DNA of 64,000 bases, taken from IMG/VR virus record IMGVR_UViG_3300032123_000052, positions 96,001 through 160,000 of that record. One strand, written 5' to 3'. Both the position numbers and the translations under genes were made by a program. This document shows positions 1 through 64,000 of this stretch, one piece after another; the first letter of the stretch is position 1; every line of letters begins with the position of its first letter. The notes beneath the pieces are model-generated. The model saw nothing but the letters and a program-made list of their open reading frames with translations, had not been told where the DNA came from and did no database searches. The stretch is from a virus (taxonomy: Duplodnaviria > Caudoviricetes).

Positions 1-305
1 TGGGCGAGTGCCGCGTCGTTGAATATCTCTTCTATTGCAACGTCGAACAAGTCTTCATATTGCTCAACTGATTTTTGATATTCACCAATTTCTGTATTCC
101 TAAATTCATTAATTAAATTGCGCCTGATTTGTAGCATCGCACTGTGTTCGATACGATTTGTTTTATTTTTTAAAGTGTACTCGAGGCATTTTGCGACATA
201 TGATTTGAATATAATTGTCAGCAATTCATTCCGATCCTGTTTTGGATCGGCATTGAAGATTGAGCCTTTTAGTTCTTTCTGGAAGTTGAAATTTTCTTTT
301 CCCAT
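1..305 (-). CDS. hypothetical protein, 3' end runs off the window
   Basis: Open frame MGKRKFNFQKELKGSIFNADPKQ... from ATG at 305 with GGGGTGG upstream; no stop before window edge. Confidence 0.7.
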   Translation of the reverse strand, partial: MGKENFNFQKELKGSIFNADPKQDRNELLTIIFKSYVAKCLEYTLKNKTNRIEHSAMLQIRRNLINEFRNTEIGEYQKSVEQYEDLFDVAIEEIFNDAALA

Positions 306-429
306 AAAAATAGCCACCCCTTTATGTGATTAATTGTATTATTATATAAGATAACACAGGGATGGCAAATAATCAATAATAGTTGCAAGCTAATGGCTTA
401 TATGTTATATTTTTGATAGACCCTTCACT

Positions 430-1278
430 TTGGTGATTATAATGAGTTTAATTGATAATATAAAAAATACAGCCCATAAGGCGTCTGAAGATTATTTACT
501 TACCGGTGTCGATATGAATGATACGATATTAGATTCGTACCATGCCGGAGATGTTTCCAATTTAGAAGTATTAAAACGAATCTGTGAACTTGCTAATCAA
601 AACGTTTATCTTTCATTGTATCATGATGAGGATACCGACAAGAAAAATATTTCTTTTGTTCTTGCCGATTTTAATAATTTGAAAACTGAAATTTTAAAAA
701 GTGAGAAAGCTATGGAAAATTATGCAACACCACCTGGCGATTTCCGTTCACTGTTAACGCTCATTGTCGGCAAAGATGCCGGCAATATCCAACAAGCTCC
801 TAATAATGGAGAAAAGCTTGCTGAATTTCAAAAAGTTGGAAATTATAGAAATGTTTTCGAGGCGTTTATCAGCGATGTTGAGTCGTTACGATACAGCGAA
901 ATACAAAATGCAGAGAAGGCTTTTTTAAAGATTGCTCACGACACAAAGATTATGGTCTCAAATGGTGAGTCAATTGGTGATATGGCAAAAATATCATCAA
1001 GGTTTGCTAAAGAGGCTGGTCTTGACCCCATGAAAGTTGCCGCTGCTTATAATATAATTCATCAAGATTTGGTTAATGATGGATTCACTGTAAACACCGA
1101 ATTTACAAAAGTATCATCTTATCGCATTAATAGTAATGCAGACATGCTCCAGCCGGTTAATGAATTTATTATGTCATTGGAAAAAATAGCCGCCACCACA
1201 GAGATGGTCCATAATTTAACAAATTCGCTGTCGGCTTTTAATAAGGTTCTTAAAGAAGAGCTTGTTGCCCAGAAATAA
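430..1278 (+). CDS. putative head-associated/internal virion protein
   Basis: First gene of the late operon; many K-x-A/S/G motifs (FLKIA, FAKEAG, MKVAA, TKVSS, LEKIAA). Confidence 0.6.
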   Translation: MVIIMSLIDNIKNTAHKASEDYLLTGVDMNDTILDSYHAGDVSNLEVLKRICELANQNVYLSLYHDEDTDKKNISFVLADFNNLKTEILKSEKAMENYATPPGDFRSLLTLIVGKDAGNIQQAPNNGEKLAEFQKVGNYRNVFEAFISDVESLRYSEIQNAEKAFLKIAHDTKIMVSNGESIGDMAKISSRFAKEAGLDPMKVAAAYNIIHQDLVNDGFTVNTEFTKVSSYRINSNADMLQPVNEFIMSLEKIAATTEMVHNLTNSLSAFNKVLKEELVAQK

Positions 1279-1283
1279 TAAAT

Positions 1284-2027
1284 ATGGGAATTAAAGAGAA
1301 CATTGAACTTGATATTGTTGGTAAAGCAATTAAGCCGACAGATAAACCACTCAGTGATGAATTCGCTGACAGGGTTCGATGGAGCGCGCTAAGCTCTCTT
1401 ATCGGTGTGGCTGTTGCTGCATCACCAATGCTCTTTAAAAAAAAGTTCAAAGACGTAAAAATACCTATGGCTGCTTTTGGATTGAGTGGCGTTCCAATGG
1501 GATGGAATCTTCCCCGTGTTCATAATAAATATCTTGAATATATTAAGGGGATAGGTTCTAAATCTGAAGCACAAAAAGCATATACTAAACTTGTTGAAGA
1601 GGAGGTTGATGTAAGAGAAAGGACTCCGATATTATTTGAAAAGACATCCTTTCTCAGTACAGCGACAAGGCTTGGTGGAACAGCTGCAGGAAAAATTGTT
1701 GGAAGGGCCGCTGCTACCGCAAAAGGGACTGGAAAATTTATTGGACAGGGATTAATGCCGATAAAGAAAATTGATACCGGCCTTGTTACAAAAAGAAAAC
1801 TTTTAGGAAGACGCGGAATGCTTCATGCTTATTCAGTAAGAGGGGGCCTTGGGATTGCTGGTGTTGCCGGGGCGGTTGGTGGCACAAGAGCATTTCAATC
1901 CAGGCGCAAACTGTCTGGGCAAAATTATACAACTTTCTTGAGAAATAATGTTCTTGCTGGAAATATAAAACCAGAACAATTGTCTCAAGCAGATTTGGTT
2001 GCGGTGAGACGAATGGGGATGAGATAA
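1284..2027 (+). CDS. putative internal head/ejection protein
   Basis: Gly/Ala-rich hydrophobic segments, basic C-terminal half, EKTS motif; operon context. Confidence 0.5.
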   Translation: MGIKENIELDIVGKAIKPTDKPLSDEFADRVRWSALSSLIGVAVAASPMLFKKKFKDVKIPMAAFGLSGVPMGWNLPRVHNKYLEYIKGIGSKSEAQKAYTKLVEEEVDVRERTPILFEKTSFLSTATRLGGTAAGKIVGRAAATAKGTGKFIGQGLMPIKKIDTGLVTKRKLLGRRGMLHAYSVRGGLGIAGVAGAVGGTRAFQSRRKLSGQNYTTFLRNNVLAGNIKPEQLSQADLVAVRRMGMR

Positions 2028-2281
2028 TGAATGCTATATGGAATTCATTTTTTAGGGAAATGGAAAAGGTTGCAATAAGCCCTATGACTGTTGCGATGCA
2101 TAGTATGAATTTATTAAATCTCAAAGATAAAATTAGAGAAGCAAAATCGACAACACAATTAAATCCTATAAGTAGAGATACATCGACTTCTAATTTGAAA
2201 TTAAAATCACCTTACCAATATCAATTTGAAGGTGGTAAAAAAACCGGATTGACCGCAACTACGACTCCTCATACATTTTAA
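2027..2281 (+). CDS. small putative internal head protein
   Basis: N-terminus MNAIWNSFFREMEKVA resembles leaders of ORFs 3200 and 21784; translationally coupled. Confidence 0.55.
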   Translation: MNAIWNSFFREMEKVAISPMTVAMHSMNLLNLKDKIREAKSTTQLNPISRDTSTSNLKLKSPYQYQFEGGKKTGLTATTTPHTF

Positions 2282-2292
2282 AGGAGCTTTCG

Positions 2293-2895
2293 ATGGAAGA
2301 TAGAATAAAAACAGCTGCCGACAATATGCTTACAAAGGGAAGTATAACTGATGTAGAGCATGGTGAACTATGTAAAGTCGCATTAAAATTTAAAGATATT
2401 ACAAAGGGCCTTGAGACTCTTGGTGGTAAAAGGCAAAAAATTATAAATCTCCTTGGGGGCCTTGCTTTGCTTGGTGGTGGTGTTTATGCCGGCAAAGAGG
2501 CGGTTATTGATCCTTTGGTCCAAGCAGTCAAAATTAATAAGTCTTTTAAGGCTATGGCACAAAAAGTTCCTCAACTTGCAGACCAGGACCAGAAGCAGAT
2601 GAAAGACTACTTCAACGTTATAAAAACATTTTCACCGAAAGCGGCTTCTAATCCATTAGTTGCAGGCGCCCTGGTTAATAAAATGATGCAATTTGGTGGG
2701 GTAGACCATAAACTGGTTCAGGATATATCGGCAATTCAGGCCGGTCTTCCTCAGCCGAGAGTAGCACCAACCGTTGTTGAAAGTGTAGCAAAGGCAGTTG
2801 GTTCGGCTGCTATTCCAACGGAGAAGACCATATCTGAATTTAATGAATATGGTAATTTACAACCAATGTCGGTAACTACCCAAACAGGAAAATAA
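2293..2895 (+). CDS. putative internal head/ejection protein
   Basis: IKTAA and CKVA motifs; hydrophobic LLGGLALLGGGVYAG segment; GGAG RBS. Confidence 0.55.
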   Translation: MEDRIKTAADNMLTKGSITDVEHGELCKVALKFKDITKGLETLGGKRQKIINLLGGLALLGGGVYAGKEAVIDPLVQAVKINKSFKAMAQKVPQLADQDQKQMKDYFNVIKTFSPKAASNPLVAGALVNKMMQFGGVDHKLVQDISAIQAGLPQPRVAPTVVESVAKAVGSAAIPTEKTISEFNEYGNLQPMSVTTQTGK

Positions 2896-3189
2896 ATGAT
2901 ACCGCTAAACGGGTTTGAAAAAGATGCCGGGGTAATAAAATTAATCACCAAGTCACCAAAATTTGTCAGATACCCGATTTATACACTCGGTCTTCTTGGT
3001 GCTGGTGCCGCCGCAACTGGTATCGCAAATCGTATACACGATTTATATAATATAACCAGTGAGATACGGAAGCGTAAGATCATGCATAAACAGACTGATT
3101 TGCTGAAGCAGATTGCCAACCATGGTAAAAAAGAAAAAAAAGAATCTTCTGTTCCGAAACAAAAGGTTGTGATAAATCCTTTAACATAA
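2896..3189 (+). CDS. small putative internal head protein
   Basis: FEKDAG near N-terminus, then LGLLGAGAAATG hydrophobic segment. Confidence 0.5.
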   Translation: MIPLNGFEKDAGVIKLITKSPKFVRYPIYTLGLLGAGAAATGIANRIHDLYNITSEIRKRKIMHKQTDLLKQIANHGKKEKKESSVPKQKVVINPLT

Positions 3190-3199
3190 GAGGTATAAA

Positions 3200-3646
3200 A
3201 TGAGTATATATCAAGAGATTTACCAGGAAGCTTTTAATGATGAGCTTGAAAAGATAGCGAAAGAAGAAAAAACAGCGCCACAGGCTTATGGAAGTTATTT
3301 TAAATCGGTTATGCCAAGATTTGGCATCGGAAGCGGCATGAAGCATTTTGTAAAAAAAGAAACTGGAAAAGACATTTCAAAAAAAGAGGGTGGTAAGTTG
3401 TATCGCAAACATATTTATAACCCAGGGGTTTTAAAAGGTTTAGTTGGAACAGGTGCTGGTGGTATTGGGGGCGCTGGTGTTGGGGCGCTTATATCTTCTC
3501 TTAGAGGCATGAAAGGAAGATACGCAACGCTTGGGGCTTTAATTGGTGGCGCTACCCTTGGTACTGTTACTTCAGCGATGGGTGCAGCAAAAGGTGCACA
3601 GCAAATTGCAACTGGAAAGGTCCCAATAGAAGAAGAAAAAATCTAA
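3200..3646 (+). CDS. putative internal head protein with glycine zipper
   Basis: MSIYQEIYQEAFNDELEKIA leader; GxxxG-rich C-terminal half. Confidence 0.55.
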   Translation: MSIYQEIYQEAFNDELEKIAKEEKTAPQAYGSYFKSVMPRFGIGSGMKHFVKKETGKDISKKEGGKLYRKHIYNPGVLKGLVGTGAGGIGGAGVGALISSLRGMKGRYATLGALIGGATLGTVTSAMGAAKGAQQIATGKVPIEEEKI

Positions 3647-3649
3647 ACT

Positions 3650-5440
3650 ATGATTAAATATATCCAATACGATTCGATTGATGAAACCGGTCAGCACATT
3701 ATACCGATAAACTCAATCGAACAGCTTAACAAAACTGCTACGAGCAACTACGCTCCGGAGCTGATGAAGGTTATTCTCAACCTCAATCGGAAGCCAGAGC
3801 GGTACTATGTTGTTATCAATGCTCTTGGGTCATATGAAGTTTGGGGTTCCAATCGTAATGGTGATGCCTTCCCGGAAGCAGGCCTTTCCCACAAATCATT
3901 ACGTACTGATATGAATACCGCAAATGATTATGGGTATAAAACATTTGAATATTATGCAAAATTCTATAAGCACCATGTGAATAAAGATCCAAGTCGTTCT
4001 TTTGGCGAAATAATATTTGCCCACTGGAATCCTGTGCTTCGTCGTGTTGAGTTGATTGCCGCAATCGATGTGGTGAAGGGTGCTGATATAGTAAGGTCTC
4101 TTGAAACTGGCGAGCCTGTAAGTGTTAGTATGGGTTGTCGGGTCCGGTTTGATCGCTGTAGCATTTGTCAACATAAAGCAAAAACCAGGAAGACCTACTG
4201 CAAGCATCTCAAGAATTATATGGGCCAGATAGTTACTCCCGAACTTGCCGCCTTATGGTCCAAAGAGCTTGGGAAAATAATACTTCCTGGTACTATGGTT
4301 TTCGCTTTCAATGATTATCCTCGATTTTTTGATATATCGAAAGTTTTTATAGGTGCCGACCGTACATCGTTTGTTTTGGGTAAGGCTGCATCGGCAGGCC
4401 TAGTTATAGCTTCTGTAGATTTGGCAGACGCATACGGAGTAACCGATGCGATGTTTGATAAGGCTGCCCAAGTTAAAAAAGAGGGTGACATCGATAAAGA
4501 GGTAGGGGCTTTGGGGAAAGATGATATCGATGGTACTATGAAACCTGCTGATAATGTCACTGTTTTCAGAAAAGCCCTCGATGAAAAAATGAATAAAACA
4601 ATAGCTGCCGAACCAAAACTTCCGAACGATCTTCTCGACTCAATGGCGTCAACCCACCCATTAAATAGAATATTATCTACTATATTAGGCCTTGGTATAC
4701 ACCCGAAGCCTGACGAGTTTCAAAGAATCGTTCTGATACGGGCTGGACAAAAGCCACTTGCTGATGAGTTGGAAAAGCAGGGTACTATATTTGACTATAA
4801 GAGCGATGTCGAACCACAAGATATAGATATATCAAATTATTATTATGACGACACTCTCGCTAGATCACTTTCTACTTATATCGAAAAGAGAAGTTGTTTT
4901 CCGACGTTCCTTCAATCAAGGTTGTTGGTGGTTATGGAGAAAACAGCTCAGTTTCCTCCTCCTATTGGAAAAGAAAAAAAGGAATTTAAAATCGGACCAA
5001 AGGTAGCGGTTCTTGTCGGGCTTGCGGCGCTTTATGCTGGATTGAAATTAAAGGCAAAAGGCTACGGGTCGAAACAACTTGCTGAGATTTTTACAAAGAA
5101 ACAATGGCTTCGCTCTATTATCGGTGGCGGGGTAATGTATAAAATATTTGAAGAGATAGGTAAAGCACAACACGAAAATCCGATGCTTGGTCCGGCTGTT
5201 AATTATGAAGGTGCACTCCGTGACACCAATTTTTCTGGCAAAATTGTGAAGCAATCAGCATTAAATGTATTGACCGATGCAATAGTCCTTCCAGGCGCGT
5301 ACATAATAAATTCATATAATCAAGACACATTGTATAAAACCAGTAAACTGTTTTTTCCTGAGCAAAGTATTAATAATAATTTTGCGCTGGATAATATAAA
5401 CTCAGAATTATTGAAAAAAAAGTTGTTTGAAATCAAATAA
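3650..5440 (+). CDS. prohead (maturation) protease with Cys/His cluster and long C-terminal extension
   Basis: NRNGDAF, HHVNKD (His) and VSMGC (Ser) motifs followed by CSIC...CKH; lies upstream of scaffold and capsid genes. Confidence 0.75.
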   Translation: MIKYIQYDSIDETGQHIIPINSIEQLNKTATSNYAPELMKVILNLNRKPERYYVVINALGSYEVWGSNRNGDAFPEAGLSHKSLRTDMNTANDYGYKTFEYYAKFYKHHVNKDPSRSFGEIIFAHWNPVLRRVELIAAIDVVKGADIVRSLETGEPVSVSMGCRVRFDRCSICQHKAKTRKTYCKHLKNYMGQIVTPELAALWSKELGKIILPGTMVFAFNDYPRFFDISKVFIGADRTSFVLGKAASAGLVIASVDLADAYGVTDAMFDKAAQVKKEGDIDKEVGALGKDDIDGTMKPADNVTVFRKALDEKMNKTIAAEPKLPNDLLDSMASTHPLNRILSTILGLGIHPKPDEFQRIVLIRAGQKPLADELEKQGTIFDYKSDVEPQDIDISNYYYDDTLARSLSTYIEKRSCFPTFLQSRLLVVMEKTAQFPPPIGKEKKEFKIGPKVAVLVGLAALYAGLKLKAKGYGSKQLAEIFTKKQWLRSIIGGGVMYKIFEEIGKAQHENPMLGPAVNYEGALRDTNFSGKIVKQSALNVLTDAIVLPGAYIINSYNQDTLYKTSKLFFPEQSINNNFALDNINSELLKKKLFEIK

Positions 5441-5489
5441 AATTATATAATTTAATTATATTCAGCATAGGGAAAAATATTGCATTCGA

Positions 5490-5502
5490 TATATTATAAA
5501 CT
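5490..5502 (+). promoter_or_regulatory. candidate late promoter TATATTATAAACT
   Basis: Near-match to TATATTATAAATA at 11552 and 23183; upstream of scaffold-capsid genes. Confidence 0.5.
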
Positions 5503-5651
5503 TATATTGTTATTAGTAACTGTAATACAGTTTAACGCTGTTGAGCAGATAAATGGTATTGTGGCGTATCATAAGTGAATAAGGGTAATTTAAAAATATC
5601 AAACTTCACTTAAAAAATTGTCACTAAACATGCAATTGAAAATAATCCTAT

Positions 5652-6689
5652 TTGTTTAACCAATGGAGGTTATACATGAGTCCCAGAGAAAAGACAAGCT
5701 TTGAGGATCATCTCAACATTGTTGAGTCAGGTCAAGACAAAACTGCCTCTGCCCCAAAAGGCGAAGGCACTTTGCTTGACAAACTGGCGAGCGAACTCGG
5801 CATCGGAGAAGAGAAAACTGCAGAAGTAAAAGCTCCCCCTGAAACTGGTGGTGAGAAAGCTGCTCCAAATGGAGCTGGTGCCGGATCTTCTGTAACAGAT
5901 GGAAAAGCACCCGCAGCAGAAGGTGAAGTTCAGCCTGCGGCTTCGAGTGTAGCTGGCGCAGCACCTGCTGTCGTAGCTGCCACTGAAGGTGTTGCTACTC
6001 CTCAAACCGAAATTGCTGGCGGAAACGCCGCTGAAGCCGCAGCCGGAGAACAGCCTGCTGCAACAAAACCAAACGAAGGTCTTGCAATATCCGCTGGCGA
6101 TGGGGTTGTAACTGATGCTAACCAGCTTCATAAGACTCCTGCCGCTGTAATGGAAGCCGCAAAAAATTCTGATGGTACTGTCATGGGCGCAAAGACTGCA
6201 GAGGAAGCAGGGGCTATTGGTAAAAAAATAGCTGAAACTTTCCAGGCGCATCTTGAAAAGACAGCTCAAGACCAGGAATACACTGAGGCTCTTGTTTTAC
6301 TGAAAGAGGGCGGCCTCCTTGAAGGTTATAATATCAAGGATGAGGGCTTAACAAAGGAAGCCGGTGAATCTGTTGACTATCTCCAGAAAATTGCCAACAA
6401 AGAACAGCTTTCCAGAGAAGATATAATCGGTTCAGCATATCAGGCAATTGAAATGCAAAAAGAAGCTGAAGAAGCGGAGGTTCAGGGCCGTGAAGATGCT
6501 CAGAATCTGGTTGCCTCAGTTACCGAGCTGATTGAAAAGAAAGCTGGAGAAGGTGCACCAGCGGCACCAGCAGCACCAGCAGCACCGGCGGCACCTGCCA
6601 CTGATGAGCAGGCAAAGCTGGCAGAGTTAATGAATGATGAAAATGTTGTTAAAGCGGTAAAGACTCTGAAAGAAAAAAATCTTCTCTAA
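5652..6689 (+). CDS. scaffolding/core protein (likely start 5677, MSPREKTS)
   Basis: Acidic, Ala/Glu/Pro-rich, between protease and capsid genes; about nine KxA/S/G motifs; GGAGG RBS before 5677. Confidence 0.65.
   Translation: MFNQWRLYMSPREKTSFEDHLNIVESGQDKTASAPKGEGTLLDKLASELGIGEEKTAEVKAPPETGGEKAAPNGAGAGSSVTDGKAPAAEGEVQPAASSVAGAAPAVVAATEGVATPQTEIAGGNAAEAAAGEQPAATKPNEGLAISAGDGVVTDANQLHKTPAAVMEAAKNSDGTVMGAKTAEEAGAIGKKIAETFQAHLEKTAQDQEYTEALVLLKEGGLLEGYNIKDEGLTKEAGESVDYLQKIANKEQLSREDIIGSAYQAIEMQKEAEEAEVQGREDAQNLVASVTELIEKKAGEGAPAAPAAPAAPAAPATDEQAKLAELMNDENVVKAVKTLKEKNLL
6553..6597 (+). repeat. 9-bp tandem repeat GCACCAGC(A/G) encoding (APA)n
   Basis: gcaccagcg gcaccagca gcaccagca gcaccggcg gcacctgcc read directly. 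Confidence 0.85.
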
Positions 6690-6707
6690 AATAGGAGGGG
6701 GTTTTTC

Positions 6708-7208
6708 ATGGTCTTTAAAAATATTGGCCAGTTGATCCTGAGTCATTTGGCTCCGGGTCAGCAGGCTACCGAAAAAACAGCTTCTGAAAGCTATACACCT
6801 GAAGAGGCTAAAAGAATTTCTGAAGGCTTGGCCAAAGTGGCATCATTTCCCTGTAAAGAGGAAGTGTACACTTCGGTGCAGGAGATGATGAAAATAGCTT
6901 CTGAGTGTTTGGCATATATGACGGAATCTCTTAATTCCGCACAAGAGCGAAATACTGGGCTTGAAAAGGCTGCCCAGGTTCGGCTGGTCCTGGACGACTT
7001 GATTCATTCAGGTCTCGTCTCAGACGATAGTGATGCCGAAGAGAAAATTGCCGAATTGATGAAGAAAGATGAAAAAGGTCTGGAAGTCATTAAAGAGGCA
7101 ATTAAACTTGCTCAAAACGGTGAAGGAGAAAGTTTGATTTTCGAAAAAGCTGCAAATGATTCAGCCGAACCAGATAAAAAGGCTGGAATGTTTGACGGCG
7201 TTCTCTAA
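6708..7208 (+). CDS. acidic helical scaffold-like protein
   Basis: EKTAS, AKVAS, MKIAS, EKAAQ and EKAAN motifs; position in head operon. Confidence 0.55.
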   Translation: MVFKNIGQLILSHLAPGQQATEKTASESYTPEEAKRISEGLAKVASFPCKEEVYTSVQEMMKIASECLAYMTESLNSAQERNTGLEKAAQVRLVLDDLIHSGLVSDDSDAEEKIAELMKKDEKGLEVIKEAIKLAQNGEGESLIFEKAANDSAEPDKKAGMFDGVL

Positions 7209-7232
7209 TCACCAATAACAAGGAGTATAACA

Positions 7233-7706
7233 ATGCTTGAGATGTTAACTCTCATGAACAAGGTCGAGCGTGTTTCCCGTAGAATCGATCCTGACAATTT
7301 CGTAGCAGTTCCCGGTATTTGGGCAGAACTTGATACTGATGGTAGTATCAAAAATGTCACAACCGACACGCCAGGGCTTATGAACAAGCTCGTCATTGGC
7401 AACGCCTCCAGCAATGTCTATGAATCACACGATGTGAGTGTTGGTCGTATCACTACCGTCGAATCATACGGCGATCGTTTCAAAGTTGATTCAGAAGGCT
7501 ATTCCGGAACAATTGTTGCCGGTGAGGACTTAATTGTTTCAACAACGTCCGGCACCGAAGGTAAGCTGGTTGGTATTGCGAATCAAGCAGAAGCTACTGG
7601 CAACTATGAAGTTGTTGCTCGTGCAGAAGAGGTGAATGGTACTGCAGGCTATATTGTTTTCAGAACACTTTCACCTGGAACTGTTGCAGCTTACGCAGCA
7701 GCGTAA
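7233..7706 (+). CDS. capsid decoration/cement protein
   Basis: Small beta-rich Gly/Thr/Val protein immediately upstream of the major capsid gene. Confidence 0.6.
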   Translation: MLEMLTLMNKVERVSRRIDPDNFVAVPGIWAELDTDGSIKNVTTDTPGLMNKLVIGNASSNVYESHDVSVGRITTVESYGDRFKVDSEGYSGTIVAGEDLIVSTTSGTEGKLVGIANQAEATGNYEVVARAEEVNGTAGYIVFRTLSPGTVAAYAAA

Positions 7707-7728
7707 TAGTGGTTGATATTGAAATCCC

Positions 7729-7748
7729 GGGCCGGGTAACACCGGCCC
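7729..7748 (+). other. GC-rich hairpin without U-tract between decoration and capsid genes
   Basis: GGGCCGG-gtaaca-CCGGCCC. Confidence 0.55.
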
Positions 7749-7787
7749 ATTAAAACTATTAAAACTACTCAAAAGTAGGAGCTAATT

Positions 7788-8813
7788 ATGCTTGATCATG
7801 TAACGGCCATGCAAAGTAACGAAAGTTTCCTTGAAAAGGTCAGTACTCTTGAGGGTCAATCACAGCTTTCCGAAGCCGGTCGGCAGTATGTAAAGACCGA
7901 ACTCCAGGAAGCGGCATTTACTCGTGCCATCATACCCCAGGAGCCAATTACTGTGGCGGACTGTCAGAGAAACGTCAATGACAACTCTCTGTATCTGATC
8001 CGTGACATAGAGCCAGATGCAGCTGCTGTCGCAGTTGATAATCTGGGTGAGCCTGACGGAAAGTACGTCAAAGGCGAGCGGTACATCATACCAGTTATCA
8101 ATTTCGTTACCCGGCGTTTCCAGATTACTGTTGAAGACCTTCGGGCCTATCAGTATAAAATCACCAAGCGTATTGAGGATAAGTCAGTTCCTGTTCTCGA
8201 AAAACTTGAAGATACTTATTTTTTACGCCTGGCTGGCGCATCTCTTTCAGTTGCTGCCTCAGGATCTCAGAAAGCTGTTAAGCATTCTGGTTCAACCGCT
8301 TTGACTATTGAAGCTAAAGATATAGTCAACATCAAAAATACTCTTGCATCAGGTGTCAATGGTTCAGACGCAAAGAGAAAAGAAGTGGCATGCCTGTTGA
8401 TGTGTCAGGAAGCCTTCGAAACCGCAGTATTTCTGCCTGGCGCAGGTGACGATTTCGGCAAAGATCGTGTTCTTCATGGCATCACTTCCGATACGCTGTA
8501 CGGAACAAAAGTCGTGAAAACAATCAAAAGCGACCTGTTGCCAATTGGTCACATCTGGGCATTTACCACTCCGGATTTTCTTGGCCATAACTTTGCACTC
8601 GGCGATCCGAGCTTTGAGATCAAATCCAACTTCGGTCTCATTGAATGGCAGACCAAAGAGTCAATTGCCACAGGTATCGGAAACGCTTTGTCAACATGTC
8701 TTCTGGCGCTGCTAGGCTCAGTTAATCCTGGTGGATCAACTGACCTTACTGTTACAACAACTGGCACTGTTGATGCAGATATTACCGCTTACTATGCTGG
8801 GCTGGTAATATAA
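7788..8813 (+). CDS. major capsid protein (HK97 fold)
   Basis: 341 aa; AGGAG RBS; FTRAIIP, DIEPD...AV and EKLED..F segments in HK97-type order; followed by terminator. Confidence 0.8.
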   Translation: MLDHVTAMQSNESFLEKVSTLEGQSQLSEAGRQYVKTELQEAAFTRAIIPQEPITVADCQRNVNDNSLYLIRDIEPDAAAVAVDNLGEPDGKYVKGERYIIPVINFVTRRFQITVEDLRAYQYKITKRIEDKSVPVLEKLEDTYFLRLAGASLSVAASGSQKAVKHSGSTALTIEAKDIVNIKNTLASGVNGSDAKRKEVACLLMCQEAFETAVFLPGAGDDFGKDRVLHGITSDTLYGTKVVKTIKSDLLPIGHIWAFTTPDFLGHNFALGDPSFEIKSNFGLIEWQTKESIATGIGNALSTCLLALLGSVNPGGSTDLTVTTTGTVDADITAYYAGLVI

Positions 8814-8846
8814 GTCTGAGAAAAGTTTTAATCATAATATTGTCTC

Positions 8847-8882
8847 AAAAGGCCCTGCCCAGGAGTTGGGTTGGGCCTTTTT
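8847..8882 (+). terminator. intrinsic terminator after capsid gene
   Basis: AAAAGGCCC...GGGCCTTTTT. Confidence 0.75.
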
Positions 8883-8906
8883 ACATCTTAGCGGAGGGTT
8901 AGGAAA

Positions 8907-9365
8907 ATGAAGTATATTAATATTTCAGATCAACCACGGCGAGTCGTAAGGCACCGTGTTAAAGTTCTGATAAAACCAGGAGATGTTATCAATCTTGAAA
9001 CCACCGACATTAACCATTCAAGCTCTGCATTACGTTTTTTTGAACCATATGTAGAAGGTCAGACGCCTGATGAACGGGCACCTGATAAAAATCAGAAAAC
9101 TGCTGAAAACCAGCAACCTGATGAAGATCAGTGGCAGGGTGAAGATCAGGAGCGAGATCCTGAAAATAAAGAGGAGGCAGAACTAAAAATGCCAGTAGAA
9201 GAGGAGAAGGCTGATGGACAAACTGAAATTCCTAAAAGTGAAGTGATTTTGGATTCCGAAGGAGCTGGCGAACAGGTTGACGCTGAAAATACGAAAGAAG
9301 ACACTGGGGAAAGTGAAAAAGAACAAAAAGTCGAAGAAGCCGAAATAGTAAATAAAGAAGAATAA
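8907..9365 (+). CDS. virion-associated protein with acidic low-complexity tail
   Basis: N-terminal M-x-Y-x-N...IKPG domain similar to next two ORFs; Glu-rich tail. Confidence 0.6.
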   Translation: MKYINISDQPRRVVRHRVKVLIKPGDVINLETTDINHSSSALRFFEPYVEGQTPDERAPDKNQKTAENQQPDEDQWQGEDQERDPENKEEAELKMPVEEEKADGQTEIPKSEVILDSEGAGEQVDAENTKEDTGESEKEQKVEEAEIVNKEE

Positions 9366-9415
9366 TATAAAAAACTAATTCGAAAAATCGTATACTATTA
9401 AAAAGGGAGTAACTC

Positions 9416-9820
9416 ATGGCGTTATATGAGAATGTTGCGAAAGTTCGCAAACTTATAGGTGTGCGCCGCGTTAAGAGATGGATTACGCCTGGCGAACGGG
9501 TTGATCTTGATTCGTCTGATGTGAGGCACCTTAGTGGAAATGCCGCTTTTATGCAGTTGGCTAAAAAAGAAAAACCAAAAGAAAAAAAGCCCGCTGTCAA
9601 AAAAACTACTTCTGATGAAGTTGATAAACAGCAAATGATGATTGATAAAAAAACCCTTATGGAATCTTTGACTGGCATGACCAAGGAACGCATCATTGAA
9701 GTTGCTGAGAGCATAGTTGGTATCGATGTTCTTTCAAGGACAAAGAAAGCGAAACTTATCAAACAGGTCTTGGCGGCTTCTAAGAATAAAGGTTATCGTT
9801 ACGTATTAGAACACTCTTAA
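9416..9820 (+). CDS. protein with C-terminal Rho-N/HeH-like helical domain
   Basis: LTGMTKERIIEVAESIVGI...TKKAKLIKQVL pattern; N-terminal ITPG domain. Confidence 0.6.
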   Translation: MALYENVAKVRKLIGVRRVKRWITPGERVDLDSSDVRHLSGNAAFMQLAKKEKPKEKKPAVKKTTSDEVDKQQMMIDKKTLMESLTGMTKERIIEVAESIVGIDVLSRTKKAKLIKQVLAASKNKGYRYVLEHS

Positions 9821-9832
9821 GGAGTATTTACT

Positions 9833-10168
9833 ATGAAATTTATATCGAACAAAGGAAAAATGAAACAGGTTAAATACTCCTCTGGAATGTTGATGGGTAT
9901 TCCTAAGGGCTCTTCTTCATTACCTGATGATTCAGCTCTTGATAAATTAGTAGGTGTCAGTCCAGATCTTTCTTATATTTCAAAAGATGAGTTTTTTAAA
10001 CAAAAGAATATAATTACTACCGAAGAAAAGATCACAATTGCTAAGAAAGAACGGCCACCATTAGAGCCACCAACAAAGAAGGATAAAAAGAAAAAACCTG
10101 TAGAAAAACCAGCAAGCAAATCGGGGGAAAATACAGAGAAGAAAACCGCAGAACCGCAGGGTGAATAA
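9833..10168 (+). CDS. small basic virion-associated protein
   Basis: N-terminal ...IPKG domain; Lys/Pro-rich tail. Confidence 0.55.
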   Translation: MKFISNKGKMKQVKYSSGMLMGIPKGSSSLPDDSALDKLVGVSPDLSYISKDEFFKQKNIITTEEKITIAKKERPPLEPPTKKDKKKKPVEKPASKSGENTEKKTAEPQGE

Positions 10169-10647
10169 TGACTTTAGTAGAATATAATACAGCATTAAGG
10201 AATTTTATCAAAGACAAAGAATTGCTTAATAGGCTTCTTAAGTTTGTTATAGAAAATGAAGAAGAAGATCTTGATCTATATATTAATATGGCTCTTGGCT
10301 TTCTTCAATATATACCGCCGTTTCTTGGGAATCCTACTATTGAAGAATTTCCGATGCCAGCGTTGCTCATTCACCAGGCGACTATTGAGTGTTTAATATC
10401 AAATAGCATTGTCCAAGCGCGAAACGATCTCACTTACAACAACGGTGGCGTCACTGCAAAAGTTTCTGATGGTGAAAGATATCTACGGTTATTGCAGCAG
10501 TTATATAGAATGGCTGATTTGGAAATAGCTGCGTATAAACAGTTAAAAATCGCTCAAAATATAGCCGCTGGATATGGTGGAGTTTATTCACCATATTCAA
10601 CGATACACGGAACTCAACAAAGTTTATTACCGAATAGTATTTTTTAA
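10168..10647 (+). CDS. head-tail adaptor (SPP1 gp15/T4 gp13-like)
   Basis: 159 aa helical protein with LTYNNGGVTAKV segment; position after capsid gene. Confidence 0.65.
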   Translation: MTLVEYNTALRNFIKDKELLNRLLKFVIENEEEDLDLYINMALGFLQYIPPFLGNPTIEEFPMPALLIHQATIECLISNSIVQARNDLTYNNGGVTAKVSDGERYLRLLQQLYRMADLEIAAYKQLKIAQNIAAGYGGVYSPYSTIHGTQQSLLPNSIF

Positions 10648-10661
10648 ACAAAGGAGTCAGA

Positions 10662-11459
10662 ATGAAACCTTTGACTGATGAAGAGATTACTAAATTCGCT
10701 GGGGCAAGTTCAAAATTCAAAGAGCTTCTTCTTAAAGCAGCTGCTCAGAATGAGTCAACTGGATTTAACGAAGCCCCTCCTGTGAATGATGATGGAGAAG
10801 GAAATAATGGCGAATCGCCTAAGAAAAAAGAGGTTAAACCACCTGAACAAGCACCAGCACCACCTGTGGAAGCTGTTTCTCCGGAAGTCGCGCCTGCACC
10901 TGCCGTTGCTGGAAGCCCGGAAGAGGCTGGCGCTCGAGCAGCACAAGCTTTTATCGGGCCTGAAGTAATGGCTGCTGCCGCAAGTGGAGACCCTGGTGCC
11001 GCAGATGTTATAGCAAGAACTGCAGGCGCAATAGCTGCAGCGGTAACCGAGAAGGCATCTATGGCCATGGGTGGCGGGGCGCCGGCAGATGTTCCTCCTG
11101 AAGGAATACTGCCTGAAGGTGAATTGCCAGTTGAAGGCGCTCCTGCAGGAATTGCAGCAGTACCTGCCGGCCCTCCTGGAACAGCGGCACCTGGAACGGC
11201 GGTACCTGCACCAGCTCCAACTCCTGAAGGTGTAGTTGCTGATAGTATAATTCCGCCTCAGAATGCAACACCACCAACACCACCTCAGCCCCCAGCGGGC
11301 GGTATGCCACCGCAAGGTGACAGTAAAGCGCCAAATACAATGGTAGCTCCGCAACCTTCTGGGCAACCTGTTCCTGCAAATGGTGGCCAAGGAGACATGA
11401 CTTATGACGCCCAGACCGTAGCTAAGATGATTCAGTTGGCAAAGGCGGGAAAGATTTAA
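10662..11459 (+). CDS. Pro/Ala-rich, probably disordered head-associated protein
   Basis: Low-complexity composition; TKFAG and LKAAA near N-terminus; GGAG RBS. Confidence 0.55.
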   Translation: MKPLTDEEITKFAGASSKFKELLLKAAAQNESTGFNEAPPVNDDGEGNNGESPKKKEVKPPEQAPAPPVEAVSPEVAPAPAVAGSPEEAGARAAQAFIGPEVMAAAASGDPGAADVIARTAGAIAAAVTEKASMAMGGGAPADVPPEGILPEGELPVEGAPAGIAAVPAGPPGTAAPGTAVPAPAPTPEGVVADSIIPPQNATPPTPPQPPAGGMPPQGDSKAPNTMVAPQPSGQPVPANGGQGDMTYDAQTVAKMIQLAKAGKI

Positions 11460-11491
11460 TTGTTGGCGAAAATCAATTATTGCTATATAAT

Positions 11492-11524
11492 AAAGGGGTA
11501 GAAATCTTTTCTGCCCCCTTTTTC
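11492..11524 (+). terminator. intrinsic terminator
   Basis: AAAGGGGTAGAAA / TTTTCTGCCCC stem followed by T run. Confidence 0.65.
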
Positions 11525-11551
11525 ATAATTGGTTAATAATGTTTTTTTAAC

Positions 11552-11564
11552 TATATTATAAATA
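11552..11564 (+). promoter_or_regulatory. candidate late promoter TATATTATAAATA
   Basis: Identical 13-mer at 23183; contains T4-like TATAAATA; directly after a terminator and before a gene. Confidence 0.6.
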
Positions 11565-11587
11565 TAGCCTTAACTAAGGGATTTATT

Positions 11588-12160
11588 ATGTCGCAAAAGA
11601 TTACCAAAAACTTTTCATTCTATGAATTCAGACCAAAAGGAAAGCCAAAATCATGGTTGCCGACTAATGAATTTACCAAAATGTTAATAACAAACCTTAC
11701 TACGAACTTACAAGTAGTAAGATCAGTACTGCCCAAACGGTGCTGGATGCAAATCACTTCCGGCGTTCGTATGCCGGAAGATTACAAGAGATTGGTAAAG
11801 GTAGGATACAAACCATCTACGACGAGTGATCATAATTTTGGTAACTCCGTTCCTCTGAAAGTTAATTCGAGAAAATATAAAAAATACGGGCCTACATATA
11901 GTTTTTCAGTAGGCGCCGCCGACTGTGTATCACATAATCTGAATGTCCGCGATTTATTTAATATTGCGTGTGAATTAACAAAGGGTAATAAGTGTAGATT
12001 TGGACAAGTGATATATGAAGAGAATCCTAAAACAGGTGCTCAATGGGTGCATTTTGGTGCTGACCCAACTTATTATTTTTCAGAAAAGATTGTTCAATTT
12101 ATTGGACGATATCCTTTTCTGGTTAGCCTGGATGGTGGGAAAAGCTATCAAATCCCTTAA
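11588..12160 (+). CDS. peptidase M15-family endolysin
   Basis: ITKNFSFYEF start, ITSGVR, SDH...AAD and WVHFG zinc-ligand motifs. Confidence 0.75.
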   Translation: MSQKITKNFSFYEFRPKGKPKSWLPTNEFTKMLITNLTTNLQVVRSVLPKRCWMQITSGVRMPEDYKRLVKVGYKPSTTSDHNFGNSVPLKVNSRKYKKYGPTYSFSVGAADCVSHNLNVRDLFNIACELTKGNKCRFGQVIYEENPKTGAQWVHFGADPTYYFSEKIVQFIGRYPFLVSLDGGKSYQIP

Positions 12161-12169
12161 AGGGTAGAC

Positions 12170-13648
12170 ATGGAATTTGCATTTGTCGAGGTCATAAAGA
12201 CCAAAGAGAATTGGTTCTACATAGAATGGGATATGACCCCTGGGTCGGGCGAGTCTGTTGATGATTATAAATTCCAGATATGGTGGAGTTTTGATCCAGC
12301 GTCAGGTTATGTCGCCGTGTCCGATGAAACTGGCGATCCCATCGAAATAGACGGTGCCGTTGGCCCGCTGTCTTATACTCATGAGCATAATCAGTATAAC
12401 TTCAATAAAGACCGGTATTATCGTGTTCTTGCCATAGATAAATTTCCCCCACCAACTGGTGGGGCAATTGCTGTATTTGGACAAACAGAAGAACTTGACC
12501 CTCTCCTTATTACAACATTTGGATATCTAAACGCCGGCTCATCTGCCGATGGTTTCTTTTCAAATAAAGTCTGGATAGGGATGTACAAAGATGGCGTACA
12601 CGAAACAATAAAACACGCCGAAGACACTTTATACACCATGTATCATGGTGAGCCATGTATGGTCATCAAGCGTAAAAGTTTTGGTGCTCGGTGCCCGGTT
12701 TGCTGGTCGCAGGAACGTAGGCAGGTAACTAAATCTCATTGTGATACCTGCCACGGAACCGGTTTTGTTATCGGTTATTACCAACCAATCCTCATTCAGA
12801 TATCTTTCGATTCAGATCCCAGGAAAGCAGATGGCCAAAAAGAATGGGAGAACGTATATGATTCGAAACGCGCAAGATTGTGCAACTACCCTCTGTTAAG
12901 ACCAAAGGATTTAATCGTCAATATTGATGATTATAAACGATATGTCATCACGCATGTTGAAACAACGAAGATCCCAAGATTAAGTGAGAGTGCTATTGTT
13001 CTTTCAAAACAGAATTATATCCTCAGCCAGTTATTAACCATGGAAGAGCTTAATCCTGACGATAATGAATATTTTATTGATGTAGACAATATACCAGAGG
13101 TTCCACAAGCAGAAGAGGGCAACACCGGTAGCACACAGCCTTATTTTAATGACCATATGCCTGTTACGGTTAGCGCCCCATTGATTATAACGGATGGCCA
13201 GCAACATCTTGAGCTTGATATTAACACTGATGATTTTATAATTCAGGACGGTAAATTAAAACTTAAATACGGCGCTGGTACAATTGGTGTCGATTCATTT
13301 ATATCGGCTGAAATAATATCCACTCCACTAAAAGTATGTGCAATAAATGATGATGGCGAGGTAATAGTTGCTAATTATACAAACGTTAATCATCTTAACA
13401 GAGTGGTAGGAATTAGCCTGAATGTCGCAAGTGTAGGAACTGAAATATTTGTTCAAAAATTGGGAATTCTATCAAATATAGGCTGGAACTGGAACATCGG
13501 AGAAAGTATTTTCTTTGATGCAGCAGGAAACTTAACTCAGACACCACAAACAGAGGGCGTTGGCTTCTTTATGATAATAGCAAAACCATTATTAGAAACG
13601 TCAATCGATATATTGCTTAGAAGCCCGGTGATTAGGGCAATCCCATAG
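12170..13648 (+). CDS. neck/head-closure protein with FN3-like N-terminus and cement-like C-terminal domain
   Basis: CPVC...CDTCHGTG motif and RPKDLIV...RYVI segment; C-terminal VVGI...G.I.N.GWNW..G..IF domain. Confidence 0.6.
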   Translation: MEFAFVEVIKTKENWFYIEWDMTPGSGESVDDYKFQIWWSFDPASGYVAVSDETGDPIEIDGAVGPLSYTHEHNQYNFNKDRYYRVLAIDKFPPPTGGAIAVFGQTEELDPLLITTFGYLNAGSSADGFFSNKVWIGMYKDGVHETIKHAEDTLYTMYHGEPCMVIKRKSFGARCPVCWSQERRQVTKSHCDTCHGTGFVIGYYQPILIQISFDSDPRKADGQKEWENVYDSKRARLCNYPLLRPKDLIVNIDDYKRYVITHVETTKIPRLSESAIVLSKQNYILSQLLTMEELNPDDNEYFIDVDNIPEVPQAEEGNTGSTQPYFNDHMPVTVSAPLIITDGQQHLELDINTDDFIIQDGKLKLKYGAGTIGVDSFISAEIISTPLKVCAINDDGEVIVANYTNVNHLNRVVGISLNVASVGTEIFVQKLGILSNIGWNWNIGESIFFDAAGNLTQTPQTEGVGFFMIIAKPLLETSIDILLRSPVIRAIP

Positions 13649-13680
13649 AGAAATCGATTGATAATGGCAAGAAGTTATAA

Positions 13681-13833
13681 ATGGCTAGAAATAATTACAA
13701 TAATCATCCTGTATTAGATTTTGATGCTTAAACAGATGAAGCTATTTATTTAAGGAATATGGACTTTTCAAATTATGTTATACACACAGCAGAGTACAGC
13801 CACAATTGCCAGTGGAAATTCAAGCGTAGATAA
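13681..13833 (+). pseudogene. possible remnant of a virion protein gene
   Basis: MARNNYNNHPVLDFDA*TDEAIY with in-frame TAA at 13729; resembles an HPVLDFDAxTDE virion motif recalled from memory. Confidence 0.35.
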
Positions 13834-14860
13834 GACATTGGCTTCTAATATAACTGATTTGTCAAGAGCATTTCTTTTGATGTGGTCAACAGGTCCTAAT
13901 GATTCTAATTCTATTGCTACAGGATACCTGTGGAATGATGGCGGTACAACTAAAATAAAATTTGAACGATATGGTTCTACTCTTGATTGCAGTATTGGTT
14001 ATATGGTTGTTGAGTGTAGAAATCAAGAGTTTTCGGTACAAAGAGGAGTACAAGCATTTACTACTGCGGAAGTAACTAAAACATTAGATTTCGGTACTGC
14101 TGTAGATACTCAACGATCCCTTGTTATTGTTAACGGTAGAGGAAACATGTCTGCCGGCGATCTTAATTGCCATTGTGCTTATTTCACCGGGGAATTCACG
14201 AACGTAGTAGCTAACTCTACGGATGATATTATATTGACAAGAGGGGCATCTGCAAGTTTAACTGGTACTGCTAGATATGAAGTTGTCGAATGGTCTTCCG
14301 CATCTGGTGTTACTGTGCAAACTGGAGAAAAAGATTGTTCTGGAGATTTATCGTCTGGAGTTACTGATACAATAGACACAGCCGTAACACCTGCAAGAAC
14401 ATGGCTTTATACCACTTACCGACATGCAGTTACAGGTCTTGAACAGACCTCAATTAGAGACGTGTTGACAAACGGGACAACCATTACTTTTGATAGATAT
14501 GATGAAACGTCTTCTTATCAATCATATGGTAGGTGGTGGATTATAGAGTTTCCGGCAAATGGCGTTATAGTAGAGCACTTGACAGATGAAATTGCCAGTG
14601 CGGATGCTACAGAAGATACACCATGTACAGCAATCACCCTGGCAAACTCTTATATATGGGCTGGAAATAATGTTAACGGTACAGGCAATGCCATTCCCAG
14701 AGATAGATTGTATTGGCAATTCACCTCTACAACAAATACAAGAGCAACTCGCGTATATACTGGACAAGCCGCCCAATTAGCTGTACAGACTATAGATACT
14801 TCTGCATGGGATACATCTCCAACAGGTGGTAATCCTTGGTATGCTTATTCACAACAATAA
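13775..14860 (+). CDS. beta-rich virion surface protein with internal repeats
   Basis: Three similar units (SVQRG/TVQTG...DT..VDT.RS/RT...T.I.F.R...Y.VVE). Confidence 0.6.
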   Translation: MLYTQQSTATIASGNSSVDKTLASNITDLSRAFLLMWSTGPNDSNSIATGYLWNDGGTTKIKFERYGSTLDCSIGYMVVECRNQEFSVQRGVQAFTTAEVTKTLDFGTAVDTQRSLVIVNGRGNMSAGDLNCHCAYFTGEFTNVVANSTDDIILTRGASASLTGTARYEVVEWSSASGVTVQTGEKDCSGDLSSGVTDTIDTAVTPARTWLYTTYRHAVTGLEQTSIRDVLTNGTTITFDRYDETSSYQSYGRWWIIEFPANGVIVEHLTDEIASADATEDTPCTAITLANSYIWAGNNVNGTGNAIPRDRLYWQFTSTTNTRATRVYTGQAAQLAVQTIDTSAWDTSPTGGNPWYAYSQQ

Positions 14861-14878
14861 ATTAATAAGAGGTTTATT

Positions 14879-17800
14879 ATGCCAACAATTTGGATGGACG
14901 TAGATGCAGCATTAAGTGAAGTGCCAGTTAATATTCTTGCACTAATTGATGACACTGATTTCAAAACAAGAGAAGAGTCTGTCACTTATAATCAAGCCGG
15001 CATGGATCTTGTATGGAATTTTGTATCTACCGCAGGAGTTTTTACTCAAACTGCTGTTACTCCTACATCAGGTGGTGATTATGATTGGGTAAACCAAGGA
15101 AATGGCATATATACAATAGAAATACCTGCTTCTGGAGGTGCTTCAATAAACAATGATATTGAAGGATTTGGATGGTTTGTTGGATATGTAACTGGTATTT
15201 TACCATGGAGAGGACCAATAGTTGGATTTAGAGCTGCTGCACTAAACAACGCTTTGATTGATGGTGGCGATGTTCTTGATATCAATACTACACAATGGAA
15301 TGGTACAAATGTAGCTACTCCTACTGTAGCTGGTGTTCCTGAAGTTGATGTTACTCACATAGAAGGTGCTTCTCAATCAGCAACAGATCTTAAAGATTTT
15401 GCTGATGCTGGATATGATCCTGCTACTAATAAAGTTCAAGGTGTTGTTTTGGTAGATACTACTACAACCAATACTGATATGGTAGGAACTAATGGTGCCA
15501 ATACAACAATTCCTGACGTAGCCGGTATCGCAGCAACTCTTCATGGAATAACAGATGGTAAAATTGATGATGTACAAACAACTGTAGATGCAATAGAAAC
15601 AGACACTCAAGATCTTCAAACACAAATTGGCACTGCTGGTGTTGGCTTAACTGATTTAGGTGGAATGTCTACTGGAATGAAAGCAGAAGTTAATATAGAA
15701 GCCGACGCTGCCTTAACAGACTATGATCCTCCTACAAGAACTGAAGCTACTGCTGACAAAAATGAAATAATTGTAGAAGTTGATGCTAATGAAACTAAAA
15801 TAGATGCAATACAAACAACTGCTAATGCAATAGAGGTGGACACACAGGATATCCAGAATTCTATTGGTATTGTTGAAGATTTAGGCAATGGTACTACGTT
15901 AGCTAAAAACAATAGAGACATTGCAGGTGCCACATTTATTACAGGTACTGATTCAAATGAAGCAATAAGAGATAGAGGTGATACTGCATGGACCACAGGA
16001 GCTGGTGGTGACGCTACTGAAGCTAAACAAGATTCCATAATTGCCACAATCGGTACTGCTGGTGCTGGATTAAATGATTTAGGTGGAATGTCTACAGCAA
16101 TGAAAGCCGAAGTTAATATAGAGGCTGATGCCGCACTATCTGATTATGATCCTCCTACAAGAACTGAAGCTACTTCGGATAAAGATGAAATAATTGTAGA
16201 AATTGATGCTAATGAAACTAAAATAGATGCTGTACAAACTACTGTTGACAATATTGAAACTGATACACAAGATCTTCAAGGAAGATTACCAGCATCATTA
16301 ATTGCAGGTAGAATTGATGCTGATACGACTGCTATTAGTGGTGATGTAACTGCAGCAAACAATCTTGAATTAGACTATGATGGTACTGGTTATGCAAAAA
16401 CAAATTCAATAATTGGCACAACAACAACAAATACCGATATGGTAGGAACCAATGGTGCAAATACAACGGTTCCTGATATTGCTGGTACTGCTGCTACACT
16501 TCATGGGATAACTGATGGTAAAGTTGATGATGTACAAACTACTGTTGACAATATTGAAACAGACACGCAGGATCTTCAAAGTTCAATTGGTACTGTTGAA
16601 GATTTAGGAAATGGCACTACATTGGCTAAGAATAATAGAGATATTGCAGGCGCCACATTCGCAACTGGTACTGATTCAAATGAATCAATAAGAGATAGGG
16701 GAGACGCTGCATGGTTAACTGGCGGTGGTGGAGCAATATCTCAAATAATTAATCCTAATCAAGTTATTCCTATTTCTATAGACCTTGCAAACACATCAAC
16801 TGTTAGACTTGGATTTATGTTAATAAATGCTGTAGATGATCTTCCAAGCACAGCCGAAATAACTCCTGGAACAATAAGTATTGAAAGAAAAGCTATTGGT
16901 GGAGCTTCATGGAGTGCTATTATAACTGATGCTGCATGTAGTGAACAGGCCGGTATGGTTTATTATGATGAGGTTTTTGATACGGGGGCTGGATATGCAG
17001 AAGGTGATTCAATAAGAATAACCTTTAAATCCCAATCAGTTATAGCAGATGCAAATACATTTGAAATTACTGATAGTAATGGTGTAAGTTTTCAAACATA
17101 TATCAGAGAAACAATGAGAGGCACAAATAGTGCAAATACAACAGTCCCTGATATTGCTGGTACAGCAGCTACTTTACATGGAATTACTGATGGTAAAGTT
17201 GATACAGTTGATACTAAGGTTGATACTATTGACACTGTTGTCGATGCCATTAAAGTTGTTACTGATGTTCTTCCAAACGCAGGTGCGTTGACAGATATTG
17301 ATACTGGAATAAACAACATTGAGGCGAAACTTCCTACTAATTATATTATGGGATCCTCTATACAGGCTGATAAAGATGACGAAATCGACTCAATTAAAAC
17401 AACTGTTGAAGCACTGAACAATATCTCATCTGGTGATGTACAAACAGCTTGTGATACCGCGATTACCGCCAATACTGATATTGACAATATCGATTCTGGT
17501 GTTAATAATATTGAAGCTAAACTTCCTACCAATTATATCATGGGATCGTCTGTACAGACTGACAAAGATGACGAGATTGACGCAATCAAAGTAGTTACTG
17601 ATGTTCTTCCAAACTCAGGCGCACTCACTGATATTGATGCCGGTGTAAATAATATTGAAGCAAAACTTCCAAGCAAAACATATCTCACCGGAACTACAAA
17701 TGCTGATGGTGATGTTCAGCTTGATGAGGCAACTGGCGCATTGCCTGCTGGCGCATTCGCGAACCATCCAACTGTTGGTCTTAATGATGACGCTATCACT

Positions 17801-20800
17801 GCTTCAAAATTCGATGAAACTACTGCATATCCTATTGCCTCTGCTGATTCTGGTTCAACTGCCGTTGCAAGAGTTGGGGCTGATGGCGATACCCTTGAAA
17901 CTCTTTCTGATCAGATTGATGGCGTGCAGACAAGTGTTGACGGTATTCAGAATAATACGAAATTTGTTGCTACAGTTCCAACCAACATGCTGATACCTGA
18001 CTCCGGCGACACGATGTACAAAATTACTGCTCACTTTTATGATTCAGATGGCAATATGGAAGATCCTGACAACGACGAAATTAATATCCTTTATGAAGAT
18101 GTGTCAGGCGCTGATAAAGACGCATTTTTCGACGATGCAGGCGGGTCAACTGGCGCAACTGCTGGCGTAATAGATGTGAATATGTGGCAGATGGTAAGGG
18201 CCAGTACAGGTGTTTATGAGTCATATTATAAACTTCCTAATACCGAGACGCCGGAACAATGGACCGCTTCATTTAAGCTTGAGGAGGCGTCTTCGTTGCT
18301 TAATTATTCTCGCAGCACGAATGTTGTCGAAGAGGCCCCTGGCTCGACCACACTGGCTGACAATACGGTGAATAAAGATATTATCGCCGAAGCCCTGAAA
18401 GAACGTGATGTGTCTGGTGCTGGGGCGGTGTCTGGTTCTATTTACCAAGACATAAATGATAATATCGACACGAATGAAACTAAGATTGACACAATATACA
18501 CAGAAGTTGGTTTAATTAAAACTGCAACAGACGCACTGCCTAATGCTGGGGCCCTGACAGACATCGACACTGGCATTAATAACATTGAGGCGAAACTTCC
18601 AAGTAAATCATATATCGCAGGCACAGCCAATCCTGATGGTGATATCCAACTCGATGAAGCAACTGGTGCTCTTGTAGTTGGTGCTTATGCCAATCATCCT
18701 GATGTCGATTTAAACGCTAATCAAAGCGGTGTGACCGTAGGAACAGTTAATGCTCTTGGTACTCAAGCAAAAGCTGATGTACAAGCAGAATGTGATTCTG
18801 CGATTACAGCAAACACCGATATTAACAATATTGACACCGGCGTTAACAACATCGAAACCAAATTGCCATCAAAGTCATATCTCGCAGGAACGGCAAACTC
18901 AGATGGTGATGTTCAGCTTGATGAAGCAACTGGGGCATTGCCAGCCGGTGCATTTACAAATCATCCTGATGTTGATTTGAATGCTGATCAAAGTGCTATC
19001 ACAATTGGGATTGTAAATGCTCTTGGGGCACAAGCAAAATTAGACGTTAATGCCGAAGCCGATATAGCTCTATCAGATATCGGATTAGACCATTTGATTC
19101 AGGTTGCGGTGGCCGGAACTGACGTTACTGACAATTCGATTATAGCACAAATAGTATCAAAGTCGGCAACAGCTGATTGGGACACCTTTGATAATACAAC
19201 AGATGCACTTGAAGCAATTTCTGATTCTGGTGGCGGTGGACTTACAGCGCAGCAGGTTAGAGACGCTATGAAGCTTGCTCCTACGGTTGGAGCGCCAGAT
19301 GTTGGGTCGGTTGACAATCATTTAGATGATATTCAAGCTGTAACAGACAATCTTCCAAACAGCGGTTCTTTAACCGACATTGATACTGGTGTGAATAATA
19401 TCGAAGCGAAACTTCCAACTAATTATATTATGGGATCGTCTGTGCAGACAGACAAAGACGATGAAATCGATTCGATTAAATCAACTGTTGAAGGCTTAAA
19501 CGACCTGTCTGCAGCCCAAGTAAATGCTGAGGTTGACACTGCGTTATCAGATATCCGTCTTGACGAGCTTATGACATCCGCTATTGCAAGCCAGCCGGTT
19601 GCCGGATCAATATTTGCAGACCTGACTGAGGATGATGGTGGAACCCAGAGATTCAACGCCAACGCCCTTGAGCAGGCGCCAACCGGTGGAACCAATCCAA
19701 ATGTTCTGATTGATACAACAATCAACGTCGTTACAGATCAAACTCATTTTACACTTAACTCAGGATCAAACGATGATGATGCTTATAAAAACCAGGCATT
19801 TGTCGTATATGATGCGAGCGATAGTGACTCCCCGTCTATAAGAGTATGTGCTGGTTACGTTGGTTCTACAAGAACTGTAACTCTTGATTCCGCTCCAGAT
19901 TTTACAATCATAAGTGGCGATGGGGCCAAAGCTTTTGTAACCGCTCCTGGAACATCGGCACCAACTGTTGGTCAAATACGGACTGAGATGGATGACAATT
20001 CGACCAAGCTTATCGCTATTGACACTGGTGTTGATAACATTGAGCTAAAACTGCCAACCAATTATATCATGGGATCAAGCGCTCAAACTGATAAGGATGA
20101 TGAAATCGACGCAATTAAGGCGGTTACTGACTTGCTGCCGAACTCTGGGGCGCTTACTGATATTGATACCGGTATAAATGCTATTGAGGCGAAATTGCCT
20201 ACTGATTATATCATGGGATCATCTGTACAAACAGCCAAAGATGATGAAATCGATTCTATCAAATCTACCGTTGAAGGTTTGAATAACCTGTCTGCTGCTG
20301 AAGTAAATGCAGAAGTAGACACCGCACTGTCTGATATTGGATTGGACCACTTGGTGCAAGTTGCTGTCGCCGGAACAGATATCGTAGACAATTCGATTAT
20401 AGCACAAATTGTATCAAAGAGCGCTACTGCTGACTGGGATACATTTGATAATACGACAGACTCTCTTGAGGCTAATACTGATTCATTGTCTATGGTTGAT
20501 GGAAAAGTTGATACTATAGATACTGTAGTAGATGCGATTAAGGTTGTTGCTGACTTGCTTCCGAATGGTGGAGCGCTTACCGATATTGATACCGGTGTAA
20601 ATAACACAGAAGCGAAGCTACCAACAAATTATATCATGGGGTCTTCTGTGCAGTCTGGAAAAGACGATGAAATAGATTCTATCAAATCAACAGTTGAAGG
20701 TTTGAATGATTTGTCTTCAGTTAATGTGCAGGCTGCTTGTGACGCCGCAATAACGGCCAATACTGATATCAATGATATTGATACTGGTGTTAATAATATA

Positions 20801-21787
20801 GAAGCTAAATTGCCTTCGAAAAGTTATCTGACAGGATCAAATAATACAGATGGTGATATCGAACTTGATGAAGCAACTGGTGCTTTTGCAGCTGGTGCGT
20901 ACACTAATCATCCTGATGTGGACTTAAATTCTGATCAGAGTGCAGTAACAATTGGTACCGTAAATGCCCTTGGTGCTCAAGCAAAACTCGATGTGAATGC
21001 AGAGTGCGATACTGCCCTCAGTGATATCGGTCTTGACCATTTGATCCAAGTTGCTGTAACTGGAGCAGATGTAACGGATGACTCAATCATTGCAAACATA
21101 GTTTCTAAAGCGGCAACCCCTGACTGGGACACTTTCGACAATACCACAGATTCATTAGAAGCGATTGTCGATGGAGGTGGGGCTGGACTTAGCGCTCAGG
21201 AGGTTAGAGATGCAATGAAACTCACTCCGACCGGCGGAGCTCCTGCGTCCGGTTCTGTGGATGAGCACTTAGATACCATTATAACAGATGTCGGAACAGT
21301 CGATACTGTTGTTGACGCTATTAAAGTGGTAACCGATGCTTTGCCGAACTCCGGTGCTTTGACAGATATAGATACTGGAATTAATAATATCGAAGCTAAG
21401 CTACCTACTAATTATATCATGGGATCGTCTGTCCAAGCTAATAAGGATGATGAGATCGATGCTATTAAAGTCCGTATTGAACTTGCGCTTCCTAATGCAG
21501 CCCCGAGTGGGGCTGCTGGCCTACCTACAGTTGATGCATCGAACCATATTGTAGGAGTCCAAGGTTCTAAAAATGTATTTGATGATCTAAATGATATTAA
21601 TAATAGTGACATCCTCGGTATGGCTATTGATGGAACTGCCACATTTGCAATAGCAATGAAACAGATATTGGCTTATTGTGGCAATGATATAACCAGATCT
21701 GGCGACGTATACACTTATAGAAATTATGACGACAATGCTAACACTATGGCAATAACAGGCTCGGATTCAGGAAGAGTTCGTTCATGA
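14879..21787 (+). CDS. giant acidic modular repeat protein, probable fibre/spike
   Basis: 2302 aa, Asp/Thr/Ala/Ile-rich; at least seven repeat families shuffled along its length. Confidence 0.7.
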   Translation: MPTIWMDVDAALSEVPVNILALIDDTDFKTREESVTYNQAGMDLVWNFVSTAGVFTQTAVTPTSGGDYDWVNQGNGIYTIEIPASGGASINNDIEGFGWFVGYVTGILPWRGPIVGFRAAALNNALIDGGDVLDINTTQWNGTNVATPTVAGVPEVDVTHIEGASQSATDLKDFADAGYDPATNKVQGVVLVDTTTTNTDMVGTNGANTTIPDVAGIAATLHGITDGKIDDVQTTVDAIETDTQDLQTQIGTAGVGLTDLGGMSTGMKAEVNIEADAALTDYDPPTRTEATADKNEIIVEVDANETKIDAIQTTANAIEVDTQDIQNSIGIVEDLGNGTTLAKNNRDIAGATFITGTDSNEAIRDRGDTAWTTGAGGDATEAKQDSIIATIGTAGAGLNDLGGMSTAMKAEVNIEADAALSDYDPPTRTEATSDKDEIIVEIDANETKIDAVQTTVDNIETDTQDLQGRLPASLIAGRIDADTTAISGDVTAANNLELDYDGTGYAKTNSIIGTTTTNTDMVGTNGANTTVPDIAGTAATLHGITDGKVDDVQTTVDNIETDTQDLQSSIGTVEDLGNGTTLAKNNRDIAGATFATGTDSNESIRDRGDAAWLTGGGGAISQIINPNQVIPISIDLANTSTVRLGFMLINAVDDLPSTAEITPGTISIERKAIGGASWSAIITDAACSEQAGMVYYDEVFDTGAGYAEGDSIRITFKSQSVIADANTFEITDSNGVSFQTYIRETMRGTNSANTTVPDIAGTAATLHGITDGKVDTVDTKVDTIDTVVDAIKVVTDVLPNAGALTDIDTGINNIEAKLPTNYIMGSSIQADKDDEIDSIKTTVEALNNISSGDVQTACDTAITANTDIDNIDSGVNNIEAKLPTNYIMGSSVQTDKDDEIDAIKVVTDVLPNSGALTDIDAGVNNIEAKLPSKTYLTGTTNADGDVQLDEATGALPAGAFANHPTVGLNDDAITASKFDETTAYPIASADSGSTAVARVGADGDTLETLSDQIDGVQTSVDGIQNNTKFVATVPTNMLIPDSGDTMYKITAHFYDSDGNMEDPDNDEINILYEDVSGADKDAFFDDAGGSTGATAGVIDVNMWQMVRASTGVYESYYKLPNTETPEQWTASFKLEEASSLLNYSRSTNVVEEAPGSTTLADNTVNKDIIAEALKERDVSGAGAVSGSIYQDINDNIDTNETKIDTIYTEVGLIKTATDALPNAGALTDIDTGINNIEAKLPSKSYIAGTANPDGDIQLDEATGALVVGAYANHPDVDLNANQSGVTVGTVNALGTQAKADVQAECDSAITANTDINNIDTGVNNIETKLPSKSYLAGTANSDGDVQLDEATGALPAGAFTNHPDVDLNADQSAITIGIVNALGAQAKLDVNAEADIALSDIGLDHLIQVAVAGTDVTDNSIIAQIVSKSATADWDTFDNTTDALEAISDSGGGGLTAQQVRDAMKLAPTVGAPDVGSVDNHLDDIQAVTDNLPNSGSLTDIDTGVNNIEAKLPTNYIMGSSVQTDKDDEIDSIKSTVEGLNDLSAAQVNAEVDTALSDIRLDELMTSAIASQPVAGSIFADLTEDDGGTQRFNANALEQAPTGGTNPNVLIDTTINVVTDQTHFTLNSGSNDDDAYKNQAFVVYDASDSDSPSIRVCAGYVGSTRTVTLDSAPDFTIISGDGAKAFVTAPGTSAPTVGQIRTEMDDNSTKLIAIDTGVDNIELKLPTNYIMGSSAQTDKDDEIDAIKAVTDLLPNSGALTDIDTGINAIEAKLPTDYIMGSSVQTAKDDEIDSIKSTVEGLNNLSAAEVNAEVDTALSDIGLDHLVQVAVAGTDIVDNSIIAQIVSKSATADWDTFDNTTDSLEANTDSLSMVDGKVDTIDTVVDAIKVVADLLPNGGALTDIDTGVNNTEAKLPTNYIMGSSVQSGKDDEIDSIKSTVEGLNDLSSVNVQAACDAAITANTDINDIDTGVNNIEAKLPSKSYLTGSNNTDGDIELDEATGAFAAGAYTNHPDVDLNSDQSAVTIGTVNALGAQAKLDVNAECDTALSDIGLDHLIQVAVTGADVTDDSIIANIVSKAATPDWDTFDNTTDSLEAIVDGGGAGLSAQEVRDAMKLTPTGGAPASGSVDEHLDTIITDVGTVDTVVDAIKVVTDALPNSGALTDIDTGINNIEAKLPTNYIMGSSVQANKDDEIDAIKVRIELALPNAAPSGAAGLPTVDASNHIVGVQGSKNVFDDLNDINNSDILGMAIDGTATFAIAMKQILAYCGNDITRSGDVYTYRNYDDNANTMAITGSDSGRVRS

Positions 21788-21993
21788 TCATGAATGCTAA
21801 TCAAATATACCAGAAAGCCTTTGATGATGAACTTGAGAAGTTTGGATTCAGGATTCCCAGCCTATCCAAAATAGAAAAAATTATTGATTATGGTAAAAAA
21901 TTAAAACAGCGGTTTGAAGAAAAATACGAATCGCGTAAAAAGAAAAAGCGAAAACATAGACGGGGTTCATCTTTTGTTTTTTTTGGGAAATAA
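21784..21993 (+). CDS. small basic protein with AFDDELEK leader
   Basis: MNANQIYQKAFDDELEKFG followed by Lys/Arg-rich tail. Confidence 0.6.
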   Translation: MIMNANQIYQKAFDDELEKFGFRIPSLSKIEKIIDYGKKLKQRFEEKYESRKKKKRKHRRGSSFVFFGK

Positions 21994-21996
21994 TAT

Positions 21997-22218
21997 ATGG
22001 CTCTTTTGGGACCAAGATCAATAATAGTTGGAGGGTGGTTTGGTGCCGATGGTGTGTCTGCGCCAGATATCAATCTCATAACAGATGGTTGGTTTTTACC
22101 ATTACCACCAGTTGAGATAAAAGCTATATATATTAATAGTGATGGTAATTATGAGGAGATTGGTGTTCCATTATTGGGATTACATGAAGACGGTTATTAT
22201 AAAGAGGTTGATCCTTAA
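21997..22218 (+). CDS. small virion-associated protein
   Basis: Repeated (T/V)(D/G)GWF motif; operon context. Confidence 0.5.
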   Translation: MALLGPRSIIVGGWFGADGVSAPDINLITDGWFLPLPPVEIKAIYINSDGNYEEIGVPLLGLHEDGYYKEVDP

Positions 22219-22244
22219 ACATCACATTTTCCCTGTTCAAAGGT

Positions 22245-22625
22245 ATGGGAGACATTATGAGCGAATCTGTGGACAGGGAGCTTGGAAAGTTATCTCAACA
22301 GATTGAGAATACAGCCAAAAACCTTGGAGATGTAAAAAACGACCTTACACGCCTATTCGACACTGTTGATGAAGATTCTAAAGGAATTGTCAAGGAAATA
22401 GCGGTATATAAAGTTCAACAAAAAGAAACAATCAGAAGATTCGATGATTTAAAAAAAGAAGTTTCTGATAATAAAAATGCCATAATAAAAGAGCGTGAGG
22501 AGAGGATAACATTTGAAACAGAAACTAAAGCTGGTGTTAAATTTACAAAAAACGCAGCACTCATTCTCGGAACGCTGGCAACACTCATCAGTGCCGCGGC
22601 TGCTTTATTTGTATTGTTAACTTAG
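22245..22625 (+). CDS. coiled-coil protein with C-terminal TM helix (holin/XhlA-like)
   Basis: Heptad N-terminus; AALILGTLATLISAAAALFVLL C-terminus. Confidence 0.5.
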   Translation: MGDIMSESVDRELGKLSQQIENTAKNLGDVKNDLTRLFDTVDEDSKGIVKEIAVYKVQQKETIRRFDDLKKEVSDNKNAIIKEREERITFETETKAGVKFTKNAALILGTLATLISAAAALFVLLT

Positions 22626-22634
22626 GAGTTTAAT

Positions 22635-23075
22635 ATGAAGATAGCAATTATAGTAAATGATGACAAAGCTATATACTATCTACAAGATGCAATAAATAAA
22701 ACAGCCGATTGGGATGTAAGTTTCTTCTCAGACTCTCAAGGATTTGGCATGTTTGACGTATCTTACTTTAATGTTATTATCGCAAGCTACGATCTTCCAT
22801 CTATTAATGGGCAAGATTTGCTTCAAGCAATTCATGAGAAAACATCTGCAGATCTATATCTTCTGTGCGATTCTGTTGATTGTATTTCAAAAACGGATCT
22901 ATCTAGGAATTATATCAAAGGTGTAATAAAGAAAGATGTCTTATCAATAATAAATAAACTGCATTATCTTGAAACAAAATATAGAATTAAAGAAATGATT
23001 TCGACTGAAGAAGAAAAATGGTGTTTTGCCACCAGGAGGATAGAAGCATTGACACTCGCCGTGAATGCAAAATAG
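22635..23075 (+). CDS. atypical CheY-like receiver domain protein
   Basis: MKIAIIVNDD, NVIIASYDLPSING, GVIKK; Ser at the phospho-Asp position. Confidence 0.7.
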   Translation: MKIAIIVNDDKAIYYLQDAINKTADWDVSFFSDSQGFGMFDVSYFNVIIASYDLPSINGQDLLQAIHEKTSADLYLLCDSVDCISKTDLSRNYIKGVIKKDVLSIINKLHYLETKYRIKEMISTEEEKWCFATRRIEALTLAVNAK

Positions 23076-23182
23076 ATAGAATAATGCCTATTTTTGAAAA
23101 CCAAGAAGAGGCAGTTAGTTTCTTATATACTTAAAGTAATGATTTTAGGAGCTTATCTTTTGCCTTTCGAGTCTTTTAGACT

Positions 23183-23195
23183 TATATTATAAATA
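23183..23195 (+). promoter_or_regulatory. candidate late promoter TATATTATAAATA
   Basis: Identical to 11552-11564; upstream of tail genes. Confidence 0.6.
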
Positions 23196-23226
23196 GATAA
23201 TGCTCTTTGAAATTGAATGAAAAATT

Positions 23227-24147
23227 ATGGTATCATTTACAAACTTCCCCTTAAAAGCTATCACCGACGGTGTAATAAGTTATACCAAATTCTTATTTCT
23301 TAATGAGAATATCACACCGCCTTCATACCGCTATTCTGAAGATGACAGAGCAAGCCGTTTAAGGATACAGGGGCCGTTTGTTATTGACAATGAAAAACCT
23401 ATGAGTGCCCCTTTTATAGTGGTTGAAAGGGGAACGTTTGTCTTTGCCAATAGTATGATAGATAATTTAAAATCAGCCACACCAAATACCTTCGAGATGA
23501 AGCAGAAGGTTGATATTATGGACGGTTATATAAATATAATCGTCGGCTCCCGATCTGCGGGAGAGGCTTCAAATATAGCAAATTTTTTAGCTATTAATTA
23601 CCAGGCTGACCGTCATGGGATTATAAGTGAATTAAAGTTTGTGCGAAATTTTAATTATGTTGACGTTGGGCCAGAAGTACCGGTTTTTAAAGACTCTGAG
23701 GTAAAAAGATGGGAAGTAACCTTACGAATAATGGTGTCTATGCAGATAGGATGGGCAACAACGATACGCGATCCAGAACCGTGGAATAAAGTATCAATAT
23801 ATGCTGTTAACTCAAATTGGGGAAGCTCCTCAAACACCGGTATAGTAGCAGAAGGTCTTGATACATTAACTGATGCGAATGCAAATTTTGGACTGCTTGA
23901 AACAAGTGATCCGAGACTTATTGAAAAAGAGCTGCAAGAAGGGTATTATTATATTAAGTTCGCTAACGGCGATCAGTTTTATCCAGTTGCAGACATTGTG
24001 GACCCGAACACTTTGCAACTTCTGACGCATGACACAAACGGGGACCCAGTACCATACTCAGCGCCAGAAAGTGCTGTAGATTTAGAATATGAATTGTATT
24101 GGAATTGTGTACATATACGCGGTGATATTCCGAACAATAATACTTAA
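23227..24147 (+). CDS. tail completion/terminator protein
   Basis: P.IVVERG...EA..IA..L pattern; directly precedes the sheath gene. Confidence 0.6.
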   Translation: MVSFTNFPLKAITDGVISYTKFLFLNENITPPSYRYSEDDRASRLRIQGPFVIDNEKPMSAPFIVVERGTFVFANSMIDNLKSATPNTFEMKQKVDIMDGYINIIVGSRSAGEASNIANFLAINYQADRHGIISELKFVRNFNYVDVGPEVPVFKDSEVKRWEVTLRIMVSMQIGWATTIRDPEPWNKVSIYAVNSNWGSSSNTGIVAEGLDTLTDANANFGLLETSDPRLIEKELQEGYYYIKFANGDQFYPVADIVDPNTLQLLTHDTNGDPVPYSAPESAVDLEYELYWNCVHIRGDIPNNNT

Positions 24148-24162
24148 GCAAGGAGATATAAA

Positions 24163-26721
24163 ATGACTGCATATCAAGGACCGCACGTTGCGGTGACACA
24201 GAAATTCGTTACCAGCCCTGGTGCGATTGCCATAGAAGACTTGCCTTCGGTAGCTGTTGGTACTGCCTTCGATGTTTTTGAAAAAGAGCGGATCGGATCA
24301 TCATATGGAATCGTTGACAGAGAACTCGCGTGGGGTGCAAATAAAGTCGTTTACGATAAAGATGTGATTGATCAAAAAGCATATGATTTTTATCCAGCAA
24401 AAGCATTTGCCAACTCTCCGTTCGGGAATGTCGATCTCGAGCTGTTGGATGCTAATCTCTCAAGCACAGGGGTAACGCTTGTAAGGGGCAAGACATATAA
24501 AGTTCCTGATACCGAAAAGGTGGTTGGTGCGTGCGAAGGAATCGTTCCTTACTACAAAAGGATTCTCACGGCTGGCGATGTACAGATACACGCCGCTGAT
24601 CTGAGAACTGTTGTTATTGTCGGCGGAACAGTAGTAACCGCCCAGTTGAAACCTGGCCAAAAAGTGTTTGTTACTATTGATGGTGGGACAAGCTGGACTT
24701 TGGTTGGGACTGTCGGCTCTATTGGAAATGATGAGACAAAAATACGTCTCGCAACTCCTTATGCAACCCCTATTACCACTGGTGATGGAATAGCGGTCGG
24801 AGCAGTTTCTGATACGCTTATTGATATTCCAAATACCATCTATGACGCAACTGCAGATTTTATTACAGCAAAAGTCAGAGTGGGAGATATTGTCTATATA
24901 TCAAGCTTGGCAATTGCTGCCTCTATTGCAAATCCAATCGCTGCCTCTGTCGTGTCAATCATTGACAAAAATACATTGAAATTCAATACTGAAACGCTCG
25001 TTGCGGGCCAGGTTGATTACGATTACCTCAAATATCAAGATTTTGTCGAAACCCCCGGTTCAACCCTTCAGCTTTATACTTATTGGGTTGAACGGTACGC
25101 AGGGTTCTCTCAGAACTACGGCATTAAACTGCTTAATACAGGTGCTGGCGTCGCTGTTGGAAAAACAAGCTCTAGCGTACTGACTGTACCTATTGCCGGA
25201 TTTCCAATTGTAAATGAAGGTGATGTATTCATAATTACTACAGCAAATGTTGCTGCCGGTTCAGAGGAGCGAGATGTAACTCCCGGATTCAGACCTTATC
25301 GAATTCAGACTATTACTACTTCAGGTGTGAATTATGAAATCACAGTTAATGGTACTATTTACCATTCAGGCGTTGCCCCGGAAACGGAATTCTCCGGTGG
25401 TGAGTTTATCAGTGTGTGGGCTCCTAAAGTAGAGACTTCTATTCTTGTCGATTTCCGTGCTGTACGGGAAGAAGAGCTTGGTGTTGTAAAACGCATTACT
25501 AGCCTTGAAGATATTGCAGCCGCCTGGTCAAGAGATGAAGACATCAGTATCCATAATGAACTTGCCTTCATGGCTCAAATTGAATTTGCCCTGAACCGTG
25601 GCAAAGTCATGTACGGTGTAAATGTTGATGCTACCGAAGCCAATTTGTCCGCCCAGTACTCTGCAGCGTTTGAGGAACTTAAGCTGCACGATGTCTATAG
25701 CCATGCTCTCGGAACAGATGATGCTGGCGTTAATGCACTTCTTGGACCGTATGTTGATGGCCAATCTGCACCGTATGAAGGCCACGAAAGAATTGGTGTA
25801 GTTGCCTATGATGAAGATGATATATATCTGCAGGGGGCCGATACAGGGTCTGTTGATATTGCCGGCCTGATAACAATTGACGGTGCTTTCGACCCTATCG
25901 CTGCAGGAGTTACTGTTGACGATGTAGTAAAGATATATGACTCAAGTGGTGATTTTGTAACTGAGGTTCTGGTTACTGAAACGCCAACAGTCGTCACAGA
26001 GGTTCAAACCGACTATGTTGGAGCGATTCTTGCTGCCGGCCACTCATTTAGATTTCAAAGTGGGCGCAAAGATGACCAATCTGTCCGTATCGGCGCTATC
26101 GGTTATGGCAATCGGCGCGTGCAGGTTGTATGGCCCGGGTGGTTTCAGGCTGATTTTGGCGGAGTGACTTATACCCTTCCTCCTTATTATATCACGGCTG
26201 CATTAGCCGGAATGGATGGTGGGATAATTGTTTCACAGTCTTTTACCAATTACACTTTCAGCATACCTGGACTATCTAATATTCAACTTAACACAAATAA
26301 CTACTTCAGAAAACTTCAGCTCGACGAAATAGGTGGTGGTGGTGTTAGTGTTATGATTCAGGATACGCGTGTCAGCCAGACTATCAAATCGAGGCATGAT
26401 CTTACATCCAACATGGATGCCGTTCAATATCGCGAGCATTCAATTACCAAACAGGCTGATGTGTCAGCGAAGACGGTTCGTAATGCAATTAACCCTTATG
26501 TCGGCAAGTATAACATTACTCCTGACCTGTTCAGATTTATAGGCCAGGTATGCGCGGTGGTAAGCACCAAGCTAGTTAAAAAAGGTGTTATTGCTCGTCT
26601 TTCTGTGCTGAAGATTGCTCGCGATGAAGTAATTGATGATAAAATCAACATCACAATGCAGGCGACTGTTTTTATCGCCGGCAATTACTATGACGTAACA
26701 CTGATAATTGTTTCTCGTTAA
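24163..26721 (+). CDS. tail sheath protein
   Basis: 852 aa; YQGPHV.V.Q N-terminus; C-terminal LPPYY..AA.AG, RH.LTS, RE.SI.K..D and I.VT..V motifs. Confidence 0.8.
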   Translation: MTAYQGPHVAVTQKFVTSPGAIAIEDLPSVAVGTAFDVFEKERIGSSYGIVDRELAWGANKVVYDKDVIDQKAYDFYPAKAFANSPFGNVDLELLDANLSSTGVTLVRGKTYKVPDTEKVVGACEGIVPYYKRILTAGDVQIHAADLRTVVIVGGTVVTAQLKPGQKVFVTIDGGTSWTLVGTVGSIGNDETKIRLATPYATPITTGDGIAVGAVSDTLIDIPNTIYDATADFITAKVRVGDIVYISSLAIAASIANPIAASVVSIIDKNTLKFNTETLVAGQVDYDYLKYQDFVETPGSTLQLYTYWVERYAGFSQNYGIKLLNTGAGVAVGKTSSSVLTVPIAGFPIVNEGDVFIITTANVAAGSEERDVTPGFRPYRIQTITTSGVNYEITVNGTIYHSGVAPETEFSGGEFISVWAPKVETSILVDFRAVREEELGVVKRITSLEDIAAAWSRDEDISIHNELAFMAQIEFALNRGKVMYGVNVDATEANLSAQYSAAFEELKLHDVYSHALGTDDAGVNALLGPYVDGQSAPYEGHERIGVVAYDEDDIYLQGADTGSVDIAGLITIDGAFDPIAAGVTVDDVVKIYDSSGDFVTEVLVTETPTVVTEVQTDYVGAILAAGHSFRFQSGRKDDQSVRIGAIGYGNRRVQVVWPGWFQADFGGVTYTLPPYYITAALAGMDGGIIVSQSFTNYTFSIPGLSNIQLNTNNYFRKLQLDEIGGGGVSVMIQDTRVSQTIKSRHDLTSNMDAVQYREHSITKQADVSAKTVRNAINPYVGKYNITPDLFRFIGQVCAVVSTKLVKKGVIARLSVLKIARDEVIDDKINITMQATVFIAGNYYDVTLIIVSR

Positions 26722-26763
26722 ACACTAATCAGTTTAAATGTAGAATATTAAATAAAGGAGGAA

Positions 26764-27582
26764 ATGCATATGCCACCTCTAACAAAAGTGGATCTGCAAG
26801 AGTTGATAGACCAATCAGGCGGTTGGGACTGGGAAGATGCTCACGTATCTCAGGCTTATATTTCCCCTCATGGTATTGACACAAAAGAATCGATTGCAAT
26901 AAATGATATTATTGAATCGGGAACCGTTCTTATCGCCGCAGGTCCGTCCGATCTGGATAAGGCTGTAGAAGATCCTGATGGTTTTAGGGTCGTCCCTATC
27001 GGTCTCATCGAAACGGCACAGATAAGTATGAATAAACCATTGAGTCGGATATTCGAAATCGGCTCAAAACTCAGCTATATTATACCGGGTCGTACCGTTG
27101 GTGGGATAAGTCTAAGCAGGGTATTTTTTGATGGACCAAGTTTACTTAAAGCAATATATATGGGCGAGGTAAAAGCTGACTTTGCCACACAGGATAAAAA
27201 ATTTGCAAAATTTACCTCGAATCCTTATCATGTGGATGGGGAAGAAAAATATCAGAAGTTTGCCAATATCGGTTCGGGAAACTTGGCGATGAACCTTGCC
27301 TCGTCTTTCTTTGAACAACCTATTGGTCTGGCGTTTTATTTCAAAGACCAGCAGGACGATACTGTCGGACAGACCTATTTTGAAGGGTGTCGTGTCAGCA
27401 CGCTCAATCTTGGTATATCAGCTAATATGAATGTGCTTACCGAATCTATCAATATGGAGTTTATTCGCTGCAGGCCAATTAACACTGCTGCCTCGAAAAA
27501 TTACATTAAGGGCGACAATCTGGCTGATCTTAATATTGTCTCTGCGCAGACCAACTGGGATCAAAGCGTTGTCGATGGTTAA
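26764..27582 (+). CDS. tail tube protein
   Basis: Follows sheath; IGLIETAQI...RIFEIGS...IPGRT.G.I.LSRVFFDG pattern. Confidence 0.75.
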   Translation: MHMPPLTKVDLQELIDQSGGWDWEDAHVSQAYISPHGIDTKESIAINDIIESGTVLIAAGPSDLDKAVEDPDGFRVVPIGLIETAQISMNKPLSRIFEIGSKLSYIIPGRTVGGISLSRVFFDGPSLLKAIYMGEVKADFATQDKKFAKFTSNPYHVDGEEKYQKFANIGSGNLAMNLASSFFEQPIGLAFYFKDQQDDTVGQTYFEGCRVSTLNLGISANMNVLTESINMEFIRCRPINTAASKNYIKGDNLADLNIVSAQTNWDQSVVDG

Positions 27583-27604
27583 TTGAGAAATTCTTCTAAT
27601 AGCT

Positions 27605-27640
27605 AAAAAAAAAGAGAGCTGATTTCTGCTCTCTTTTTTA
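27605..27640. terminator. bidirectional intrinsic terminator
   Basis: A-run AAAGAGAGC-8 nt-GCTCTCTTT T-run between convergent blocks. Confidence 0.8.
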
Positions 27641-27659
27641 TTTTCTCTAACTAAAACTA

Positions 27660-28030
27660 GACCGAGTTTGGCTATTATATTTTGGCGGAGCCGAAATTGC
27701 ATCTCCAGATGCCAAACCGTTCACCACCAGCACTTTTACTGGTGGTCTAAAAAAGTAAAAAATTTTTAACCCTGCTGAAACAGCAGAATATAAAAATTCT
27801 TAGAGAAAAAAAACTCCAACTTAATATCGCTCAGTATTGCATTTGTAATTACCACCACCAGTCACCCCGGGCCCATCCGTTGGAGACACCCCCAACCTTC
27901 CGATAACCATATAATTACCACTCCAGTGGTATTTTATACCTTGACGAAACGTCAAGTGTAAAATCTTGGAGTTAATATCAATCATATCCGTTGCTCATAA
28001 AAGTTAAAGTAAAATAACTGCTTTCATAAA
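27660..28030 (-). ncRNA. candidate structured RNA / hairpin array
   Basis: At least six hairpins (27699-27712, 27723-27746, 27772-27786, 27879-27896, 27916-27931, 27940-27956); two gain G-U pairs on the - strand; no ORF. Confidence 0.45.
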
Positions 28031-28035
28031 TATTA

Positions 28036-28587
28036 TTAACACATTTCGTTCTTTTTTATTTTTAATTTACCCATTTTTACCCACCTACAAATAGTCGTAG
28101 GCTTTACATGGTGTATCTCGGCATACTTTAAAAGTATGCCTGATTTAACTTTTTTCTTTGAACCAATTTTGGGCCCTCTCGTTAAATCCGTCTTAGGTTT
28201 AAACTCATATTCAATAGGCATTATCTCACCGCATTTCGCCCAACCGGGAACCCACCGGAAGGTTTTTCCATTTACTACAGCCAGAGCAGATGTCAGAGAT
28301 ATGTTAAACCCCCTACCCAATTCAGCAGCGCTTACACCATTCTTCAAACTCAATTGCCGGATTTTTTTTACCTGCGATATAGTAAGATTGGAACTTTTTA
28401 AGTATCTCTGCTGCATTTTTTTTGATACTTTTCTTGGAGGAATCAAATCAAAAACATGATGAAGCACACTATTTGGCCGGCAATTGAACTTTCTGGCAAC
28501 ATATAGTACAGCATACCCTTCATCCACAAGACTCCGTATCTGCTGTACCTGTGCCGAAGATAATTTGCTGTGATATTTACTTTTCAT
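28036..28587 (-). CDS. triple helix-turn-helix DNA-binding protein, 5' end displaced by IS insertion
   Basis: Two (K/N)L(S/T)..QV..IR...A..F repeats plus a C-terminal VKPTTICRWVK HTH; native start rebuilt at 29846. Confidence 0.7.
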   Translation of the reverse strand: MKSKYHSKLSSAQVQQIRSLVDEGYAVLYVARKFNCRPNSVLHHVFDLIPPRKVSKKMQQRYLKSSNLTISQVKKIRQLSLKNGVSAAELGRGFNISLTSALAVVNGKTFRWVPGWAKCGEIMPIEYEFKPKTDLTRGPKIGSKKKVKSGILLKYAEIHHVKPTTICRWVKMGKLKIKKNEMC

Positions 28588-28596
28588 AATTTTTAC

Positions 28597-29828
28597 GCAA
28601 GGAAACCTCGACCCTTGTGGTCGGGGAGGAATTGCGCCCTCCTATTAAATTAAAGTTTGACTATTTCAATACAAATATAGTATATTGTTTACTGTGAAAA
28701 CAATAAGAACTATTAAACTGAAATTCAATGGGAATCATAAAGCCAATCAAGTGCTTCCATGTTGGCTTAACGCCTGTAATTGGCTTTCTAAAATAGTCTT
28801 TGATTCTAAAGAAATTAACTCTAACAGGCTCTCTCAAGCATATTACAAAACTGTCCGTGAAAAATTTAAACTTACTTCCCAATTGACTTGTACCCTTTTT
28901 AGAACTGTTTCTGCAACATATAAAACTCAAAAAACTAATAAAGAATGGAATCTTTGTATTTATAGAAAGAAATCTATTCCCGTTGTTTGGAAAAGAGACT
29001 TTGCTCGAACCAAAAAAAACATCACTCTCTGGGCTGACCCTATTATGTTTCAAGATTCTCGACTTATTCCTGATAATTGGAAAGATTCTAAAATTTTTCT
29101 TAAAAAGGGACAGTGGTTTTTGAATTTGTCTTATGAAATTGACATCCCTGAACCAAAAGATAAAGGAACTATCGTAGGAGTAGATCAAGGAATCAAAAGA
29201 CTGTTTGTAGCTTCTGATTCTCAAAATAATAAATTGTTTTATAAATCAAACTATCTTAACCATAAACTTTCTAATATCCGAAAAGCAAGAGCTAAAGTAC
29301 AAACGGTTGGAACCCGTTCTTCCAGAAAACTTCTTGAAAGAATGTCTGGCCACGAGGCTTCCGTAACCGAACATGCTGTGCATGTTGCTTCTAAAAGACT
29401 TGTAAAATGGGCTTGTAAAGTAGGGGCGCGAAAGATTGTGGTTGAAGATTTGTCTAACATACGAGAGTCCTCTTTGAAAAAGGGAAAACAGCTTCGTAGT
29501 AAAATCAATCGCTGGCCTTATGCCTTGTTTACTTTTTTTATTACATACAAAGCTGCAACGCTGGGTATTACTGTTGAGCGGGTTTCCCCAAAAAACACTT
29601 CTCGCATGTGTAGCAAGTGTGGTCATATTGATGAATCCAATCGAAATGGTTTTTCTTTTAAATGCAAATCATGCGGTTATACCGCAGATGCTGATTATAA
29701 TGCCAGCAAAAATATTGCTGGACGCTATATGTCTATCGGGTTGAACTCGATAGATACAGGGATTAGTAAACACCCTGAAAACCAAATTATCGGTTAAAGC
29801 CCCGACCCTCGTGGTCGGGGTAGTTTAC
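28597..29828 (+). mobile_element. IS200/IS605-family solo-TnpB (IS1341-type) element
   Basis: Subterminal hairpins CTCGACC-cttgt-GGTCGGG and CCCGACC-ctcgt-GGTCGGG; TTTAC target on the left; ends GTAGTTTAC; removal restores an in-frame host gene; no tnpA. Confidence 0.85.
28685..29797 (+). CDS. tnpB: RNA-guided endonuclease TnpB
   Basis: RuvC residues GVDQG, VVEDL and ADYNA intact; CSKC...CKSC zinc ribbon; only + strand gene in the early block. Confidence 0.92.
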   Translation: MFTVKTIRTIKLKFNGNHKANQVLPCWLNACNWLSKIVFDSKEINSNRLSQAYYKTVREKFKLTSQLTCTLFRTVSATYKTQKTNKEWNLCIYRKKSIPVVWKRDFARTKKNITLWADPIMFQDSRLIPDNWKDSKIFLKKGQWFLNLSYEIDIPEPKDKGTIVGVDQGIKRLFVASDSQNNKLFYKSNYLNHKLSNIRKARAKVQTVGTRSSRKLLERMSGHEASVTEHAVHVASKRLVKWACKVGARKIVVEDLSNIRESSLKKGKQLRSKINRWPYALFTFFITYKAATLGITVERVSPKNTSRMCSKCGHIDESNRNGFSFKCKSCGYTADADYNASKNIAGRYMSIGLNSIDTGISKHPENQIIG

Positions 29829-29848
29829 TATTCTTGTTTTATCCATTT
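29650..29848 (+). ncRNA. predicted TnpB omega RNA with flank-derived guide TATTCTTGTTTTATCCATTT (5' boundary approximate)
   Basis: Inferred from established TnpB architecture; right-end hairpin visible. Confidence 0.55.
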
Positions 29849-29879
29849 AATTTTCTCCAATTGTTTAAGATGAGTTTAG

Positions 29880-30345
29880 TACTCATGTTATATAGGGAAG
29901 TGTGGAGATTGCTCCCCACACCCCCTTTGCAGTATACGATTCTAGCTGCAACTTACCATTGAGTAATAAAAAGGACTTTTATTTCCCAAGAGCCTTCAAT
30001 TATCGCTGAAGCGGCGATGGAACTTAGAACCATACTTGGAAAAGATTTCTCAAACTAAAGTTCGAGGAGTTCGGCGAGGTTATCGTTCCGCTGGGTTCTT
30101 ACGGCAGCATACGAGACCTGGCATCGAGATCCACGATCGCAACACTTCCCGAGCCGGTCGAGCCGACCACCACCTTATACGAGTCGCGCTTTGATTTACT
30201 CCAGTAAATCAGCGACCAAACCAAGATGTTGACCTTGCAGGTCAACGTCATTGGTTCTGAGTATAAGGTGGTATGAGTAAACGATGTTGAAACAACACCG
30301 CGTTCATATCCTTTGAGAAAAAAGGGGTAAAGAAAATAATTAACC
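29880..30345 (-). ncRNA. large structured non-coding RNA candidate, partly tmRNA-like
   Basis: Visibly GC-richer and ORF-free; 12-bp helix 30169-30180/30261-30272 closing a multibranch domain; 9-bp long-range helix 29895-29903/30142-30150; consensus promoter directly upstream. Confidence 0.65.
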
Positions 30346-30353
30346 CATTCACC

Positions 30354-30387
30354 ATAATAGTTATTTCAAATTTGTATAAAAAATAAC
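30354..30387 (-). promoter_or_regulatory. phage promoter motif copy
   Basis: GTTATT-N13-TGAAATAAC-TATTAT. Confidence 0.65.
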
Positions 30388-30394
30388 ATCAGTA

Positions 30395-30700
30395 TCATAC
30401 CCTTATCTTGTCGTAATATTTCTTTTCCTTTTGCAGACCCTCAATAACACTTTGAACCTTACCGTTATCAAAAATAATAACTGTCGGAAGAAACATAACA
30501 GAATATTGTATTGCTACATCTCTATCTTTAACGAAATCAAGCTCGACAAGCTCAACATCATTAATTTTTTTCATTATTTTTCTGAGAATCGGCTTTACCA
30601 CATTACAGTGGTGGCACAAATCGCTTGAAAAAAAGACAACAGTTCGCCTTTTCTCTATTAGAACCAGTCTTCTAAATGTGCAATTCGCCATTTTCTTCAT
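30395..30700 (-). CDS. thioredoxin
   Basis: CHHC active site; YSVMFLPTVIIFDNG cis-Pro motif. Confidence 0.85.
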   Translation of the reverse strand: MKKMANCTFRRLVLIEKRRTVVFFSSDLCHHCNVVKPILRKIMKKINDVELVELDFVKDRDVAIQYSVMFLPTVIIFDNGKVQSVIEGLQKEKKYYDKIRV

Positions 30701-31083
30701 TGTGTTTCATGAAACACATCGCCAAGAATGCTATCAACCTCTTCCTGAACAGTTTTTGGTGTCCTTCTTGTTCCTGGAAAAAATTCCTTCATATATGTGA
30801 ATCCTTCATGACAATTAGAACATGGCTTCCCGGTGTCAGTCCATGCTTCACAATACCCGCATCCCGATCTCCCAATGCGCTCATCATCTTCGATTTCTTC
30901 TATATCTTCTTGATATATTCTTAAACCACAACTAGTCACTTTTTGTATCGGCATTGTATTTAGTTGATCTGTAAAAAGATTTCTAGTGTCGATTTTAATC
31001 CATTCGCCTTCTATTGATTCAAGCTTTTTTGAATAACTGCCTAAGTACCTTTGGTAGCAATTACTCTTTAATCTTATTCTCAA
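30697..31083 (-). CDS. hypothetical protein with CxxC-CxxC
   Basis: CGYC...CSNC; GGAG upstream. Confidence 0.7.
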   Translation of the reverse strand: MRIRLKSNCYQRYLGSYSKKLESIEGEWIKIDTRNLFTDQLNTMPIQKVTSCGLRIYQEDIEEIEDDERIGRSGCGYCEAWTDTGKPCSNCHEGFTYMKEFFPGTRRTPKTVQEEVDSILGDVFHETQ

Positions 31084-31237
31084 TAGGATCCTCCTTTTTA
31101 TTATTGTAGTACATTTTTCTAATTCTTACCGGCCGTTCCCTGTCACTGTTTAAGGCATTGATGTTGTTTATAAAATGAGTAAATTTTTCTAAAAAGTCGG
31201 TTGGAATAGACAGGACGATATTAATTCTACCATCCAT
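31061..31237 (-). CDS. hypothetical protein (start taken at MDGRINIV)
   Basis: Coupled to upstream stop. Confidence 0.55.
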   Translation of the reverse strand: MDGRINIVLSIPTDFLEKFTHFINNINALNSDRERPVRIRKMYYNNKKEDPIENKIKE

Positions 31238-31932
31238 CAATCGCCTCTGGCGTCGTATATAGGTTCGAACCCCTTTGGCGCATCGTTCCAATTATCCATT
31301 TCGTGTGCAGCTATCATTTGAGGATACTCTCTTTTTACTAGCGCAATATTCTCGGCATCAGCAAGTAATATCATATTAGCCAGATATGTAACAAATGATC
31401 CTGATTTGTTCAAATACCAAAAGAATGATCCATAACCATAATTTCCAGACTTTTCGCTCGACCCTCTATTGCCAAGTGTCAATGGGGCGTCAACAACATC
31501 GCCAGCAAATATAACATCCCAAGATCCAGACACGTTTGATTCAAACAAATGTCGATATATATTCTTCAACCTCGCTTTGTTTTCAACATCAGCATTCATA
31601 ACGACAAATGCCAGCTGGCTGATAAATTTGCTAGGATGGTTTACATACCAGTCAAACGATCCCCTTTTAAACGGATATCCAACATCCTTCGGAAACTTAA
31701 GCGATTGCAACTCTATTTCCCGATTGATGGCCTTTTTGAATGCAACATTACTATAATCATTACCTTCAGTTAATTCCCTTGCATCAAACTGCCATGTTCC
31801 ATCTGGATCATCTGATGTTGTTGTAAACCAGTTGTTAAGCTGTTCGTCATACATATCATCATCATACGCATGGAAGATACATACGCCAAAATATTCCAAA
31901 TATAGCTCAGGTTCTACCCACTTGTATGGCAT
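31237..31932 (-). CDS. hypothetical protein with duplicated GSF..Y.N...F...LA...AD.EN domain
   Basis: Two internal repeats visible in the translation. Confidence 0.7.
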   Translation of the reverse strand: MPYKWVEPELYLEYFGVCIFHAYDDDMYDEQLNNWFTTTSDDPDGTWQFDARELTEGNDYSNVAFKKAINREIELQSLKFPKDVGYPFKRGSFDWYVNHPSKFISQLAFVVMNADVENKARLKNIYRHLFESNVSGSWDVIFAGDVVDAPLTLGNRGSSEKSGNYGYGSFFWYLNKSGSFVTYLANMILLADAENIALVKREYPQMIAAHEMDNWNDAPKGFEPIYDARGD

Positions 31933-32201
31933 TAACCCTCCTTTATTATTGGTTTAATGTTATGCTTTGATAATAAATTAATCAAACTTTTATATGATAA
32001 GGATCTGTTCTTTTCGAACAAGTGTTCGATATCATTCTTATTCAAAAAATACCCTAATGGTAAATTCATTATTATATGGGCAAATTTTTCCCGAGTTGTA
32101 TTATGATAATATCTCTGCAAAAATTCATATAGGAATTCTTTGAATTTCGATTCCACCAGAGGATCGAAATTTTTCATTAACTCATTAACCTGCTGTGACA
32201 T
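31932..32201 (-). CDS. hypothetical protein
   Basis: Coupled ORF in operon. Confidence 0.6.
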   Translation of the reverse strand: MSQQVNELMKNFDPLVESKFKEFLYEFLQRYYHNTTREKFAHIIMNLPLGYFLNKNDIEHLFEKNRSLSYKSLINLLSKHNIKPIIKEG

Positions 32202-32590
32202 TATTTTTCCTTATTCTTTTTGTACAAAATAATAGGAATTCGGGTTTTACACGTTGGACATGTAATAGAGGCGTTCTCGTTGTCATACAGCGCAAGCCAT
32301 ACATTTTTACAGCGATGACAACGAACATGTTTGGTAAGATATCCAGCTCTGGTGTATTTTTGTAAACGGATTTCTTTCTTAATCGCTTCAAGAATATTGT
32401 GTGCCATAAGATCGTCACAACGACGTTCTTTCGTACGCTTTTCCTCGTACGCTTCTACCATCGCAATCATTAAACTCAAGTCTTGATCGTTTTCAAAAAA
32501 TACAAACATAAGTATCCCTAACACTTTAGTTATTACAATAAATTTACAAATATCACACAGATAAAAAAAAGGTAGTGAGATTTCTCCCAC
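32201..32590 (-). CDS. zinc-ribbon protein
   Basis: CHRC...CPTC. Confidence 0.6.
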   Translation of the reverse strand: MGEISLPFFYLCDICKFIVITKVLGILMFVFFENDQDLSLMIAMVEAYEEKRTKERRCDDLMAHNILEAIKKEIRLQKYTRAGYLTKHVRCHRCKNVWLALYDNENASITCPTCKTRIPIILYKKNKEK

Positions 32591-32625
32591 TACCTATAAT
32601 ATACTATAAAATGTCATATTTGACA

Positions 32626-33222
32626 CTAAGTCTTGCTTTCTGGTCCGGGCTCACCTTCTTGCATTTCTGGCCCACCTTCTTGCATTTCTGGATCACCTTC
32701 TGGCACTCCTCCCCCGAGCCCATTTATTAGCGACTCCTCTTTTGGAAACGCACCTTTCTCAGGTTTTGTATTCGTATCATCAGGAACTTTATTTTCTTTG
32801 TCCGGCGTTACGATAGACAAAGGCTGTTGATCTGATGGTGTTGGTTGTTGAGATGAAGTTTTTACATCTCTGTTTTCAACAGGATGGTTATGTTTTCCCG
32901 GAGTTACATTTCCTTGTGGGGGTACTGTCGGCATTGGTGGTTGGTACCCGCCTTGTGGAACCTGCGGCGGTGGATAGTCCTGTGGCAACACAGGTTGCTG
33001 AGGCAGTGTTGATTGTTGTGGCATATGCTGCCGTGGCGCCTGTTGCCCCTGTTGTGAATCAGGTAAAATAGTTACCTTGAATGCATCTTGCCCTTGGCCT
33101 GCCGCATACTCGAATCCAGGGACATACAAACGGACCGATTCCGTGTTGTAGCCCAGTGGGTGAACAAATAATGATCCCCATCTGGCAATTAGATTATCGT
33201 TGATATCAATAACAACCCTCAC
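32626..33222 (-). CDS. Pro/Gln-rich low-complexity protein
   Basis: PQQ repeats; tandem PEMQEG; GGAGG upstream. Confidence 0.65.
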   Translation of the reverse strand: MRVVIDINDNLIARWGSLFVHPLGYNTESVRLYVPGFEYAAGQGQDAFKVTILPDSQQGQQAPRQHMPQQSTLPQQPVLPQDYPPPQVPQGGYQPPMPTVPPQGNVTPGKHNHPVENRDVKTSSQQPTPSDQQPLSIVTPDKENKVPDDTNTKPEKGAFPKEESLINGLGGGVPEGDPEMQEGGPEMQEGEPGPESKT

Positions 33223-33320
33223 TAACCCTCCTTTTTTTTGTTAAAATTAATCTACAAGAAAAAATACATTAACTATACGCAAATCGCATCATGTTTTTTA
33301 AAAAAAAGGGGTAGTCGGTA

Positions 33321-35003
33321 TTATCCGACACCCCTATCCAAATGCCATTCAACCAGCTTGGCTGATCTTCCCTCATGCCCTCTTTTAGAACGTATTTTCG
33401 CAACCATCCCAATCAGATTGTCCCCGGCCCGCATAAACTCTACGCACTCGTTCTCCTTTCCGATCTGGCCAGGTCCGAGCTTGAACTGTTTACCAGAATC
33501 AAGAGATCTGAACCAGATTACCCCTGCAACTTTCCCTTTAGGCCCCCATTTCAAATTGACCGATTCAACCTGCCAATCATAAGCCTCGGCTCTGGTAGTG
33601 TGTTTTCGGCCTTCGTTAATACCCTTCCCCATAGGTACACCAACAAACCCTTCAACCATATTTATGATATGCTTGAATTCAGACGCCGGAACTATTTCAG
33701 GTGGCCTAACAAAATCGCTCAGTTTAGAGAACGCCTCTTGTAATTTACGGTTATCAAAAAACTGTAGATTAGACACATCATTACTGTTCCATTTATCCAT
33801 ACGATAAACAACAAATAGGGGTAATATATCAAGAGGTCTTATCTTATCCGAATTAAGAATACCACCTGTTTCAGCGGCTGTGAGGGTTAATGGTTTGAAT
33901 GGTCTGAATATATTGAACCTTCTGTAGAATACCAATTCACCCATGCCACGAGCACTATCTTCACGCTTTATTCTATAGAGCTCTGGCAGTTTTCCGGTAT
34001 ATTGAATCCTATCACCAGTTTCGATACTTACTCTCGGAGACCAAAAAGTAGTCTCTTTGGAACCTGAACTAAAATGAACACCAGCACCATCATACTTCAA
34101 GGTCACAGTACCAGAATCAACATGGTTCAAAAAAGATTTAAGGTCTTTATCAGATTTAAGATTAAGCCGTTCGCCAAAAGACGGAGACGGCTTCTTTATC
34201 ACACCCCATGTTACTATAGGGGCTTTTTTATTATCTCCGTGGTATAGTTTGTGCAAATAGAGTAACCTATGTTTATTAAGTGTCGGGCAATACATCTTAA
34301 TTGTCTTACCATCACCATTATCAACAGACATTATCTCTACAGGCTTGTTAACTACAGTCTGCCTGGTTAACCCTGAGCCGTAGCCTTTGATTCCAGCTTC
34401 GCCAACATTCCATGATGTTTCAGCGTTCCTTATCGAATGATCAGCATTCTGTGCCATTCTGGAATTGTTCATCACCTCTTCTCGGAGAAAATTCATAATA
34501 GCCATCTTACTTTTTTCGGTAAGCTCGCCACTCTTGTTGAACTTTATATCGTTCATAATTGATTTTCCCCCGATGTTGATGATCAAGCTCAGATGGCCGA
34601 TATGGATATCCAAATGAGGATTGGTCGCATGATGAAACACAACCCTCATCCGTTTTACCACCCGCCTGTTTTGATCAATCTCTCCATCTATCCAGGTTTT
34701 ACTACTCCTGCCATTAATGTTGATAATTGGACGGCGGGTAACCTCCGTCTTTTTACAGACACGCTCTATACCTTTACCAATATTGCCAAACACAACACCC
34801 TTAATAAGACCCTTTGAAAATATTCCAACTACATCATTAATCGATTTTGCTTTATGGTATTTCTTGACAATGGATACGGCTTTAACCACCAACAGTATCC
34901 GCTTTATTTTGCATACTTTAAAAACTTTAGGCCAAGCCGGGCTTATTTCTTGATAAAGGCCCTTTCCCCTAACCAGCCCTTTCGCCAGTAGCCTCATGCT
35001 CAC
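33321..35003 (-). CDS. LigD-type 3'-phosphoesterase fused to ATP-dependent ligase
   Basis: HHATNPHLD, DH and GYGSG (PE domain); KYDG, GEL, YRMD and EGF ligase motifs; OB-like C-terminus. Confidence 0.75.
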   Translation of the reverse strand: MSMRLLAKGLVRGKGLYQEISPAWPKVFKVCKIKRILLVVKAVSIVKKYHKAKSINDVVGIFSKGLIKGVVFGNIGKGIERVCKKTEVTRRPIININGRSSKTWIDGEIDQNRRVVKRMRVVFHHATNPHLDIHIGHLSLIINIGGKSIMNDIKFNKSGELTEKSKMAIMNFLREEVMNNSRMAQNADHSIRNAETSWNVGEAGIKGYGSGLTRQTVVNKPVEIMSVDNGDGKTIKMYCPTLNKHRLLYLHKLYHGDNKKAPIVTWGVIKKPSPSFGERLNLKSDKDLKSFLNHVDSGTVTLKYDGAGVHFSSGSKETTFWSPRVSIETGDRIQYTGKLPELYRIKREDSARGMGELVFYRRFNIFRPFKPLTLTAAETGGILNSDKIRPLDILPLFVVYRMDKWNSNDVSNLQFFDNRKLQEAFSKLSDFVRPPEIVPASEFKHIINMVEGFVGVPMGKGINEGRKHTTRAEAYDWQVESVNLKWGPKGKVAGVIWFRSLDSGKQFKLGPGQIGKENECVEFMRAGDNLIGMVAKIRSKRGHEGRSAKLVEWHLDRGVG

Positions 35004-35415
35004 CCTCCTTTATTTTATTTTCGAGTAGTGTGACTAGCAATAGGATTATCAAGACAGATATTACCGGAATAACCATTGGGGCCTCTATAAATGCGGGTAT
35101 CCATATAAAGTTAGGCAATTCCCCTATGAGGAATATGAGACCTATTGTGGCAAGCGACAATATTACAGCCGCCTCCCAATTATCAATAATATCTTTCCAG
35201 ATATCCTTCGCTTCCTTCATTATAACTTTGGCCAGCTCATCTGCCTGTTTCTTTATGTTATCCCAATTTGCTTTACGGCCATCTTCTGTTTTCATATTCT
35301 TTGAGAAATTATACACAAAAGTTGAGACGTTTATTGTAATATTAATTGTCTGGTTAATTGCCTCTGCGACCAATTCAGTGGCGGTTTCACACTTTTCTTT
35401 GAAATTAAATTTCAT
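34969..35415 (-). CDS. membrane protein (two C-terminal TM helices)
   Basis: Two hydrophobic stretches; AGGAG RBS. Confidence 0.7.
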   Translation of the reverse strand: MKFNFKEKCETATELVAEAINQTINITINVSTFVYNFSKNMKTEDGRKANWDNIKKQADELAKVIMKEAKDIWKDIIDNWEAAVILSLATIGLIFLIGELPNFIWIPAFIEAPMVIPVISVLIILLLVTLLENKIKEGEHEATGERAG

Positions 35416-35449
35416 TCTATTCTCCTTTTCGTAAATGATTATTATCCTC

Positions 35450-35483
35450 TTAATAGTTATACCAAATTTAGGCTATTAATAAC
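35450..35483 (-). promoter_or_regulatory. phage promoter motif copy fused to upstream terminator
   Basis: GTTATT-N13-TGGTATAAC-TATTAA, right after the AGGCAGAG/CTCTGCCT hairpin and T-run. Confidence 0.65.
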
Positions 35484-35510
35484 TAAAAAAAAGGCAGAGA
35501 AAACTCTGCC

Positions 35511-35738
35511 TTAAATCGAATTGAACAGACCAAACCATTCGAAAAAACCCATTATCTTCTTATGTTTTGTTATGATCAATTTGTAACCTTTCTTCTGACA
35601 CTTCCAGCATGGGAGGAAGATACCATAGTTAGTTTGATACACAGCATGTTTCTTACCGCAAACCGCACATGGCATATTATGATGAACAACAAGGCCGTCA
35701 CTATCAATCTCGATGACAGCCAAAGGTTTTAAACCCAT
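35511..35738 (-). CDS. small zinc-ribbon protein
   Basis: CAVC...CWKC; GGAGG RBS. Confidence 0.65.
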   Translation of the reverse strand: MGLKPLAVIEIDSDGLVVHHNMPCAVCGKKHAVYQTNYGIFLPCWKCQKKGYKLIITKHKKIMGFFEWFGLFNSI

Positions 35739-35754
35739 GTGTCACCTCCTGAAA

Positions 35755-36000
35755 TAAAAAAAGGCAGTACAGACTCGCGTCAAAGGTATTTTAATGGGAG
35801 ACAAAATAATACCTTCTCAGCTAGTCCATACCGCTCGTACAGAACACGTCAGACCTAACGGATCTCACCCCACCCACCTTCGTACTGTGCTATGTTGAAT
35901 AGTTCCATTCCACTCTATCCAACGCAAGAAGTTGCGCAGCACCCGATTAAGCAGCCCATGAGAGTGTAGCACACACTCGTAGGGGTGTGTTCCTTTTATA
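35755..36000 (-). ncRNA. structured RNA candidate downstream of the tRNA-like gene
   Basis: 12-bp helix GCGGTATGGACT/AGTCTGTACTGC with three G-U pairs followed by a U-tract; nested helices GTGCTA/TAGCAC, CACTCT/AGAGTG and AAGGTATT/AATACCTT. Confidence 0.6.
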
Positions 36001-36003
36001 AAT

Positions 36004-36077
36004 TAGCAGCGGACGGATTCGAACCATCGACCTCAAGCTTATGGGGCTCGCAAGCCCCTTGAATGGTTTCCGCAACC
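36004..36077 (-). tRNA. degenerate tRNA-Met/Ile2-like (CAT)
   Basis: Intact T arm GATGG-TTCGAAT-CCGTC; anticodon arm CGAGC-CCCATAA-GCTTG; weak acceptor stem, aberrant D arm, C33. Confidence 0.55.
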
Positions 36078-36191
36078 TTTATTACAGATATCTTATATGT
36101 TGGCACATATTCTCCTTTTATGTAAAAATAATTATTATCTAACACTATGGATATATCAGAAAAAAAATAATAGCCAAAAAAAAGCTGGCGA

Positions 36192-36602
36192 TTAAACGCC
36201 AGCTCTTTGTTTATTGATTTTGCTTCCCCTAGTTTCTTTTATCCCCAGCTTACCATCAAAAGGTTGTTCGTTAATATACTGGCGAACCGGCATGGCAATG
36301 TAGCACCTGTATGGGTACCTGATGGCGCCCACCATAACAACATCTTTGAGAAACGGCATAATACTTTCAATTCTGCATGATTGTATATATTTACACATAT
36401 GGCCAGCGGTATTTTGAAAATTAAAATATTCAGTTGACAATATCTTCTCTTTAAACACGAGACTTGATTGTACAGTAAAACAGTTTTTACTTAATTTGGT
36501 CACATCATCATTTACCGGGATTCCTTCTATTACTTTAATAATTGTAGCTCTGGTCTTTTCTTCGACGTTCTTTAATTTATTAAGAGTCTTTTCCAGATCC
36601 AT
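36192..36602 (-). CDS. hypothetical protein
   Basis: GAGG RBS; followed by a terminator-like hairpin. Confidence 0.65.
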   Translation of the reverse strand: MDLEKTLNKLKNVEEKTRATIIKVIEGIPVNDDVTKLSKNCFTVQSSLVFKEKILSTEYFNFQNTAGHMCKYIQSCRIESIMPFLKDVVMVGAIRYPYRCYIAMPVRQYINEQPFDGKLGIKETRGSKINKQRAGV

Positions 36603-36611
36603 GTCGGCCTC

Positions 36612-36962
36612 CTAGCCGACACCTTTATCCCAGGCGCCGGCGGCTTTTACAAATTTGTCGTACTGATCACCAAGTAACGCACGAACCATATGGTCCATAG
36701 CAAAAGCTTTACGCTCGCTTTCTTGGGCAGTACCGTAATCCATCGCTATTTTAAGCGCTTTGATGATTCTTCCGGTAGGTTCACCTATTTGAAAAGGATC
36801 GATGCCAAGTGCGTCAATGCAACCAACATAGCATATACCAGTTCGTGTGCATTTGAGGCAATCGTGCGGCTCCTCATTATTGAAGTGCTTGTTTTCAACC
36901 TTTATATCAGCAGCTTCCTGATGCATTTTAAGCCCGTTTCCTGGACCAGCATTCTCATTCAT
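36612..36962 (-). CDS. hypothetical protein
   Basis: Coupled ORF. Confidence 0.65.
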   Translation of the reverse strand: MNENAGPGNGLKMHQEAADIKVENKHFNNEEPHDCLKCTRTGICYVGCIDALGIDPFQIGEPTGRIIKALKIAMDYGTAQESERKAFAMDHMVRALLGDQYDKFVKAAGAWDKGVG

Positions 36963-37327
36963 ACTGAAACCTCCACATCAGGTTTTTTCTCCCTTACCAA
37001 CTTATCCCGCATAAGGCGCTCAGTTATCAGCGCTTCAAGAAGAATCAAATAATTTATCGCATCACCGATTTTATCATCAAGCCATTTTTGATTGATGTAA
37101 TCGTAATTATCAGCTTCGATATCACGGATACCATCGAACACTGACAAATTATGCTTCTCGGCCATTCCGTGCAATGCAAATTCCGGTGTTTCATGCTTGC
37201 GCATCCCGATTTCTTTAAAATGATGTAACCGATCCTCGCGCCCATACCCTTTGCCTTTACTGGCAAGAATAGCTAGGCTTTTCTCTATACGCTGTTTTAC
37301 CAGAGCATCAAAAGTGGTATCGTCCAA
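36959..37327 (-). CDS. all-alpha NTP pyrophosphatase-like (MazG/DUF1599-like) protein
   Basis: K...Y...DRL..F and W..DKIGDAINYL.LL pattern. Confidence 0.5.
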   Translation of the reverse strand: MDDTTFDALVKQRIEKSLAILASKGKGYGREDRLHHFKEIGMRKHETPEFALHGMAEKHNLSVFDGIRDIEADNYDYINQKWLDDKIGDAINYLILLEALITERLMRDKLVREKKPDVEVSV

Positions 37328-37339
37328 ATTATCCTCCTT

Positions 37340-37687
37340 TTATTTTTTTTTGTAATAATCAATAATATCTTTAAGGGATTTCATTCCCTTCTTTGCAACA
37401 AATCCCACAATCTCATCAAAATAATCCATCCCTTTAGGATCATGGTACAACTCGTAATACTTATCACCATCCATGAAGAAATGGTCAGTGCTTGACGACC
37501 TAATAACGAATAGGTGGTGTTTATCAATATATTTACAATAATCCACCCAGTCGATAATAGGGTCGCCTGTATCGAACTTTATTGTCTTTTTTCCAACTTT
37601 CAAGTCGAACGATTTGTATGATGATTGACTTTTATCATCATAATCTACTGATAGGAATCCCTGTTGGTTCATGGCATTCTTTCGCAT
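37340..37687 (-). CDS. hypothetical protein
   Basis: ORF in operon. Confidence 0.6.
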   Translation of the reverse strand: MRKNAMNQQGFLSVDYDDKSQSSYKSFDLKVGKKTIKFDTGDPIIDWVDYCKYIDKHHLFVIRSSSTDHFFMDGDKYYELYHDPKGMDYFDEIVGFVAKKGMKSLKDIIDYYKKK

Positions 37688-38037
37688 TCCGGGATTTGGT
37701 GCACTACACCATCACAGTCAGGGTAAGGACACTTTTTGTGTATGTCTGTATAAAACCCGAGACAATCTCCGAAACATTTTCCACAGGTAAGAACAATAAG
37801 CTCATGAAATTTAAGAGGACGCATTGCATTAAAAGTTTTCTCAATACACTCTCTTTTCTTATCAATGTTACCACCATCACTAATTCGTGGGCCCCCTGTT
37901 CTACATGTGGCACATTGAAGAAAATATTCTATTTGAGCATTATTGTCTATATATTCGCGTTTTAACTCCATCTCCCCACTGCAATATATGCAATAATATT
38001 TAACTTCAGGCAAACTTTCTTCTGCTTTTTCTGTCAT
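37669..38037 (-). CDS. zinc-finger protein (Lar-like N-terminus)
   Basis: CIYC...CATC..GP plus a second Cys cluster. Confidence 0.55.
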   Translation of the reverse strand: MTEKAEESLPEVKYYCIYCSGEMELKREYIDNNAQIEYFLQCATCRTGGPRISDGGNIDKKRECIEKTFNAMRPLKFHELIVLTCGKCFGDCLGFYTDIHKKCPYPDCDGVVHQIPECERMP

Positions 38038-38047
38038 TTTATTCTCC

Positions 38048-38638
38048 CTATTTTATTCTGAATACAGGCTTTATCCATGGCTCCTGAACGAGCCGATAAA
38101 ATTCTTCTTCAGTCGGTGTTGGCACTACCACGTCGGTTCCTTCCCAACGAAGGTATCCACCTTTCGATTCCATCCCAACCTTCTTAGTCTCCTTGTCAAT
38201 CATACGTTTTGAATACTCAACCGGGCCAGTACGGAACATAACCATCAAGCCATAGTTGTCTCGAGTAACCATGTATAGGTTAATTGTGATATCATGTTCA
38301 GGATGAAGCCTCTGAGTGTATTTGCCTTTCAGCGGATCGCCCTTCATCCTCAACCATGAGTTGACTAACTTTACAAACCCGTCAACACGAACAGGACCAA
38401 AAGTAAAGAGATCTGTATCCATATTAATAGTTTTCGGGATGCAAACAATGTCAATACTCTTTACTTTACTTCGATCACGCCTGAGATCGCCAACAATACA
38501 CAAACCCTTCTCCTCGCAATGGTGATACAAGCTGATGCATATTTCCTGGGCAATCTTTTTTGCCTCTTCTCTCAAAATGTATCCCGGATCAAGCTTCTTC
38601 ATTTGAGCCACGCCTCCTTTTGTCTGCTGGCCATTCAA
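38048..38638 (-). CDS. minimal PolX-family protein with degenerate active site
   Basis: VGDLRR, KSIDIV, INLYMV, FRTGP and PTEEEFY..V..PWI.P..R motifs. Confidence 0.8.
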   Translation of the reverse strand: MNGQQTKGGVAQMKKLDPGYILREEAKKIAQEICISLYHHCEEKGLCIVGDLRRDRSKVKSIDIVCIPKTINMDTDLFTFGPVRVDGFVKLVNSWLRMKGDPLKGKYTQRLHPEHDITINLYMVTRDNYGLMVMFRTGPVEYSKRMIDKETKKVGMESKGGYLRWEGTDVVVPTPTEEEFYRLVQEPWIKPVFRIK

Positions 38639-38969
38639 AGTCTTCAGGGGTCATAGGTTCTTCTCTTTCAAAAAAGAATGATAGCGCATACCCATGAGTA
38701 TCGTATCCCATCGCAATCATTATATTCTCTACTTCACCCTGAATATCAGTGTAGAAAAAGAACTCCTCATCATCCCAGGTATGTGCCCTGATACCGCTGT
38801 GTGGGAGCACATAGGTTTTATCAGGGGTATCATCGACAACAGGCAGTTTTTTCTGCTCGAGGAATAGTCCTTCCTTCCCGGCTGTTTCGATAAGCCCCTT
38901 TCTATCTTCTTCGTTTATTGTTTGTTGATATGCCAATATCTCTATTATCTTCAGTAATGTTTGCTTCAT
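38589..38969 (-). CDS. hypothetical protein
   Basis: GGAGG RBS. Confidence 0.65.
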   Translation of the reverse strand: MKQTLLKIIEILAYQQTINEEDRKGLIETAGKEGLFLEQKKLPVVDDTPDKTYVLPHSGIRAHTWDDEEFFFYTDIQGEVENIMIAMGYDTHGYALSFFFEREEPMTPEDFEWPADKRRRGSNEEA

Positions 38970-39000
38970 TATTATCCTCCGTCCAAATTTTGTTTAGCAT

Positions 39001-39567
39001 TTATTTTATAAATTTTTCTATCATCGCCATAGTGACTTCAGGCAAATTCATTCCGGTGTAACGAATTACCTGCGGGTGCTTAAGGCGTTTATTGTAGTCA
39101 TGGGCAGGCATTATGACGAGCCCTCTTGGTCTCCATTTCAACCACCCTTCTATATAATCCTGATAGTCATCAACTAGTATATTGCCGTACACCTGGCTTT
39201 TATTACGGGTGATGGTGATGTCAACATCCTCACCGAGATGTGTGTCTACCCACATCTTTTTTCCCATCCATGACTTTGGATTCCTTTTCGGCCCCTGGGT
39301 TAATACCATTCTCTGGAATCCTATATTTCCAGCAACTGTCCAAATGTCCATACCGAGCTTAAATGTTTTAAGACCAGTCCACCAACTTGCTTTAGAGCGT
39401 ATTAAATCCATTCTCGCCCTCAAATATGTTGGGTGGTTTTTTCTTGACAACACGGTAATAACATCTTCATTTGGCGATCTCAGACCCTCTAAACTTTTGA
39501 GTAGCGCCTGATCATAATCACACAACGTTCCATCAAGATCAAATAGTGCAATATTATCTGATTTCAA
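39001..39567 (-). CDS. HAD-family 5'(3')-deoxyribonucleotidase-like
   Basis: FDLDGTLCD motif I, LT, K..W, ILVDD motif IV. Confidence 0.8.
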   Translation of the reverse strand: MKSDNIALFDLDGTLCDYDQALLKSLEGLRSPNEDVITVLSRKNHPTYLRARMDLIRSKASWWTGLKTFKLGMDIWTVAGNIGFQRMVLTQGPKRNPKSWMGKKMWVDTHLGEDVDITITRNKSQVYGNILVDDYQDYIEGWLKWRPRGLVIMPAHDYNKRLKHPQVIRYTGMNLPEVTMAMIEKFIK

Positions 39568-39665
39568 TATTCTTCTCCTTTATATAAAAATAGGGTGGCG
39601 GCCGCCTTGGTAGTATAAAGCCGGAGGATAAATGGCTTAATCGCTACCAGCCACCACCCTTCTGA

Positions 39666-40055
39666 TCAATTCGGCTCACCTTCGAACTCGAGTATCCATA
39701 CTCTCGAGTCACTCATGTTCTCCCTTTCCCGATCAACACGTTGCCACTCTTTGAAAATAGCGGGTTCGCCATCGTCTTCAAGAAGAAATGATGATTCTAA
39801 TCCCTCCTGCAGCATCAAACAGAAAAAAGGAATTTGGCCTTTATGTTTCAATAACCATTCGTAAATAACCAGCGCGTCAACACATATCGCCTCTTTCGTG
39901 GGTTGAGGCGATTTGGCTTTTTTAGCACGTTTTGGGATCGAAAATTTTATTACTTCTTCAATTACGTCCATTAATTTAGGCATTTGGTAATCCTCCGACA
40001 ACAACAGGTTGTATTGTAAAAGACCCATCTTTCGAACAGGTCTCGGTAAACTCAT
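39666..40055 (-). CDS. hypothetical protein (likely start MPKLMDV)
   Basis: ORF in operon. Confidence 0.55.
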   Translation of the reverse strand: MSLPRPVRKMGLLQYNLLLSEDYQMPKLMDVIEEVIKFSIPKRAKKAKSPQPTKEAICVDALVIYEWLLKHKGQIPFFCLMLQEGLESSFLLEDDGEPAIFKEWQRVDRERENMSDSRVWILEFEGEPN

Positions 40056-40401
40056 TCAATATTTTATTAAATTCATGTGCCGCAGTAAGGATAGATATAA
40101 CGTTCTGTGCAGGTTCACTCATAATCATATCAGCCTTAAAGATGTCGATAGCGCATTTTAACATCTCTTTCTTTGCATATTTCTGATCATAATCATGGTC
40201 AGCAACCCTAAGAATCCACGGATATGTATACACCATCTTGAGAATGTGCATAAGTGCTGGATCTGGTTTGCTTTTCTTCATTTCTTTTTTAATTGTGCCC
40301 TGGTCGAGATCGAGAGCGCGCTCAACACTCGATTCGTTATGTCCAAGCTCACGTTCTATTGCCGCCCACAGTGTTTTCAGCTTTTTATATCTCATAATCA
40401 T
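39976..40401 (-). CDS. putative HTH protein
   Basis: ESSVERALDLDQGTIKKEMK resembles an XRE-type HTH. Confidence 0.5.
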   Translation of the reverse strand: MIMRYKKLKTLWAAIERELGHNESSVERALDLDQGTIKKEMKKSKPDPALMHILKMVYTYPWILRVADHDYDQKYAKKEMLKCAIDIFKADMIMSEPAQNVISILTAAHEFNKILNEFTETCSKDGSFTIQPVVVGGLPNA

Positions 40402-40419
40402 TCTCCTGCATAATGTTTA

Positions 40420-40854
40420 TTATACGTTCGACAAATCTATCTCAAGGACATCACTGTCTACCAGACCCCTGATGCGCTCAAGCATACTGGCGAAATATGC
40501 AAGTTGCTCCACATCATCTTCATTTTCCGGACATAAATAATTTTCGTCTGTGTATATATCCAGTTCCATAAATTCCTTTTTAGTAAGGATAAAATACTGA
40601 TCATCTTCAGGAAGTTCGCCTTCATCATCCAGAAAACTATACAGCGTTTCAAGCTCCTCAGGGCTGAATTCAGGGTTCCACCTATCAATTCTTATTGCCA
40701 TGTTTCTTACTCCTTTTTGTTTAAGGTAATCAAACTTTGAATGCAAATCTGGTTTCGTCCCATTCATGGATGTTGCAGAAAACATCCTCAACGGGTTTAG
40801 GCTTATTATCACACTTCGCTGAAATATACAAATCTGCACCCTCCATACAATCAA
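40420..40854 (-). CDS. acidic hypothetical protein (likely start MAIRID)
   Basis: GGAG RBS before the internal Met. Confidence 0.55.
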   Translation of the reverse strand: MIVWRVQICIFQRSVIISLNPLRMFSATSMNGTKPDLHSKFDYLKQKGVRNMAIRIDRWNPEFSPEELETLYSFLDDEGELPEDDQYFILTKKEFMELDIYTDENYLCPENEDDVEQLAYFASMLERIRGLVDSDVLEIDLSNV

Positions 40855-40939
40855 CGATTATAAGAAAATTGGAATTGTTCTTCCTAACTGCATTGGTAAC
40901 AGTTTCCATATTGAATGTACCTTCTATACAATAGAACAC
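40730..40939 (-). CDS. hypothetical protein
   Basis: ORF in operon. Confidence 0.5.
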   Translation of the reverse strand: MFYCIEGTFNMETVTNAVRKNNSNFLIIVDCMEGADLYISAKCDNKPKPVEDVFCNIHEWDETRFAFKV

Positions 40940-40972
40940 GCTATCCCCCTTGGTCGATTATTTGACCTAAAC

Positions 40973-41092
40973 TCACTCGTTATCTTCCCTGTCTTCATCT
41001 TCAATTTCGTACCCACATTCCGGACACTGAGTTTCGTTTATCGATATGTCCATATTACATCCCGGACATTCGATGGTATCTTCAGCAGGCAT
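40973..41092 (-). CDS. 39-aa zinc-ribbon peptide
   Basis: MPAEDTIECPGCNMDISINETQCPECGYEIEDEDREDNE read from sequence. Confidence 0.6.
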   Translation of the reverse strand: MPAEDTIECPGCNMDISINETQCPECGYEIEDEDREDNE

Positions 41093-41336
41093 GGTTTGCG
41101 CCCCTTTCTCTTACGAGTAGATATATCGCTCGATATGGGCACTCCCGAACAGGCTCCAGCCTCAGGTTGCCACCACACATAATGTATTGGCCATCGCAGA
41201 AATCTAATGGAAATATCGCAGAATTGGTGCAGGTGGCTGGGTCTGCCAGCTCACATATCTGAACAACATCGTTCTTTTTCTTTGGTTTAGTATGTTTTTT
41301 CGGCATTAAATTATGCCCCTTATCTTCAGCAGGCAT
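41082..41336 (-). CDS. small Cys-rich protein
   Basis: ICEL...C...C.YRAIY; GGAGG RBS. Confidence 0.55.
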   Translation of the reverse strand: MPAEDKGHNLMPKKHTKPKKKNDVVQICELADPATCTNSAIFPLDFCDGQYIMCGGNLRLEPVRECPYRAIYLLVRERGANHAC

Positions 41337-41497
41337 ACCTTGCCTCCTTTTCTATTTTGAGACGATATATAGACCGATATTGACACAGCTTAACATTATC
41401 ATTATCCTCGGGCCCAATACGTATGTAGTGCCATGGACAACTCGCATATCGGAACTATATACCCTTTCGGTTTTGGGTTGATTTTCTTATTAGGCAT
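41326..41497 (-). pseudogene. frameshifted paralogue of ORF 41082-41336
   Basis: MPNKK..PK...VPICEL in one frame and LCQYRSIY..AC* in another; 172 nt span. Confidence 0.5.
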
Positions 41498-41780
41498 TAA
41501 ATTGCACTCCTTCCAATTTGATTAGTTTCGAATCTCTGAGAAGATGACGCATGCCTCCCCCATCTTTTGACTCTGCAGTATCATCCCAATTAGCGATAAC
41601 ACCATATACAGAGAATCCTTCGTTTTTGTCGCAATGAGCTTTCGCTTCTTCAAATGTCTGCCACACACCCCCGCCGGGATAATCATTTGTTCTCCCCTGC
41701 TTGATTACCCGGTCCTGTGATAAGAAATACCTTTCGTAATCGAGCGTGAAGCCAATTGTATAAATAATATCATTAGGCAT
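41490..41780 (-). CDS. hypothetical protein
   Basis: Coupled ORF. Confidence 0.65.
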   Translation of the reverse strand: MPNDIIYTIGFTLDYERYFLSQDRVIKQGRTNDYPGGGVWQTFEEAKAHCDKNEGFSVYGVIANWDDTAESKDGGGMRHLLRDSKLIKLEGVQFNA

Positions 41781-42274
41781 TAATCATCGTTCTCCTCATC
41801 AACTCTTTTCTGTTCTTCGAAATAATGATCAACGATTTTTTTGTTATTGTCAGGGTGACTCTCCCATGCTTGACGAGCTTTAAATTTATCGCCACCTATA
41901 TCAGTATACTTATCCACATAATCAATACCATCAGTATCACCATCGAGAGCCAAAATGTCCATATGGCCATCTGCTGTGATATCTTGGATACGGCCGCCTT
42001 TTACATAGATAAATATTCTCCCAGGGCGCTTACGGGCTTTTTCGAGCTCATTCTCGATATACTCGATGTATTCACTATCTTCAGCACAGTAGCTGCATAT
42101 TTTATTATTATCATTAAAATACCCGATGAACTCATCACCAAATTTACGTTGTGACATGCTTATCTCCTTTTTTTTGCTTTGTTCCTTTTTAATTGGATAA
42201 TAATGACATGATTTCTTCGAATGTTTTACGAAATCCAACCGAGCTGAATTTATATTGCATGGCATTTTCTCCAT
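41780..42274 (-). CDS. hypothetical protein
   Basis: ORF in operon; start may be at MSQRK. Confidence 0.6.
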   Translation of the reverse strand: MEKMPCNINSARLDFVKHSKKSCHYYPIKKEQSKKKEISMSQRKFGDEFIGYFNDNNKICSYCAEDSEYIEYIENELEKARKRPGRIFIYVKGGRIQDITADGHMDILALDGDTDGIDYVDKYTDIGGDKFKARQAWESHPDNNKKIVDHYFEEQKRVDEENDD

Positions 42275-42314
42275 TTTTCTCTATTTTTCTCAATTTTACA
42301 GTTTAACATGCTCA

Positions 42315-42671
42315 TCACCAATTGCCCTTTTCTATTGGTAGTGTGAATTTAATCTGGGCACTTTCCGCCTTACGATAGTTTAATGGTATCGGGGCTTTTG
42401 ATAGGGCTATTATCGCAAGCTCTACTGACATCATATTGTCTCCATATGTATCCCAGAAGAATCCTTGTTTAGGCCCGCATGAATACCTTAAAAATGTACC
42501 CTTATGCTTATTTGGATATTTAACTACAACGGTTGGTTTTGTGTCAGCATTAGGATATGGCGGCATGTAATCAGGAATTATTTCACACTCTTTATGCCAC
42601 CTCTGATCCAGAAGTAATTCGATCAGCTTTTTTATGCTGAATTCAGGAATATTAATTGGTTCAATATTCAT
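42315..42671 (-). CDS. hypothetical protein
   Basis: GGAGG RBS. Confidence 0.7.
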   Translation of the reverse strand: MNIEPINIPEFSIKKLIELLLDQRWHKECEIIPDYMPPYPNADTKPTVVVKYPNKHKGTFLRYSCGPKQGFFWDTYGDNMMSVELAIIALSKAPIPLNYRKAESAQIKFTLPIEKGNW

Positions 42672-42704
42672 TGATTTTACCCTCCATTTTGTTAATATTA
42701 TACT

Positions 42705-43148
42705 TTATGCGCGTGGAACGCTCACAGTGCCAAGTATATTTACATCATTGTAAGGCCACGGCTCTTTACAATTTGTTTGAGTAAACCAGTCATGAAGAGG
42801 TTTGTTTGAGAAGGCCTCCTGTTCAGCATTAACAAACGCCTGCCATTCAGGGTCAGTTTTCTCATTCATAGCGTTTGTAATTCTGTCATAATGGTCTTTA
42901 TCAATAAGATTTGCATGCACCTCGTCTGACTCACCCCACATTAACAGATACCCTTCTTTAAAATTTATCACACTGCCCACTTGGTTTTTTTTATTTAGGG
43001 CCTTATTTGCTGATTCTTTTAAACACTCAAGAGTATTTTCGGCTTCTTCAACTTCTGCATCCATTCCCTCTTTTTTAAGATTGGTGATCAATTTTTCTGC
43101 TTCTTCAATCTTCTTTGCGATGTAGCTTAGATCTGTTACTTTTGACAT
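42705..43148 (-). CDS. hypothetical protein
   Basis: ORF downstream of a promoter motif. Confidence 0.7.
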   Translation of the reverse strand: MSKVTDLSYIAKKIEEAEKLITNLKKEGMDAEVEEAENTLECLKESANKALNKKNQVGSVINFKEGYLLMWGESDEVHANLIDKDHYDRITNAMNEKTDPEWQAFVNAEQEAFSNKPLHDWFTQTNCKEPWPYNDVNILGTVSVPRA

Positions 43149-43302
43149 AGGTATCCCTTCTTAATTAAACGTTAATACCGTGGCTGCGATTATAAATCTC
43201 ACTTTTCGTTTTCCATAATAGTTTATAAATATTCCAAATTTATTCTGCTAACATGGACAAATCTGCTGTTTAAACAGACAATATTGCAATAGTTTACCCT
43301 AC

Positions 43303-43336
43303 ATAATAGTTATGCCAGCTTTATCCATAAGATAAC
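43303..43336 (-). promoter_or_regulatory. phage promoter motif copy
   Basis: GTTATC-N13-TGGCATAAC-TATTAT. Confidence 0.65.
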
Positions 43337-43701
43337 CAGCTCTTAAGTTCAGGCTCAACATTCATACCACCAAGATTTTCCATTAATTCAGAGCGCGTAC
43401 TGATAAACAAATCGTCCTTATCAAATAAAAAGTACGAACCTTCATCTAAACTATCTTGACTGTAGCATTCGCCATAATAGAATAATTCTACATTTATCTC
43501 TTTATGGCGAATTGTTAGTTTTAAATCCTCACACCCCATTGCTAATTCATCAAGTATATCTAAAACAGTTTTATCTTTATCATTCCATCCTTTTTTACCA
43601 AATCGATCAACAAGCATCTCTTTTGTAATATTGAATGCATTTATAGAATCTTCATTAATTTGGATAACATATCCAAAGTTAGTAATAAAATCACTGCTCA
43701 T
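43321..43701 (-). CDS. acidic hypothetical protein
   Basis: GGAGG RBS. Confidence 0.7.
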   Translation of the reverse strand: MSSDFITNFGYVIQINEDSINAFNITKEMLVDRFGKKGWNDKDKTVLDILDELAMGCEDLKLTIRHKEINVELFYYGECYSQDSLDEGSYFLFDKDDLFISTRSELMENLGGMNVEPELKSWLSYG

Positions 43702-44101
43702 AAAACCTCCTTATAATTTGTTGCCTGTTCCAGGCATATTGAATATTCTTAGAATCAAAGAACTCTCGGTATTCGTTAAAAAGATGCGTCGAGATGATAC
43801 ACTTTAGCACAACATCGCCATGAGCCCAATGTAAATTAAAAAACTTAATTCTTCCCAAAAAGAAGAATGGAACCTTACGCTCTACTGTTGATAACATTGC
43901 CATTATGCAGAACTCATCTTCCATTATCATAATCGCCTCTACCTGCCTCTTAGGCTCATTTGGGAGATATCTATGTATGTGACCTTCCAGAAGCCCTTTT
44001 GTTATATTCAACACCATTACATCATCATTGTTTTTTAAATATATACTCACATCATAATAGTCCATCCAAATCCTCCCTATTCCCTCACAAGAAAATACCA
44101 A
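43691..44101 (-). CDS. hypothetical protein (likely start MDYYDV)
   Basis: GGAGG RBS. Confidence 0.65.
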   Translation of the reverse strand: MVFSCEGIGRIWMDYYDVSIYLKNNDDVMVLNITKGLLEGHIHRYLPNEPKRQVEAIMIMEDEFCIMAMLSTVERKVPFFFLGRIKFFNLHWAHGDVVLKCIISTHLFNEYREFFDSKNIQYAWNRQQIIRRFYEQ

Positions 44102-44147
44102 GGGCAGGCAGTTTGTGCCAGCCCCTGGTTTTGAGACATAGTGACAC

Positions 44148-44918
44148 CTATTCTACATTCAGCATATGTTCGGAAATTGTATCACCAACAGTTATTGCAT
44201 TGAAACCTTTCAGCTCATGCGAAGCGATAAATGTTAATGCAGAATACAGGCCGAACAGCGTTGCCTGTTCGGTAGCAAGACGAGCGATTACATTGCCCCA
44301 TTTGCTGTGTGGAATCTTTGTATTTTGATAAGCATTGACGATATGGCCGGAATTAAGCTCAATATTGGAAAGCTCCTGAATTCGTGGAGCAACCCTTATG
44401 AGATTGTCAGCGCCGGTCGAGATATTCTCAATAGCATCATCAATCTGCCATGAATCAGCATCATTGTGATAAATAGCAAAATAACCAAACCGTTTGCGTG
44501 AAACAAACTGGTTGGTGCATGCGTAATCACAGGCAAACATTTCCATACCGAATTTTCCACTGCCGTCGTATGCATTGCGCATCATCATTCCAAGATGCAA
44601 CTGGTGGATATCACTATCCTGACCACCAACCACAACCTGGGTAATGGGTGCTTCTGTAATGAAATAATGCGCATACCTCTTACCGTCCCATAGAACTTTC
44701 AGTTCTTTCCATTCATATGGTGAGCGACTCATTATGTTGTCTCCAACATCTTTGGCAATTGAGTTTTTGATAAGCTGCCATCCCGCATGCTGAATACCAG
44801 CTAATCGCCAATCTCCATCGTCATCTTTGACTCGTACGCCTACTTTTGCGACTTCATCTCCGCCAACCTCGACGGGCTCCTGTACCACTTCCGCGAACGG
44901 ATCGCTGAACTTTGCCAT
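44148..44918 (-). CDS. DUF932/DUF945-like protein
   Basis: RNAYDGSG...ACTN motif. Confidence 0.6.
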   Translation of the reverse strand: MAKFSDPFAEVVQEPVEVGGDEVAKVGVRVKDDDGDWRLAGIQHAGWQLIKNSIAKDVGDNIMSRSPYEWKELKVLWDGKRYAHYFITEAPITQVVVGGQDSDIHQLHLGMMMRNAYDGSGKFGMEMFACDYACTNQFVSRKRFGYFAIYHNDADSWQIDDAIENISTGADNLIRVAPRIQELSNIELNSGHIVNAYQNTKIPHSKWGNVIARLATEQATLFGLYSALTFIASHELKGFNAITVGDTISEHMLNVE

Positions 44919-44959
44919 GCATAGCCTTTCTGTTAAAAATATTAATAACTAGTGTACAC

Positions 44960-44993
44960 ATTATAGTAATTCCAGAATAGTTGATTTGATAAC
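44960..44993 (-). promoter_or_regulatory. phage promoter motif copy fused to terminator T-run
   Basis: TTTTTTTTAGCT-GTTATC-N13-TGGAATTAC-TATAAT. Confidence 0.7.
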
Positions 44994-45025
44994 AGCTAAA
45001 AAAAACACAGACCACTCTGCGCTTT

Positions 45026-45559
45026 CTAACCATCTGGAATGCCTAACCAGAGCATCGTAACATCAGACAGGTTGGGTAATTTTAATATATCTTCGATCCT
45101 CATAAACAGCTGCTTGTTGTGTTTGTGGGGTTCTTTATTCTCAAGAGTTCCAATGTATTCCAATGCCTCAAAGACATGACTGTGCGTATTGACTATTACA
45201 TTGTTCTTTTTATATACAAACATTCTGTCTTTTAGAAATACAGTTTTGGTTATAATCAAACCTGTCTCTTCAAACATTTCCTTACTTATTGTTTCCTTGA
45301 GAGAACTTTCCGGCACCACTTTACCAGCAGGAATAGTCCACTTGCCGATCTTGACATGCTTCTGCATTAAAACTTCATTGTTTTTATTTTTAATAACGAC
45401 AGCAACGCCCGAATGGTCCTTCAGGTCTTCTTTGGTATACAGCGCGCTGTACGATTCTCTATGTATCATAATGACTCCAGTATTGTTACACCTCTGTTGT
45501 TTTTGGGTAAAAAAAAGCGCAATACCACTTGCGCTTCTTTCCAGAATAGTTGAAAACAT
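45026..45559 (-). CDS. Nudix hydrolase
   Basis: WTIPAGK...KEMFEETG, slightly degenerate Nudix box. Confidence 0.8.
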   Translation of the reverse strand: MFSTILERSASGIALFFTQKQQRCNNTGVIMIHRESYSALYTKEDLKDHSGVAVVIKNKNNEVLMQKHVKIGKWTIPAGKVVPESSLKETISKEMFEETGLIITKTVFLKDRMFVYKKNNVIVNTHSHVFEALEYIGTLENKEPHKHNKQLFMRIEDILKLPNLSDVTMLWLGIPDG

Positions 45560-46173
45560 TAAACCGTCGAATAATTATACACTATAGTCTTACTGTGTAC
45601 ATTTGGGTTCAACCCAGATTCTATAACAGGTTTATTTGGCTCACCAAGCAGCCTTTTCGCAACTTTTTCATAATACCTCTTATCATAATTGTTGCTTTTA
45701 CTACGAATATCCAGCCAATCTGAAACGACAGATATCGCATTGTCCTCGTCGACAGTTTTAAAGGTGTGGCTGGTAAAGGATTCGCTAAACTCTTCCCGGT
45801 TCATAAACTCAATCTCTGCACCATTAAGCACATTTTCTATCTTTTTCAGATCATCAACTGACATCGCTGACCATGGGCCGCTCATATTCGCCCCGGTACT
45901 TGTAAGCACATCGCCTCTCTCAGGATACCGCTGAAAGATACAGAATATTTCAGGATATTCTTTAGGGGCTTTCATAAAAGAAGCGTTCTGAACTACCCAC
46001 AACAAACCTGTGACAAAGAACATGCGACCATTCTGATCAATTCCCCAACACGCCTTCTTTGGCATTGTTGACCACCTGTCAAGATATCCAGTGCTTCCTG
46101 TTTGTGGGGCGTCAACCTTTGGAATATCGAGTGTATCAATTAACTTTTTTAATTCTTTAATTGTAGCACGCAT
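45559..46173 (-). CDS. hypothetical protein
   Basis: GGAGG RBS. Confidence 0.7.
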   Translation of the reverse strand: MRATIKELKKLIDTLDIPKVDAPQTGSTGYLDRWSTMPKKACWGIDQNGRMFFVTGLLWVVQNASFMKAPKEYPEIFCIFQRYPERGDVLTSTGANMSGPWSAMSVDDLKKIENVLNGAEIEFMNREEFSESFTSHTFKTVDEDNAISVVSDWLDIRSKSNNYDKRYYEKVAKRLLGEPNKPVIESGLNPNVHSKTIVYNYSTV

Positions 46174-46190
46174 ACCATCCTCCTATTAAA

Positions 46191-46397
46191 TTAATTATTT
46201 GGTTTTTTAGTTATTTGGGCTTCAGCCATATCTCTCATTTCTTTAATAATTTCATACGTTTTAATATTAGTAATAGCTTTGTCACATTTGAGCATGAGGA
46301 CACAGGTGTGACATGCGTTAAATCCATTGAGTATAAAGTTTAATGAACACACACTACTATTTGCTCCATGTTTAAACGTCATTTTCGAATCAGGCAT
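46191..46397 (-). CDS. small Cys-containing protein
   Basis: C...CHTC...C. Confidence 0.55.
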   Translation of the reverse strand: MPDSKMTFKHGANSSVCSLNFILNGFNACHTCVLMLKCDKAITNIKTYEIIKEMRDMAEAQITKKPNN

Positions 46398-46418
46398 ACA
46401 ATCTCCAGGTTAATGTTT

Positions 46419-46658
46419 TTAGTATTTCTTAATAACCTCCACATCATAATGATCAAGATATTTATCTATTAATTTGTTAACAACAAAGTTTAGGCTGAGC
46501 GGCCTTTTCAGAATTAATTTTTTAATATTTCCAGCAGAAGCTTCTGCAAGCATACCAATATTGTCAAGCTTGAATTCTTTAATAAGTTGGTTCTGTATCA
46601 TCTCACTAATCATGTTCAGGTTTTTAGAATCAATCTTTTGTTTTTCTTTGTTAAGCAT
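46419..46658 (-). CDS. hypothetical protein
   Basis: AGGAGG RBS just downstream of the tRNA. Confidence 0.65.
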   Translation of the reverse strand: MLNKEKQKIDSKNLNMISEMIQNQLIKEFKLDNIGMLAEASAGNIKKLILKRPLSLNFVVNKLIDKYLDHYDVEVIKKY

Positions 46659-46682
46659 ATACTTCCTCCTAAAATTTTATAG

Positions 46683-46755
46683 TACTTCCGGTAGGATTCG
46701 AACCTACGACCCCCTGCTTAAATGGCAGGTGCTCTACCAACTAAGCTACGGAAGT
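46683..46755 (-). tRNA. tRNA-Lys(TTT) with A33
   Basis: Full cloverleaf: ACTTCCG/CGGAAGT acceptor, AGCTTAGTTGGTAGAGC D arm, CCTGC-CATTTAA-GCAGG, GTAGG-TTCGAAT-CCTAC; CCA not encoded. Confidence 0.9.
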
Positions 46756-46882
46756 ATATAAAAGTTTAATAAACATAACCATTCTATTGTTACACAAAGG
46801 GTTGGTGGCGCCTTTCAGCAACCACCGCACCTTTCCTGTATTTTATGTATCTGTGACAATATCAATAAGACCACCATCGGCG

Positions 46883-47503
46883 TTATCGAGCATTGTTCTT
46901 CGATTTTGTGGCTTTCTTCTTGGTTGTCTTTTTCTTTGCTGTCTTTTTCACCTTGGTATTTTTCTCATCAGGATCATCGCCACCAGGCAATATCCCAGCC
47001 TGTACGAGTTCACCCTTTTTCTGCTCGAGAACCTCATCGGGAATATCCAGATTCTCTATGAATGTGGCGAGGAAGCTTTTTCCCATCTTGGCCATTATTT
47101 CAGAACGGTCCTCAACAGCATCTTCGACATAATCACTTATCGACTCGCCACAATTCGTCGATAATTCAGCCATTACATGACCGACGTTTGGTTGTTTTTC
47201 ATAAGCGTCAGTAAGCTCTTGAACTGCTTCAAAGAGTTCTATACACTTATTATAAGTGTGCTCAGCAGGGCCGGCAAGATCAGCGACTATCGTCGCAACC
47301 TCGTCAGCATTCTCGTGAAGTGTTGCTTCCATAGCATCAACACCAGCCCCCATGGCTTTGAAAATATCTGAATACATCATCCCAAATTGATTTATTATCC
47401 CAGTAAGTTCTCTGAGATTGATTTTCTGGATACGGCTTTTAACAACCTTTTTGACGATAAGTTTTTTTACTGATCCAAATAGGTTAATCATAAAATCCTC
47501 CAA
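46883..47503 (-). CDS. hypothetical protein with histone-H1-like Lys-rich tail
   Basis: Acidic helical body; KKTAKKKTTKKKATKSK C-terminus. Confidence 0.7.
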   Translation of the reverse strand: MEDFMINLFGSVKKLIVKKVVKSRIQKINLRELTGIINQFGMMYSDIFKAMGAGVDAMEATLHENADEVATIVADLAGPAEHTYNKCIELFEAVQELTDAYEKQPNVGHVMAELSTNCGESISDYVEDAVEDRSEIMAKMGKSFLATFIENLDIPDEVLEQKKGELVQAGILPGGDDPDEKNTKVKKTAKKKTTKKKATKSKNNAR

Positions 47504-47673
47504 AGATATGCGCCAAAGCGTAGCGCGTTTATAAATGAAATTCCATCAGCAATTAAACCGCCACGATTTTTCATTATCTCAATGATTTTATTATCACCGA
47601 AATTGTCATCATGATAATGGCGGCGCAAACCGTAATGATACCCCTGAAAATATTTGGTATCACTATGTTGCAT
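47488..47673 (-). CDS. hypothetical protein
   Basis: GAGG RBS. Confidence 0.5.
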   Translation of the reverse strand: MQHSDTKYFQGYHYGLRRHYHDDNFGDNKIIEIMKNRGGLIADGISFINALRFGAYLWRIL

Positions 47674-47756
47674 GATCCATTTTATACCTCATGTTAAATG
47701 TTGCATTTTACATTTCGCAAATGTCAAGCATTTTCTTTTCTGTCGGCCAGTCGTTT

Positions 47757-48137
47757 TCATAAAGGCCATTCCTGAAATAATGCTATGGAATTTGCGTAAT
47801 ATTGTGTGCCGTCATGAGTGGCACACTTTTTCAATAATGCCCATCCCCACAGACGATTTGCCTGAAAGGAATAATATGTTTTTGTTATTTGAGGGTTTGT
47901 CCCTGTCTTTTCCACGTCCTCAAAAATGAACAACATCTCCATCTGGGTTTTTATCGCTTCGTGAACAGATGGGGAAATTCTAATAAGTTTTCCCTCATTT
48001 GCTCTCTCTTTTAATGTTAATTCGATGTATTTTTCAAAATCGTCATCGTTAAGTGATTTTCTTGATTTTTTCCAGTCGCTTATCGTTGCCGCGTCGGTTC
48101 TGAGTTTCGCAAGTACTTCCAATCTTGTGTGTTTCAT
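47757..48137 (-). CDS. hypothetical protein
   Basis: AGGAG RBS. Confidence 0.7.
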   Translation of the reverse strand: MKHTRLEVLAKLRTDAATISDWKKSRKSLNDDDFEKYIELTLKERANEGKLIRISPSVHEAIKTQMEMLFIFEDVEKTGTNPQITKTYYSFQANRLWGWALLKKCATHDGTQYYANSIALFQEWPL

Positions 48138-48161
48138 TTACAATCTCCTGTTAATTGTTTT

Positions 48162-48416
48162 TTACATTTCGCAATTGCGAACACAATTATTCTTTCCGAC
48201 TCTTATTATCTGAGAACTATTTTCATATAACAGTTGAATGATATAGCTGCCCAATATTTCATCCAATGTTAATTTTTTAATGTTAACTGACTCAACCATT
48301 TCCAAAAAATCACCGTTTTTATAAACTGAAAACGTGCCTTCGTCATTTATTTTAATTTCTATCATTCTCCACCTCCTGTTAATTGTTTTCGTTTTCGCCT
48401 CTCGCCGGCCTCTCAA
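48162..48416 (-). CDS. hypothetical protein (likely start MIEIKIN)
   Basis: AGGAGG RBS before the internal Met. Confidence 0.6.
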   Translation of the reverse strand: MRGRREAKTKTINRRWRMIEIKINDEGTFSVYKNGDFLEMVESVNIKKLTLDEILGSYIIQLLYENSSQIIRVGKNNCVRNCEM

Positions 48417-48618
48417 CCTGGGGCGCTATCCTGTTTGCCGGGGATTCGCCTCGGCACGTGGTTAATTATTTAATTCGTTTTCTCCATTTTCTCTGCACGT
48501 CTCTATCCATCCAGTTGAAGAGACAATAGTCAGCAGGAATCGGATCCCCTGCATATATTTTCCGAGGTTCATTGTTTTGAATTTTTTAATATCCGTTAAT
48601 GATAATTATTTCTCTTAC

Positions 48619-48652
48619 AATATACTTATACCAGATTCCGAGACTTTCTAAC
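48619..48652 (-). promoter_or_regulatory. phage promoter motif copy
   Basis: GTTAGA-N13-TGGTATAAG-TATATT. Confidence 0.6.
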
Positions 48653-48717
48653 ACCCTGATGGCTAAAAAAAAGCTCAACTCATAGTCAAGCGACGCAACC
48701 TCTTAGCGCGTCATCAA

Positions 48718-49494
48718 TTATAGAGATAGAGCTTCTTCTGGTATACTGATGGGAAGTGTTGGTTTTTCTATCCGCACACACGGTGCGTTAATTACATCCG
48801 CAAATGATTTCATATTATTAATATCTATATCAGGACTATGCCACTGAACGGGCTTAATCATTTCTGGGGACAGAAAGGTTTTTGCAATAAATACGTTACC
48901 AAAATCCTCGAGCACAACTACACCAGACACTATGTTGAGATGGTAATGGTTCTCAATTTTTCCATATTCAAATGGAGAACCAATTATCATCATTGATAAG
49001 ACATCTACTGTGGTTGGGAAAGAGCCGGCAATTGCCTTTATCCTATCCATAATAAATTCGTACACAATAGGATCAACACGCTCTTCAAATCGCTCAAGAC
49101 AATGTTCGGTATAGAAAATATTACCACACGCTTTGTGATAATTTGCACCGAACAACCTGCCATGATCTGTAACAGTAAATACTCGATCAAGATTGGTTTT
49201 GAACTGTATGTGATAATTGCCTTTTAGTTTGAAATTAGTCATATTGACCCATTTTCCGTATTTTTTACGAATTCGTATAGCAACATATTCTTTTATTTTT
49301 TTCTCTTTACGTTTACTAATCCGTTTCTTGGCAAAGGTTTTGCCAAGCGTTTTATTACACGCCTCGCTGAAGATAAGATTCATCATCGCATCATTGTATT
49401 TCTCGAGGGAAACAGTTTCAAAGTGTTCGTTCAACAGGGCAAGATAAACCTGCTCCTGCTCTTTATTTCTTGTGATAGAGCTTTTTCTTTCCAT
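48718..49494 (-). CDS. hypothetical protein
   Basis: 258 aa; YTEHCLERFEER motif. Confidence 0.7.
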   Translation of the reverse strand: MERKSSITRNKEQEQVYLALLNEHFETVSLEKYNDAMMNLIFSEACNKTLGKTFAKKRISKRKEKKIKEYVAIRIRKKYGKWVNMTNFKLKGNYHIQFKTNLDRVFTVTDHGRLFGANYHKACGNIFYTEHCLERFEERVDPIVYEFIMDRIKAIAGSFPTTVDVLSMMIIGSPFEYGKIENHYHLNIVSGVVVLEDFGNVFIAKTFLSPEMIKPVQWHSPDIDINNMKSFADVINAPCVRIEKPTLPISIPEEALSL

Positions 49495-49528
49495 TTATTT
49501 ACTTTCGCACCCCTTTTGGTTAAAGTAA

Positions 49529-49627
49529 GGAAAGCCTCGCCCGAGTCTCGGGTGAAACAAAACGTCCGGTAGTGAAGTTGCAGCCGCACCAACCGGAAGA
49601 CGCATGCCTTTTAAGGCGAGGCAGTCC
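49529..49627 (-). ncRNA. four-way-junction RNA / cis-regulatory element candidate
   Basis: GCCTCG/CGAGGC closing stem with three internal hairpins; GC-rich island 35 nt upstream of ORF 49494. Confidence 0.55.
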
Positions 49628-49693
49628 TAATTTTTAGTCCAGAAAAGCTACATCCTATTTTTGTATTGTTGTAATATTTTAAAATATTTATAA

Positions 49694-50602
49694 TCACTCC
49701 ACCTTATATTTTTTACTTACTACTTCAGATAGCTCGGGACCCTTCCAGTACGGAAGTATCCAGATTCTTTTCCGCAATAAATACCCTTTCCCGTACGCCT
49801 GATTAGTCCAATGTCCACGAACAATAAAGCGCTTATCAATTGTGCGACCAGTCTTCTCGCTGTGAATAGATATATATCTCTTCGGCGGTCGAAGCAGAAT
49901 GAATTCGCTTCTTACCTTATTCTTCTTACCACCCAGTTTGTATTGAACGCAATGTCTGGATTCTGTTTCGGCGGGAACTCTGGTCGAATCATTGATATAC
50001 ATTATTGTGTTGAAAAAGATATTTACTGCACGTTGGGCCTCAGGAAGCGTTACCACACCCCGATTCTTAACTCTTGGTGCAACTTTACACGCCGTCTTAA
50101 TAGTTTCATTATTGCGAAGATTAACCCACATATGGTCGAGCCCGTAATCACCTAAACCTGGAGACAGGCCTGAAATTGACACGTCCCAATCTACGCTATC
50201 GCGCACTTCTCCATCTCTTGTTATTATCATTGTATCAACAGCAGTGCTAATTGCAGATCTGTCAATAAACAGTAGTGCGTAAACACTCGCGTCTTCATTT
50301 TCCCTCATATCGACTTTGTACAATGGCTTCTCACCCTCTATTAGAAAAGTCTTAAATGGGTATTTAAAATCAGAAGGTTTGATATCAAGAGGAACATCAG
50401 TTAGCGCAAATGCATCAATAAGCTCTTTCGATAACCTGAATGTTTTGGCGCCATTGTCAAGCCACACCTGCAACTTTGCATATAACGTAGAAAACTCATA
50501 AATAATACTCATTGCGTAGTTACTCATACTTTGGGATGTTGTTTTTTTTTTCATTGATAACACAAGAGCTTTTGTCTCCTCCATTCTCTTAAATATATTC
50601 AT
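49694..50602 (-). CDS. hypothetical phage protein with C-terminal VRGHW motif
   Basis: FIVRGHWTNQAYG...RKRIWILPYWKGP. Confidence 0.7.
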   Translation of the reverse strand: MNIFKRMEETKALVLSMKKKTTSQSMSNYAMSIIYEFSTLYAKLQVWLDNGAKTFRLSKELIDAFALTDVPLDIKPSDFKYPFKTFLIEGEKPLYKVDMRENEDASVYALLFIDRSAISTAVDTMIITRDGEVRDSVDWDVSISGLSPGLGDYGLDHMWVNLRNNETIKTACKVAPRVKNRGVVTLPEAQRAVNIFFNTIMYINDSTRVPAETESRHCVQYKLGGKKNKVRSEFILLRPPKRYISIHSEKTGRTIDKRFIVRGHWTNQAYGKGYLLRKRIWILPYWKGPELSEVVSKKYKVE

Positions 50603-50630
50603 ATTATCCTCCTAATTAAAAAAGGCGCCT

Positions 50631-50711
50631 TTAAAGCGCCATTGTGTGGGCAAGGTTTATCATGAATAACACTATGACGATACATACCCAGAATAAAATC
50701 TTCCACTTCAT
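50631..50711 (-). CDS. 26-aa hydrophobic peptide
   Basis: MKWKILFWVCIVIVLFMINLAHTMAL; AGGAGG RBS; GGCGC/GCGCC terminator overlapping the stop. Confidence 0.6.
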   Translation of the reverse strand: MKWKILFWVCIVIVLFMINLAHTMAL

Positions 50712-50813
50712 GCTACCCTCCTTAAATAATGGCGGCCAGGATCCATAGGCCAGACATACCTAAAACATAAGTATGGCTACCCTACTTATCAACCAGCCGC
50801 CGTACCCGTATTT

Positions 50814-50990
50814 CTACGAGTCCAATAAGTGCGAAAATTCAGAATCGTCGTCTATTGATACTTCCTGCCGATACGATGTTTGTACATCGTTGCCAAATTG
50901 GTCCTCAAAATTATTCTCTGGAAAATAGAAATAATTATCTTTCTTCTGAATCCTATCTTCCGGATCTTGCAAATCTTCAAAGAGTGACAC
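50814..50990 (-). CDS. 58-aa highly acidic protein (GTG start)
   Basis: AGGAGG RBS; first ORF after promoter 51032-51065. Confidence 0.55.
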   Translation of the reverse strand: MSLFEDLQDPEDRIQKKDNYFYFPENNFEDQFGNDVQTSYRQEVSIDDDSEFSHLLDS

Positions 50991-51031
50991 GCATCCTCCT
51001 ATTAATAAAAAAATTATACTTATCCGTTAAC

Positions 51032-51065
51032 ATTATTGTTATACCATGAATATAAAAATAATCAC
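51032..51065 (-). promoter_or_regulatory. phage promoter motif copy
   Basis: GTGATT-N13-TGGTATAAC-AATAAT. Confidence 0.65.
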
Positions 51066-51096
51066 ACCAATTTGCTACACTTTCATTCTTTTTTTT

Positions 51097-51717
51097 CTAC
51101 GATCGATTTAGAGGAAAATACCCTTGTTTTATCAGCATTTTCTTAACAAGTTGTAATTCAACACGATATGCGTCACGATCATCGTGGTGCTTCTTCTCGA
51201 ATTCTCTTACATACTTTCTCGCCTCCTTAATATTCTTTGCCACGAAATAGAAATAACCGTTCAGATAGTTACTGTAAACATTTTTGTAGATATATATGAA
51301 TATCTGTTTCGCCTGTTGTGGTTTGAGCTTCCTCTTCTTGTCTATACGTGCTTTAAAATCTTCTGGAGCTTCGACACCTTCAGTTGGTTCAAGCAGTTCA
51401 GGTTTATAATCTCTCGATCCGGAATGATCTTTTGGATTTTCCATCATCTGTAATGGCCCACCAAACCAGCTAAATACCACCATCCCATCATTAGCTTTAA
51501 ATACATCAACATTACCAATGCAGTCGCTAGATCTTGGAACTTTACTGAGCCAATCAATTGCCATTTGCTGGAACTCAACCTTGCTGGCGTCCATTACAAA
51601 CCCCAATTGGTCCTTTTCCATCGGTTTGTTTAAAAGACCTACTGATTGTGGTGATGATTGAATTCCCAACACACCTTTGTAAACAAACACTTGTGTTTTC
51701 ACATTTACCCCTTTCAT
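51097..51717 (-). CDS. hypothetical protein
   Basis: 206-aa ORF. Confidence 0.65.
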   Translation of the reverse strand: MKGVNVKTQVFVYKGVLGIQSSPQSVGLLNKPMEKDQLGFVMDASKVEFQQMAIDWLSKVPRSSDCIGNVDVFKANDGMVVFSWFGGPLQMMENPKDHSGSRDYKPELLEPTEGVEAPEDFKARIDKKRKLKPQQAKQIFIYIYKNVYSNYLNGYFYFVAKNIKEARKYVREFEKKHHDDRDAYRVELQLVKKMLIKQGYFPLNRS

Positions 51718-51795
51718 GTTAGTTAAAAAAAAGGAATCAAGCCTGTACAGCGCTCAATTCCTGATCTTGTCGTAAATATAGCCGGGACAATCAAT

Positions 51796-51915
51796 TTACT
51801 GCTCGTCAGTCTTCTTTTCTTTCTTAGTTCTCTTTTTGAAGATTTTCGGAGCAAAAATAGTACCCAACACGCCAACAGCAACGCTACCAGCATATTTTAA
51901 GATCTCCTTAACCAT
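51796..51915 (-). CDS. 39-aa membrane peptide with basic tail
   Basis: MVKEILKYAGSVAVGVLGTIFAPKIFKKRTKKRKKTDEQ; follows promoter 51963-51996. Confidence 0.6.
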   Translation of the reverse strand: MVKEILKYAGSVAVGVLGTIFAPKIFKKRTKKEKKTDEQ

Positions 51916-51962
51916 AATGGAGCCCCTTTCTCCCCACAGTAGTGAGGACTGTTTGTGTCTAC

Positions 51963-51996
51963 ATTATACTTATACCAGATAATGCAGAATAATCAC
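51963..51996 (-). promoter_or_regulatory. phage promoter motif copy
   Basis: GTGATT-N13-TGGTATAAG-TATAAT. Confidence 0.7.
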
Positions 51997-51999
51997 GAT

Positions 52000-52176
52000 T
52001 TTTTTTTGATAGTTAAATGAAATCTGACACATTTCTTCCATTGACTTTTCACTACTCTCCTACTACTCTTGCTTCTTTCGTTTTACTATACTACTCTTCA
52101 CTCGTTCTTCCGTTTTCGTTACTTCGTTTGCGGCTTATGTGTGCTCCATGCCAGTTGCCCGGCTGGAGCTACAAAC
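52000..52176 (-). ncRNA. small RNA candidate with purine-rich repeats
   Basis: Own promoter; two 5' hairpins (one with a GCAA loop); then AAACGAA/AACGAA and GAGTAGT repeats; no plausible ORF. Confidence 0.55.
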
Positions 52177-52182
52177 TCCATT

Positions 52183-52216
52183 ACTATATTTATACCAGAT
52201 TATGTGCCAAAATCAC
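52183..52216 (-). promoter_or_regulatory. phage promoter motif copy
   Basis: GTGATT-N13-TGGTATAAA-TATAGT. Confidence 0.7.
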
Positions 52217-52237
52217 ACAACTTGCAACCAAATTTAT

Positions 52238-52639
52238 TTACATATCTTCCAGCATCTTTTCCAGCGTCACTTTATCCATATCTTTGAGAGCGCCGACCTT
52301 CTTCTCATGAAGAATCTCCAATATTTGCTCTTTCTTAGCTTTGGTAGCAGCGGCCTTCTCAACCCTGGCGGCAACATCGATCTTATAATCTATCACACGC
52401 CTTACGATACCGAGACTAACCTTAGCATCTGTATTTTCAACAGTCTGCTTAACAACATAGGATTCTTCATCAGCACTGTTCTTCAGTGCCTTATTCAAAC
52501 CCTTCTCAATATAATCGAGAGAAATTCCATCATTTTCAAAAGTCAGTGGCAGGTCCCAAAGGTCTTCAGTCGTAAGATTACCAATTCTTGTTCCAAACCT
52601 TAATTTCTTGCGACTGGCATATTCGAATAGCTCAACCAT
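52238..52639 (-). CDS. conserved-looking phage coiled-coil protein
   Basis: LFEYASRKKLRF...TEDLWDLPL; adjacent to the 671-aa ORF. Confidence 0.7.
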   Translation of the reverse strand: MVELFEYASRKKLRFGTRIGNLTTEDLWDLPLTFENDGISLDYIEKGLNKALKNSADEESYVVKQTVENTDAKVSLGIVRRVIDYKIDVAARVEKAAATKAKKEQILEILHEKKVGALKDMDKVTLEKMLEDM

Positions 52640-52651
52640 GAAAAACTCCTT

Positions 52652-54667
52652 TTAAAAGTTTATTTTGATTGTGCGGGAAAAGCTCCCGCTTAATTTGCAA
52701 AGAACCGATGCGTCTTTGGTGCTTGAGAATCCTAGACCACTTAGTTGATTATCAGCCTTTTCAACCTTCAGTTTGGATCCCAATACCTCGAACACTTTCC
52801 GATGCTCAGTTAACTCATTGCTAAGGAATTCGTTGAAGAACCCCCTGGCTCTTTTATCATTTTTACATCCATCAAGTATGAAAAATACATGCCTGTTACC
52901 TGTTTTATGACCATCCCAATGATTGGGAGAATTCATAATAAGAGAAGCCTTATAGAACTGCTGTGTTGAAATATTCCAAACGGCTTTCTTTGCTGCGGTC
53001 GATGGCAGTGATTCGATGAACTTTATCCCATCCTTTTTCGATAACTCAAATTCTGCCACAGTGACATCGCGAGATACACGCTTGCCATAATGGAACTTAT
53101 GGATATTCCCACCGTATTCAATCTCAGCATCGAACCCAACATCAACATCTTCACGCTGACCATATTGACGTATGAATAATTTGTACTTACCTTTATTCAT
53201 TTTGGCCAAGTTGGGCCATACAATATTCTCAACAGCGTTTCTTGAACCAGAGTTCTCAACATTCATATCAACATCAAGATTTCCGCCTGTATTAGATATC
53301 TTGTTGGCAAAATAAATATCATTACCACCAGGCTCTATAACATGAATATCCAAATCGTCGTAATTAAACCACCCGAGTGAGCACCGAAGTACCCCGTTGA
53401 TATTGCCACCAGCAGTCTTCACCCTTTCCTTAATAGAATCGGCAACCTCACCGCTATATGCCCAGGAAAAGTTATTATCCCATTGAAAAATATGTTTTGC
53501 ATCAATATTCATTGGTGCTATGAGACTCATTAAATTGTTTATATGACGGTTCTCAAACATCAACTCAACAGTATCTACCCTCGGAAGAATATCACTTATA
53601 AAAGTGTCAATTCCAACCTCCTCGACTTTATCAAACTTCTTTGCATCAAGCGGAACATTGCTTTCAATAGCGTCGAATACACCCATCGACTTTCTCGCCT
53701 CCCTATCTGCGAAAAGAACATTATTAACAGCGATGTCCTCAGTAACCGCAAACCTTCTTGTAAGAGAATCTTCGATGCCAAGTTCGGCAACCTTCTTCTG
53801 TGCTTCTGTTATCATACCTTTGGTAATAAGTGCAGTTGGGCGCTTATAGTTTTCTGGAGCAACCTTCGATTCGAACATCCTGACAGCTTCGTTAAGATCC
53901 ATATCGCTGGACATGTCAACAAGCAATGTTCCGATAACAGAATTCTTCATCCGTGAGCTTCCTCCAAGTTCCATTGATTCAACCCAGCAATAGTTATCAC
54001 GATCTTTTTCAGGAATTTTGTCAAATTTCTTTTTCTTTTTTATAAATAACTCAACTGTAGCTTTATGCTCTTCACCCCTGTACAGAGAATTCTGTTCAAT
54101 AAGGTCGAGGCATGTCTCAGCAGCCGATAAAGATATTTCATTCATACCTCTTATGAACAAATCTTTATTGGTATTTAAATGAGACATCGTAGTGCCCATT
54201 TCATCATTTGGCTTTATAATTGTTTTAGGGAGCTTTATAAAGAAGTGCTCCCACTTTATTGTTTCCCCGTCTTCAAGGAGTTGAATATTATAATCATTCC
54301 CAACAGTGTTCTGAAAATATAGAAACGGACTGGTTATTGCTTTAGACTTTACAACCTTTGACAGCGCCTCAGCAACAATTTTATACAGCCCATCTATTTC
54401 AATATCCCAAATAGAAACCGGTTTATTATTCACAATCGCAACCATGTGTCCACATGCTCTTATGAATTGTTTGCATGACTGGCAATCATACTCAGCGCGC
54501 TCTCTAAACATTTTATTAACACCTTCAGGAAAGCTACTGAGATAAGTTTCCCATAATAAATCTTTATCAACATCTACAGTGAAGAGCTTTAATCCCTTCA
54601 TAGAGTCGAACTGCTTTTGCACAGCGACCTTAAAATCTTTAAAAATTAATTCTTCCATTTTACCCAC
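52652..54667 (-). CDS. large phage protein with YfaP/DUF2135-like domain
   Basis: SLGWFNYDDLDIHVIEPGG...LDVDMN motif; CQSC in the N-terminus. Confidence 0.6.
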   Translation of the reverse strand: MGKMEELIFKDFKVAVQKQFDSMKGLKLFTVDVDKDLLWETYLSSFPEGVNKMFRERAEYDCQSCKQFIRACGHMVAIVNNKPVSIWDIEIDGLYKIVAEALSKVVKSKAITSPFLYFQNTVGNDYNIQLLEDGETIKWEHFFIKLPKTIIKPNDEMGTTMSHLNTNKDLFIRGMNEISLSAAETCLDLIEQNSLYRGEEHKATVELFIKKKKKFDKIPEKDRDNYCWVESMELGGSSRMKNSVIGTLLVDMSSDMDLNEAVRMFESKVAPENYKRPTALITKGMITEAQKKVAELGIEDSLTRRFAVTEDIAVNNVLFADREARKSMGVFDAIESNVPLDAKKFDKVEEVGIDTFISDILPRVDTVELMFENRHINNLMSLIAPMNIDAKHIFQWDNNFSWAYSGEVADSIKERVKTAGGNINGVLRCSLGWFNYDDLDIHVIEPGGNDIYFANKISNTGGNLDVDMNVENSGSRNAVENIVWPNLAKMNKGKYKLFIRQYGQREDVDVGFDAEIEYGGNIHKFHYGKRVSRDVTVAEFELSKKDGIKFIESLPSTAAKKAVWNISTQQFYKASLIMNSPNHWDGHKTGNRHVFFILDGCKNDKRARGFFNEFLSNELTEHRKVFEVLGSKLKVEKADNQLSGLGFSSTKDASVLCKLSGSFSRTIKINF

Positions 54668-54727
54668 CTACCGTTAAATTGGATTAATTGACATTAAAAA
54701 AAATGTATAATACGAATTGATATTTAC

Positions 54728-54761
54728 ACAATAGTTATACCAAAACAAATTCTATTATAAC
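54728..54761 (-). promoter_or_regulatory. phage promoter motif copy
   Basis: GTTATA-N13-TGGTATAAC-TATTGT. Confidence 0.65.
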
Positions 54762-55018
54762 CATTTTTTCTTTATTTTGCGATAAAATGGGGGCATTGAC
54801 ACCCTCCAGGCAAGATGTTTCGCACCGCAGCGCAAACAGAGTTTCCCGAAGAAAAGAAGGTATAGATAACTTACCTTCGATATTGATTTGCAGAATGGAC
54901 AGTTGATAAAGCTATGCTTACTCTTCTTCTCTATCTTCCATCGGTTGTGAATTAAAGCCGCGGGGTAAAATTTCAAGATTATACTTCGAAAGGATATTTT
55001 CTCCACCATTACCTCCAT
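54755..55018 (-). CDS. small zinc-ribbon protein
   Basis: CPFC...CLRC. Confidence 0.55.
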   Translation of the reverse strand: MEVMVEKISFRSIILKFYPAALIHNRWKIEKKSKHSFINCPFCKSISKVSYLYLLFFGKLCLRCGAKHLAWRVSMPPFYRKIKKKWL

Positions 55019-55232
55019 GTTCTATAGCATTAAATAACAACTGATCATTATCATGGTATATTCTGTTATTTCTATTTAGATCAGCATAAAACTGATCAAG
55101 ATATTCTTTAGTGAAAATTCTTTGAACTTGACTGTGCCCACGCGCCATTTCCTGTTGCGGTGCCACTGCCTCTTTATCCTTACGAATAAATCCGGCCTGA
55201 TACTCAGCCCAATCTTCAAAAATCACATCCAT
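54918..55232 (-). CDS. hypothetical protein
   Basis: ORF directly after the helicase. Confidence 0.55.
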   Translation of the reverse strand: MDVIFEDWAEYQAGFIRKDKEAVAPQQEMARGHSQVQRIFTKEYLDQFYADLNRNNRIYHDNDQLLFNAIEHGGNGGENILSKYNLEILPRGFNSQPMEDREEE

Positions 55233-55234
55233 AA

Positions 55235-56821
55235 TTACCCCACTATTGATTGAATAAAATATTCAGGGAAAAAGTGTTTATTCCTAATAAGAAAACTTCT
55301 GAATGCAGAGTCGAGGATGTAAACATTACACCAATCCTCCTTATGGCGGACTCCGCGGCCAGTAACCTGGATTAAAGTTAGTGAGGTTTTCCAGAGATAC
55401 CAGTCTGGATCAATTTCTTTTCTTCGCTTGATCTGCGGATCGCCAAGGAATCCAAATGGCATCTTGCAAATTATGATGAATCTAGCAAGATCATCTTTGA
55501 GATCAACCCCTTCACTTAACGATGGAGATATCATAACCTTTGGATCTTTATGTTTTATAAAATATGAAAGCGCCTCACTGCGATCACCACCATCATGCCC
55601 AACCAACCTTCTTTTATTTGTTATCGCAACACTATCCGTGATGTATCTCGATATTTTAAAACTATGTGTATAAATAAGACCTTTATGAGGCATATGGACA
55701 TCCATAATCTCATTTACTGCCTTTGTTACTTTTGGTAATGTCTCATCAATATTAGTATAACTCATTGATCCGGTATTTACAAATATCGTCTTCCGGTTCT
55801 CAACAGGAAAGGTTGGTGGTACCTGATAGAACTCAGCTTCATCGGGAGGTATCCCAAGGTTGCGACAAAAGTTCTTCTTATCCAGTATAGTGGCAGACAT
55901 CATAAGATGACGCTTGCCAAAACTGAATAAAAGATCATCAGCATACGGTGCAACAGTAACTGGTTTAAAGAATATCTTATCGTCATCAGGGTTATTTTTT
56001 CCGCGCTGAATTTCGTGAACCCATTCGTTCTGCTCACAAGTCTTAAGGAAATTATCAATCTTCTTGATCTGTGTATTCAGTCTGGTATTCATCGATGATA
56101 GTTTTTTTATCTGCTCGATTATATTGTCACGACCAGCGACAGAAACTAATAGGTCTGATTTTAAACTCAGTATGTCAGATAAGTTACTTTTAACCTCATC
56201 AGCAAAACAATCTGAAATCTGATTAAGCCAGTCAATATAATCTTCAACCTTATCGTATTCTGGTATATCAGAAAGTGACCCTAGTTTTCTCATATATTTC
56301 GATGTAAACTTGATTTCAACAAAACCCATTAACTCTCTATCCACCCCATGACATTCATCACAAACGATTAGGTTTGCAGGTTTAAATATTTTTGCATATT
56401 GAGTTGCATAAAGAAAATATGTATAATTTAACAATGCTATTTTAGCATTAAGCGCAGCACCCTTTGCCGATTCATATGGACATTCGGTGATATCTGGACA
56501 CCTTCCTGTTTGACAAAATCCATTGTTACAAAAGCTATCCATATGAGCGCAGCTGTAATTGTTACGGCCCATCAACTCAACAAATTCCGGCGATCCGTAA
56601 TCATATACGTACTGGGTCTGCAGGACTTTCTGAGATGTTAATAGGTATGTTGGCGCAAAGTGCATACCAAGGGCAACAGCGATCGGGGATTTTCCCGACC
56701 CTGTTGGTGCCTCTAATATTACATATTTAATCCCACTGTCAAAAGCTTTTTCTATCGTAAGAATGGTCTCGCGTTGATACCGGCGGTAGGTGCCATGCGG
56801 AAAGTGAGTTAGTATATCCAA
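55235..56821 (-). CDS. DinG/YoaA/XPD-family SF2 helicase
   Basis: APTGSGKS Walker A, Cys cluster, DECH, MSAT, EGVD and Q..GRGVR motifs. Confidence 0.9.
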   Translation of the reverse strand: MDILTHFPHGTYRRYQRETILTIEKAFDSGIKYVILEAPTGSGKSPIAVALGMHFAPTYLLTSQKVLQTQYVYDYGSPEFVELMGRNNYSCAHMDSFCNNGFCQTGRCPDITECPYESAKGAALNAKIALLNYTYFLYATQYAKIFKPANLIVCDECHGVDRELMGFVEIKFTSKYMRKLGSLSDIPEYDKVEDYIDWLNQISDCFADEVKSNLSDILSLKSDLLVSVAGRDNIIEQIKKLSSMNTRLNTQIKKIDNFLKTCEQNEWVHEIQRGKNNPDDDKIFFKPVTVAPYADDLLFSFGKRHLMMSATILDKKNFCRNLGIPPDEAEFYQVPPTFPVENRKTIFVNTGSMSYTNIDETLPKVTKAVNEIMDVHMPHKGLIYTHSFKISRYITDSVAITNKRRLVGHDGGDRSEALSYFIKHKDPKVMISPSLSEGVDLKDDLARFIIICKMPFGFLGDPQIKRRKEIDPDWYLWKTSLTLIQVTGRGVRHKEDWCNVYILDSAFRSFLIRNKHFFPEYFIQSIVG

Positions 56822-56864
56822 TTATTCTCCTTTTGTGTTTCTATTGATCGAAGTTTTTCAGTCA

Positions 56865-57518
56865 TTATTTTAATCCGTATACTTTATCAACCATATTCAG
56901 AAGAGTTTTAAGAGCAGACTCAAACCGAAGTTTCGATATCTTTTCCATCCATTCAAAACCATCGAGTGTCCTGATTGGTATAATATCTTTTATTAATCCA
57001 ATCGCCACACTCTCACCTTTAATGTTCTCAAACTTTATGATCGTGGCGTATTGTAAGTTGTCAATCCCAATAACTTTGAGATATGTCCACCAGTAATCCG
57101 TCTTTTCTTTCGAACTGGTGTAGCTGTTCTTCCTGCGGAAATGTTTTCCAATATATTTCTTCTCGAGGTCAGGAATTAGAAATTCAGCATCAATATTGCC
57201 GATTTCCATATGGAGCTTCCTGCATTGTAACTCAACTTTCTTGTGTTTCTTTACAAGCCCAAGTCTTTTTTGGACCATCTCGATTCTTTTAAATGTCTCT
57301 TTTTTCATTATAATCCTTTCGTGCAGGCATCGTCCACCCACAACCACTGTAACGTTACTTTTAAAATCATCACCCCATGGATTTCCACCCTTAGCCCATT
57401 TGACTTTGAATTTCGTATTCTCACAATACGCGTGTAACGCAAGCGCCACACTATCCGGATTCAACCATAGTGGATCGTTCGGCGAGTCATATTCAATCAC
57501 AACTGATATTTTAGGCAT
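56865..57518 (-). CDS. hypothetical protein
   Basis: GGAG RBS. Confidence 0.65.
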   Translation of the reverse strand: MPKISVVIEYDSPNDPLWLNPDSVALALHAYCENTKFKVKWAKGGNPWGDDFKSNVTVVVGGRCLHERIIMKKETFKRIEMVQKRLGLVKKHKKVELQCRKLHMEIGNIDAEFLIPDLEKKYIGKHFRRKNSYTSSKEKTDYWWTYLKVIGIDNLQYATIIKFENIKGESVAIGLIKDIIPIRTLDGFEWMEKISKLRFESALKTLLNMVDKVYGLK

Positions 57519-57591
57519 AAATCTCCTTTGATGTTAATACTGTACGCAAAATCACTTAGTTATAATGTATTAATCACTAATCTTTATAATA

Positions 57592-58113
57592 TTAAGATTT
57601 GAGAGCTGGCTCTTCCCCATTAGCCTTTACACCATTATCAGGTGCAAGGAAATTGCCTGCGCCAACGGATGCGCCGCTTGGCAGATGAATGAATTCGACA
57701 CATCCATCTATCTTTTCATCCAGGGCTAATGGTAATAACCAATTGAGGCAATAAACGCAGGAACCGTCGATACAGAATCCTATATCTCCACGGCCTCGAA
57801 TTATACTTTTAACTATTGTTTCTGTTTCCACAGTATGAGCATCAAAATATGCTTTACGGTCTGATGCTGTGTAGAAAATCACTTTAAAACTTTTCATATC
57901 TGTTATAATTGCGAATCTTTTCCAATTTTCATAATGAACACCAGTTTCTTCTTTAAATTCTCTGATCATAGCGACGCGCTCGTGCTCGCCTTTTTCTACT
58001 TTTCCACCAACACCATTGAGCATGCCTGCTTGCCACTCAGGTTTTTGTTTTCTAATGAGGATGACACTACTCATTCGCTGGTTAAACATGAAACCACATA
58101 CGTATTTTTGCAT
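57592..58113 (-). CDS. Nudix hydrolase (MutT-like)
   Basis: Canonical GGKVEKGE...REFKEETG box. Confidence 0.9.
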   Translation of the reverse strand: MQKYVCGFMFNQRMSSVILIRKQKPEWQAGMLNGVGGKVEKGEHERVAMIREFKEETGVHYENWKRFAIITDMKSFKVIFYTASDRKAYFDAHTVETETIVKSIIRGRGDIGFCIDGSCVYCLNWLLPLALDEKIDGCVEFIHLPSGASVGAGNFLAPDNGVKANGEEPALKS

Positions 58114-58245
58114 ATTTAATATAGTATTCTTTCTTCAAAAATCTTCTTCACCAAATTATAATAATGTTTTCATAATATTTTAAAAAAGCGAGAAGGTATT
58201 TAGTGTGTATCCTCCTCGCTTTTGAAATGATATTACCCTAACCCT

Positions 58246-59220
58246 TTATTTTCGTCTCCATTTATCATTTATATATTCGTACAAAACCCTATCTTGATGG
58301 CTGAGTGTTGGTGCTCCGGATACTATCTCAACAACTTTATAGCCTATCTGTGGCATAGGCATGAGATATTTATCACCATTAACACTGGCGAGGGATGTTT
58401 CAATATCCAGAAAGTGGTCACGTATCTCAACATTAACATTCCCTTGCCCTTTGACCTTTTCAAATGATACGGTGAAGCCTGTCATTTCATACATCTGGCT
58501 GTAATCAGGAGGCGCTTCGCTTGGAATAACCTGTGCACCTTCAGGTTTTCCTCCTGAGTTAAACTGATTTCCAGTAGTCCTGTTTCTGGCTATTCCACCC
58601 TCTTGACGCTGGTTATTTCGTGCATCCTGCACCGACTGGGAGTCAAATCCAGGTTTTTTGGATTGAGTGAGCCTCTGCTCTTCAATCACATTATCCATAT
58701 TAATACAAACCTCTGGAGTTATGGGTTTCTCTTCAGACTTTCCAGGCATACTTCCTTTAATTATTGTTCCATCTTCATCATTTTTTACCGGGATGTCAAT
58801 TTGTTCGAGTTCTGCAATTGCACCTTCAAGACTTTGGTTCGTCTCTTCGGCAACTGTCTCGTTGGTACCATTGGCAATTTCATCCATAGGTGTTTTTTCA
58901 ACAACCTGTTCTTCATCATCATCACCTGGAGGCTTCGGGGCTGAATATTCAACTCCATCAGTTGGGAGTTCGACATCAGATTCATCAATCTCTTCATTGC
59001 CGCCAATTTCTAAATCCGGACCTTGCACAGTTTCCCCTGGTGTATTTTCACTACCAGTGTTATCATCAGTCTCTTCTAAAGACGGCCCGCCTGTCTGCGG
59101 CGTATATTCACCCTCACCATCAAGGTGCGCTTCACCAGTGTTTAAATCTTGATCATTATTGTTCAAGACTACTCCTTTTAAGAAATTGTTCAATATCAAT
59201 CCATACGCCATGCATTTCAT
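58246..59220 (-). CDS. acidic low-complexity protein
   Basis: Glu/Asp/Pro-rich, 324 aa. Confidence 0.65.
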   Translation of the reverse strand: MKCMAYGLILNNFLKGVVLNNNDQDLNTGEAHLDGEGEYTPQTGGPSLEETDDNTGSENTPGETVQGPDLEIGGNEEIDESDVELPTDGVEYSAPKPPGDDDEEQVVEKTPMDEIANGTNETVAEETNQSLEGAIAELEQIDIPVKNDEDGTIIKGSMPGKSEEKPITPEVCINMDNVIEEQRLTQSKKPGFDSQSVQDARNNQRQEGGIARNRTTGNQFNSGGKPEGAQVIPSEAPPDYSQMYEMTGFTVSFEKVKGQGNVNVEIRDHFLDIETSLASVNGDKYLMPMPQIGYKVVEIVSGAPTLSHQDRVLYEYINDKWRRK

Positions 59221-59503
59221 CAGTGAGTATTTGATTTTTGACGATTATATATATAGGGTATTCCAATGTAATAATACCGGTCCTATCAACAAACCCAACT
59301 TCACAATCCTCACTCAGTTGTCTGCAAAGAGCTACGAGCAATTCATCATTTGTTACCTTGTCGCCATTCACTTTGAGATGATATTCATTCTTAAGTTTAC
59401 CATTTACATATACTATCTCAACATCAAATCCATCAAACGATTCGTAACCATAGGTTACATTATCAGGATTGATCTGCAGGCTCTTTCCAAACGGATGGTC
59501 CAT
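59156..59503 (-). CDS. hypothetical protein
   Basis: GGAG RBS. Confidence 0.65.
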   Translation of the reverse strand: MDHPFGKSLQINPDNVTYGYESFDGFDVEIVYVNGKLKNEYHLKVNGDKVTNDELLVALCRQLSEDCEVGFVDRTGIITLEYPIYIIVKNQILTDEMHGVWIDIEQFLKRSSLEQ

Positions 59504-59509
59504 TTCTTT

Positions 59510-59998
59510 TTACTCCTTATTATTTTTAGGAATTTCCCATTTCAAACTTTTGCAACATGGACACATTATTGGTTTTTTATTTTTTCTCGGAATCCAGATG
59601 TGTCCACATCTTTTGCATTTAGTTTGCTCCAAATGGTATATTTTATTTTTTAGCTCCACCCAATGAAGGCTTTTATCACTATGGTGTTTAGACCTATCAA
59701 TTCTAAGTAAGTTCTTAGGTCTATTATCCCTTTTTATTAAATTTATATGATGAATTATATCACCAGGTCCTAAAATCTCATTATAATACCTCTCATAAAC
59801 AAGCCTGTGTAAAGGAATATTTTTTCTTTTAAAATATATAGATCTATACCCATCACCATCAGATACCAAAGATCTTTTTATACTCCATTCCATCTGGCAG
59901 ACCACACACCGGTAGTGTGTTATATATACTTCGCTTTTTATTGTATAATCAATTACTTTGTGAGGTTTACTTTTACACCCAGGACACTCCAACATCAT
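59510..59998 (-). CDS. HNH endonuclease-like protein flanked by zinc ribbons
   Basis: LHRLVY...HHINLIKRDNRPKNL...H; CxxC pairs at both ends. Confidence 0.75.
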   Translation of the reverse strand: MMLECPGCKSKPHKVIDYTIKSEVYITHYRCVVCQMEWSIKRSLVSDGDGYRSIYFKRKNIPLHRLVYERYYNEILGPGDIIHHINLIKRDNRPKNLLRIDRSKHHSDKSLHWVELKNKIYHLEQTKCKRCGHIWIPRKNKKPIMCPCCKSLKWEIPKNNKE

Positions 59999-60027
59999 TT
60001 ATTATATCCTTAAAATATAAGTAAGCT

Positions 60028-60040
60028 TACTTATAATATA
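60028..60040 (-). promoter_or_regulatory. candidate late-type promoter TATATTATAAGTA
   Basis: One mismatch to the + strand late motif; upstream of the HNH gene. Confidence 0.45.
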
Positions 60041-60081
60041 AGTGTGTTTGTTTCAAAATTCAAACATTTTTTTATATATTT

Positions 60082-60852
60082 TCAATAAATATCATCAATA
60101 CGCTTTATGCTGTTAATGTTAATCTCTGTGATTGAGCTACCATCCCACATTCTGATACACAAAGCATCGGCATACCTGAATTCTCCAACATAAATCACAC
60201 CACTATACTGATGGATAGCATAGTGATGATTTGTCTCAAGGCATTTTCCTGCAACATCCCGCCGCCAGTAATCACACATCTCAGAATAGGTCATCAGGAT
60301 GACATTTTCAATATTATCAATATTAACAATGTGAAACACACCTTCAGCCTGTGTCATCCTTATCGTACCGTCGCGCCCAAGGCTGCAGAATTCTCCAATA
60401 ACATCATTACCACCATTTTTATCTTTAATCTTATAATGGTTTCCGGGGCGCATTTTGGTATTATTGATAGTAACTCCCTGTTTACCATCGAAATGCTGAA
60501 AGCCCATCCAGTCCTGTTTTGGGATATCATCTTCATCCTGGGCCGCCGTCTCAAGTATATTTGATTCAACTAGATCGTCATCACCATTCTCATCATGATT
60601 TGTTTCATAGTAATCCCACTCTTCTTCTTCAAACATTTCTCTCTTCCATGGTATATATACCAGAAGAGCTTCAATTACCGGACAATTCTCCGGTTTATTC
60701 TCTATACACCACACTCCGAGACTGCAATTACAATCCTGCTCACCACGAGCGTCTGTATGCATATCATCATAATTTAAGTGTGGGCAAGGCATATTTCTGA
60801 GTTCATTGAATATCTGCTCAGTTCCGCTGGTTATATCGGTCTTTGTTATCAA
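60082..60852 (-). CDS. hypothetical protein
   Basis: Cys-rich N-terminus; two Sm-like beta repeats in the C-terminus. Confidence 0.65.
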   Translation of the reverse strand: MITKTDITSGTEQIFNELRNMPCPHLNYDDMHTDARGEQDCNCSLGVWCIENKPENCPVIEALLVYIPWKREMFEEEEWDYYETNHDENGDDDLVESNILETAAQDEDDIPKQDWMGFQHFDGKQGVTINNTKMRPGNHYKIKDKNGGNDVIGEFCSLGRDGTIRMTQAEGVFHIVNIDNIENVILMTYSEMCDYWRRDVAGKCLETNHHYAIHQYSGVIYVGEFRYADALCIRMWDGSSITEININSIKRIDDIY

Positions 60853-60907
60853 AATATTCCTTTCTCCATATTAGACATAATACCATCATCAATCGCGTCG
60901 TCCCAAT

Positions 60908-61348
60908 TTACCATATACCACCTTTCTTTTTAATTATTCTCTCCACATGTGGAATACCATATTCATACATTGCTGTAAATTGATTTGGGCCCCATCCTGC
61001 TTTTTTAAATATTGTAATAAGACTTTCAGCTAATTCGCCCATTTCTCCCAACAATACTACCTGTGGGTGTTTTATATTATACAAAGCTTTAATTAAACCA
61101 TTAAAATCATCAGCGCTTATTTTTTTTTCCTTTTTTATATAATAATTAGCGATAGTTTCGGTTACAGCTTTTTGATTTATCTCAAAACACTGGCTAATTA
61201 ATTGGATCATTCTACCTGCCAGATTCATATGAATCATACACCCATATGTTTTTCCAATTATCCCACGGATACACTGACAAGATAAATATCGTGGGGACTG
61301 CTCTTCCTTTTTTTTCAACCTAAACCTCCGTTCAAAATCAAAAATCAA
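60908..61348 (-). CDS. hypothetical protein
   Basis: 146-aa ORF. Confidence 0.55.
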   Translation of the reverse strand: MIFDFERRFRLKKKEEQSPRYLSCQCIRGIIGKTYGCMIHMNLAGRMIQLISQCFEINQKAVTETIANYYIKKEKKISADDFNGLIKALYNIKHPQVVLLGEMGELAESLITIFKKAGWGPNQFTAMYEYGIPHVERIIKKKGGIW

Positions 61349-61605
61349 TGACTTATTTTTACAACATTTTTACTAATCTTCTAAAAATCAATGCCCCAAA
61401 TTTACAAATTCCTTTACAAAATGAATGGTTCTGAGAACCTGCAAGAATCGTGCCAATCGTTTATTAAGCGATTAAACCAAAACTCGAGCCTTGTGACATG
61501 ATTGCAAGTAGTTTTGCTGTTATGTCACTATACCTACTGTTCGAGTAGAGCTTTTTAAACCTTGCCTTGAATTTACGCTTCTCAGAACTATTCATTTTGT
61601 CAAGC

Positions 61606-61900
61606 CTTATATAAACATAAGTCTATACTATATATATAATTAACTAATATATATAATAATAATAATATATAATAAGTAATTGATATTAATATACTTATAT
61701 AGTATTAATATATCTTTTGTACTTTTTTACATATGTATGTTATACATACTCTAAAGATTCACAAAAATTTAGTGACACATTAGCAAGGAGAAAGTGTGTT
61801 TGTAGATAATAGATATTTCCCGCGCGTTATATACAAAAAAAAAGTACAAAAAGTTTGAGGGTATTTCTCTTTAATAGACCAGAAGGTGGTCAAGAGAACC
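61606..61900. other. extremely AT-rich intergenic region with inverted repeats (origin candidate)
   Basis: TATATATAAT runs; 14-bp inverted repeat 61715-61728/61838-61851; local palindromes. Confidence 0.4.
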
Positions 61901-61978
61901 GAATAATATAATGGATTTGTATTTTAGAAGCAAGAGGTTTTTTTCTTTTTTTCAAAGTTTATATCTATCAGGTATCCT

Positions 61979-62437
61979 TTAACCTCCTGAGAATATCTCA
62001 TCAATTAATTGATTAAACGATTCGACCACACCTGCAGGTTGAGAATTATCATCACACTGTATTGTGTTGCAGCTCACACACCTTTCGTCCCAGTGTTTCC
62101 ACATATCACCACAACCGGCACATAATGGTTTCCTAACACGACTCCAAGATGAACAATTTATCACTGTGATCATATATTTAATTCTTTGCCAGAAGAATGG
62201 GTTAAATGGTATATGTTCGCACGATATTCTTTTTTTATCACGAGAGCATGTGCACGAATAACATTCATCACCGTACAATTCTGCGTTAGTAACAACAAAC
62301 GTGCTTTTGATTTTATCATAGAAATGTAAAAAAATTTCTGTATTAAACATTACATATTCACCAGGGTCTCCAGATATTGTTGCATAAAATGACCCCCATG
62401 GAGGGTATGCTTTGACTTCATATTTTATTCGTACCAA
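61979..62437 (-). CDS. zinc-ribbon protein, paralogue of the next ORF
   Basis: CAGCGD.W.H...RC..C..C...FN.L.DE.F. Confidence 0.65.
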   Translation of the reverse strand: MVRIKYEVKAYPPWGSFYATISGDPGEYVMFNTEIFLHFYDKIKSTFVVTNAELYGDECYSCTCSRDKKRISCEHIPFNPFFWQRIKYMITVINCSSWSRVRKPLCAGCGDMWKHWDERCVSCNTIQCDDNSQPAGVVESFNQLIDEIFSGG

Positions 62438-62894
62438 AAGTTTCCTCCATTAAGATATTAAATTCCGTTGCGACATCCAAATTCTGTGCACACCTACAGC
62501 CATTGCACCTTTTCCCAGGGAAATGAAGCCACGCATCACCACACCCGTGACATTCGACACAAAACATCAACCTGAATTCCTGTATCATATTGTACACATC
62601 TTTCCAGAAATTATAAGCAGGTATTTTATTAATCATTATTGTGGTTTTTGTTGTATCTATATCGATAATACAAGCCCCATGAATATCTAAAAAATTACAC
62701 CCAATAATATTATTATTATAAGCGGTATAATAATTTAGATTAATTTTTTTGTTATATTTTGATATGGTGGCTTCAGGAATGGCCCCTTTTTGCATTTCAA
62801 TCAACAAAACTCCATATTGGGTAATTTTACTCAACGCGGATTTGAATAACACTTTTATTGGTGGACTGTTTGGTTTTATCAATTTATCAGACAT
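62418..62894 (-). CDS. zinc-ribbon protein, paralogue of the previous ORF
   Basis: CHGCGDAW.H...RC.GC.C...FN.L.EE.F; GGAGG RBS. Confidence 0.65.
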   Translation of the reverse strand: MSDKLIKPNSPPIKVLFKSALSKITQYGVLLIEMQKGAIPEATISKYNKKINLNYYTAYNNNIIGCNFLDIHGACIIDIDTTKTTIMINKIPAYNFWKDVYNMIQEFRLMFCVECHGCGDAWLHFPGKRCNGCRCAQNLDVATEFNILMEETFGTNKI

Positions 62895-62939
62895 AAGAAC
62901 TATCCTCCTGAAATTAATTAAAAAATAATTACCTCATCT

Positions 62940-62973
62940 ATAATTGTTATATCAGATTTGTAGATGCAATAAC
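62940..62973 (-). promoter_or_regulatory. phage promoter motif copy fused to terminator
   Basis: GAGGCA/TGCCTC hairpin, T-run, AGCT, then GTTATT-N13-TGATATAAC-AATTAT. Confidence 0.7.
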
Positions 62974-63078
62974 AGCTAAAAAAAAAGAGGCAAGTTGTTC
63001 TGCCTCGATTTTCTACGTTTACAGTACCACGCAATGGCGCAGCTTATAATTCCACCATCGTATGTGAAATGTGTGCTG

Positions 63079-63420
63079 TTACGCTATGACCGCATTGATA
63101 CGCTCATTATTGTCGAGAAGCCACTCTTGACGAAGAGCCGGGCCGTGAATAGCTGCACACTCTTTAAGCAAAGTAATGGCATCACTTTCGTTGTTGGTTG
63201 ATGTGGAGCGTAATGCTGCCTCTACATCAGAAAGTTTGACATACACTGGTACCCCTTCACATTTACCACGCATCATACCATCAACAGTATCAGGATAGTA
63301 TCTAGTAACTTTTTTCAAACTTTTTATCATAATATTCTCCTTTAAGCGGAATTTCAACCATCTGCTGATATACCGTGCTTTTGTGCTACGGTTATTGTGT
63401 GACGTTTGCTTCGATTCCAC
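63079..63420 (-). CDS. hypothetical protein (likely start MIKSLKK)
   Basis: GGAG RBS before the internal Met. Confidence 0.55.
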   Translation of the reverse strand: MESKQTSHNNRSTKARYISRWLKFRLKENIMIKSLKKVTRYYPDTVDGMMRGKCEGVPVYVKLSDVEAALRSTSTNNESDAITLLKECAAIHGPALRQEWLLDNNERINAVIA

Positions 63421-63643
63421 CCAAAACGCGGTTTGATTCCACCTTAAACAATGGAAAAGGGCTGGTAGTGTCTACTAACCAATGGCGGCCACACGGACAC
63501 CTAGCGATATATACTGTTTTGCCAGAAACACAGTCTACAAAGTCAGGCTCGTGGCCGGTCATAAACCAATGAAGACCTAAATTACATGTTATCATATCAC
63601 CTCCAATTTTAAAAAAAAATAAATATGTGAAGTGAACGTACAA
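63392..63643 (-). CDS. small Cys-rich protein (likely start MITCNL)
   Basis: GGAGG RBS; CPCG. Confidence 0.55.
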   Translation of the reverse strand: MYVHFTYLFFFKIGGDMITCNLGLHWFMTGHEPDFVDCVSGKTVYIARCPCGRHWLVDTTSPFPLFKVESNRVLGGIEANVTQ

Positions 63644-63649
63644 CGTTTG

Positions 63650-63979
63650 CTAAACGGCTGATAGCTGCCGAAGCTGATCAACAACCTCGGCAATGTCTTT
63701 AATATGATATTTTGCACCATAATGATTTTGGGTTTCTAATACATCTGCGGCCTTGGAAATTTTTGTCTTTAGCTGTTTTGTGACCGTTTCTGTTGATTCC
63801 TTATCTAAAATCACAGCGGCTTTATAAGCCGCTTCCACATTGCACTTTTTTTTATGCTTAATATCACTGATGAGCCACGCCTTTTCTCCACATCCACGAC
63901 ATACCGACAGAATATTGTCGCTATCATAAAGCCATTCACCAAATGCATATTCTATTAATACTTCGACTAATTTGCTCAT
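63650..63979 (-). CDS. hypothetical protein
   Basis: CRGCG...H...C. Confidence 0.6.
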   Translation of the reverse strand: MSKLVEVLIEYAFGEWLYDSDNILSVCRGCGEKAWLISDIKHKKKCNVEAAYKAAVILDKESTETVTKQLKTKISKAADVLETQNHYGAKYHIKDIAEVVDQLRQLSAV

Positions 63980-64000
63980 AATTTTCCTTTCTGGTAGTAT

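Follow-up and report, generated by a model that had tools for sequence, protein, structure and literature searches.

A jumbo-phage TnpB element without a transposase, its predicted TAM TTCAT and an insertion-free allele as its predicted target

An IS605-type, tnpB-only element that lies immediately 3' of TTCAT (28583-28587) in a jumbo phage probably encodes a ribonucleoprotein (RNP) that cuts the insertion-free allele of its own integration site. The window, i.e. the whole stretch of DNA that was analyzed, comprises 64,000 nt and corresponds to bases 96001-160000 of a 208,085-bp IMG/VR virus record. Within it, a plus-strand open frame (28685-29797) is flanked on both sides by blocks of minus-strand genes. 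The mobile element that carries this frame occupies 28588-29828 (1,241 bp), and excision of exactly this segment gives the junction found in the sister contig L044, from which its length, the TAM TTCAT and the absence of a target duplication follow. The element is a non-autonomous, tnpB-only (IS1341-like) member of the IS200/IS605 family, a classification based on the absence of a Y1 TnpA from the element; with TTCAT and not TTTAC as its TAM, it is an ordinary representative of an element family that is already known. A megablast search of window positions 27000-31500 against GenBank phages returned no match, and the comparison set consists of 19 related loci from IMG/VR and metagenomes, whose TnpBs are 67-84% identical to the window TnpB.

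Alignments of these relatives define both ends of the element. The left end (28588-28656, plus strand), whose geometry is that of IS608 (PMC3201880), comprises 18 nt to the hairpin foot, a variable pentamer that reads TTTAC in the window (28592-28596), a DNA guide GAAA (28602-28605), the hairpin itself (28606-28626) and an outer covarying stem GCAA/TTGC. At those loci whose contig includes the right end, sequence conservation extends as far as GGTAGTTTAC and no further, which places the right end at 29828; the final five bases, TTTAC (29824-29828, plus strand), form the TEM, which differs from the TAM TTCAT at positions 3 and 5. The left hairpin and its counterpart at the right end (29800-29820) are subterminal imperfect palindromes on the same strand and show compensatory changes among relatives. 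Insertion 3' of a fixed motif without target duplication is seen from the empty sister site, and the motif is invariant in 14/14 relatives. A left boundary beyond TTCAT, by which 16 conserved bases would be counted as element, was rejected: the bases to the left of TTCAT have no motif in common, and the empty site as well as the ribosome-binding-site spacings agree with a junction right after TTCAT.

A natural insertion-free allele exists in a related phage. The 815-bp sister contig L044, which aligns with the window at 89% identity along 686 bp, contains an empty site that reads TTTTCAT followed directly by TATTCTTTTTTTATCC, or, in longer form, GATATTTACTTTTCAT joined to TATTCTTTTTTTATCCATTTAAC. 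The guide-encoding flank of the element, TATTCTTGTTTTATCCATTT (29829-29848, plus strand), starts exactly where related copies diverge from one another, and the L044 allele matches it at 19/20 bases, with a single mismatch, G8T, at guide position 8. A right end followed by a 20-nt guide flank had been proposed in a sequence-only reading of this DNA, together with an intact TnpB and the absence of any further guide site in the window; the end at 29828 and the divergence of related copies at 29829-29848 agree with the first of these claims, and the last can be extended, as the flank occurs once in the whole 208-kb genome. The same reading had suggested that the empty allele is the target, and this stands insofar as the guide matches a real insertion-free sister allele, but not in the motif TTTAC or in the new TAM that it proposed.

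On the minus strand, the flank encodes codons 1-6 (MDKTRI) of an HTH gene that was severed by the insertion. This gene (28036-28587, minus strand) is cut after codon 6 and at present encodes 183 aa; the element lies antisense to it, within its first codons, and separates it from its Shine-Dalgarno sequence GGAG (29855-29858) and its original ATG (29844-29846). Its present start is the former Met7; this start codon and the two bases after it, ATGAA, read TTCAT on the opposite strand (28583-28587). The sister HTH protein (P0124; 189 aa, 85% identity) begins MDKKRIMKSKYH, and the start of the L044 HTH protein, MDKKRI joined to MKSKYH, is the one predicted from joining at TTCAT. A search of IMG/VR with the HTH protein for sister phages found no relatives. 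The possibility that the left end donates a ribosome-binding site to the decapitated gene was discarded, as the 13 nt next to the ATG contain no such motif. Flank homology between the window and the 815-bp L044 contig extends over 686 bp at 89% identity on the left and over 35 bp on the right; from window position 29864 onward (L044 1-94), all similarity is lost; this mosaic junction is 35 nt away from the insertion site on its right side.

The sequence evidence supports a TnpB that is predicted to be aimed at the insertion-free allele. The gene would be transcribed from its own promoter, for which a promoter-like site TTGACT-18-TATATT (28657-28686, plus strand) is found directly before the tnpB start and is kept in relatives. 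The 3' part of the transcript would yield an omega RNA, with the flank (29829 onward) as the template for its last 16-20 nt. An omega-RNA-like scaffold (29730-29828, plus strand; consensus fold) overlaps the final tnpB codons and consists of helix 1 (29730-29756), helix 2 (29758-29776), a short long-range helix and the right-end hairpin (29800-29820). These four helices, spanning the last 100 element bases, are paired in 97% of cells across 12 sequences; 14 pairs changed on both sides, in comparison to 2-6 in slid controls, none of 500 shuffles was as good, and the window sequence folded by itself has z = -5.9. As two of the helices sit within the final tnpB codons, a transposase-binding role is unlikely for them, and the covarying 3' fold supports a predicted omega-RNA scaffold. 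A search of Rfam revealed no omega-RNA family and just two chance-level matches inside tnpB.

Loaded with this RNA, the RNP would cut the insertion-free allele, in which TATTCTTGTTTTATCC directly follows TTCAT. The occupied allele would be spared because the guide-matching sequence is preceded there by TTTAC, whose third and fifth bases are not those of the TAM; the combination of TTCAT and guide is absent from the phage's own genome (208 kb), and the element's own allele is a predicted non-target. The TnpB cleavage mechanism has been established for ISDra2 and the ISGst elements (PMC8612924, PMC10055086). One consequence would be that the element is kept even if a TnpA excises it; where infections are mixed, related phage genomes without the element would either receive a copy of it or be destroyed. 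RNA-guided cutting of insertion-free relatives, as homing or as exclusion, is plausible on the available sequences, and we infer that it would take place between co-infecting phages. For the relative L044, exclusion is as likely as copying, since only 35 bp of right-flank homology and the mismatch at guide position 8 make this phage a poor partner for recombinational copying.

Alternatively, the element could be a purely selfish passenger: TnpB would only serve to put it back once a host TnpA has excised it, or the element would simply be a recent arrival, in either case without any measurable effect on phage competition. Near-identical copies at L005, L037 and L038 (99.8% mutual identity) occupy unrelated contexts and have in common a block of exactly TTCAT plus 1,289 bases, with GATCTTTTAC falling inside it. 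Such copies at several sites are a mark of recent transposition and not of homing alone, and the left-end hairpin, which is of use to a transposase only, is retained with covariation; together, they indicate that the element was probably moved recently by a transposase. The short right-flank homology in the sister also suits a passenger. However, the phage lacks a TnpA, as no match to the Y1 (HUH) TnpA (PF01797) is present in its 208-kb genome, and none adjoins the related TnpB loci at any relative examined, so that excision and restoration would occur only if a host enzyme acts. A hunt for host or partner TnpAs by way of TnpB relatives in 185,579 species genomes retrieved just two distant Nostoc matches with 29-32% identity, which leaves no close TnpB relative and hence no partner transposase in sight, and plus and minus alleles both exist in related phages. 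Overall, a passenger without influence on other phages is considered possible but rather doubtful. As a separate observation, loci L041 and L042, which originate from different samples, share the same TnpB insertion within 2,655 bases of 100% identity, beyond which they diverge totally, i.e. one insertion is found in mosaic phage backgrounds.

The RNA-guided cutting of the insertion-free allele further depends on an active nuclease. The coding sequence of tnpB (28694-29797, plus strand) most likely starts at the GTG at 28694 and encodes 367 aa, as does its database twin, while the frame opens at the TTG at 28685; residues are numbered here by the 370-aa translation P0001. The protein contains the Pfam domains OrfB_IS605 and Cas12f1-like_TNB, and Cas12f proteins are its closest solved structures by sequence. 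The AlphaFold model (mean pLDDT 83) reaches a TM of 0.74 to Cas12f over the full length and of 0.70 to ISDra2 TnpB. The three RuvC acidic residues noticed in the sequence-only reading were confirmed as D167, E254 and D337, placed by alignment to AsCas12f, and a zinc ribbon of the form CxxC...CxxC is made up of C309, C312, C327 and C330; all seven positions are unchanged in 20 homologues at 53-83% identity. Judged by these residues, the nuclease gene is intact. Phage records often contain TnpB genes: a match exists in 399 GenBank phages, every one of them below 60% identity, and on this comparison the window TnpB is placed in a metagenome-only clade that is less than 60% identical to any GenBank phage protein. 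The -10 hexamer TATATT (28681-28696 region) ends 7 nt ahead of the tnpB GTG, with no Shine-Dalgarno motif between them, and relatives display TATAAT, 7 nt and then ATG at this position; this spacing suggests that the tnpB mRNA may be leaderless.

Activity does not follow from intact catalytic residues, as IS608 TnpB proved inactive in assays (PMC10055086). The window TnpB could likewise be inactive or repurposed as an RNA-guided binder or regulator, or the RNA alone could matter. This is improbable in view of the constancy of the catalytic and zinc residues across the 20 homologues; domesticated TnpB regulators usually lose RuvC residues (PMC10705468).

TTCAT (28583-28587, plus strand) is unchanged beside the left end in 14/14 related elements, abuts the guide in L044 and is found in 45/52 viral contigs that carry the same left-end motif. 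The predicted TAM of the element is TTCAT, not TTTAC, which constitutes the closing five bases of the element and the variable pentamer within its left end. A TAM of TTTAC, with an element that begins at 28597 and an empty site of TTTAC followed by the guide, is scarcely credible: although TTTAC is present at 28592-28596 and again at the right end (29824-29828) and the HTH frame stays open after joining at TTTAC, excision of 28597-29828 leaves nine surplus bases (AATTTTTAC) that are missing from the empty site of L044, which refutes this reading, the pentamer varies among relatives (TTTAC, CTTAC, TTTGC, TTCGC, TCCGC, TTGTG) and travels with identical copies to different sites, the cleavage site would lie 9 nt instead of about 19 nt from the hairpin, and the sole perfect target in the phage's genome would be its own right-end junction, which the nuclease would then cut. 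With TTCAT as TAM, the best site in the same genome has 6/16 mismatches. The earlier statement that TTTAC plus guide rebuilds the empty site exactly is thus at odds with L044, whose natural site is TTCAT followed by the guide. An exact search of IMG/VR for the TTTAC-type empty junction, a pattern that rests on the wrong TAM model, gave no match. Nor does the element offer the testable new TAM that had been announced, as TTCAT is already known as the TAM of the ISGst5 IscB (PMC10055086). Since the right end closes with a TAM-like motif, a TAM read from the right-end junction is wrong and self-targeting.

Several characterized systems can be compared with the element. Like ISGst2 and ISGst5 of Geobacillus stearothermophilus, it has an IS200/IS605 frame with a left TAM and a near-identical right TEM that differ at positions 3 and 5, a nuclease predicted to be aimed at the donor joint, i.e. 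the empty site, and, in the case of ISGst5, the same TAM TTCAT (PMC10055086). Meers et al. distinguished the TAM from the right-end TEM by these two positions and attributed to the difference that the nuclease is kept off its own locus (PMC10055086). Unlike ISGst2 and ISGst5, the window element has no TnpA anywhere in its replicon, which is a jumbo phage, and its TnpB belongs to the metagenome-only clade with less than 60% identity to GenBank phages. Domain order and fold (TM 0.70) are like those of ISDra2 TnpB (PMC8612924; PDB 8h1j, 8exa), and so are the guide RNA predicted from the tnpB 3' end and the right end, the use of the flank as guide and a 5-nt TAM 5' of the target (PMC8612924); in contrast, identity to ISDra2 TnpB is about 15% and the TAM is TTCAT here, compared to TTGAT in ISDra2. 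In IS608 of Helicobacter pylori, cleavage motifs are located 19 nt 5' of the hairpin foot at the left end and 10 nt 3' of it at the right end (PMC3201880), and 4-nt DNA guides just 5' of the hairpins pair AAAG with TTAC and GAAT with TCAA (PMC3201880, PMC5934647). The window element likewise has subterminal hairpins, with the left site about 19 nt from the hairpin on its 5' side (18 nt from cleavage site to hairpin; 8 nt at the right end) and 4-nt guides 5' of them, with GAAA facing TCAT on the left and the AAAG/TTAC pair recurring on the right. The two differ in that IS608 has a TnpA gene and uses TTAC as the motif 3' of which it inserts, whereas the window element ends in TTAC and targets TCAT. 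Finally, the expected cut of a co-infecting relative's allele followed by copy-in or exclusion resembles the free-standing homing endonuclease SegF of T4 (PMC13565253), with the difference that SegF recognizes its site by protein, whereas the window TnpB would do so by RNA and a 5-nt motif.

The position of the element within the first codons of the HTH gene has parallels among its relatives. At 9/14 insertions (L004, L010, L012, L036, L037, L038, L040, L041 and window 28583-28587), a real antisense gene of 42 to 645 aa starts with ATGAA, of which TTCAT is the reverse complement. In this genome, about 8% of ATGAA sites are gene starts, which gives a rough binomial P of about 1e-7. Five reconstructed empty sites display a Shine-Dalgarno motif 5-10 nt upstream, a spacing that places the element between the ribosome-binding site and the start codon; with TTCAT as the complement of ATGAA, insertions of this kind amount to nine of 14, in comparison to the approximately 8% expected.

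The left-end type is also found beyond close TnpB relatives. Outside the window, the same phage carries an IscB gene (G000:C1:179028-180491; L034 3029-4492, minus strand) with RRXRR and HNH domains in a 487-aa frame, and the 3' end of this gene contains a homologue of the TnpB element's left end, in which TTCAT (genome 179244-179248) is followed by GCAAGGAAACC, a hairpin that covaries and GGAGGAATTGC. The phage's two OMEGA elements thus have a common left-end type and TAM. In L049 (positions 6496-7320; IMGVR_UViG_3300031278_000132), TTCAT and the same left-end motif precede a LAGLIDADG_1 ORF (192 aa, 6654-7232, E 2.6e-6), which is followed by a right-end-like hairpin ending GTAGTTTAT; this locus looks like an IS605-type frame with a protein-only homing endonuclease, in place of TnpB or IscB, as its cargo. 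The left-end core, GCAAGGAAACC-N18-24-GGAGGAATTGC, is widespread among IMG/VR viral contigs (52; L047-L098), where its partners are very different TnpBs (25-46% identical to the window TnpB) and one IscB, and TTCAT lies 9-12 nt upstream of the core in 45/52 of them. Tentatively, these loci could represent a phage-borne TTCAT lineage of IS605-type elements that lands at antisense starts, persists by RNA-guided homing without a transposase and swaps its nuclease cargo, although we do not consider this likely. If it were true, the exchange of TnpB, IscB and, on L049, LAGLIDADG would mean that the job of the cargo is homing as such.

The assignment of TTCAT corrects a tempting error, namely the inference of the TAM from the right-end junction in this IS605-type element family. 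The idea of RNA-guided homing or exclusion between phages is already in the literature, where 'transposon non-restorative homing' into co-infected phages is named in a review as a theoretical possibility, and the spread of TnpB elements between co-infecting phages in the manner of homing endonucleases has so far been theory only (PMC13565253). The window and L044 provide a natural pair of occupied and empty alleles in related uncultured jumbo phages, and because this pair is clean, with ends, TAM, TEM and guide defined, it offers a ready substrate for testing homing between co-infecting phages.

Follow-up and report, generated by a model that had tools for sequence, protein, structure and literature searches.

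A candidate ~1-kb, three-module noncoding RNA gene, split by an inserted gene cassette, in a clade of marine-sediment jumbo phages

The window analyzed here is a 64,000-nucleotide stretch of DNA taken from an IMG/VR phage record of 208 kb, in which it occupies bases 96001-160000. On its - strand, a complete thioredoxin gene (30395-30700) is separated from the tnpB gene of a transposable element by ~530 bases that contain no ORF longer than 52 amino acids. An earlier note, made from the window alone, had described the segment 29880-30345 within this gap as a ~460-nt structured noncoding RNA, transcribed from the - strand behind a copy of a phage promoter. Both the RNA-like character and the promoter copy were found again. 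No ORF in the segment exceeds 52 aa, and a coding or pseudogene reading was dropped since all six frames are broken and a conserved ORF is absent. The GC content of the segment is ~0.50, compared with 0.30-0.40 in the flanking DNA, all of the helices named in the note are present, and the minimum free energy (MFE) of the - strand, -162.3 kcal/mol, is better than that of any of 100 shuffles (z = -6.48). The + strand also folds strongly, with a z-score of -6.8. Most of the large ORFs of the phage have no Pfam or PHROG match, and the two databases gave no functional clue from the proteins that neighbor the RNA. The leftward gene block includes an XPD/Rad3-type helicase (55235-56821; Pfam DEAD_2 and Helicase_C_2).

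Relatives of the segment were found via homologues of the thioredoxin gene, a pattern scan, and the 90%-identity cluster of a neighboring 270-aa protein. In the contigs with a close thioredoxin homologue, 1040-1070 non-coding bases come after this gene, and then the convergent genes of the 270-aa and 852-aa structural proteins, as in the window. The RNA is known from six lineages, which are the window, L017, L020 (merged with L019, L021, L022 and L042), L023, L043 and L047 (merged with L048), and the identity among them is 68-80% over the aligned blocks. Several other searches returned little: blastn of the segment against 50,697 phage records gave no match, scans of viral contigs seeded with the thioredoxin or the HTH protein described below gave no relatives, and exact-pattern scans yielded only two already known relatives in viral contigs (plus chance matches that were removed by nhmmer), only L042 (the same as L021) in metagenome contigs, and nothing in genome contigs apart from a later chance match in Staphylococcus that had no nhmmer support. 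The only sequencing runs listed for the segment are two DNA runs from a single marine-sediment sample, which may be its source; no RNA run was among them. In L043, the ORF directly upstream of the RNA (L043:4869-5285, - strand) encodes 138 aa and is not of thioredoxin size. The 270-aa structural protein (26770-27582, + strand) is 91-96% identical across the clade, and one member of its cluster, NCBI RLG45549.1, is filed under a MAG labeled as a Thermoproteota/Korarchaeota archaeon, a label that reflects a binning artefact or else points toward the host. The conserved phage proteins encoded nearby include ones of 128 aa and 231 aa.

Each of the five relatives has the non-coding stretch in one piece of 960-1070 nt that lacks a conserved ORF; in two of them it occupies L043:3820-4846 and L023:5371-6332, both on the - strand. 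The stretch aligns with window positions 30394-29885 joined directly to ~27985-27583, and the unit that runs from the promoter motif to a strong terminator corresponds to 30348-29892 plus 27990-27605. Since this unit is continuous in the relatives, the window must carry a 1.9-kb insertion in its middle (27991-29891, - strand), composed of a helix-turn-helix (HTH) gene cassette and an insertion sequence, which is absent from the five relatives. The ~460-nt unit of the earlier note is a real, conserved folded domain, which we call domain A (29892-30348), but it is only the 5’ domain of a ~1-kb gene, the 3’ half of which (domain B, 27990-27605) lies past the insertion. The 3’ boundary that had been placed at 29880 moves to 29892, and the outermost helix of the MFE structure, UACUCAU/AUGAGUA, uses bases 29886-29880 of the inserted cassette and is not conserved.

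The cassette contains the ribosome-binding site (RBS) and start of the HTH gene (ATG at 29846-29844), a TnpB insertion sequence, the remaining HTH ORF (28587-28036) and a tail of ~45 nt. The insertion sequence is a solo TnpB (IS605 OrfB) element at ~28597-29828 with tnpB at 28685-29797 on the + strand, as recognized by Pfam and by its matching end hairpins (28603-28626 and 29797-29820). Related TnpB elements in L002 and L003 (79% and 75% amino acid identity) share DNA with the window over 28581-29783 only. An allele free of the insertion sequence is found in L014, which is 89% identical over the HTH gene and joins window positions 29863-29829 directly to 28594-27909; this junction places the insertion of the element within the opening codons of the HTH gene. 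In L014, domain B comes directly after the HTH gene, and the upstream 111 nt (L014:1-111) are unlike domain A, although the contig is too short to judge domain A. A moron-like HTH cassette entered the linker between domain A and the downstream modules 2 and 3, and the TnpB insertion sequence hit the HTH gene later.

These boundaries bear on whether the RNA belongs to the TnpB element, as an omega or right-end RNA or as a non-autonomous derivative. Like an omega RNA, it is a structured noncoding RNA beside tnpB, which ends only 83 nt from the segment. However, an omega RNA shares the strand of tnpB, overlapping its 3’ end, and extends no further than the right end of the element, whereas the RNA at 29892-30348 lies outside the element and its selected strand is opposite to tnpB. 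The positions of the two end hairpins, the limit of the DNA shared among related elements, and the empty site in L014 all exclude the RNA from the element, and five relatives bear it without an adjoining TnpB. This reading is already refuted by the element boundaries, and we give it practically no weight.

The position of the cassette also raises the possibility that domain A is a cis-regulatory, riboswitch-like leader of the HTH gene that switches between two conformations. When the insertion sequence is removed, domain A directly precedes the RBS and ATG of the HTH gene, and the sequence ACACUUCCC can pair in the window with a local as well as a distal partner, from which the earlier note had proposed the two conformations. 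The distal complement, GGGAAGUGU, does exist as an inverted repeat, but its pairing beats shuffles in this window only, where ~1 in 100 shuffles matches it; it is at about the shuffle level in L020, L023 and L043 and marginal in L017, and the idea of two conformations is therefore unsupported. In addition, the five relatives carry the RNA without an HTH gene at that place, and there it extends through modules 2 and 3 to the terminator and has no gene downstream, which rules it out as a conserved leader. Neither the 186-kb genome of L043, which is complete, nor that of L023, which is 80% complete, contains the HTH gene at all. HTH homologues elsewhere (L008-L016) lie in ordinary operons with no such RNA upstream, which closed the HTH gene as a route to RNA homologues; the 540-nt gap upstream of the homologue in L016 is unrelated to the RNA. 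Judged from the sequences of the relatives, the leader reading appears largely refuted, and we regard it as extremely improbable. The ~460-nt unit thus reads as a domain, neither a whole gene nor a switch of the HTH gene.

The alignment of the six lineages shows invariant single-stranded blocks alternating with helices that change in sequence but keep their pairing, with variable-length, GC-rich expansions between them in which the alignment is unreliable. RNAalifold on five sequences found compensatory changes in 33 of 120 predicted pairs in domain A and 14 of 57 in domain B. The statistics rest on six lineages of one phage clade, so the covariation figures are modest, and they derive partly from the same alignment that yielded the structure: the six-sequence consensus comprises 95 pairs in domain A and 51 in domain B, with 94.4% and 92.7% of cells canonical and with 25 and 10 pairs changed on both sides, respectively. 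The mean number of both-side changes in shuffles was 11.1 for A and 2.9 for B, with none of 500 shuffles reaching the observed count, and 3-9 and 2-5 pairs changed on both sides when the partner was slid by 1-3 columns. For the core of module 1, the model-fitted alignment has 95.9% paired cells and 14 pairs changed on both sides, compared with 6.0 in shuffles (0 of 500 reach 14) and 0-4 in slid controls. The structure thus withstands the covariation test by which the earlier note had proposed to refute it, with compensatory changes across six lineages in excess of shuffles, and as in structured noncoding RNAs generally, compensatory pairing coincides with strand-specific G-U pairs and the lack of a conserved ORF. 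The split copy in the window is canonical in 91 of the 95 consensus pairs of domain A and 49 of the 51 of domain B, and it deviates no more than the other lineages at conserved columns; the sequence therefore gives no sign that the split RNA is decaying.

The pairing is specific to one strand. The sense RNA, encoded on the - strand of the window, folds with an MFE 26-42 kcal/mol better than the antisense RNA in each of five full-length sequences, and these folds contain 35-49 G-U pairs in the sense and 16-24 in the antisense direction. Among the cells of the consensus pairs, G-U occurs 77 times in the sense versus 12 times in the antisense reading of domain A and 40 versus 8 times in domain B, and merely 82-83% of the pairs are canonical when read on the opposite strand. 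This asymmetry also weighs on the view that the locus is a strand-specific DNA-level element or an RNA-primed replication origin. In ColE1, with its RNA II, and at T4 origins, a promoter-driven structured transcript primes DNA synthesis, and the order seen here, an invariant promoter motif and then a conserved structured transcript, would suit such a role, as would the strong fold of the + strand as DNA. The G-U asymmetry, though, points to selection on the RNA or single-stranded DNA of one strand and not on a duplex cruciform, the locus lies where transcription converges and not at a divergent, origin-like site, a strong terminator stands at its end, and iterons and an AT-rich unwinding element are both missing. 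A replication element is therefore very unlikely in our estimate.

Domain A combines a 5’ leader with module 1 and a 3’ subdomain, and its z-score is -6.5. Its ends pair in a 5-bp helix, AUGGG (30348-30344) with CCUAU (29896-29892), the 3’ strand of which comes right after the terminal hairpin. The helix is canonical in all lineages, with one swap from G-C to A-U in L043. This pairing indicates that domain A is closed on itself at 30348-29892, near the coordinates first proposed, and hence that it folds independently. Module 1 is closed by a helix between UUCUCAAA (30312-30319) and UUUGAGAA (30054-30047), both invariant and complementary in the six lineages. The two closing helices, of domain A and of module 1, have little or no direct covariation, and RNAalifold with six sequences prefers local hairpins over both of them.

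Within module 1, the hairpin GCGGUGUUG-UUU-CAACAUCGU (30281-30301) has 9 bp and a U-rich triloop closed by a G-C pair; it is 100% canonical, and 5 of its 9 pairs changed on both sides. A helix of 13 bp, the ACCAC helix (30273-30261/30180-30168), closes a three-way junction (30168-30273) with arms at 30259-30217 and 30216-30183. It includes the perfect 12-bp helix of the earlier note, ACCACCUUAUAC (30272-30261) with GUAUAAGGUGGU (30180-30169), which does close a junction as described; both-side changes were found in 5 of the 13 pairs, 97% of the cells pair, and the arms covary. A lineage-specific, GC-rich expansion region (30070-30167) follows, which is ~100 nt here and ~130-190 nt in the relatives, with large indels and no alignable sequence between its conserved anchors. 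The conserved block ACCUCGCC..CUCGAAC-UUUA-GUUUGAGAA (30047-30079), in which the core UAGUUUGAGAA is invariant, forms a local hairpin (30066-30049) and also carries the 3’ strand of the module-1 closing helix. In one frame, the - strand at 30079-30046 reads (Y/N)-L-A-(K/E/I)-L-L-(E/D)-L-stop, with the TAG invariant in six lineages. This frame has no start codon and no tRNA-like domain, and 4 of its 9 variable sites fall at codon position 3, which by eye is no enrichment.

The 3’ subdomain of domain A (29934-30035) consists of a helix, GUAUGGUUC/GAAUCGUAU, that surrounds a short hairpin and a 15-bp helix (29993-29955), with both-side changes in 3 pairs of the former and 5 of the latter. It is followed by the terminal hairpin GGGGGUGUGGGGA-GCAA-UCUCCACACUUCC (29925-29896), where the 13 pairs, three of them G-U, and the GCAA cap had been correctly noted earlier. 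The hairpin is kept in all lineages, with an altered sequence in L043 and L047. This 3’ part (30035-29896) is not repeated among the modules.

The RNA as a whole is built from three paralogous modules of 170-280 nt, each of which has a CUCNAAG 5’ strand, a hairpin of 6-9 bp whose U-rich triloop, usually UUU, is closed by G-C, an ACCAC helix, a lineage-specific expansion region, and a GUUNGAG 3’ strand that closes the module. Module 1 bears, in addition, the large three-way junction. Module 2 (27810-27982) is closed by ACUCCAA (27972-27966) and UUGGAGU (27819-27813) and contains the hairpin UUGACG-UUU-CGUCAA (27955-27941), an ACCAC hairpin (27931-27916) and an expansion region. Module 3 (27640-27816) is closed by UUUUCUCUAA (27809-27800) and UUAGAGAAAA (27650-27641) and contains the hairpin AUUCUGCUG-UUU-CAGCAGGGU (27789-27769), with 5 covarying pairs, a ACCACCAG hairpin (27746-27726) and an expansion region; both modules are on the - strand. 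When the closing helices are compared, that of module 1 (UUUCUCAAA/UUUGAGAAA) is invariant, that of module 2 (AACUCCAA/UUGGAGUU) is kept in 5 of 6 lineages, and that of module 3 covaries between lineages. The central pair compensates between modules 1, 2 and 3, being A-U, C-G and U-A, respectively.

The kinship of the modules was also detected by a covariance model of the module-1 core that was built from six sequences, one per lineage, and searched in 100 kb. As expected by construction, the model recovers its six source sequences. With E-values that are rough owing to the short calibration of the model, it matches module 3 of the window at 27731-27816 (4e-5 in 100 kb; 8.7e-5 genome-wide), the same site in L047, L017 and L020 (6e-5 to 5e-3), and module 2 of the window at 27913-27982 (0.02, or 1e-4 for a search confined to that region). 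The model has no match outside the RNA locus in three whole phage genomes.

At the upstream end lies the promoter-like motif TTGAAATAACTATTAT (30354-30369, - strand), a copy of the recurring motif tGGTATAACTATTATg. None of the six lineages departs from its 12-nt core, AATAACTATTAT, and the whole motif, together with the 17 bases that follow, is close to identical among them. The 208-kb genome has at least 10 copies of tGGTATAACTATTATg that lie upstream of ORFs and on the same strand as the genes, among them those at 43318-43303, 35465-35450, 54743-54728, 51974-51963 and 51043-51032 on the - strand; the copies are located 35-150 nt upstream of the start codons of leftward genes and have the look of an extended -10 element. 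Sites with up to 2 mismatches from the 12-mer core number 102, about twice the 52 ± 6 of Markov controls. We propose that transcription of the - strand would begin from this copy of the phage’s own motif. The start is likely a few bases downstream of the motif, so that the RNA would begin immediately ahead of AUGGG (30348-30344). At the other end, the intrinsic bidirectional terminator AAAAAAGAGAGC..GCUCUCUUUUUUUUU (27605-27642, - strand) is conserved in all lineages and is common to the RNA and the convergent structural-gene operon. This terminator is likely the 3’ end of the RNA, and in the relatives the transcript would run uninterrupted to it, where the convergent structural operon also ends. 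The one terminator serves both convergent gene blocks.

This arrangement could also be that of a long structured 3’ UTR, a processing or stability element of the leftward operon that has no function in trans. The RNA is positioned at the 3’ end of the leftward block, directly past its last gene and before the terminator, as such an element would be. Nevertheless, an invariant promoter motif of its own, together with unpaired blocks that do not vary and modules that recur, makes a mere 3’ UTR unlikely; a kilobase-long, multi-junction fold with these features exceeds what protection from exonucleases needs, and the gene upstream differs in L043. We consider this explanation unlikely.

Domains A and B could instead be two adjacent, separate RNA genes with the cassette between them, given that domain A is self-closed, that a search for long-range helices between A and B found none with covariation, and that an insertion is tolerated between them. 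In L020 and L023, U-rich sequence comes after the hairpin that ends domain A, and in L014 domain B is preceded by the HTH gene. The lack of a covarying A-B helix fits the tolerance of the insertion. On the other hand, no copy of the promoter motif is present between A and B, the two domains share paralogous modules, and they are always adjacent in five lineages, in constant order and strand and 0-20 nt apart. Two separate genes are accordingly the lesser prospect in our view, with perhaps a minor share of the probability, and a single gene with three modules is preferred.

No known RNA family accounts for this gene. As the earlier note had suggested, we ran cmscan against Rfam, and no family matched the RNA: with the gathering thresholds, the whole window gave tRNA only, and at E ≤ 10 the regions 28500-30900 and 27300-28300 gave only chance or terminator-like matches. 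In the uninterrupted relatives L017, L020, L023 and L043, Rfam 15 at E ≤ 1 gave nothing within the RNA. GOLLD, ROOL and OLE are present in Rfam, and HEARO, raiA and all other Rfam 15 families were likewise unmatched. The absence of RNase P, SRP and group I or II core motifs reported earlier agrees with these searches. A tmRNA was rejected, with none found by ARAGORN in the window or four relatives and the sole Rfam tmRNA match having E = 6 and lying outside the segment. A group I or II intron was rejected on the lack of an Rfam intron match, the complete upstream thioredoxin gene and the terminator that follows the RNA. A survey of intergenic regions in IMG/VR reports only motifs of 29-151 nt (PMC10690425), some of which might coincide with pieces of this RNA.

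To our knowledge, bacterial and phage noncoding RNAs of more than 500 nt with conserved complex folds are very few, for example GOLLD, ROOL, OLE and the IscB-associated HEARO RNA, and each of these is structurally or mechanistically unusual. Like GOLLD, the RNA described here is a phage-encoded noncoding RNA of more than 800 nt, ornate and multi-junction, with a variable and a conserved part. In both, a linker hosts foreign genes: the GOLLD linker can carry tRNAs (10.1101/2024.12.08.627333), and the linker here carries the HTH gene cassette. Unlike GOLLD, it has no match to the Rfam model of that family (E ≤ 1 in four relatives; E ≤ 10 in the window) and contains three internal repeats, which are not described for GOLLD. 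The tRNA-Lys(UUU) gene of the window (46682-46755, - strand) is 16 kb away, so no tRNA island adjoins the RNA, in contrast to many GOLLD and ROOL loci. ROOL is similar in being a large structured phage or prophage RNA without a known protein partner that is proposed to act as an RNA-only particle, but the RNA here is ~1.5 times longer, comes from a different habitat, marine sediment, is modularly triplicated and has no Rfam match. GOLLD and ROOL assemble into RNA-only cages. The closest kind is thus that of the large ornate phage RNAs GOLLD and ROOL; the likeness to them drawn in the earlier note holds in kind, and not as membership of either family.

A different parallel is offered by CsrB and RsmZ, which are multi-site sponge or scaffold RNAs with short GGA hairpins. 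As in these RNAs, a structural unit is repeated along the transcript, suggesting several equivalent binding sites. The units here differ in being multi-helix modules of 170-280 nt, each with its own long-range closing helix. With its three similar modules, the present RNA may offer a set of three equivalent binding sites, or its fold may be pseudo-symmetric.

We observed the conservation, covariation, strand, modular architecture and insertion history of this RNA, which belongs to no known family. On balance, we slightly favor the view that the segment is domain A of a new stand-alone, ~1-kb, three-module noncoding RNA gene of a small clade of marine-sediment jumbo phages, the product of which would be a folded particle that acts in trans. 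What favors a trans-acting particle is that the relatives speak against a conserved leader, that a mere 3’ UTR is improbable, and that one strand is under selection; the RNA would then function neither as a cis leader nor as a base-pairing regulator. If we had to guess its role, it would be that of a stand-alone RNA, either structural or a multivalent scaffold. It may be a multivalent scaffold that presents three like binding surfaces to a protein, or it may form a higher-order assembly made of RNA only, of the GOLLD and ROOL kind.

To the small group of large ornate RNAs, the locus adds a ~1-kb candidate with clear covariation and an internal three-fold modular build, and the uninterrupted relatives L023, L043 and L047 are usable for in vitro structure work. 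The cassette and the transposon in the linker, with the RNA undecayed, amount to a natural experiment on where such an RNA tolerates interruption. More tentatively, and with less confidence than in the gene itself, we suggest that this may be a new class of ~1-kb phage RNA in which an internal triplication gives rise to a pseudo-threefold particle or a trivalent scaffold, with a linker able to host gene cassettes, and that it could work as an RNA-only or RNA-protein machine during jumbo-phage infection in marine sediment.

What the first reader, a model, noticed from the sequence alone, without database searches (positions are those of the whole stretch)
35755..36000. Second multibranch RNA (about 240 nt) directly 3' of the tRNA-like gene
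Seen: three consecutive domains with nested helices; G-U pairs favour the - strand (12-bp GCGGTATGGACT/AGTCTGTACTGC, GCGCAA/TTGCGT, GAATG/TATTC, AGATC/GGTCT); ends in a U-tract; no ORF. Established: phage tRNAs often neighbour ncRNAs or ribozymes. I could not match hammerhead, HDV/theta or group I motifs. Inference: an undescribed ncRNA released from the precursor by tRNA processing.
Basis: partly seen in the sequence, partly recalled or inferred. Interest (0 to 1): 0.65.

Follow-up and report, generated by a model that had tools for sequence, protein, structure and literature searches.

The report
Conserved RNA trailer behind phage tRNA
The flagged stretch is a real, selectively maintained non-coding RNA module behind a decayed methionine-tRNA gene of an uncultured 208-kb phage. 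It was found whole in only one sister phage, matches no catalogued RNA family, and its function is unknown.

Summary
**Verdict: a real orphan RNA element behind a tRNA gene, function unknown.**

- **Setting.** Window 35756-36003 (- strand) lies in a 450-nt gap between genes of a 208-kb IMG/VR phage.
- **Homologues.** A sister phage (L002) has a genuine tRNA-Met(CAU) followed by the same ~240 nt. A third phage (L032) keeps the tRNA, a short hairpin in the place of helix P1, and the terminal hairpin. A fourth (L029) lacks everything.
- **Selection.** Synonymous sites of flanking genes are saturated (38% identity). The non-coding middle domain is 67% identical, about the same as the coding DNA, so it is under selection.
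- **Structure.** The 71-nt two-tier terminal hairpin is strongly supported by covariation: 20 pairs, 97% paired, 10 with double changes. The closing helix P1 is supported more weakly. The inner helices are not statistically supported, and the window's fold energy is ordinary (z = -1.1).
- **tRNA-like.** It keeps 19 of 21 cloverleaf pairs but has lost U8, U33 and CCA.
- **Known families.** Rfam, tmRNA, Y RNA, GOLLD and group II matches all fail.
- **Best reading.** A tRNA-linked trailer RNA ending in a leaky terminator. The main rival is a cis-acting attenuator.
- **Earlier scan results.** This scan has noted comparable phage tRNA-trailer RNAs on other DNA.

The parts
36131..36159 (-). Promoter-like site upstream of the tRNA-like gene. 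It follows the canonical terminator of gene 36192-36602.
   Evidence: Sigma-70-like match at 9 of 12 positions. The same motif and the downstream leader are homologous to the promoter region of a 65-aa gene in sister phage L029.
36082..36108 (-). 8-codon stub ORF with an AAGGAG ribosome-binding site. It is the remnant of the 5' end of a gene that L029 still has whole.
   Evidence: Read. The stub aligns by eye with the start of L029:5120-5317.
36004..36077 (-). tRNA-Met(CAU)-like fold, decayed from a true tRNA gene. G8, C33 and no CCA; U4-U69 and C12-C23 mismatches.
   Evidence: Rfam tRNA 16.3 bits against a gathering score of 29. ARAGORN reports it only at a relaxed threshold. It aligns without gaps to the genuine tRNAs of L002 (61.2 bits) and L032. 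The cloverleaf is 93.7% paired over the three sequences, with 8 pairs changed on both sides.
35841..35993 (-). Middle multibranch domain (153 nt) closed by helix P1 (35993-35987 with 35847-35841). Contains the conserved motifs GUGCU...AGCACA and GGGGUGA.
   Evidence: 67% identical to L002:4503-4673, z = 11.9 against shuffles. The covariance model built from the window finds L002 over its full length (19.5 bits, E 0.006) and nothing else in 233 kb. P1 is kept with one double change. A 6-bp equivalent lies at the same position in L032.
35764..35834 (-). Two-tier hairpin: 11-12 bp lower stem, internal loop, 9 bp upper stem, apical loop with conserved CCCAUU.
   Evidence: Three-phage alignment A6: 20 pairs, 96.7% of cells paired, 10 pairs changed on both sides. 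Slid controls are 35-52% paired. It is single copy in each genome.
35756..35762 (-). U7 tract directly after the hairpin, making an intrinsic-terminator-like end.
   Evidence: The U-tract is conserved in L002 and L032.
35736..35750 (-). RBS (AGGAGG) and ATG of the 75-aa zinc-ribbon gene. The RBS begins 6 nt after the U-tract.
   Evidence: The scan found no promoter-like site on the - strand between 35740 and 35850.

Best explanation
A lineage-restricted non-coding RNA module forms the 3' trailer of a phage tRNA-Met(CAU) gene.

Proposed course of events (inferred unless marked):
1. In this phage, transcription starts at the promoter-like site near 36150.
2. It runs through an 8-codon gene stub and the tRNA-like fold.
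3. It continues through a 153-nt domain closed by helix P1.
4. It reaches a 71-nt two-tier hairpin followed by U7.
5. tRNA-processing enzymes (RNase P at the 5' side; RNase Z or RNase E at the 3' side) cut at the tRNA-like fold and free a ~240-nt RNA.
6. The 3' end of that RNA is made and protected by the hairpin.
7. The hairpin works as a partial terminator, so the next gene is expressed only by read-through.
8. The P1 domain is an optional accessory module that acts as RNA. It binds a protein or another RNA; the partner is unknown.

Shown here: homology, purifying selection, strand, the hairpin and P1 helices, and retention of the tRNA cloverleaf.

Inferred: transcription, the cleavage sites, partial termination, and any trans-acting role.
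For: **Homology and synteny**
- L002 has tRNA-Met followed by the same element between orthologous genes.

**Selection**
- The middle domain is 67% identical and the hairpin 74%.
- Four-fold sites of six flanking orthologues are 38% identical and their coding DNA is 66% identical.

**RNA-level constraint**
- Hairpin: 10 of 20 pairs changed on both sides, 97% paired.
- Summed helix preservation between the window and L002 is 65, against a null of 45.9 +/- 4.5 (0 of 1000 shuffles reach it).
- G-U pairs fit only the - strand.

**Association with the tRNA rather than with the downstream gene**
- In the three phages that carry it, the element directly follows the tRNA(CAU).
- The gene after it differs in each: a 75-aa gene, a 155-aa gene, and a ~27-codon ORF.

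**tRNA-like fold kept by compensatory changes** after loss of the decoding hallmarks.

**Not coding**.

**Single copy**, and not a generic terminator type.

**Precedents**
- T4 RNA C and RNA D come from the tRNA region (PMC3014915).
- E. coli tRNA external transcribed spacers act as RNA sponges (PMC7213987 citing Lalaouna 2015).
Against: - There is no expression data of any kind, and the host is unknown.
- Only two sequences carry the middle domain, so its fold is unproven. Inner helices are individually not significant. The window's fold energy is ordinary (z = -1.1). With two sequences P1, P3 and P6 are mostly invariant.
- The domain is dispensable: L032 has a 31-nt hairpin in its place and L029 has nothing.
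- I found no convincing trans target. The apical loop's complement is not the phage's RBS consensus, and the best genomic match (10 nt) is at chance level.
- The gene start lies immediately after the U-tract, which fits a cis-regulatory leader equally well.
Confidence: 0.45

Rival explanations
1. Cis-acting leader or attenuator, riboswitch-like. The P1 domain senses a ligand, a protein or tRNA status, and decides whether the two-tier hairpin terminates transcription before the downstream genes. In this reading the released RNA is only a by-product.
For: - The RBS of the next gene starts 6 nt after the U-tract here, and a gene start follows closely in L002 and L032. The scan found no promoter-like site in between in the window.
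- The 5' strand of the hairpin (UAUGGA) is invariant between the window and L002, while its partner strand varies.
- Two upstream segments can pair with that 5' strand in both the window and L002, one of them with a double compensatory change.
- PhiKZ has a 180-nt 5'UTR ncRNA thought to arise by premature termination (PMC8545117).
Against: - The candidate antiterminators are weak (-2.6 to -4.5 kcal/mol against about -16 for the terminator stem). They were picked from hundreds of possible helices.
- The downstream gene differs in each of the three phages, so there is no consistent regulated target.
- L032 keeps the hairpin without the sensor domain.
- No known riboswitch model matches.
Confidence: 0.25
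2. Only the hairpin and U-tract (the terminator of the tRNA operon) and the P1 stem matter. The 150 nt inside P1 are a decaying passenger, for example the wreck of another tRNA, an intron or a small gene.
For: - The domain is absent from L032 and L029.
- The window's inner fold is no better than shuffles.
- Inner helices are not significant.
- The L002 hairpin 4555-4583 gives a faint match to a group II domain-5 model.
Against: - Neutral sites between the two phages are saturated (38%), yet the domain is 67% identical, z = 11.9. A passenger should be unalignable.
- The group II hit scores 14.8 bits against a gathering score of 53, and there is no such match in the window.
- There is no tRNA signal inside the domain at normal ARAGORN or Rfam settings.
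- No frame is conserved.
Confidence: 0.12
3. The hairpin is an RNase III-type processing or stability site, as in the T7 intergenic sites, rather than a terminator. It would separate the tRNA from the downstream mRNA and leave a protective 3' hairpin.
For: - It has two stacked helices of about 11 and 9 bp around an internal loop. It lies just upstream of an RBS and is conserved in three phages.
- The resemblance to T7 RNase III sites rests on my own knowledge, not on a test here.
Against: - The conserved U6-U7 tract immediately after the stem is the hallmark of an intrinsic terminator.
- No RNase III consensus was tested, nor can one be with these tools.
Confidence: 0.1
4. The conservation is at the DNA level, for example a protein-binding, recombination or replication site.
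For: Only that the region is conserved without coding.
Against: - The changes preserve pairs, including G-U pairs that would be A-C mismatches on the other strand.
- It is oriented with the surrounding genes, next to a tRNA and a U-tract.
Confidence: 0.05

Closest known systems
Phage T4 RNA C and RNA D, small stable RNAs of the T4 tRNA region
   Same: Small non-coding RNAs transcribed together with phage tRNA genes, with an unknown biological role (PMC3014915).
   Different: No sequence similarity: blastn of the region against 50,697 GenBank phage records found nothing. Here the partner tRNA is a single, decayed tRNA-Met, and the element ends directly in front of a gene.
E. coli tRNA 3' external transcribed spacer (3'ETS of the glyW-cysT-leuZ operon), an sRNA sponge
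   Same: A functional RNA made from the trailer of a tRNA transcript by tRNA processing (cited in PMC7213987).
   Different: The sponge is short and works by base pairing with known sRNAs. Here the RNA is about 240 nt and multibranched, no target was found, and the host is unknown.
PhiKZ 5'UTR-derived ncRNA of gene p40
   Same: A jumbo-phage RNA of about 180 nt made of stem-loops. The last stem-loop is thought to terminate transcription prematurely, just before a start codon (PMC8545117).
   Different: It is not linked to a tRNA. There is no sequence relation.
GOLLD/ROOL large ornate RNAs of phages
   Same: Phage-borne structured RNAs that are often linked to tRNA genes (PMC12286853).
   Different: They are several times larger by my recollection. 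No Rfam match to either model, even at E up to 10.
Bacterial Y RNAs (YrlA), a tRNA-like module joined to a second structured module
   Same: A tRNA-like fold covalently linked to another structured RNA, close to nucleic-acid repair genes. A ligase gene lies about 750 nt downstream.
   Different: There is no Ro/TROVE gene in the phage genome. No Rfam match. Here the tRNA-like is a separate cloverleaf at the 5' end, not embedded in a Ro-binding stem.

Membership tests
Any Rfam 15 family | Covariance-model score at or near the family's gathering score | tested here: not met
   Only chance-level hits of 24 bits or less, with E above 0.07, in the window and in L002. The sole exception is the tRNA itself.
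Intrinsic (Rho-independent) terminator | Stable stem-loop immediately followed by a U-tract | tested here: met
   An 11-12 bp lower stem plus a 9 bp upper stem, then U7. Both stems and the U-tract are conserved in three phages. The simple scanner misses it because its loop limit is 8 nt. Termination efficiency cannot be tested here.
Riboswitch or transcription attenuator | Conserved sensor domain whose folding excludes the terminator through an antiterminator helix | tested here: inconclusive
   Two weak alternative pairings with the terminator's 5' strand exist in both the window and L002. They have low stability and were selected after the fact.
Riboswitch or transcription attenuator | Consistent class of regulated downstream gene | tested here: not met
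   The downstream genes differ: a 75-aa zinc-ribbon gene (window), a 155-aa gene of unknown function (L002), and a ~27-codon ORF (L032).
tRNA-trailer-derived small RNA (T4 RNA C/D, 3'ETS type) | Lies in the same transcription unit directly 3' of a tRNA that processing enzymes can recognise | tested here: met
   The element starts at the discriminator base of the tRNA(-like) in all three phages. The window's cloverleaf keeps 19 of 21 pairs.
tRNA-trailer-derived small RNA (T4 RNA C/D, 3'ETS type) | A discrete, stable processed RNA species accumulates | not testable with these tools
   No transcript data exist for this uncultured phage.
tmRNA, standard or permuted | tRNA-like domain with a tag reading frame, detectable by ARAGORN or Rfam | tested here: not met
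   ARAGORN finds no tmRNA in the window, the genome or the sub-region. No Rfam hit.
Y RNA (YrlA) | Ro/TROVE protein partner encoded in the genome | tested here: not met
   PF05731 is absent from the 208-kb genome, while the control genomes matched.
Group II intron remnant (domain 5) | Domain-5 hairpin that scores with the model and is present in all copies | tested here: not met
   L002:4555-4583 scores 14.8 bits against a gathering score of 53, E 1.6. There is no counterpart in the window.

The most novel reading that the evidence does not exclude
The tRNA-like fold has been kept in this phage only as a processing handle, after losing U8, U33 and CCA. It would deliver a functional ~240-nt RNA whose P1 domain senses a cellular signal or binds a host factor. 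That would make it a bacteriophage counterpart of the tRNA-linked non-coding RNAs of some animal herpesviruses, or a new attenuator class gating the downstream repair-ligase gene block.
Probability: 0.12. Interest if true: 0.7.

Novelty: new variant of a known kind. Interest (0 to 1): 0.38.

Why it matters
Phage tRNA genes are usually explained by codon usage or by escape from host anticodon nucleases. The RNA that travels with them is mostly ignored. Here the trailer is as conserved as the neighbouring protein genes, and it outlives the decoding features of its own tRNA. That argues the trailer has a function of its own. This scan has reported comparable trailer RNAs behind tRNA genes of other phages, so they may form a broad, unstudied class. 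This example is small, single copy and sharply bounded, which makes it easy to test by termination and RNase P/Z assays. With only two full copies and no function it remains a modest finding.

Tried and rejected
**Searches for more copies that found nothing**
- Rfam at gathering and at permissive thresholds, on the window and on L002: nothing except the tRNA.
- GenBank phage blastn, megablast and tblastn with the region and its neighbours: no match.
- The two genes flanking the gap used as anchors in IMG/VR: no relatives.
- Five DNA-pattern scans built from the conserved hairpin motifs: three of IMG/VR and two of GTDB genomes. They returned only L002 or chance hits.
- Covariance models R1 and R2 over 18 loci and five whole phage genomes: no further copy. 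The weak R2 hit in L062 has no tRNA nearby and looks like chance.
- The DUF4031 neighbour gene used as an anchor: one distant locus, L054, with no tRNA and no element.

**Alternative identities rejected**
- Coding potential: rejected.
- tmRNA, Y RNA / Ro, and a group II domain-5 remnant: rejected.
- Apical loop as an anti-RBS or trans-pairing seed. The phage RBS consensus is AAGGAG(G/A). The loop's complement (GGGAGA) occurs upstream of only 3 of 196 gene starts, and the best 10-nt match elsewhere is at chance level.
- T-box-like reading: no model match and no shared specifier (inspection).

**Limits**
The Logan and ENA contigs that carry the closest ligase relatives (P0002-P0005, 66-78% identity) could not be fetched.
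- The alignment tool's 'mean column identity' overstates pairwise identity, so I recomputed identity.

Full report
**Where it lies**

- The window is bases 96001-160000 of a 208,085-bp IMG/VR virus record.
- Around the finding all genes run on the - strand.
- The finding lies in a 450-nt gap between gene 36192-36602 and the 75-aa zinc-ribbon gene 35511-35738.
- Reading the - strand, the gap holds the following, in order:
  1. The canonical terminator of the upstream gene.
  2. A promoter-like site (36159-36131).
  3. An AAGGAG ribosome-binding site with an 8-codon stub ORF (36108-36082).
  4. The tRNA-like fold (36077-36004).
  5. The flagged ~240 nt, ending in U7 (35762-35756).
  6. Six bases later, the RBS of the next gene.

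**Checking the observation**

- Fold energy alone is not remarkable:
  - z = -1.73 for the 341-nt region including the tRNA-like.
  - z = -1.10 for the inner 153 nt.
- Rfam finds nothing at gathering or at permissive thresholds.
- ARAGORN sees the tRNA-like only at a relaxed threshold.

**Relatives**

- The region and its neighbours have no match among GenBank phages.
- The downstream 560-aa ligase-like gene served as an anchor and gave four informative loci.
  - **L002.** A 186-kb IMG/VR phage (L015, L033 and L053 lie on the same contig or the corresponding metagenome record) whose ligase is 65% identical. tblastx shows gene-by-gene synteny. The gap L002:4395-4770 holds a genuine tRNA-Met(CAU) (61.2 bits), followed by a homologue of the whole flagged element.
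  - **L032.** Has the tRNA-Met, then a 31-nt hairpin whose outer stem lies where P1 lies, then a homologue of the terminal hairpin and U-tract.
  - **L029.** Has none of these. It has a terminator, the promoter motif and an intact 65-aa gene. The window's 8-codon stub is the remnant of that gene's start.
- The tRNA cassette therefore sits in different immediate contexts in each phage. In the window it replaced a gene.
- No further copy was found:
  - pattern scans of IMG/VR and of GTDB genomes;
  - two covariance models run over loci and whole relatives.

**Is it under selection?**

| Compared between the window and L002 | Identity |
|---|---|
| Middle domain, aligned columns | 67% (z = 11.9 against shuffles) |
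| Terminal hairpin region | 74% (z = 14.6) |
| Four-fold degenerate sites, six flanking orthologues | 38% (saturated) |
| Coding DNA of those orthologues | 66% |

- The non-coding element evolves like the protein genes, not like neutral DNA.
- Stop codons fill all frames in the window, and no frame is shared with L002. The constraint is therefore not coding.

**Which structure is supported?**

- **Terminal hairpin: strong support.** In the three-phage alignment A6 its 20 pairs are 96.7% paired and 10 pairs changed on both sides. Slid controls give 35-52% paired. The apical loop keeps CCCAUU and the U-tract is kept. The hairpin is single copy in each genome that carries it, so it is not a generic terminator type.
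- **Helix P1: some support.** It keeps pairing with a double change between the window and L002. L032 has a different 6-bp helix at the same position.
- **All eight candidate helices together.** Preservation in L002 exceeds a substitution-shuffling null: 65 against 45.9 +/- 4.5, and 0 of 1000 shuffles reach it.
- **Individual helices.** Only P1 and the two hairpin stems come near significance. The inner helices do not (P 0.15-0.56).
- **The window-derived model.** It aligns L002 over its full length, but two inner hairpins fall into an unaligned 42-nt insertion. The helices that are shared are mostly invariant.
- **Two competing inner helices.** A local hairpin and a long-range helix P3 are mutually exclusive. 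Both are conserved, so the inner fold is unresolved.

**The tRNA-like**

- It aligns without gaps to the two real tRNAs.
- The window's copy keeps 19 of 21 cloverleaf pairs. In the three-sequence alignment 8 of the 21 pairs have changed on both sides while staying paired.
- It has G8, C33, no encoded CCA, and scores 16.3 bits.
- It is therefore a maintained fold that has lost the hallmarks of a decoding tRNA. That fits a retained processing signal, but this is inference.

**Mechanism**

- My best reading (0.45) is a tRNA-linked trailer RNA:
  - its 5' end is made by tRNA processing;
  - its 3' end is made by the hairpin and U-tract;
  - the hairpin is a leaky terminator, because the next gene starts right after it and the scan found no promoter of its own.
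- The element always follows the tRNA, while the gene after it differs in each phage. This favours the trailer reading over a dedicated riboswitch.
- The attenuator reading (0.25) is kept alive by three points:
  - the position of the gene start;
  - the invariant 5' strand of the hairpin;
  - two weak alternative pairings.
- Passenger, RNase III-site and DNA-level readings are less likely, for the reasons given under the rivals.

**Comparison with known systems**

- The kind is known:
  - T4 RNA C and RNA D from the tRNA region, roles unknown (PMC3014915).
  - tRNA spacer sponges in E. coli.
  - A terminated 5'UTR RNA in PhiKZ.
  - tRNA-linked GOLLD.
- The sequence and fold match none of them.
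- tmRNA, Y RNA and group II readings fail their defining tests.

**Verdict**

- This is a real, selected, orphan RNA element: a new sequence family within a known genomic theme.
- There are only two full copies and no demonstrated function.
- Earlier notes of this scan describe similar trailer RNAs behind phage tRNAs on other DNA. I took them as leads only.
- The anti-RBS idea from one of those notes was tested here and not supported.

Noticed in passing
window 36001-36077 (-): The tRNA-like keeps all four cloverleaf stems, with compensatory changes relative to the real tRNAs of L002 and L032. It has lost U8 (now G), U33 (now C) and the encoded CCA. It looks like a fold maintained for something other than decoding, or a tRNA with an altered anticodon loop.
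   Followed up: partly
L002:4426-4502 and L032:5235-5311: Both genuine tRNA-Met(CAU) genes have a U1-U72 mismatch at the top of the acceptor stem. A 1:72 mismatch is the bacterial initiator hallmark, but only two G-C pairs close the anticodon stem. Whether the tRNA is initiator, elongator or Ile2 is unresolved.
   Followed up: no
L002:4128-4394 and L032:4958-5212: A DUF4031 (PF13223) gene lies 23-32 nt upstream of the tRNA-Met in both sister phages. I found no match to it in the window's phage, although the positive controls for that search also gave no match. A more distant DUF4031 locus (L054) has no tRNA.
   Followed up: partly
window 36082-36159 (-): The promoter motif, RBS and an 8-codon stub are homologous to the start of an intact 65-aa gene in L029:5120-5317. 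The tRNA cassette replaced that gene in this phage.
   Followed up: partly
window 35440-35470 and 36140-36160 (-); L029:5060-5085; L032:5500-5535: A recurring motif of the type TGGTATA(A/T)CTAT follows the canonical terminators and precedes genes. It is probably the promoter type of this phage clade.
   Followed up: no
window 35865-35871 and 35796-35801 (-): The two best-conserved unpaired motifs are a Shine-Dalgarno-like GGGGUGA in the middle domain and an anti-Shine-Dalgarno-like UCUCCC in the apical loop of the hairpin. They could pair weakly with each other or with ribosomal or mRNA partners. No significant target was found.
   Followed up: partly
L002:4555-4583: This hairpin begins with GAGCCGUAU and gives a faint match to a group II intron domain-5 model (14.8 bits, E 1.6). 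There is no counterpart in the window, so it is probably chance.
   Followed up: partly

Follow-up and report, generated by a model that had tools for sequence, protein, structure and literature searches.

A phage tRNA-Lys(UUU) gene with adenine in place of U33: an isolated and unconserved variant, no more frequent than background

The uridine located just before the anticodon (U33) is almost universal in tRNAs, and a phage gene that encodes a tRNA-Lys(UUU) with A at this position therefore raises the question of whether the replacement is a device or an accident. We address this question for an uncultured phage (Duplodnaviria; Caudoviricetes) in which the gene lies in a window of 64,000 nucleotides, i.e., the whole stretch of DNA analyzed and the reference for all positions given below unless another genome is named. 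This window comprises bases 96001-160000 of the 208,085-bp IMG/VR virus record IMGVR_UViG_3300032123_000052, which is 100% complete according to CheckV. A first-pass annotation of this sequence had described a clean tRNA-Lys(UUU) cloverleaf with A33, and had suggested a replacement tRNA resistant to anticodon nucleases.

The gene is located on the minus strand at 46683..46755, is 73 nt long, has A73 as the discriminator base, and does not encode the CCA end. It is called as tRNA-Lys(ttt) by ARAGORN (46682-46755, minus strand), and Infernal alignment of 46683-46755 (minus strand) with the Rfam tRNA family RF00005 gives 68.5 bits and an E value of 7.9e-13, where the gathering score is 29. Direct reading of the sequence, together with this alignment, places the anticodon loop CAUUUAA at 46718..46724 (minus strand). 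This is a 7-nt loop, C32-A33-U34-U35-U36-A37-A38, in which the purine A37 is present and U33 is missing; A33 corresponds to the plus-strand T at 46723, and the anticodon U34-U36 to 46722-46720. The acceptor stem (ACUUCCG/CGGAAGU), the D stem (GCUU/GAGC, with the D loop AGUUGGUA), the anticodon stem (CCUGC/GCAGG), and the T arm (GUAGG-UUCGAAU-CCUAC), which follows a variable loop of GGGUC, contain only standard pairs (21 of 21, i.e., 20 Watson-Crick and one G-U). The canonical bases U8, A14, G15-C48, G18, G19, A21, G53, U54, U55, C56, A58, and C61 are kept, and both the sequence and the Infernal alignment contain the partners for the tertiary contacts U8-A14, G15-C48, G18/G19 with U55/C56, U54-A58, and G53-C61. 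A33 is the sole deviation of this gene from a textbook tRNA-Lys, and we found no other sign of decay within it. The cloverleaf described by the first-pass annotation is thus borne out by the Rfam score, by ARAGORN, and by the pairing of every stem. Nearest-neighbor energy calculations, which ignore tertiary contacts and modifications, return a non-cloverleaf hairpin as the minimum-energy fold for all four position-33 variants; the D region and the anticodon arm are paired with each other in this long hairpin, which gains one pair (U17-A33) when position 33 is A, and the gap between hairpin and cloverleaf is 4.6 kcal/mol for A33 vs 2.2 for U33, a difference to which we give little weight.

The bases that serve as identity elements for LysRS (U34, U35, U36, and A73) are all there, and a comparison with the loop masked showed that the tRNAs nearest to the body of the phage tRNA are almost all tRNA-Lys(UUU). 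Judged by this comparison, the body is of the Lys type and agrees with its anticodon. This distinguishes the gene from the natural non-U33 tRNAs described in cells, the Candida tRNA-Ser(CAG) with G33 and the Streptomyces tRNA-ProX with A33, in which the replacement is thought to damp decoding (PMC11415595). Both of these are expressed, and both resemble the phage gene in that position 33 is a purine and the rest of the molecule has the shape of a tRNA. However, they are dual-identity mistranslating tRNAs, with a mismatch between body and anticodon in addition to A34, A15-A48, and G21, whereas the phage gene is Lys throughout; since its body and anticodon are both Lys, we rejected its assignment to this class.

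One account of a single unusual base is that the true base is U33, and that A33 is an error of sequencing or assembly. The variant is indeed one base in one genome, and the sporadic A33 calls that we found in MAGs (see below) could share the same cause. However, a Logan contig (L292, from run SRR1971619; 140,796 nt) that we located by exact matches to neighboring proteins matches the window at 100% identity over 6158 bp, a stretch that contains the entire tRNA and the A33 base. This contig is part of a separately built assembly, which may rest on the same reads, and because it is identical at A33 an assembler artefact is unlikely. In addition, the A33 site lies in the context TTTAAATGG, without a long homopolymer, and we consider it very improbable that the base is wrong.

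The tRNA-Lys gene is part of a variable accessory island of 3.8 kb (44948..48718, minus strand), defined by synteny, which contains, in addition to the tRNA, a NUDIX hydrolase (45026-45559; family match) and seven orphan ORFs. The island is flanked by conserved genes at 44148-44918 (encoding 256 aa) and 48718-49494, and the counterpart gap in related phages (L003 and L004 in the synteny comparison) is 1.6-1.8 kb long and without a tRNA. On one side of the tRNA, an orphan ORF of 79 aa (46419..46658, minus strand) with an AGGAGG Shine-Dalgarno sequence starts with an ATG located 24 nt past the tRNA 3′ end, and has no match in Pfam or PHROG; upstream, on the same strand, is an orphan ORF of 206 aa with a Lys-rich tail (46883..47503, minus strand) with no family match and no relatives in IMG/VR. 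Searches of the island genes against Pfam, PHROGs, and the ESM Atlas found nothing beyond the NUDIX hydrolase. Since the tRNA shares the strand of its neighbors and ends 24 nt before the start of the 79-aa ORF, the two are probably co-transcribed, with the tRNA then processed from the transcript; a scan for promoters and terminators around the tRNA-Lys gene gave none above shuffled background.

AAA is the top codon of this phage (53.7 per 1000 codons, and 71% of Lys codons). Searches of the phage genome for Rnl2, RtcB, and a CCA-adding enzyme found none of these; Rnl1 was likewise not found, in a weak search where the control also found nothing. A PrrC/RloC-like (AAA_13) gene was not found in the phage genome, and the ORF of 560 aa at 33321-35003 (minus strand) has no Pfam match at E <= 0.01.

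The anticodon loop also contains the letters UUA, and a shifted reading, with U35-U36-A37 acting as the anticodon of an ochre suppressor, had been raised in the first-pass annotation as possible but less likely; we considered with it the promotion of frameshifting or readthrough by the tRNA. Suppressor tRNAs do exist in this clade, as the two relatives described below carry amber-type tRNAs with a CUA anticodon. Nevertheless, pairing of the stem CCUGC/GCAGG leaves a 7-nt loop in which positions 34-36 are UUU, and this is the only well-paired register. At the level of the genome, standard-code stop-to-stop ORFs of at least 100 codons cover 89.7% of the sequence, and all 22 pairs of long (at least 120 aa) ORFs that lie in the same frame and are separated by a single stop have an in-frame start codon no more than 16 codons past that stop, with a visible Shine-Dalgarno sequence at the downstream start in most of these 22 junctions. 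Furthermore, TAA ends 148 of the 225 predicted genes (66%), so that a suppressor would impair two in every three proteins. Recoding of TAA, TAG, or TGA in this phage was rejected on the basis of the standard-ORF coverage and of the start codons after stops, and we judge the shifted reading to be extremely improbable, which agrees with the low rank that it had been given.

Using the conserved 256-aa gene at 44148-44918, we identified two relatives of the phage, IMGVR_UViG_3300029267_005544 (G001; 186 kb, 72% identity) and IMGVR_UViG_3300033145_003080 (G002; 149 kb, 64% identity), and the tRNA-Lys gene is absent from both. Each of them carries a tRNA with a CUA anticodon, and G001 also encodes Met and Glu tRNAs, all of these with U33. 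The CUA tRNAs are of the amber-suppressor type and are adjoined by an odd tRNA-like gene with an encoded CCA, which has a 6-nt anticodon loop in G002 and an 80-nt form in G001 (the pairs are located at 14316-14395 and 14635-14706 of G001, and at 57824-57897 and 58238-58308 of G002; L005, L006, L008, and L011); neither the CUA tRNA nor the CCA-encoding gene is present in the phage with A33. A quick tblastn test for TAG recoding in G001 and G002 gave an output dominated by antisense shadow ORFs.

The whole genome of the A33 phage contains two matches to the tRNA model, the tRNA-Lys gene and a Met(CAU)-type tRNA-like gene at 36004..36077 (minus strand), whose anticodon loop CCCAUAA has C33 and whose score of 26.2 bits is below the Rfam threshold. 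This second gene occupies the position of the canonical tRNA-Met(CAU) of G001, with which it can be aligned (L003:18845-18921). Comparison of the two demonstrated that the anticodon and T stems remain paired through compensated changes and that the loops are almost unchanged; the acceptor, anticodon, and T arms are kept, and the D arm is not recognizable and cannot be aligned. From this pattern, the gene looks to be selected for its shape rather than simply decaying. The earlier statement that both tRNAs of this phage alter position 33 is therefore literally true (A33 in one, C33 in the other, where the tRNAs of the relatives have U33), but the second of them is a sub-threshold match that lacks a D arm.

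In order to place A33 against the background of other tRNA genes, we carried out a census of position 33 in several collections. A search of IMG/VR with the exact anticodon arm and its flanks, allowing any base at position 33, found no other match, and the same pattern found 105 matches in JGI/ENA metagenomes, where position 33 is U in 103, C in 2, and A in none. In these collections A33 is private to our gene, the other tRNAs with the same anticodon arm having U33 or C33. Save for position 33, some metagenome tRNA-Lys genes share an identical 41-nt core with the phage tRNA, and a search of genome contigs with the 3′ half of the tRNA gave no matches. The Arg and Ala tRNAs on the contigs with the nearest core (sample Ga0172379) are of the GNN type, which hints at a possible archaeal origin of these contigs; we make no host inference from them, because their whole acceptor stem differs from that of the phage tRNA.

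To count Lys(UUU) genes in IMG/VR for each base at position 33, we used a pattern in which the loop C-N-TTTAA is linked with the common T loop and a fully paired 5-bp stem is required. This census returned at least 68 genes with U33, 26 with C33 (18 distinct), one other with A33, and one with G33. Among phage Lys tRNAs matching this pattern, C33 outnumbers A33 about 20-fold, and A33 is no more frequent than G33. Apart from our gene, the single viral A33 Lys gene found with the pattern is in IMGVR_UViG_3300039438_000057 (L024). At 3883-4113 (minus strand) of that locus, three or more tRNA-like genes are arranged in tandem. Their anticodon loops are 9, 7 (the A33 Lys gene), and about 14 nt long, and none of their D loops has G18/G19; the members of this array are possibly tRNA mimics, rather than an ordinary tRNA context.

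A sample of 658 distinct phage tRNAs, made up of tRNAs neighboring U33 seeds (IMG/VR loci L043-L159), contains U at position 33 in 643 cases, C in 14, G in one, and A in none. The 15 non-U33 tRNAs, nearly all of them C33, cluster by phage (10 same-locus pairs; permutation P = 0.0013). For example, four C33 tRNAs are found in L086, two C33 and one G33 in L048, and two C33 in L139. This clustering makes C33 look like a lineage trait of some phages rather than scattered error. The C33 tRNAs, which amount to about 2% of the sample, resemble our gene in that they are otherwise canonical phage genes without U33; however, C33 keeps a pyrimidine and recurs, whereas A33 is a transversion seen once elsewhere in IMG/VR.

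A stricter pattern applied to cellular genomes (185,579 prokaryotic species, one genome each) found about 8 canonical A33 tRNA-Lys(UUU) genes. One copy (L270) is in tandem with another tRNA-Lys(UUU), the position 33 of which was not read, and one copy is in a genome (G003) that also holds a U33 copy. Most of the non-tRNA matches of the A33 pattern are accounted for by a YrlA-like element: 12 bacterial loci (L265, L268, L272-L274, L276-L278, L284-L286, and L288) share the element '..GAATGC..GGACTA-CATTTAA..GGTTCGAATCC', which includes CATTTAA, and of the three that we compared with Rfam, L268 and L272 are YrlA (Y RNA-like, RF02553), with none above threshold in L286. By these counts, both cells and phages have A33 at a very low background frequency, and the non-U33 base that recurs in phages is C33.

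The position of the variant invites comparison with tRNA-Lys nucleases and the phage tRNAs that counter them. PrrC cuts 3′ of U33, which agrees with the cleavage site 5′ of the wobble base given in the first-pass annotation, and RloC excises the wobble base (PMC2610378). Phage tRNA-Lys does counter defenses of the PARIS type, as that annotation held, and also those of the PrrC type: a phage tRNA-Lys, e.g., that of SP15, rescues phages from PrrC170 (PMC11555353), and the T5 tRNA-Lys counters the AriB nuclease of PARIS (PMC11464382, PMC12409363), with PARIS rescue involving phage tRNA-Lys together with tRNA-Thr and tRNA-Asn (PMC12409363). Our gene resembles those of T5 and SP15 in being a Lys(UUU) isoacceptor carried by a large phage, and in having, close to a nuclease site, a sequence unlike that of typical cellular tRNA-Lys. 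A33 is next to the PrrC cut, and the isoacceptor would fit the targets of PrrC, RloC, and AriB. AriB, however, cuts at C40|A41, and T5 escapes it via U39A and A41C plus features of the tRNA body, and not via position 33 (PMC12409363); at position 39, the A33 tRNA has G in place of the U that is critical for AriB in E. coli. Escape in T5 and SP15 depends on positions 39/41, on the tRNA body, or on sheer supply, and in neither on position 33, unlike the change seen here. Compared with the nuclease-insensitive replacement tRNAs of T5 (against AriB), SP15 (against PrrC170), and mycobacteriophages (against VapC-MazF), our gene does not present a cut-site variant kept across relatives. The proposal of van den Berg et al. 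(2023) that phage tRNAs evade nucleases by anticodon-loop mutations (PMC10264068) describes the same kind of departure, in the anticodon loop of a phage tRNA and adjoining a known cleavage site; their text does not mention position 33, and it draws on patterns that recur over many mycobacteriophages, vs the single occurrence of A33.

Published effects of position 33 on cleavage differ between nucleases. With the yeast gamma-toxin, cleavage falls by about 85% with U33G and is unaffected by U33C, and a U33A loop is cut better (PMC2275089); with human EDN, U33G halves the efficiency and C33 also lowers cleavage (bioRxiv 10.1101/815803). We found no published PrrC test of position 33 in the literature. 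As for translation, U33A is reported to be much less functional in yeast (PMC6125640), U33A and U33C mimic a poorly decoding tRNA-Gln (PMC3664417), and bacterial t6A37 formation is independent of the base at position 33 (PMC13276492).

It is possible, though we find it doubtful, that A33 was selected because it protects the tRNA from a host anticodon nuclease acting at U33|U34, such as a HEPN enzyme of the PrrC/RloC type, collateral Cas13a activity, or another, with the tRNA still decoding AAA well enough for phage translation. The PrrC cut 3′ of U33, the rescue of phages by tRNA-Lys, the escape mutations already proposed for phage anticodon loops, and the reduced EDN cleavage of U33G or C33 substrates are all consistent with this idea. 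So are the location of the gene in an accessory island, a frequent place of counter-defense genes, the failure to find an Rnl1 (weak search), Rnl2, or RtcB repair route in this phage, and the rank of AAA as top codon, which means that loss of tRNA-Lys would hurt; the C33 of the second tRNA-like gene and the clustering of non-U33 tRNAs by phage are of slight help. However, A33 is not conserved, the gene being unique to one genome among those searched, it is not enriched in phages (0/658, and one other case in IMG/VR vs 26 with C33), and it is sporadic in cellular genomes too. Furthermore, the AriB determinants are at positions 39-41, U33A improves the gamma-toxin substrate and is costly for decoding, and we found no PrrC data on position 33 in the literature. 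The comparison therefore does not support A33 as a resistance device, plausible as this is in principle. The two non-U33 genes of this phage and the clustering by phage hint at lineage-specific pressure or tolerance, rather than random hits, and a wider version of the same idea, that replacement of U33 (A33 in the Lys gene, C33 in the Met-like gene) gives lineage-specific invisibility to nucleases with decoding retained, C33 being the common and A33 the rare solution, seems to us slightly less probable again.

Alternatively, the gene may no longer serve decoding, its tRNA shape acting as a decoy or competitive inhibitor of an enzyme that binds tRNA-Lys, or as a processing signal for RNase P/RNase Z that would separate the upstream and downstream orphan mRNAs, so that the U-turn is no longer needed. 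The gene does lie between two ORFs on the same strand, 24 nt ahead of the next start codon; the only other viral A33 Lys gene is in a mimic-like tandem array; the second tRNA-like gene has lost its D arm and keeps its acceptor, anticodon, and T arms; and competition by overexpressed viral tRNAs has been raised as a possibility for AriB (PMC12409363). On the other hand, every element of a decoder except U33 is intact in the tRNA-Lys (G18/G19, the UUU anticodon, A37, the C32-A38 pair, and A73), more drift would be expected in the loop of a signal that acts by shape only, and the comparison with other genomes gives the idea no support, so we regard a role outside decoding as unlikely.

Our preferred reading, to which we assign a probability of about one half, is that this is an ordinary accessory phage tRNA-Lys(UUU) with a private U33A change, which is probably negative for decoding. 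On this reading, host RNase P and 3′ processing enzymes would cut the tRNA from the co-transcript, CCA addition would be left to the host, and charging to host LysRS, as expected from the presence of UUU and A73. The tRNA would then supply a decoder for AAA, the usual role of a lone phage tRNA-Lys, and the extra copy would buffer the phage if the tRNA-Lys of the host were depleted or attacked. A33 would most likely weaken the U-turn and lower decoding efficiency, and we infer that the base has no adaptive value of its own; U33A would not be a conserved design but a change that is tolerated, neutral to mildly harmful, or of recent date, with which decay of the gene may have begun. Several points count against this reading: U33 is missing from both tRNA-like genes of the phage, non-U33 tRNAs cluster by phage, the rest of the gene is free of decay, and a harmful change present as the consensus in two assemblies needs either dispensability of the tRNA or some benefit.

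If A33 does protect a working tRNA-Lys from enzymes of the PrrC type, it would add a simple determinant to the short list of escape routes, and bacterial translation would be seen to work with a purine at the U-turn. If the replacement of U33 proved to be a lineage-specific means of evading nucleases, position 33 would be a so far unrecognized battleground of tRNA warfare between phages and their hosts. As found, A33 is one isolated case that is not conserved and is no more frequent than background. Of more use is a by-product of the analysis, the census, in which C33 makes up about 2% of phage tRNAs and is clustered by phage, with A33 and G33 near-absent, and which points work on position 33 towards C33.
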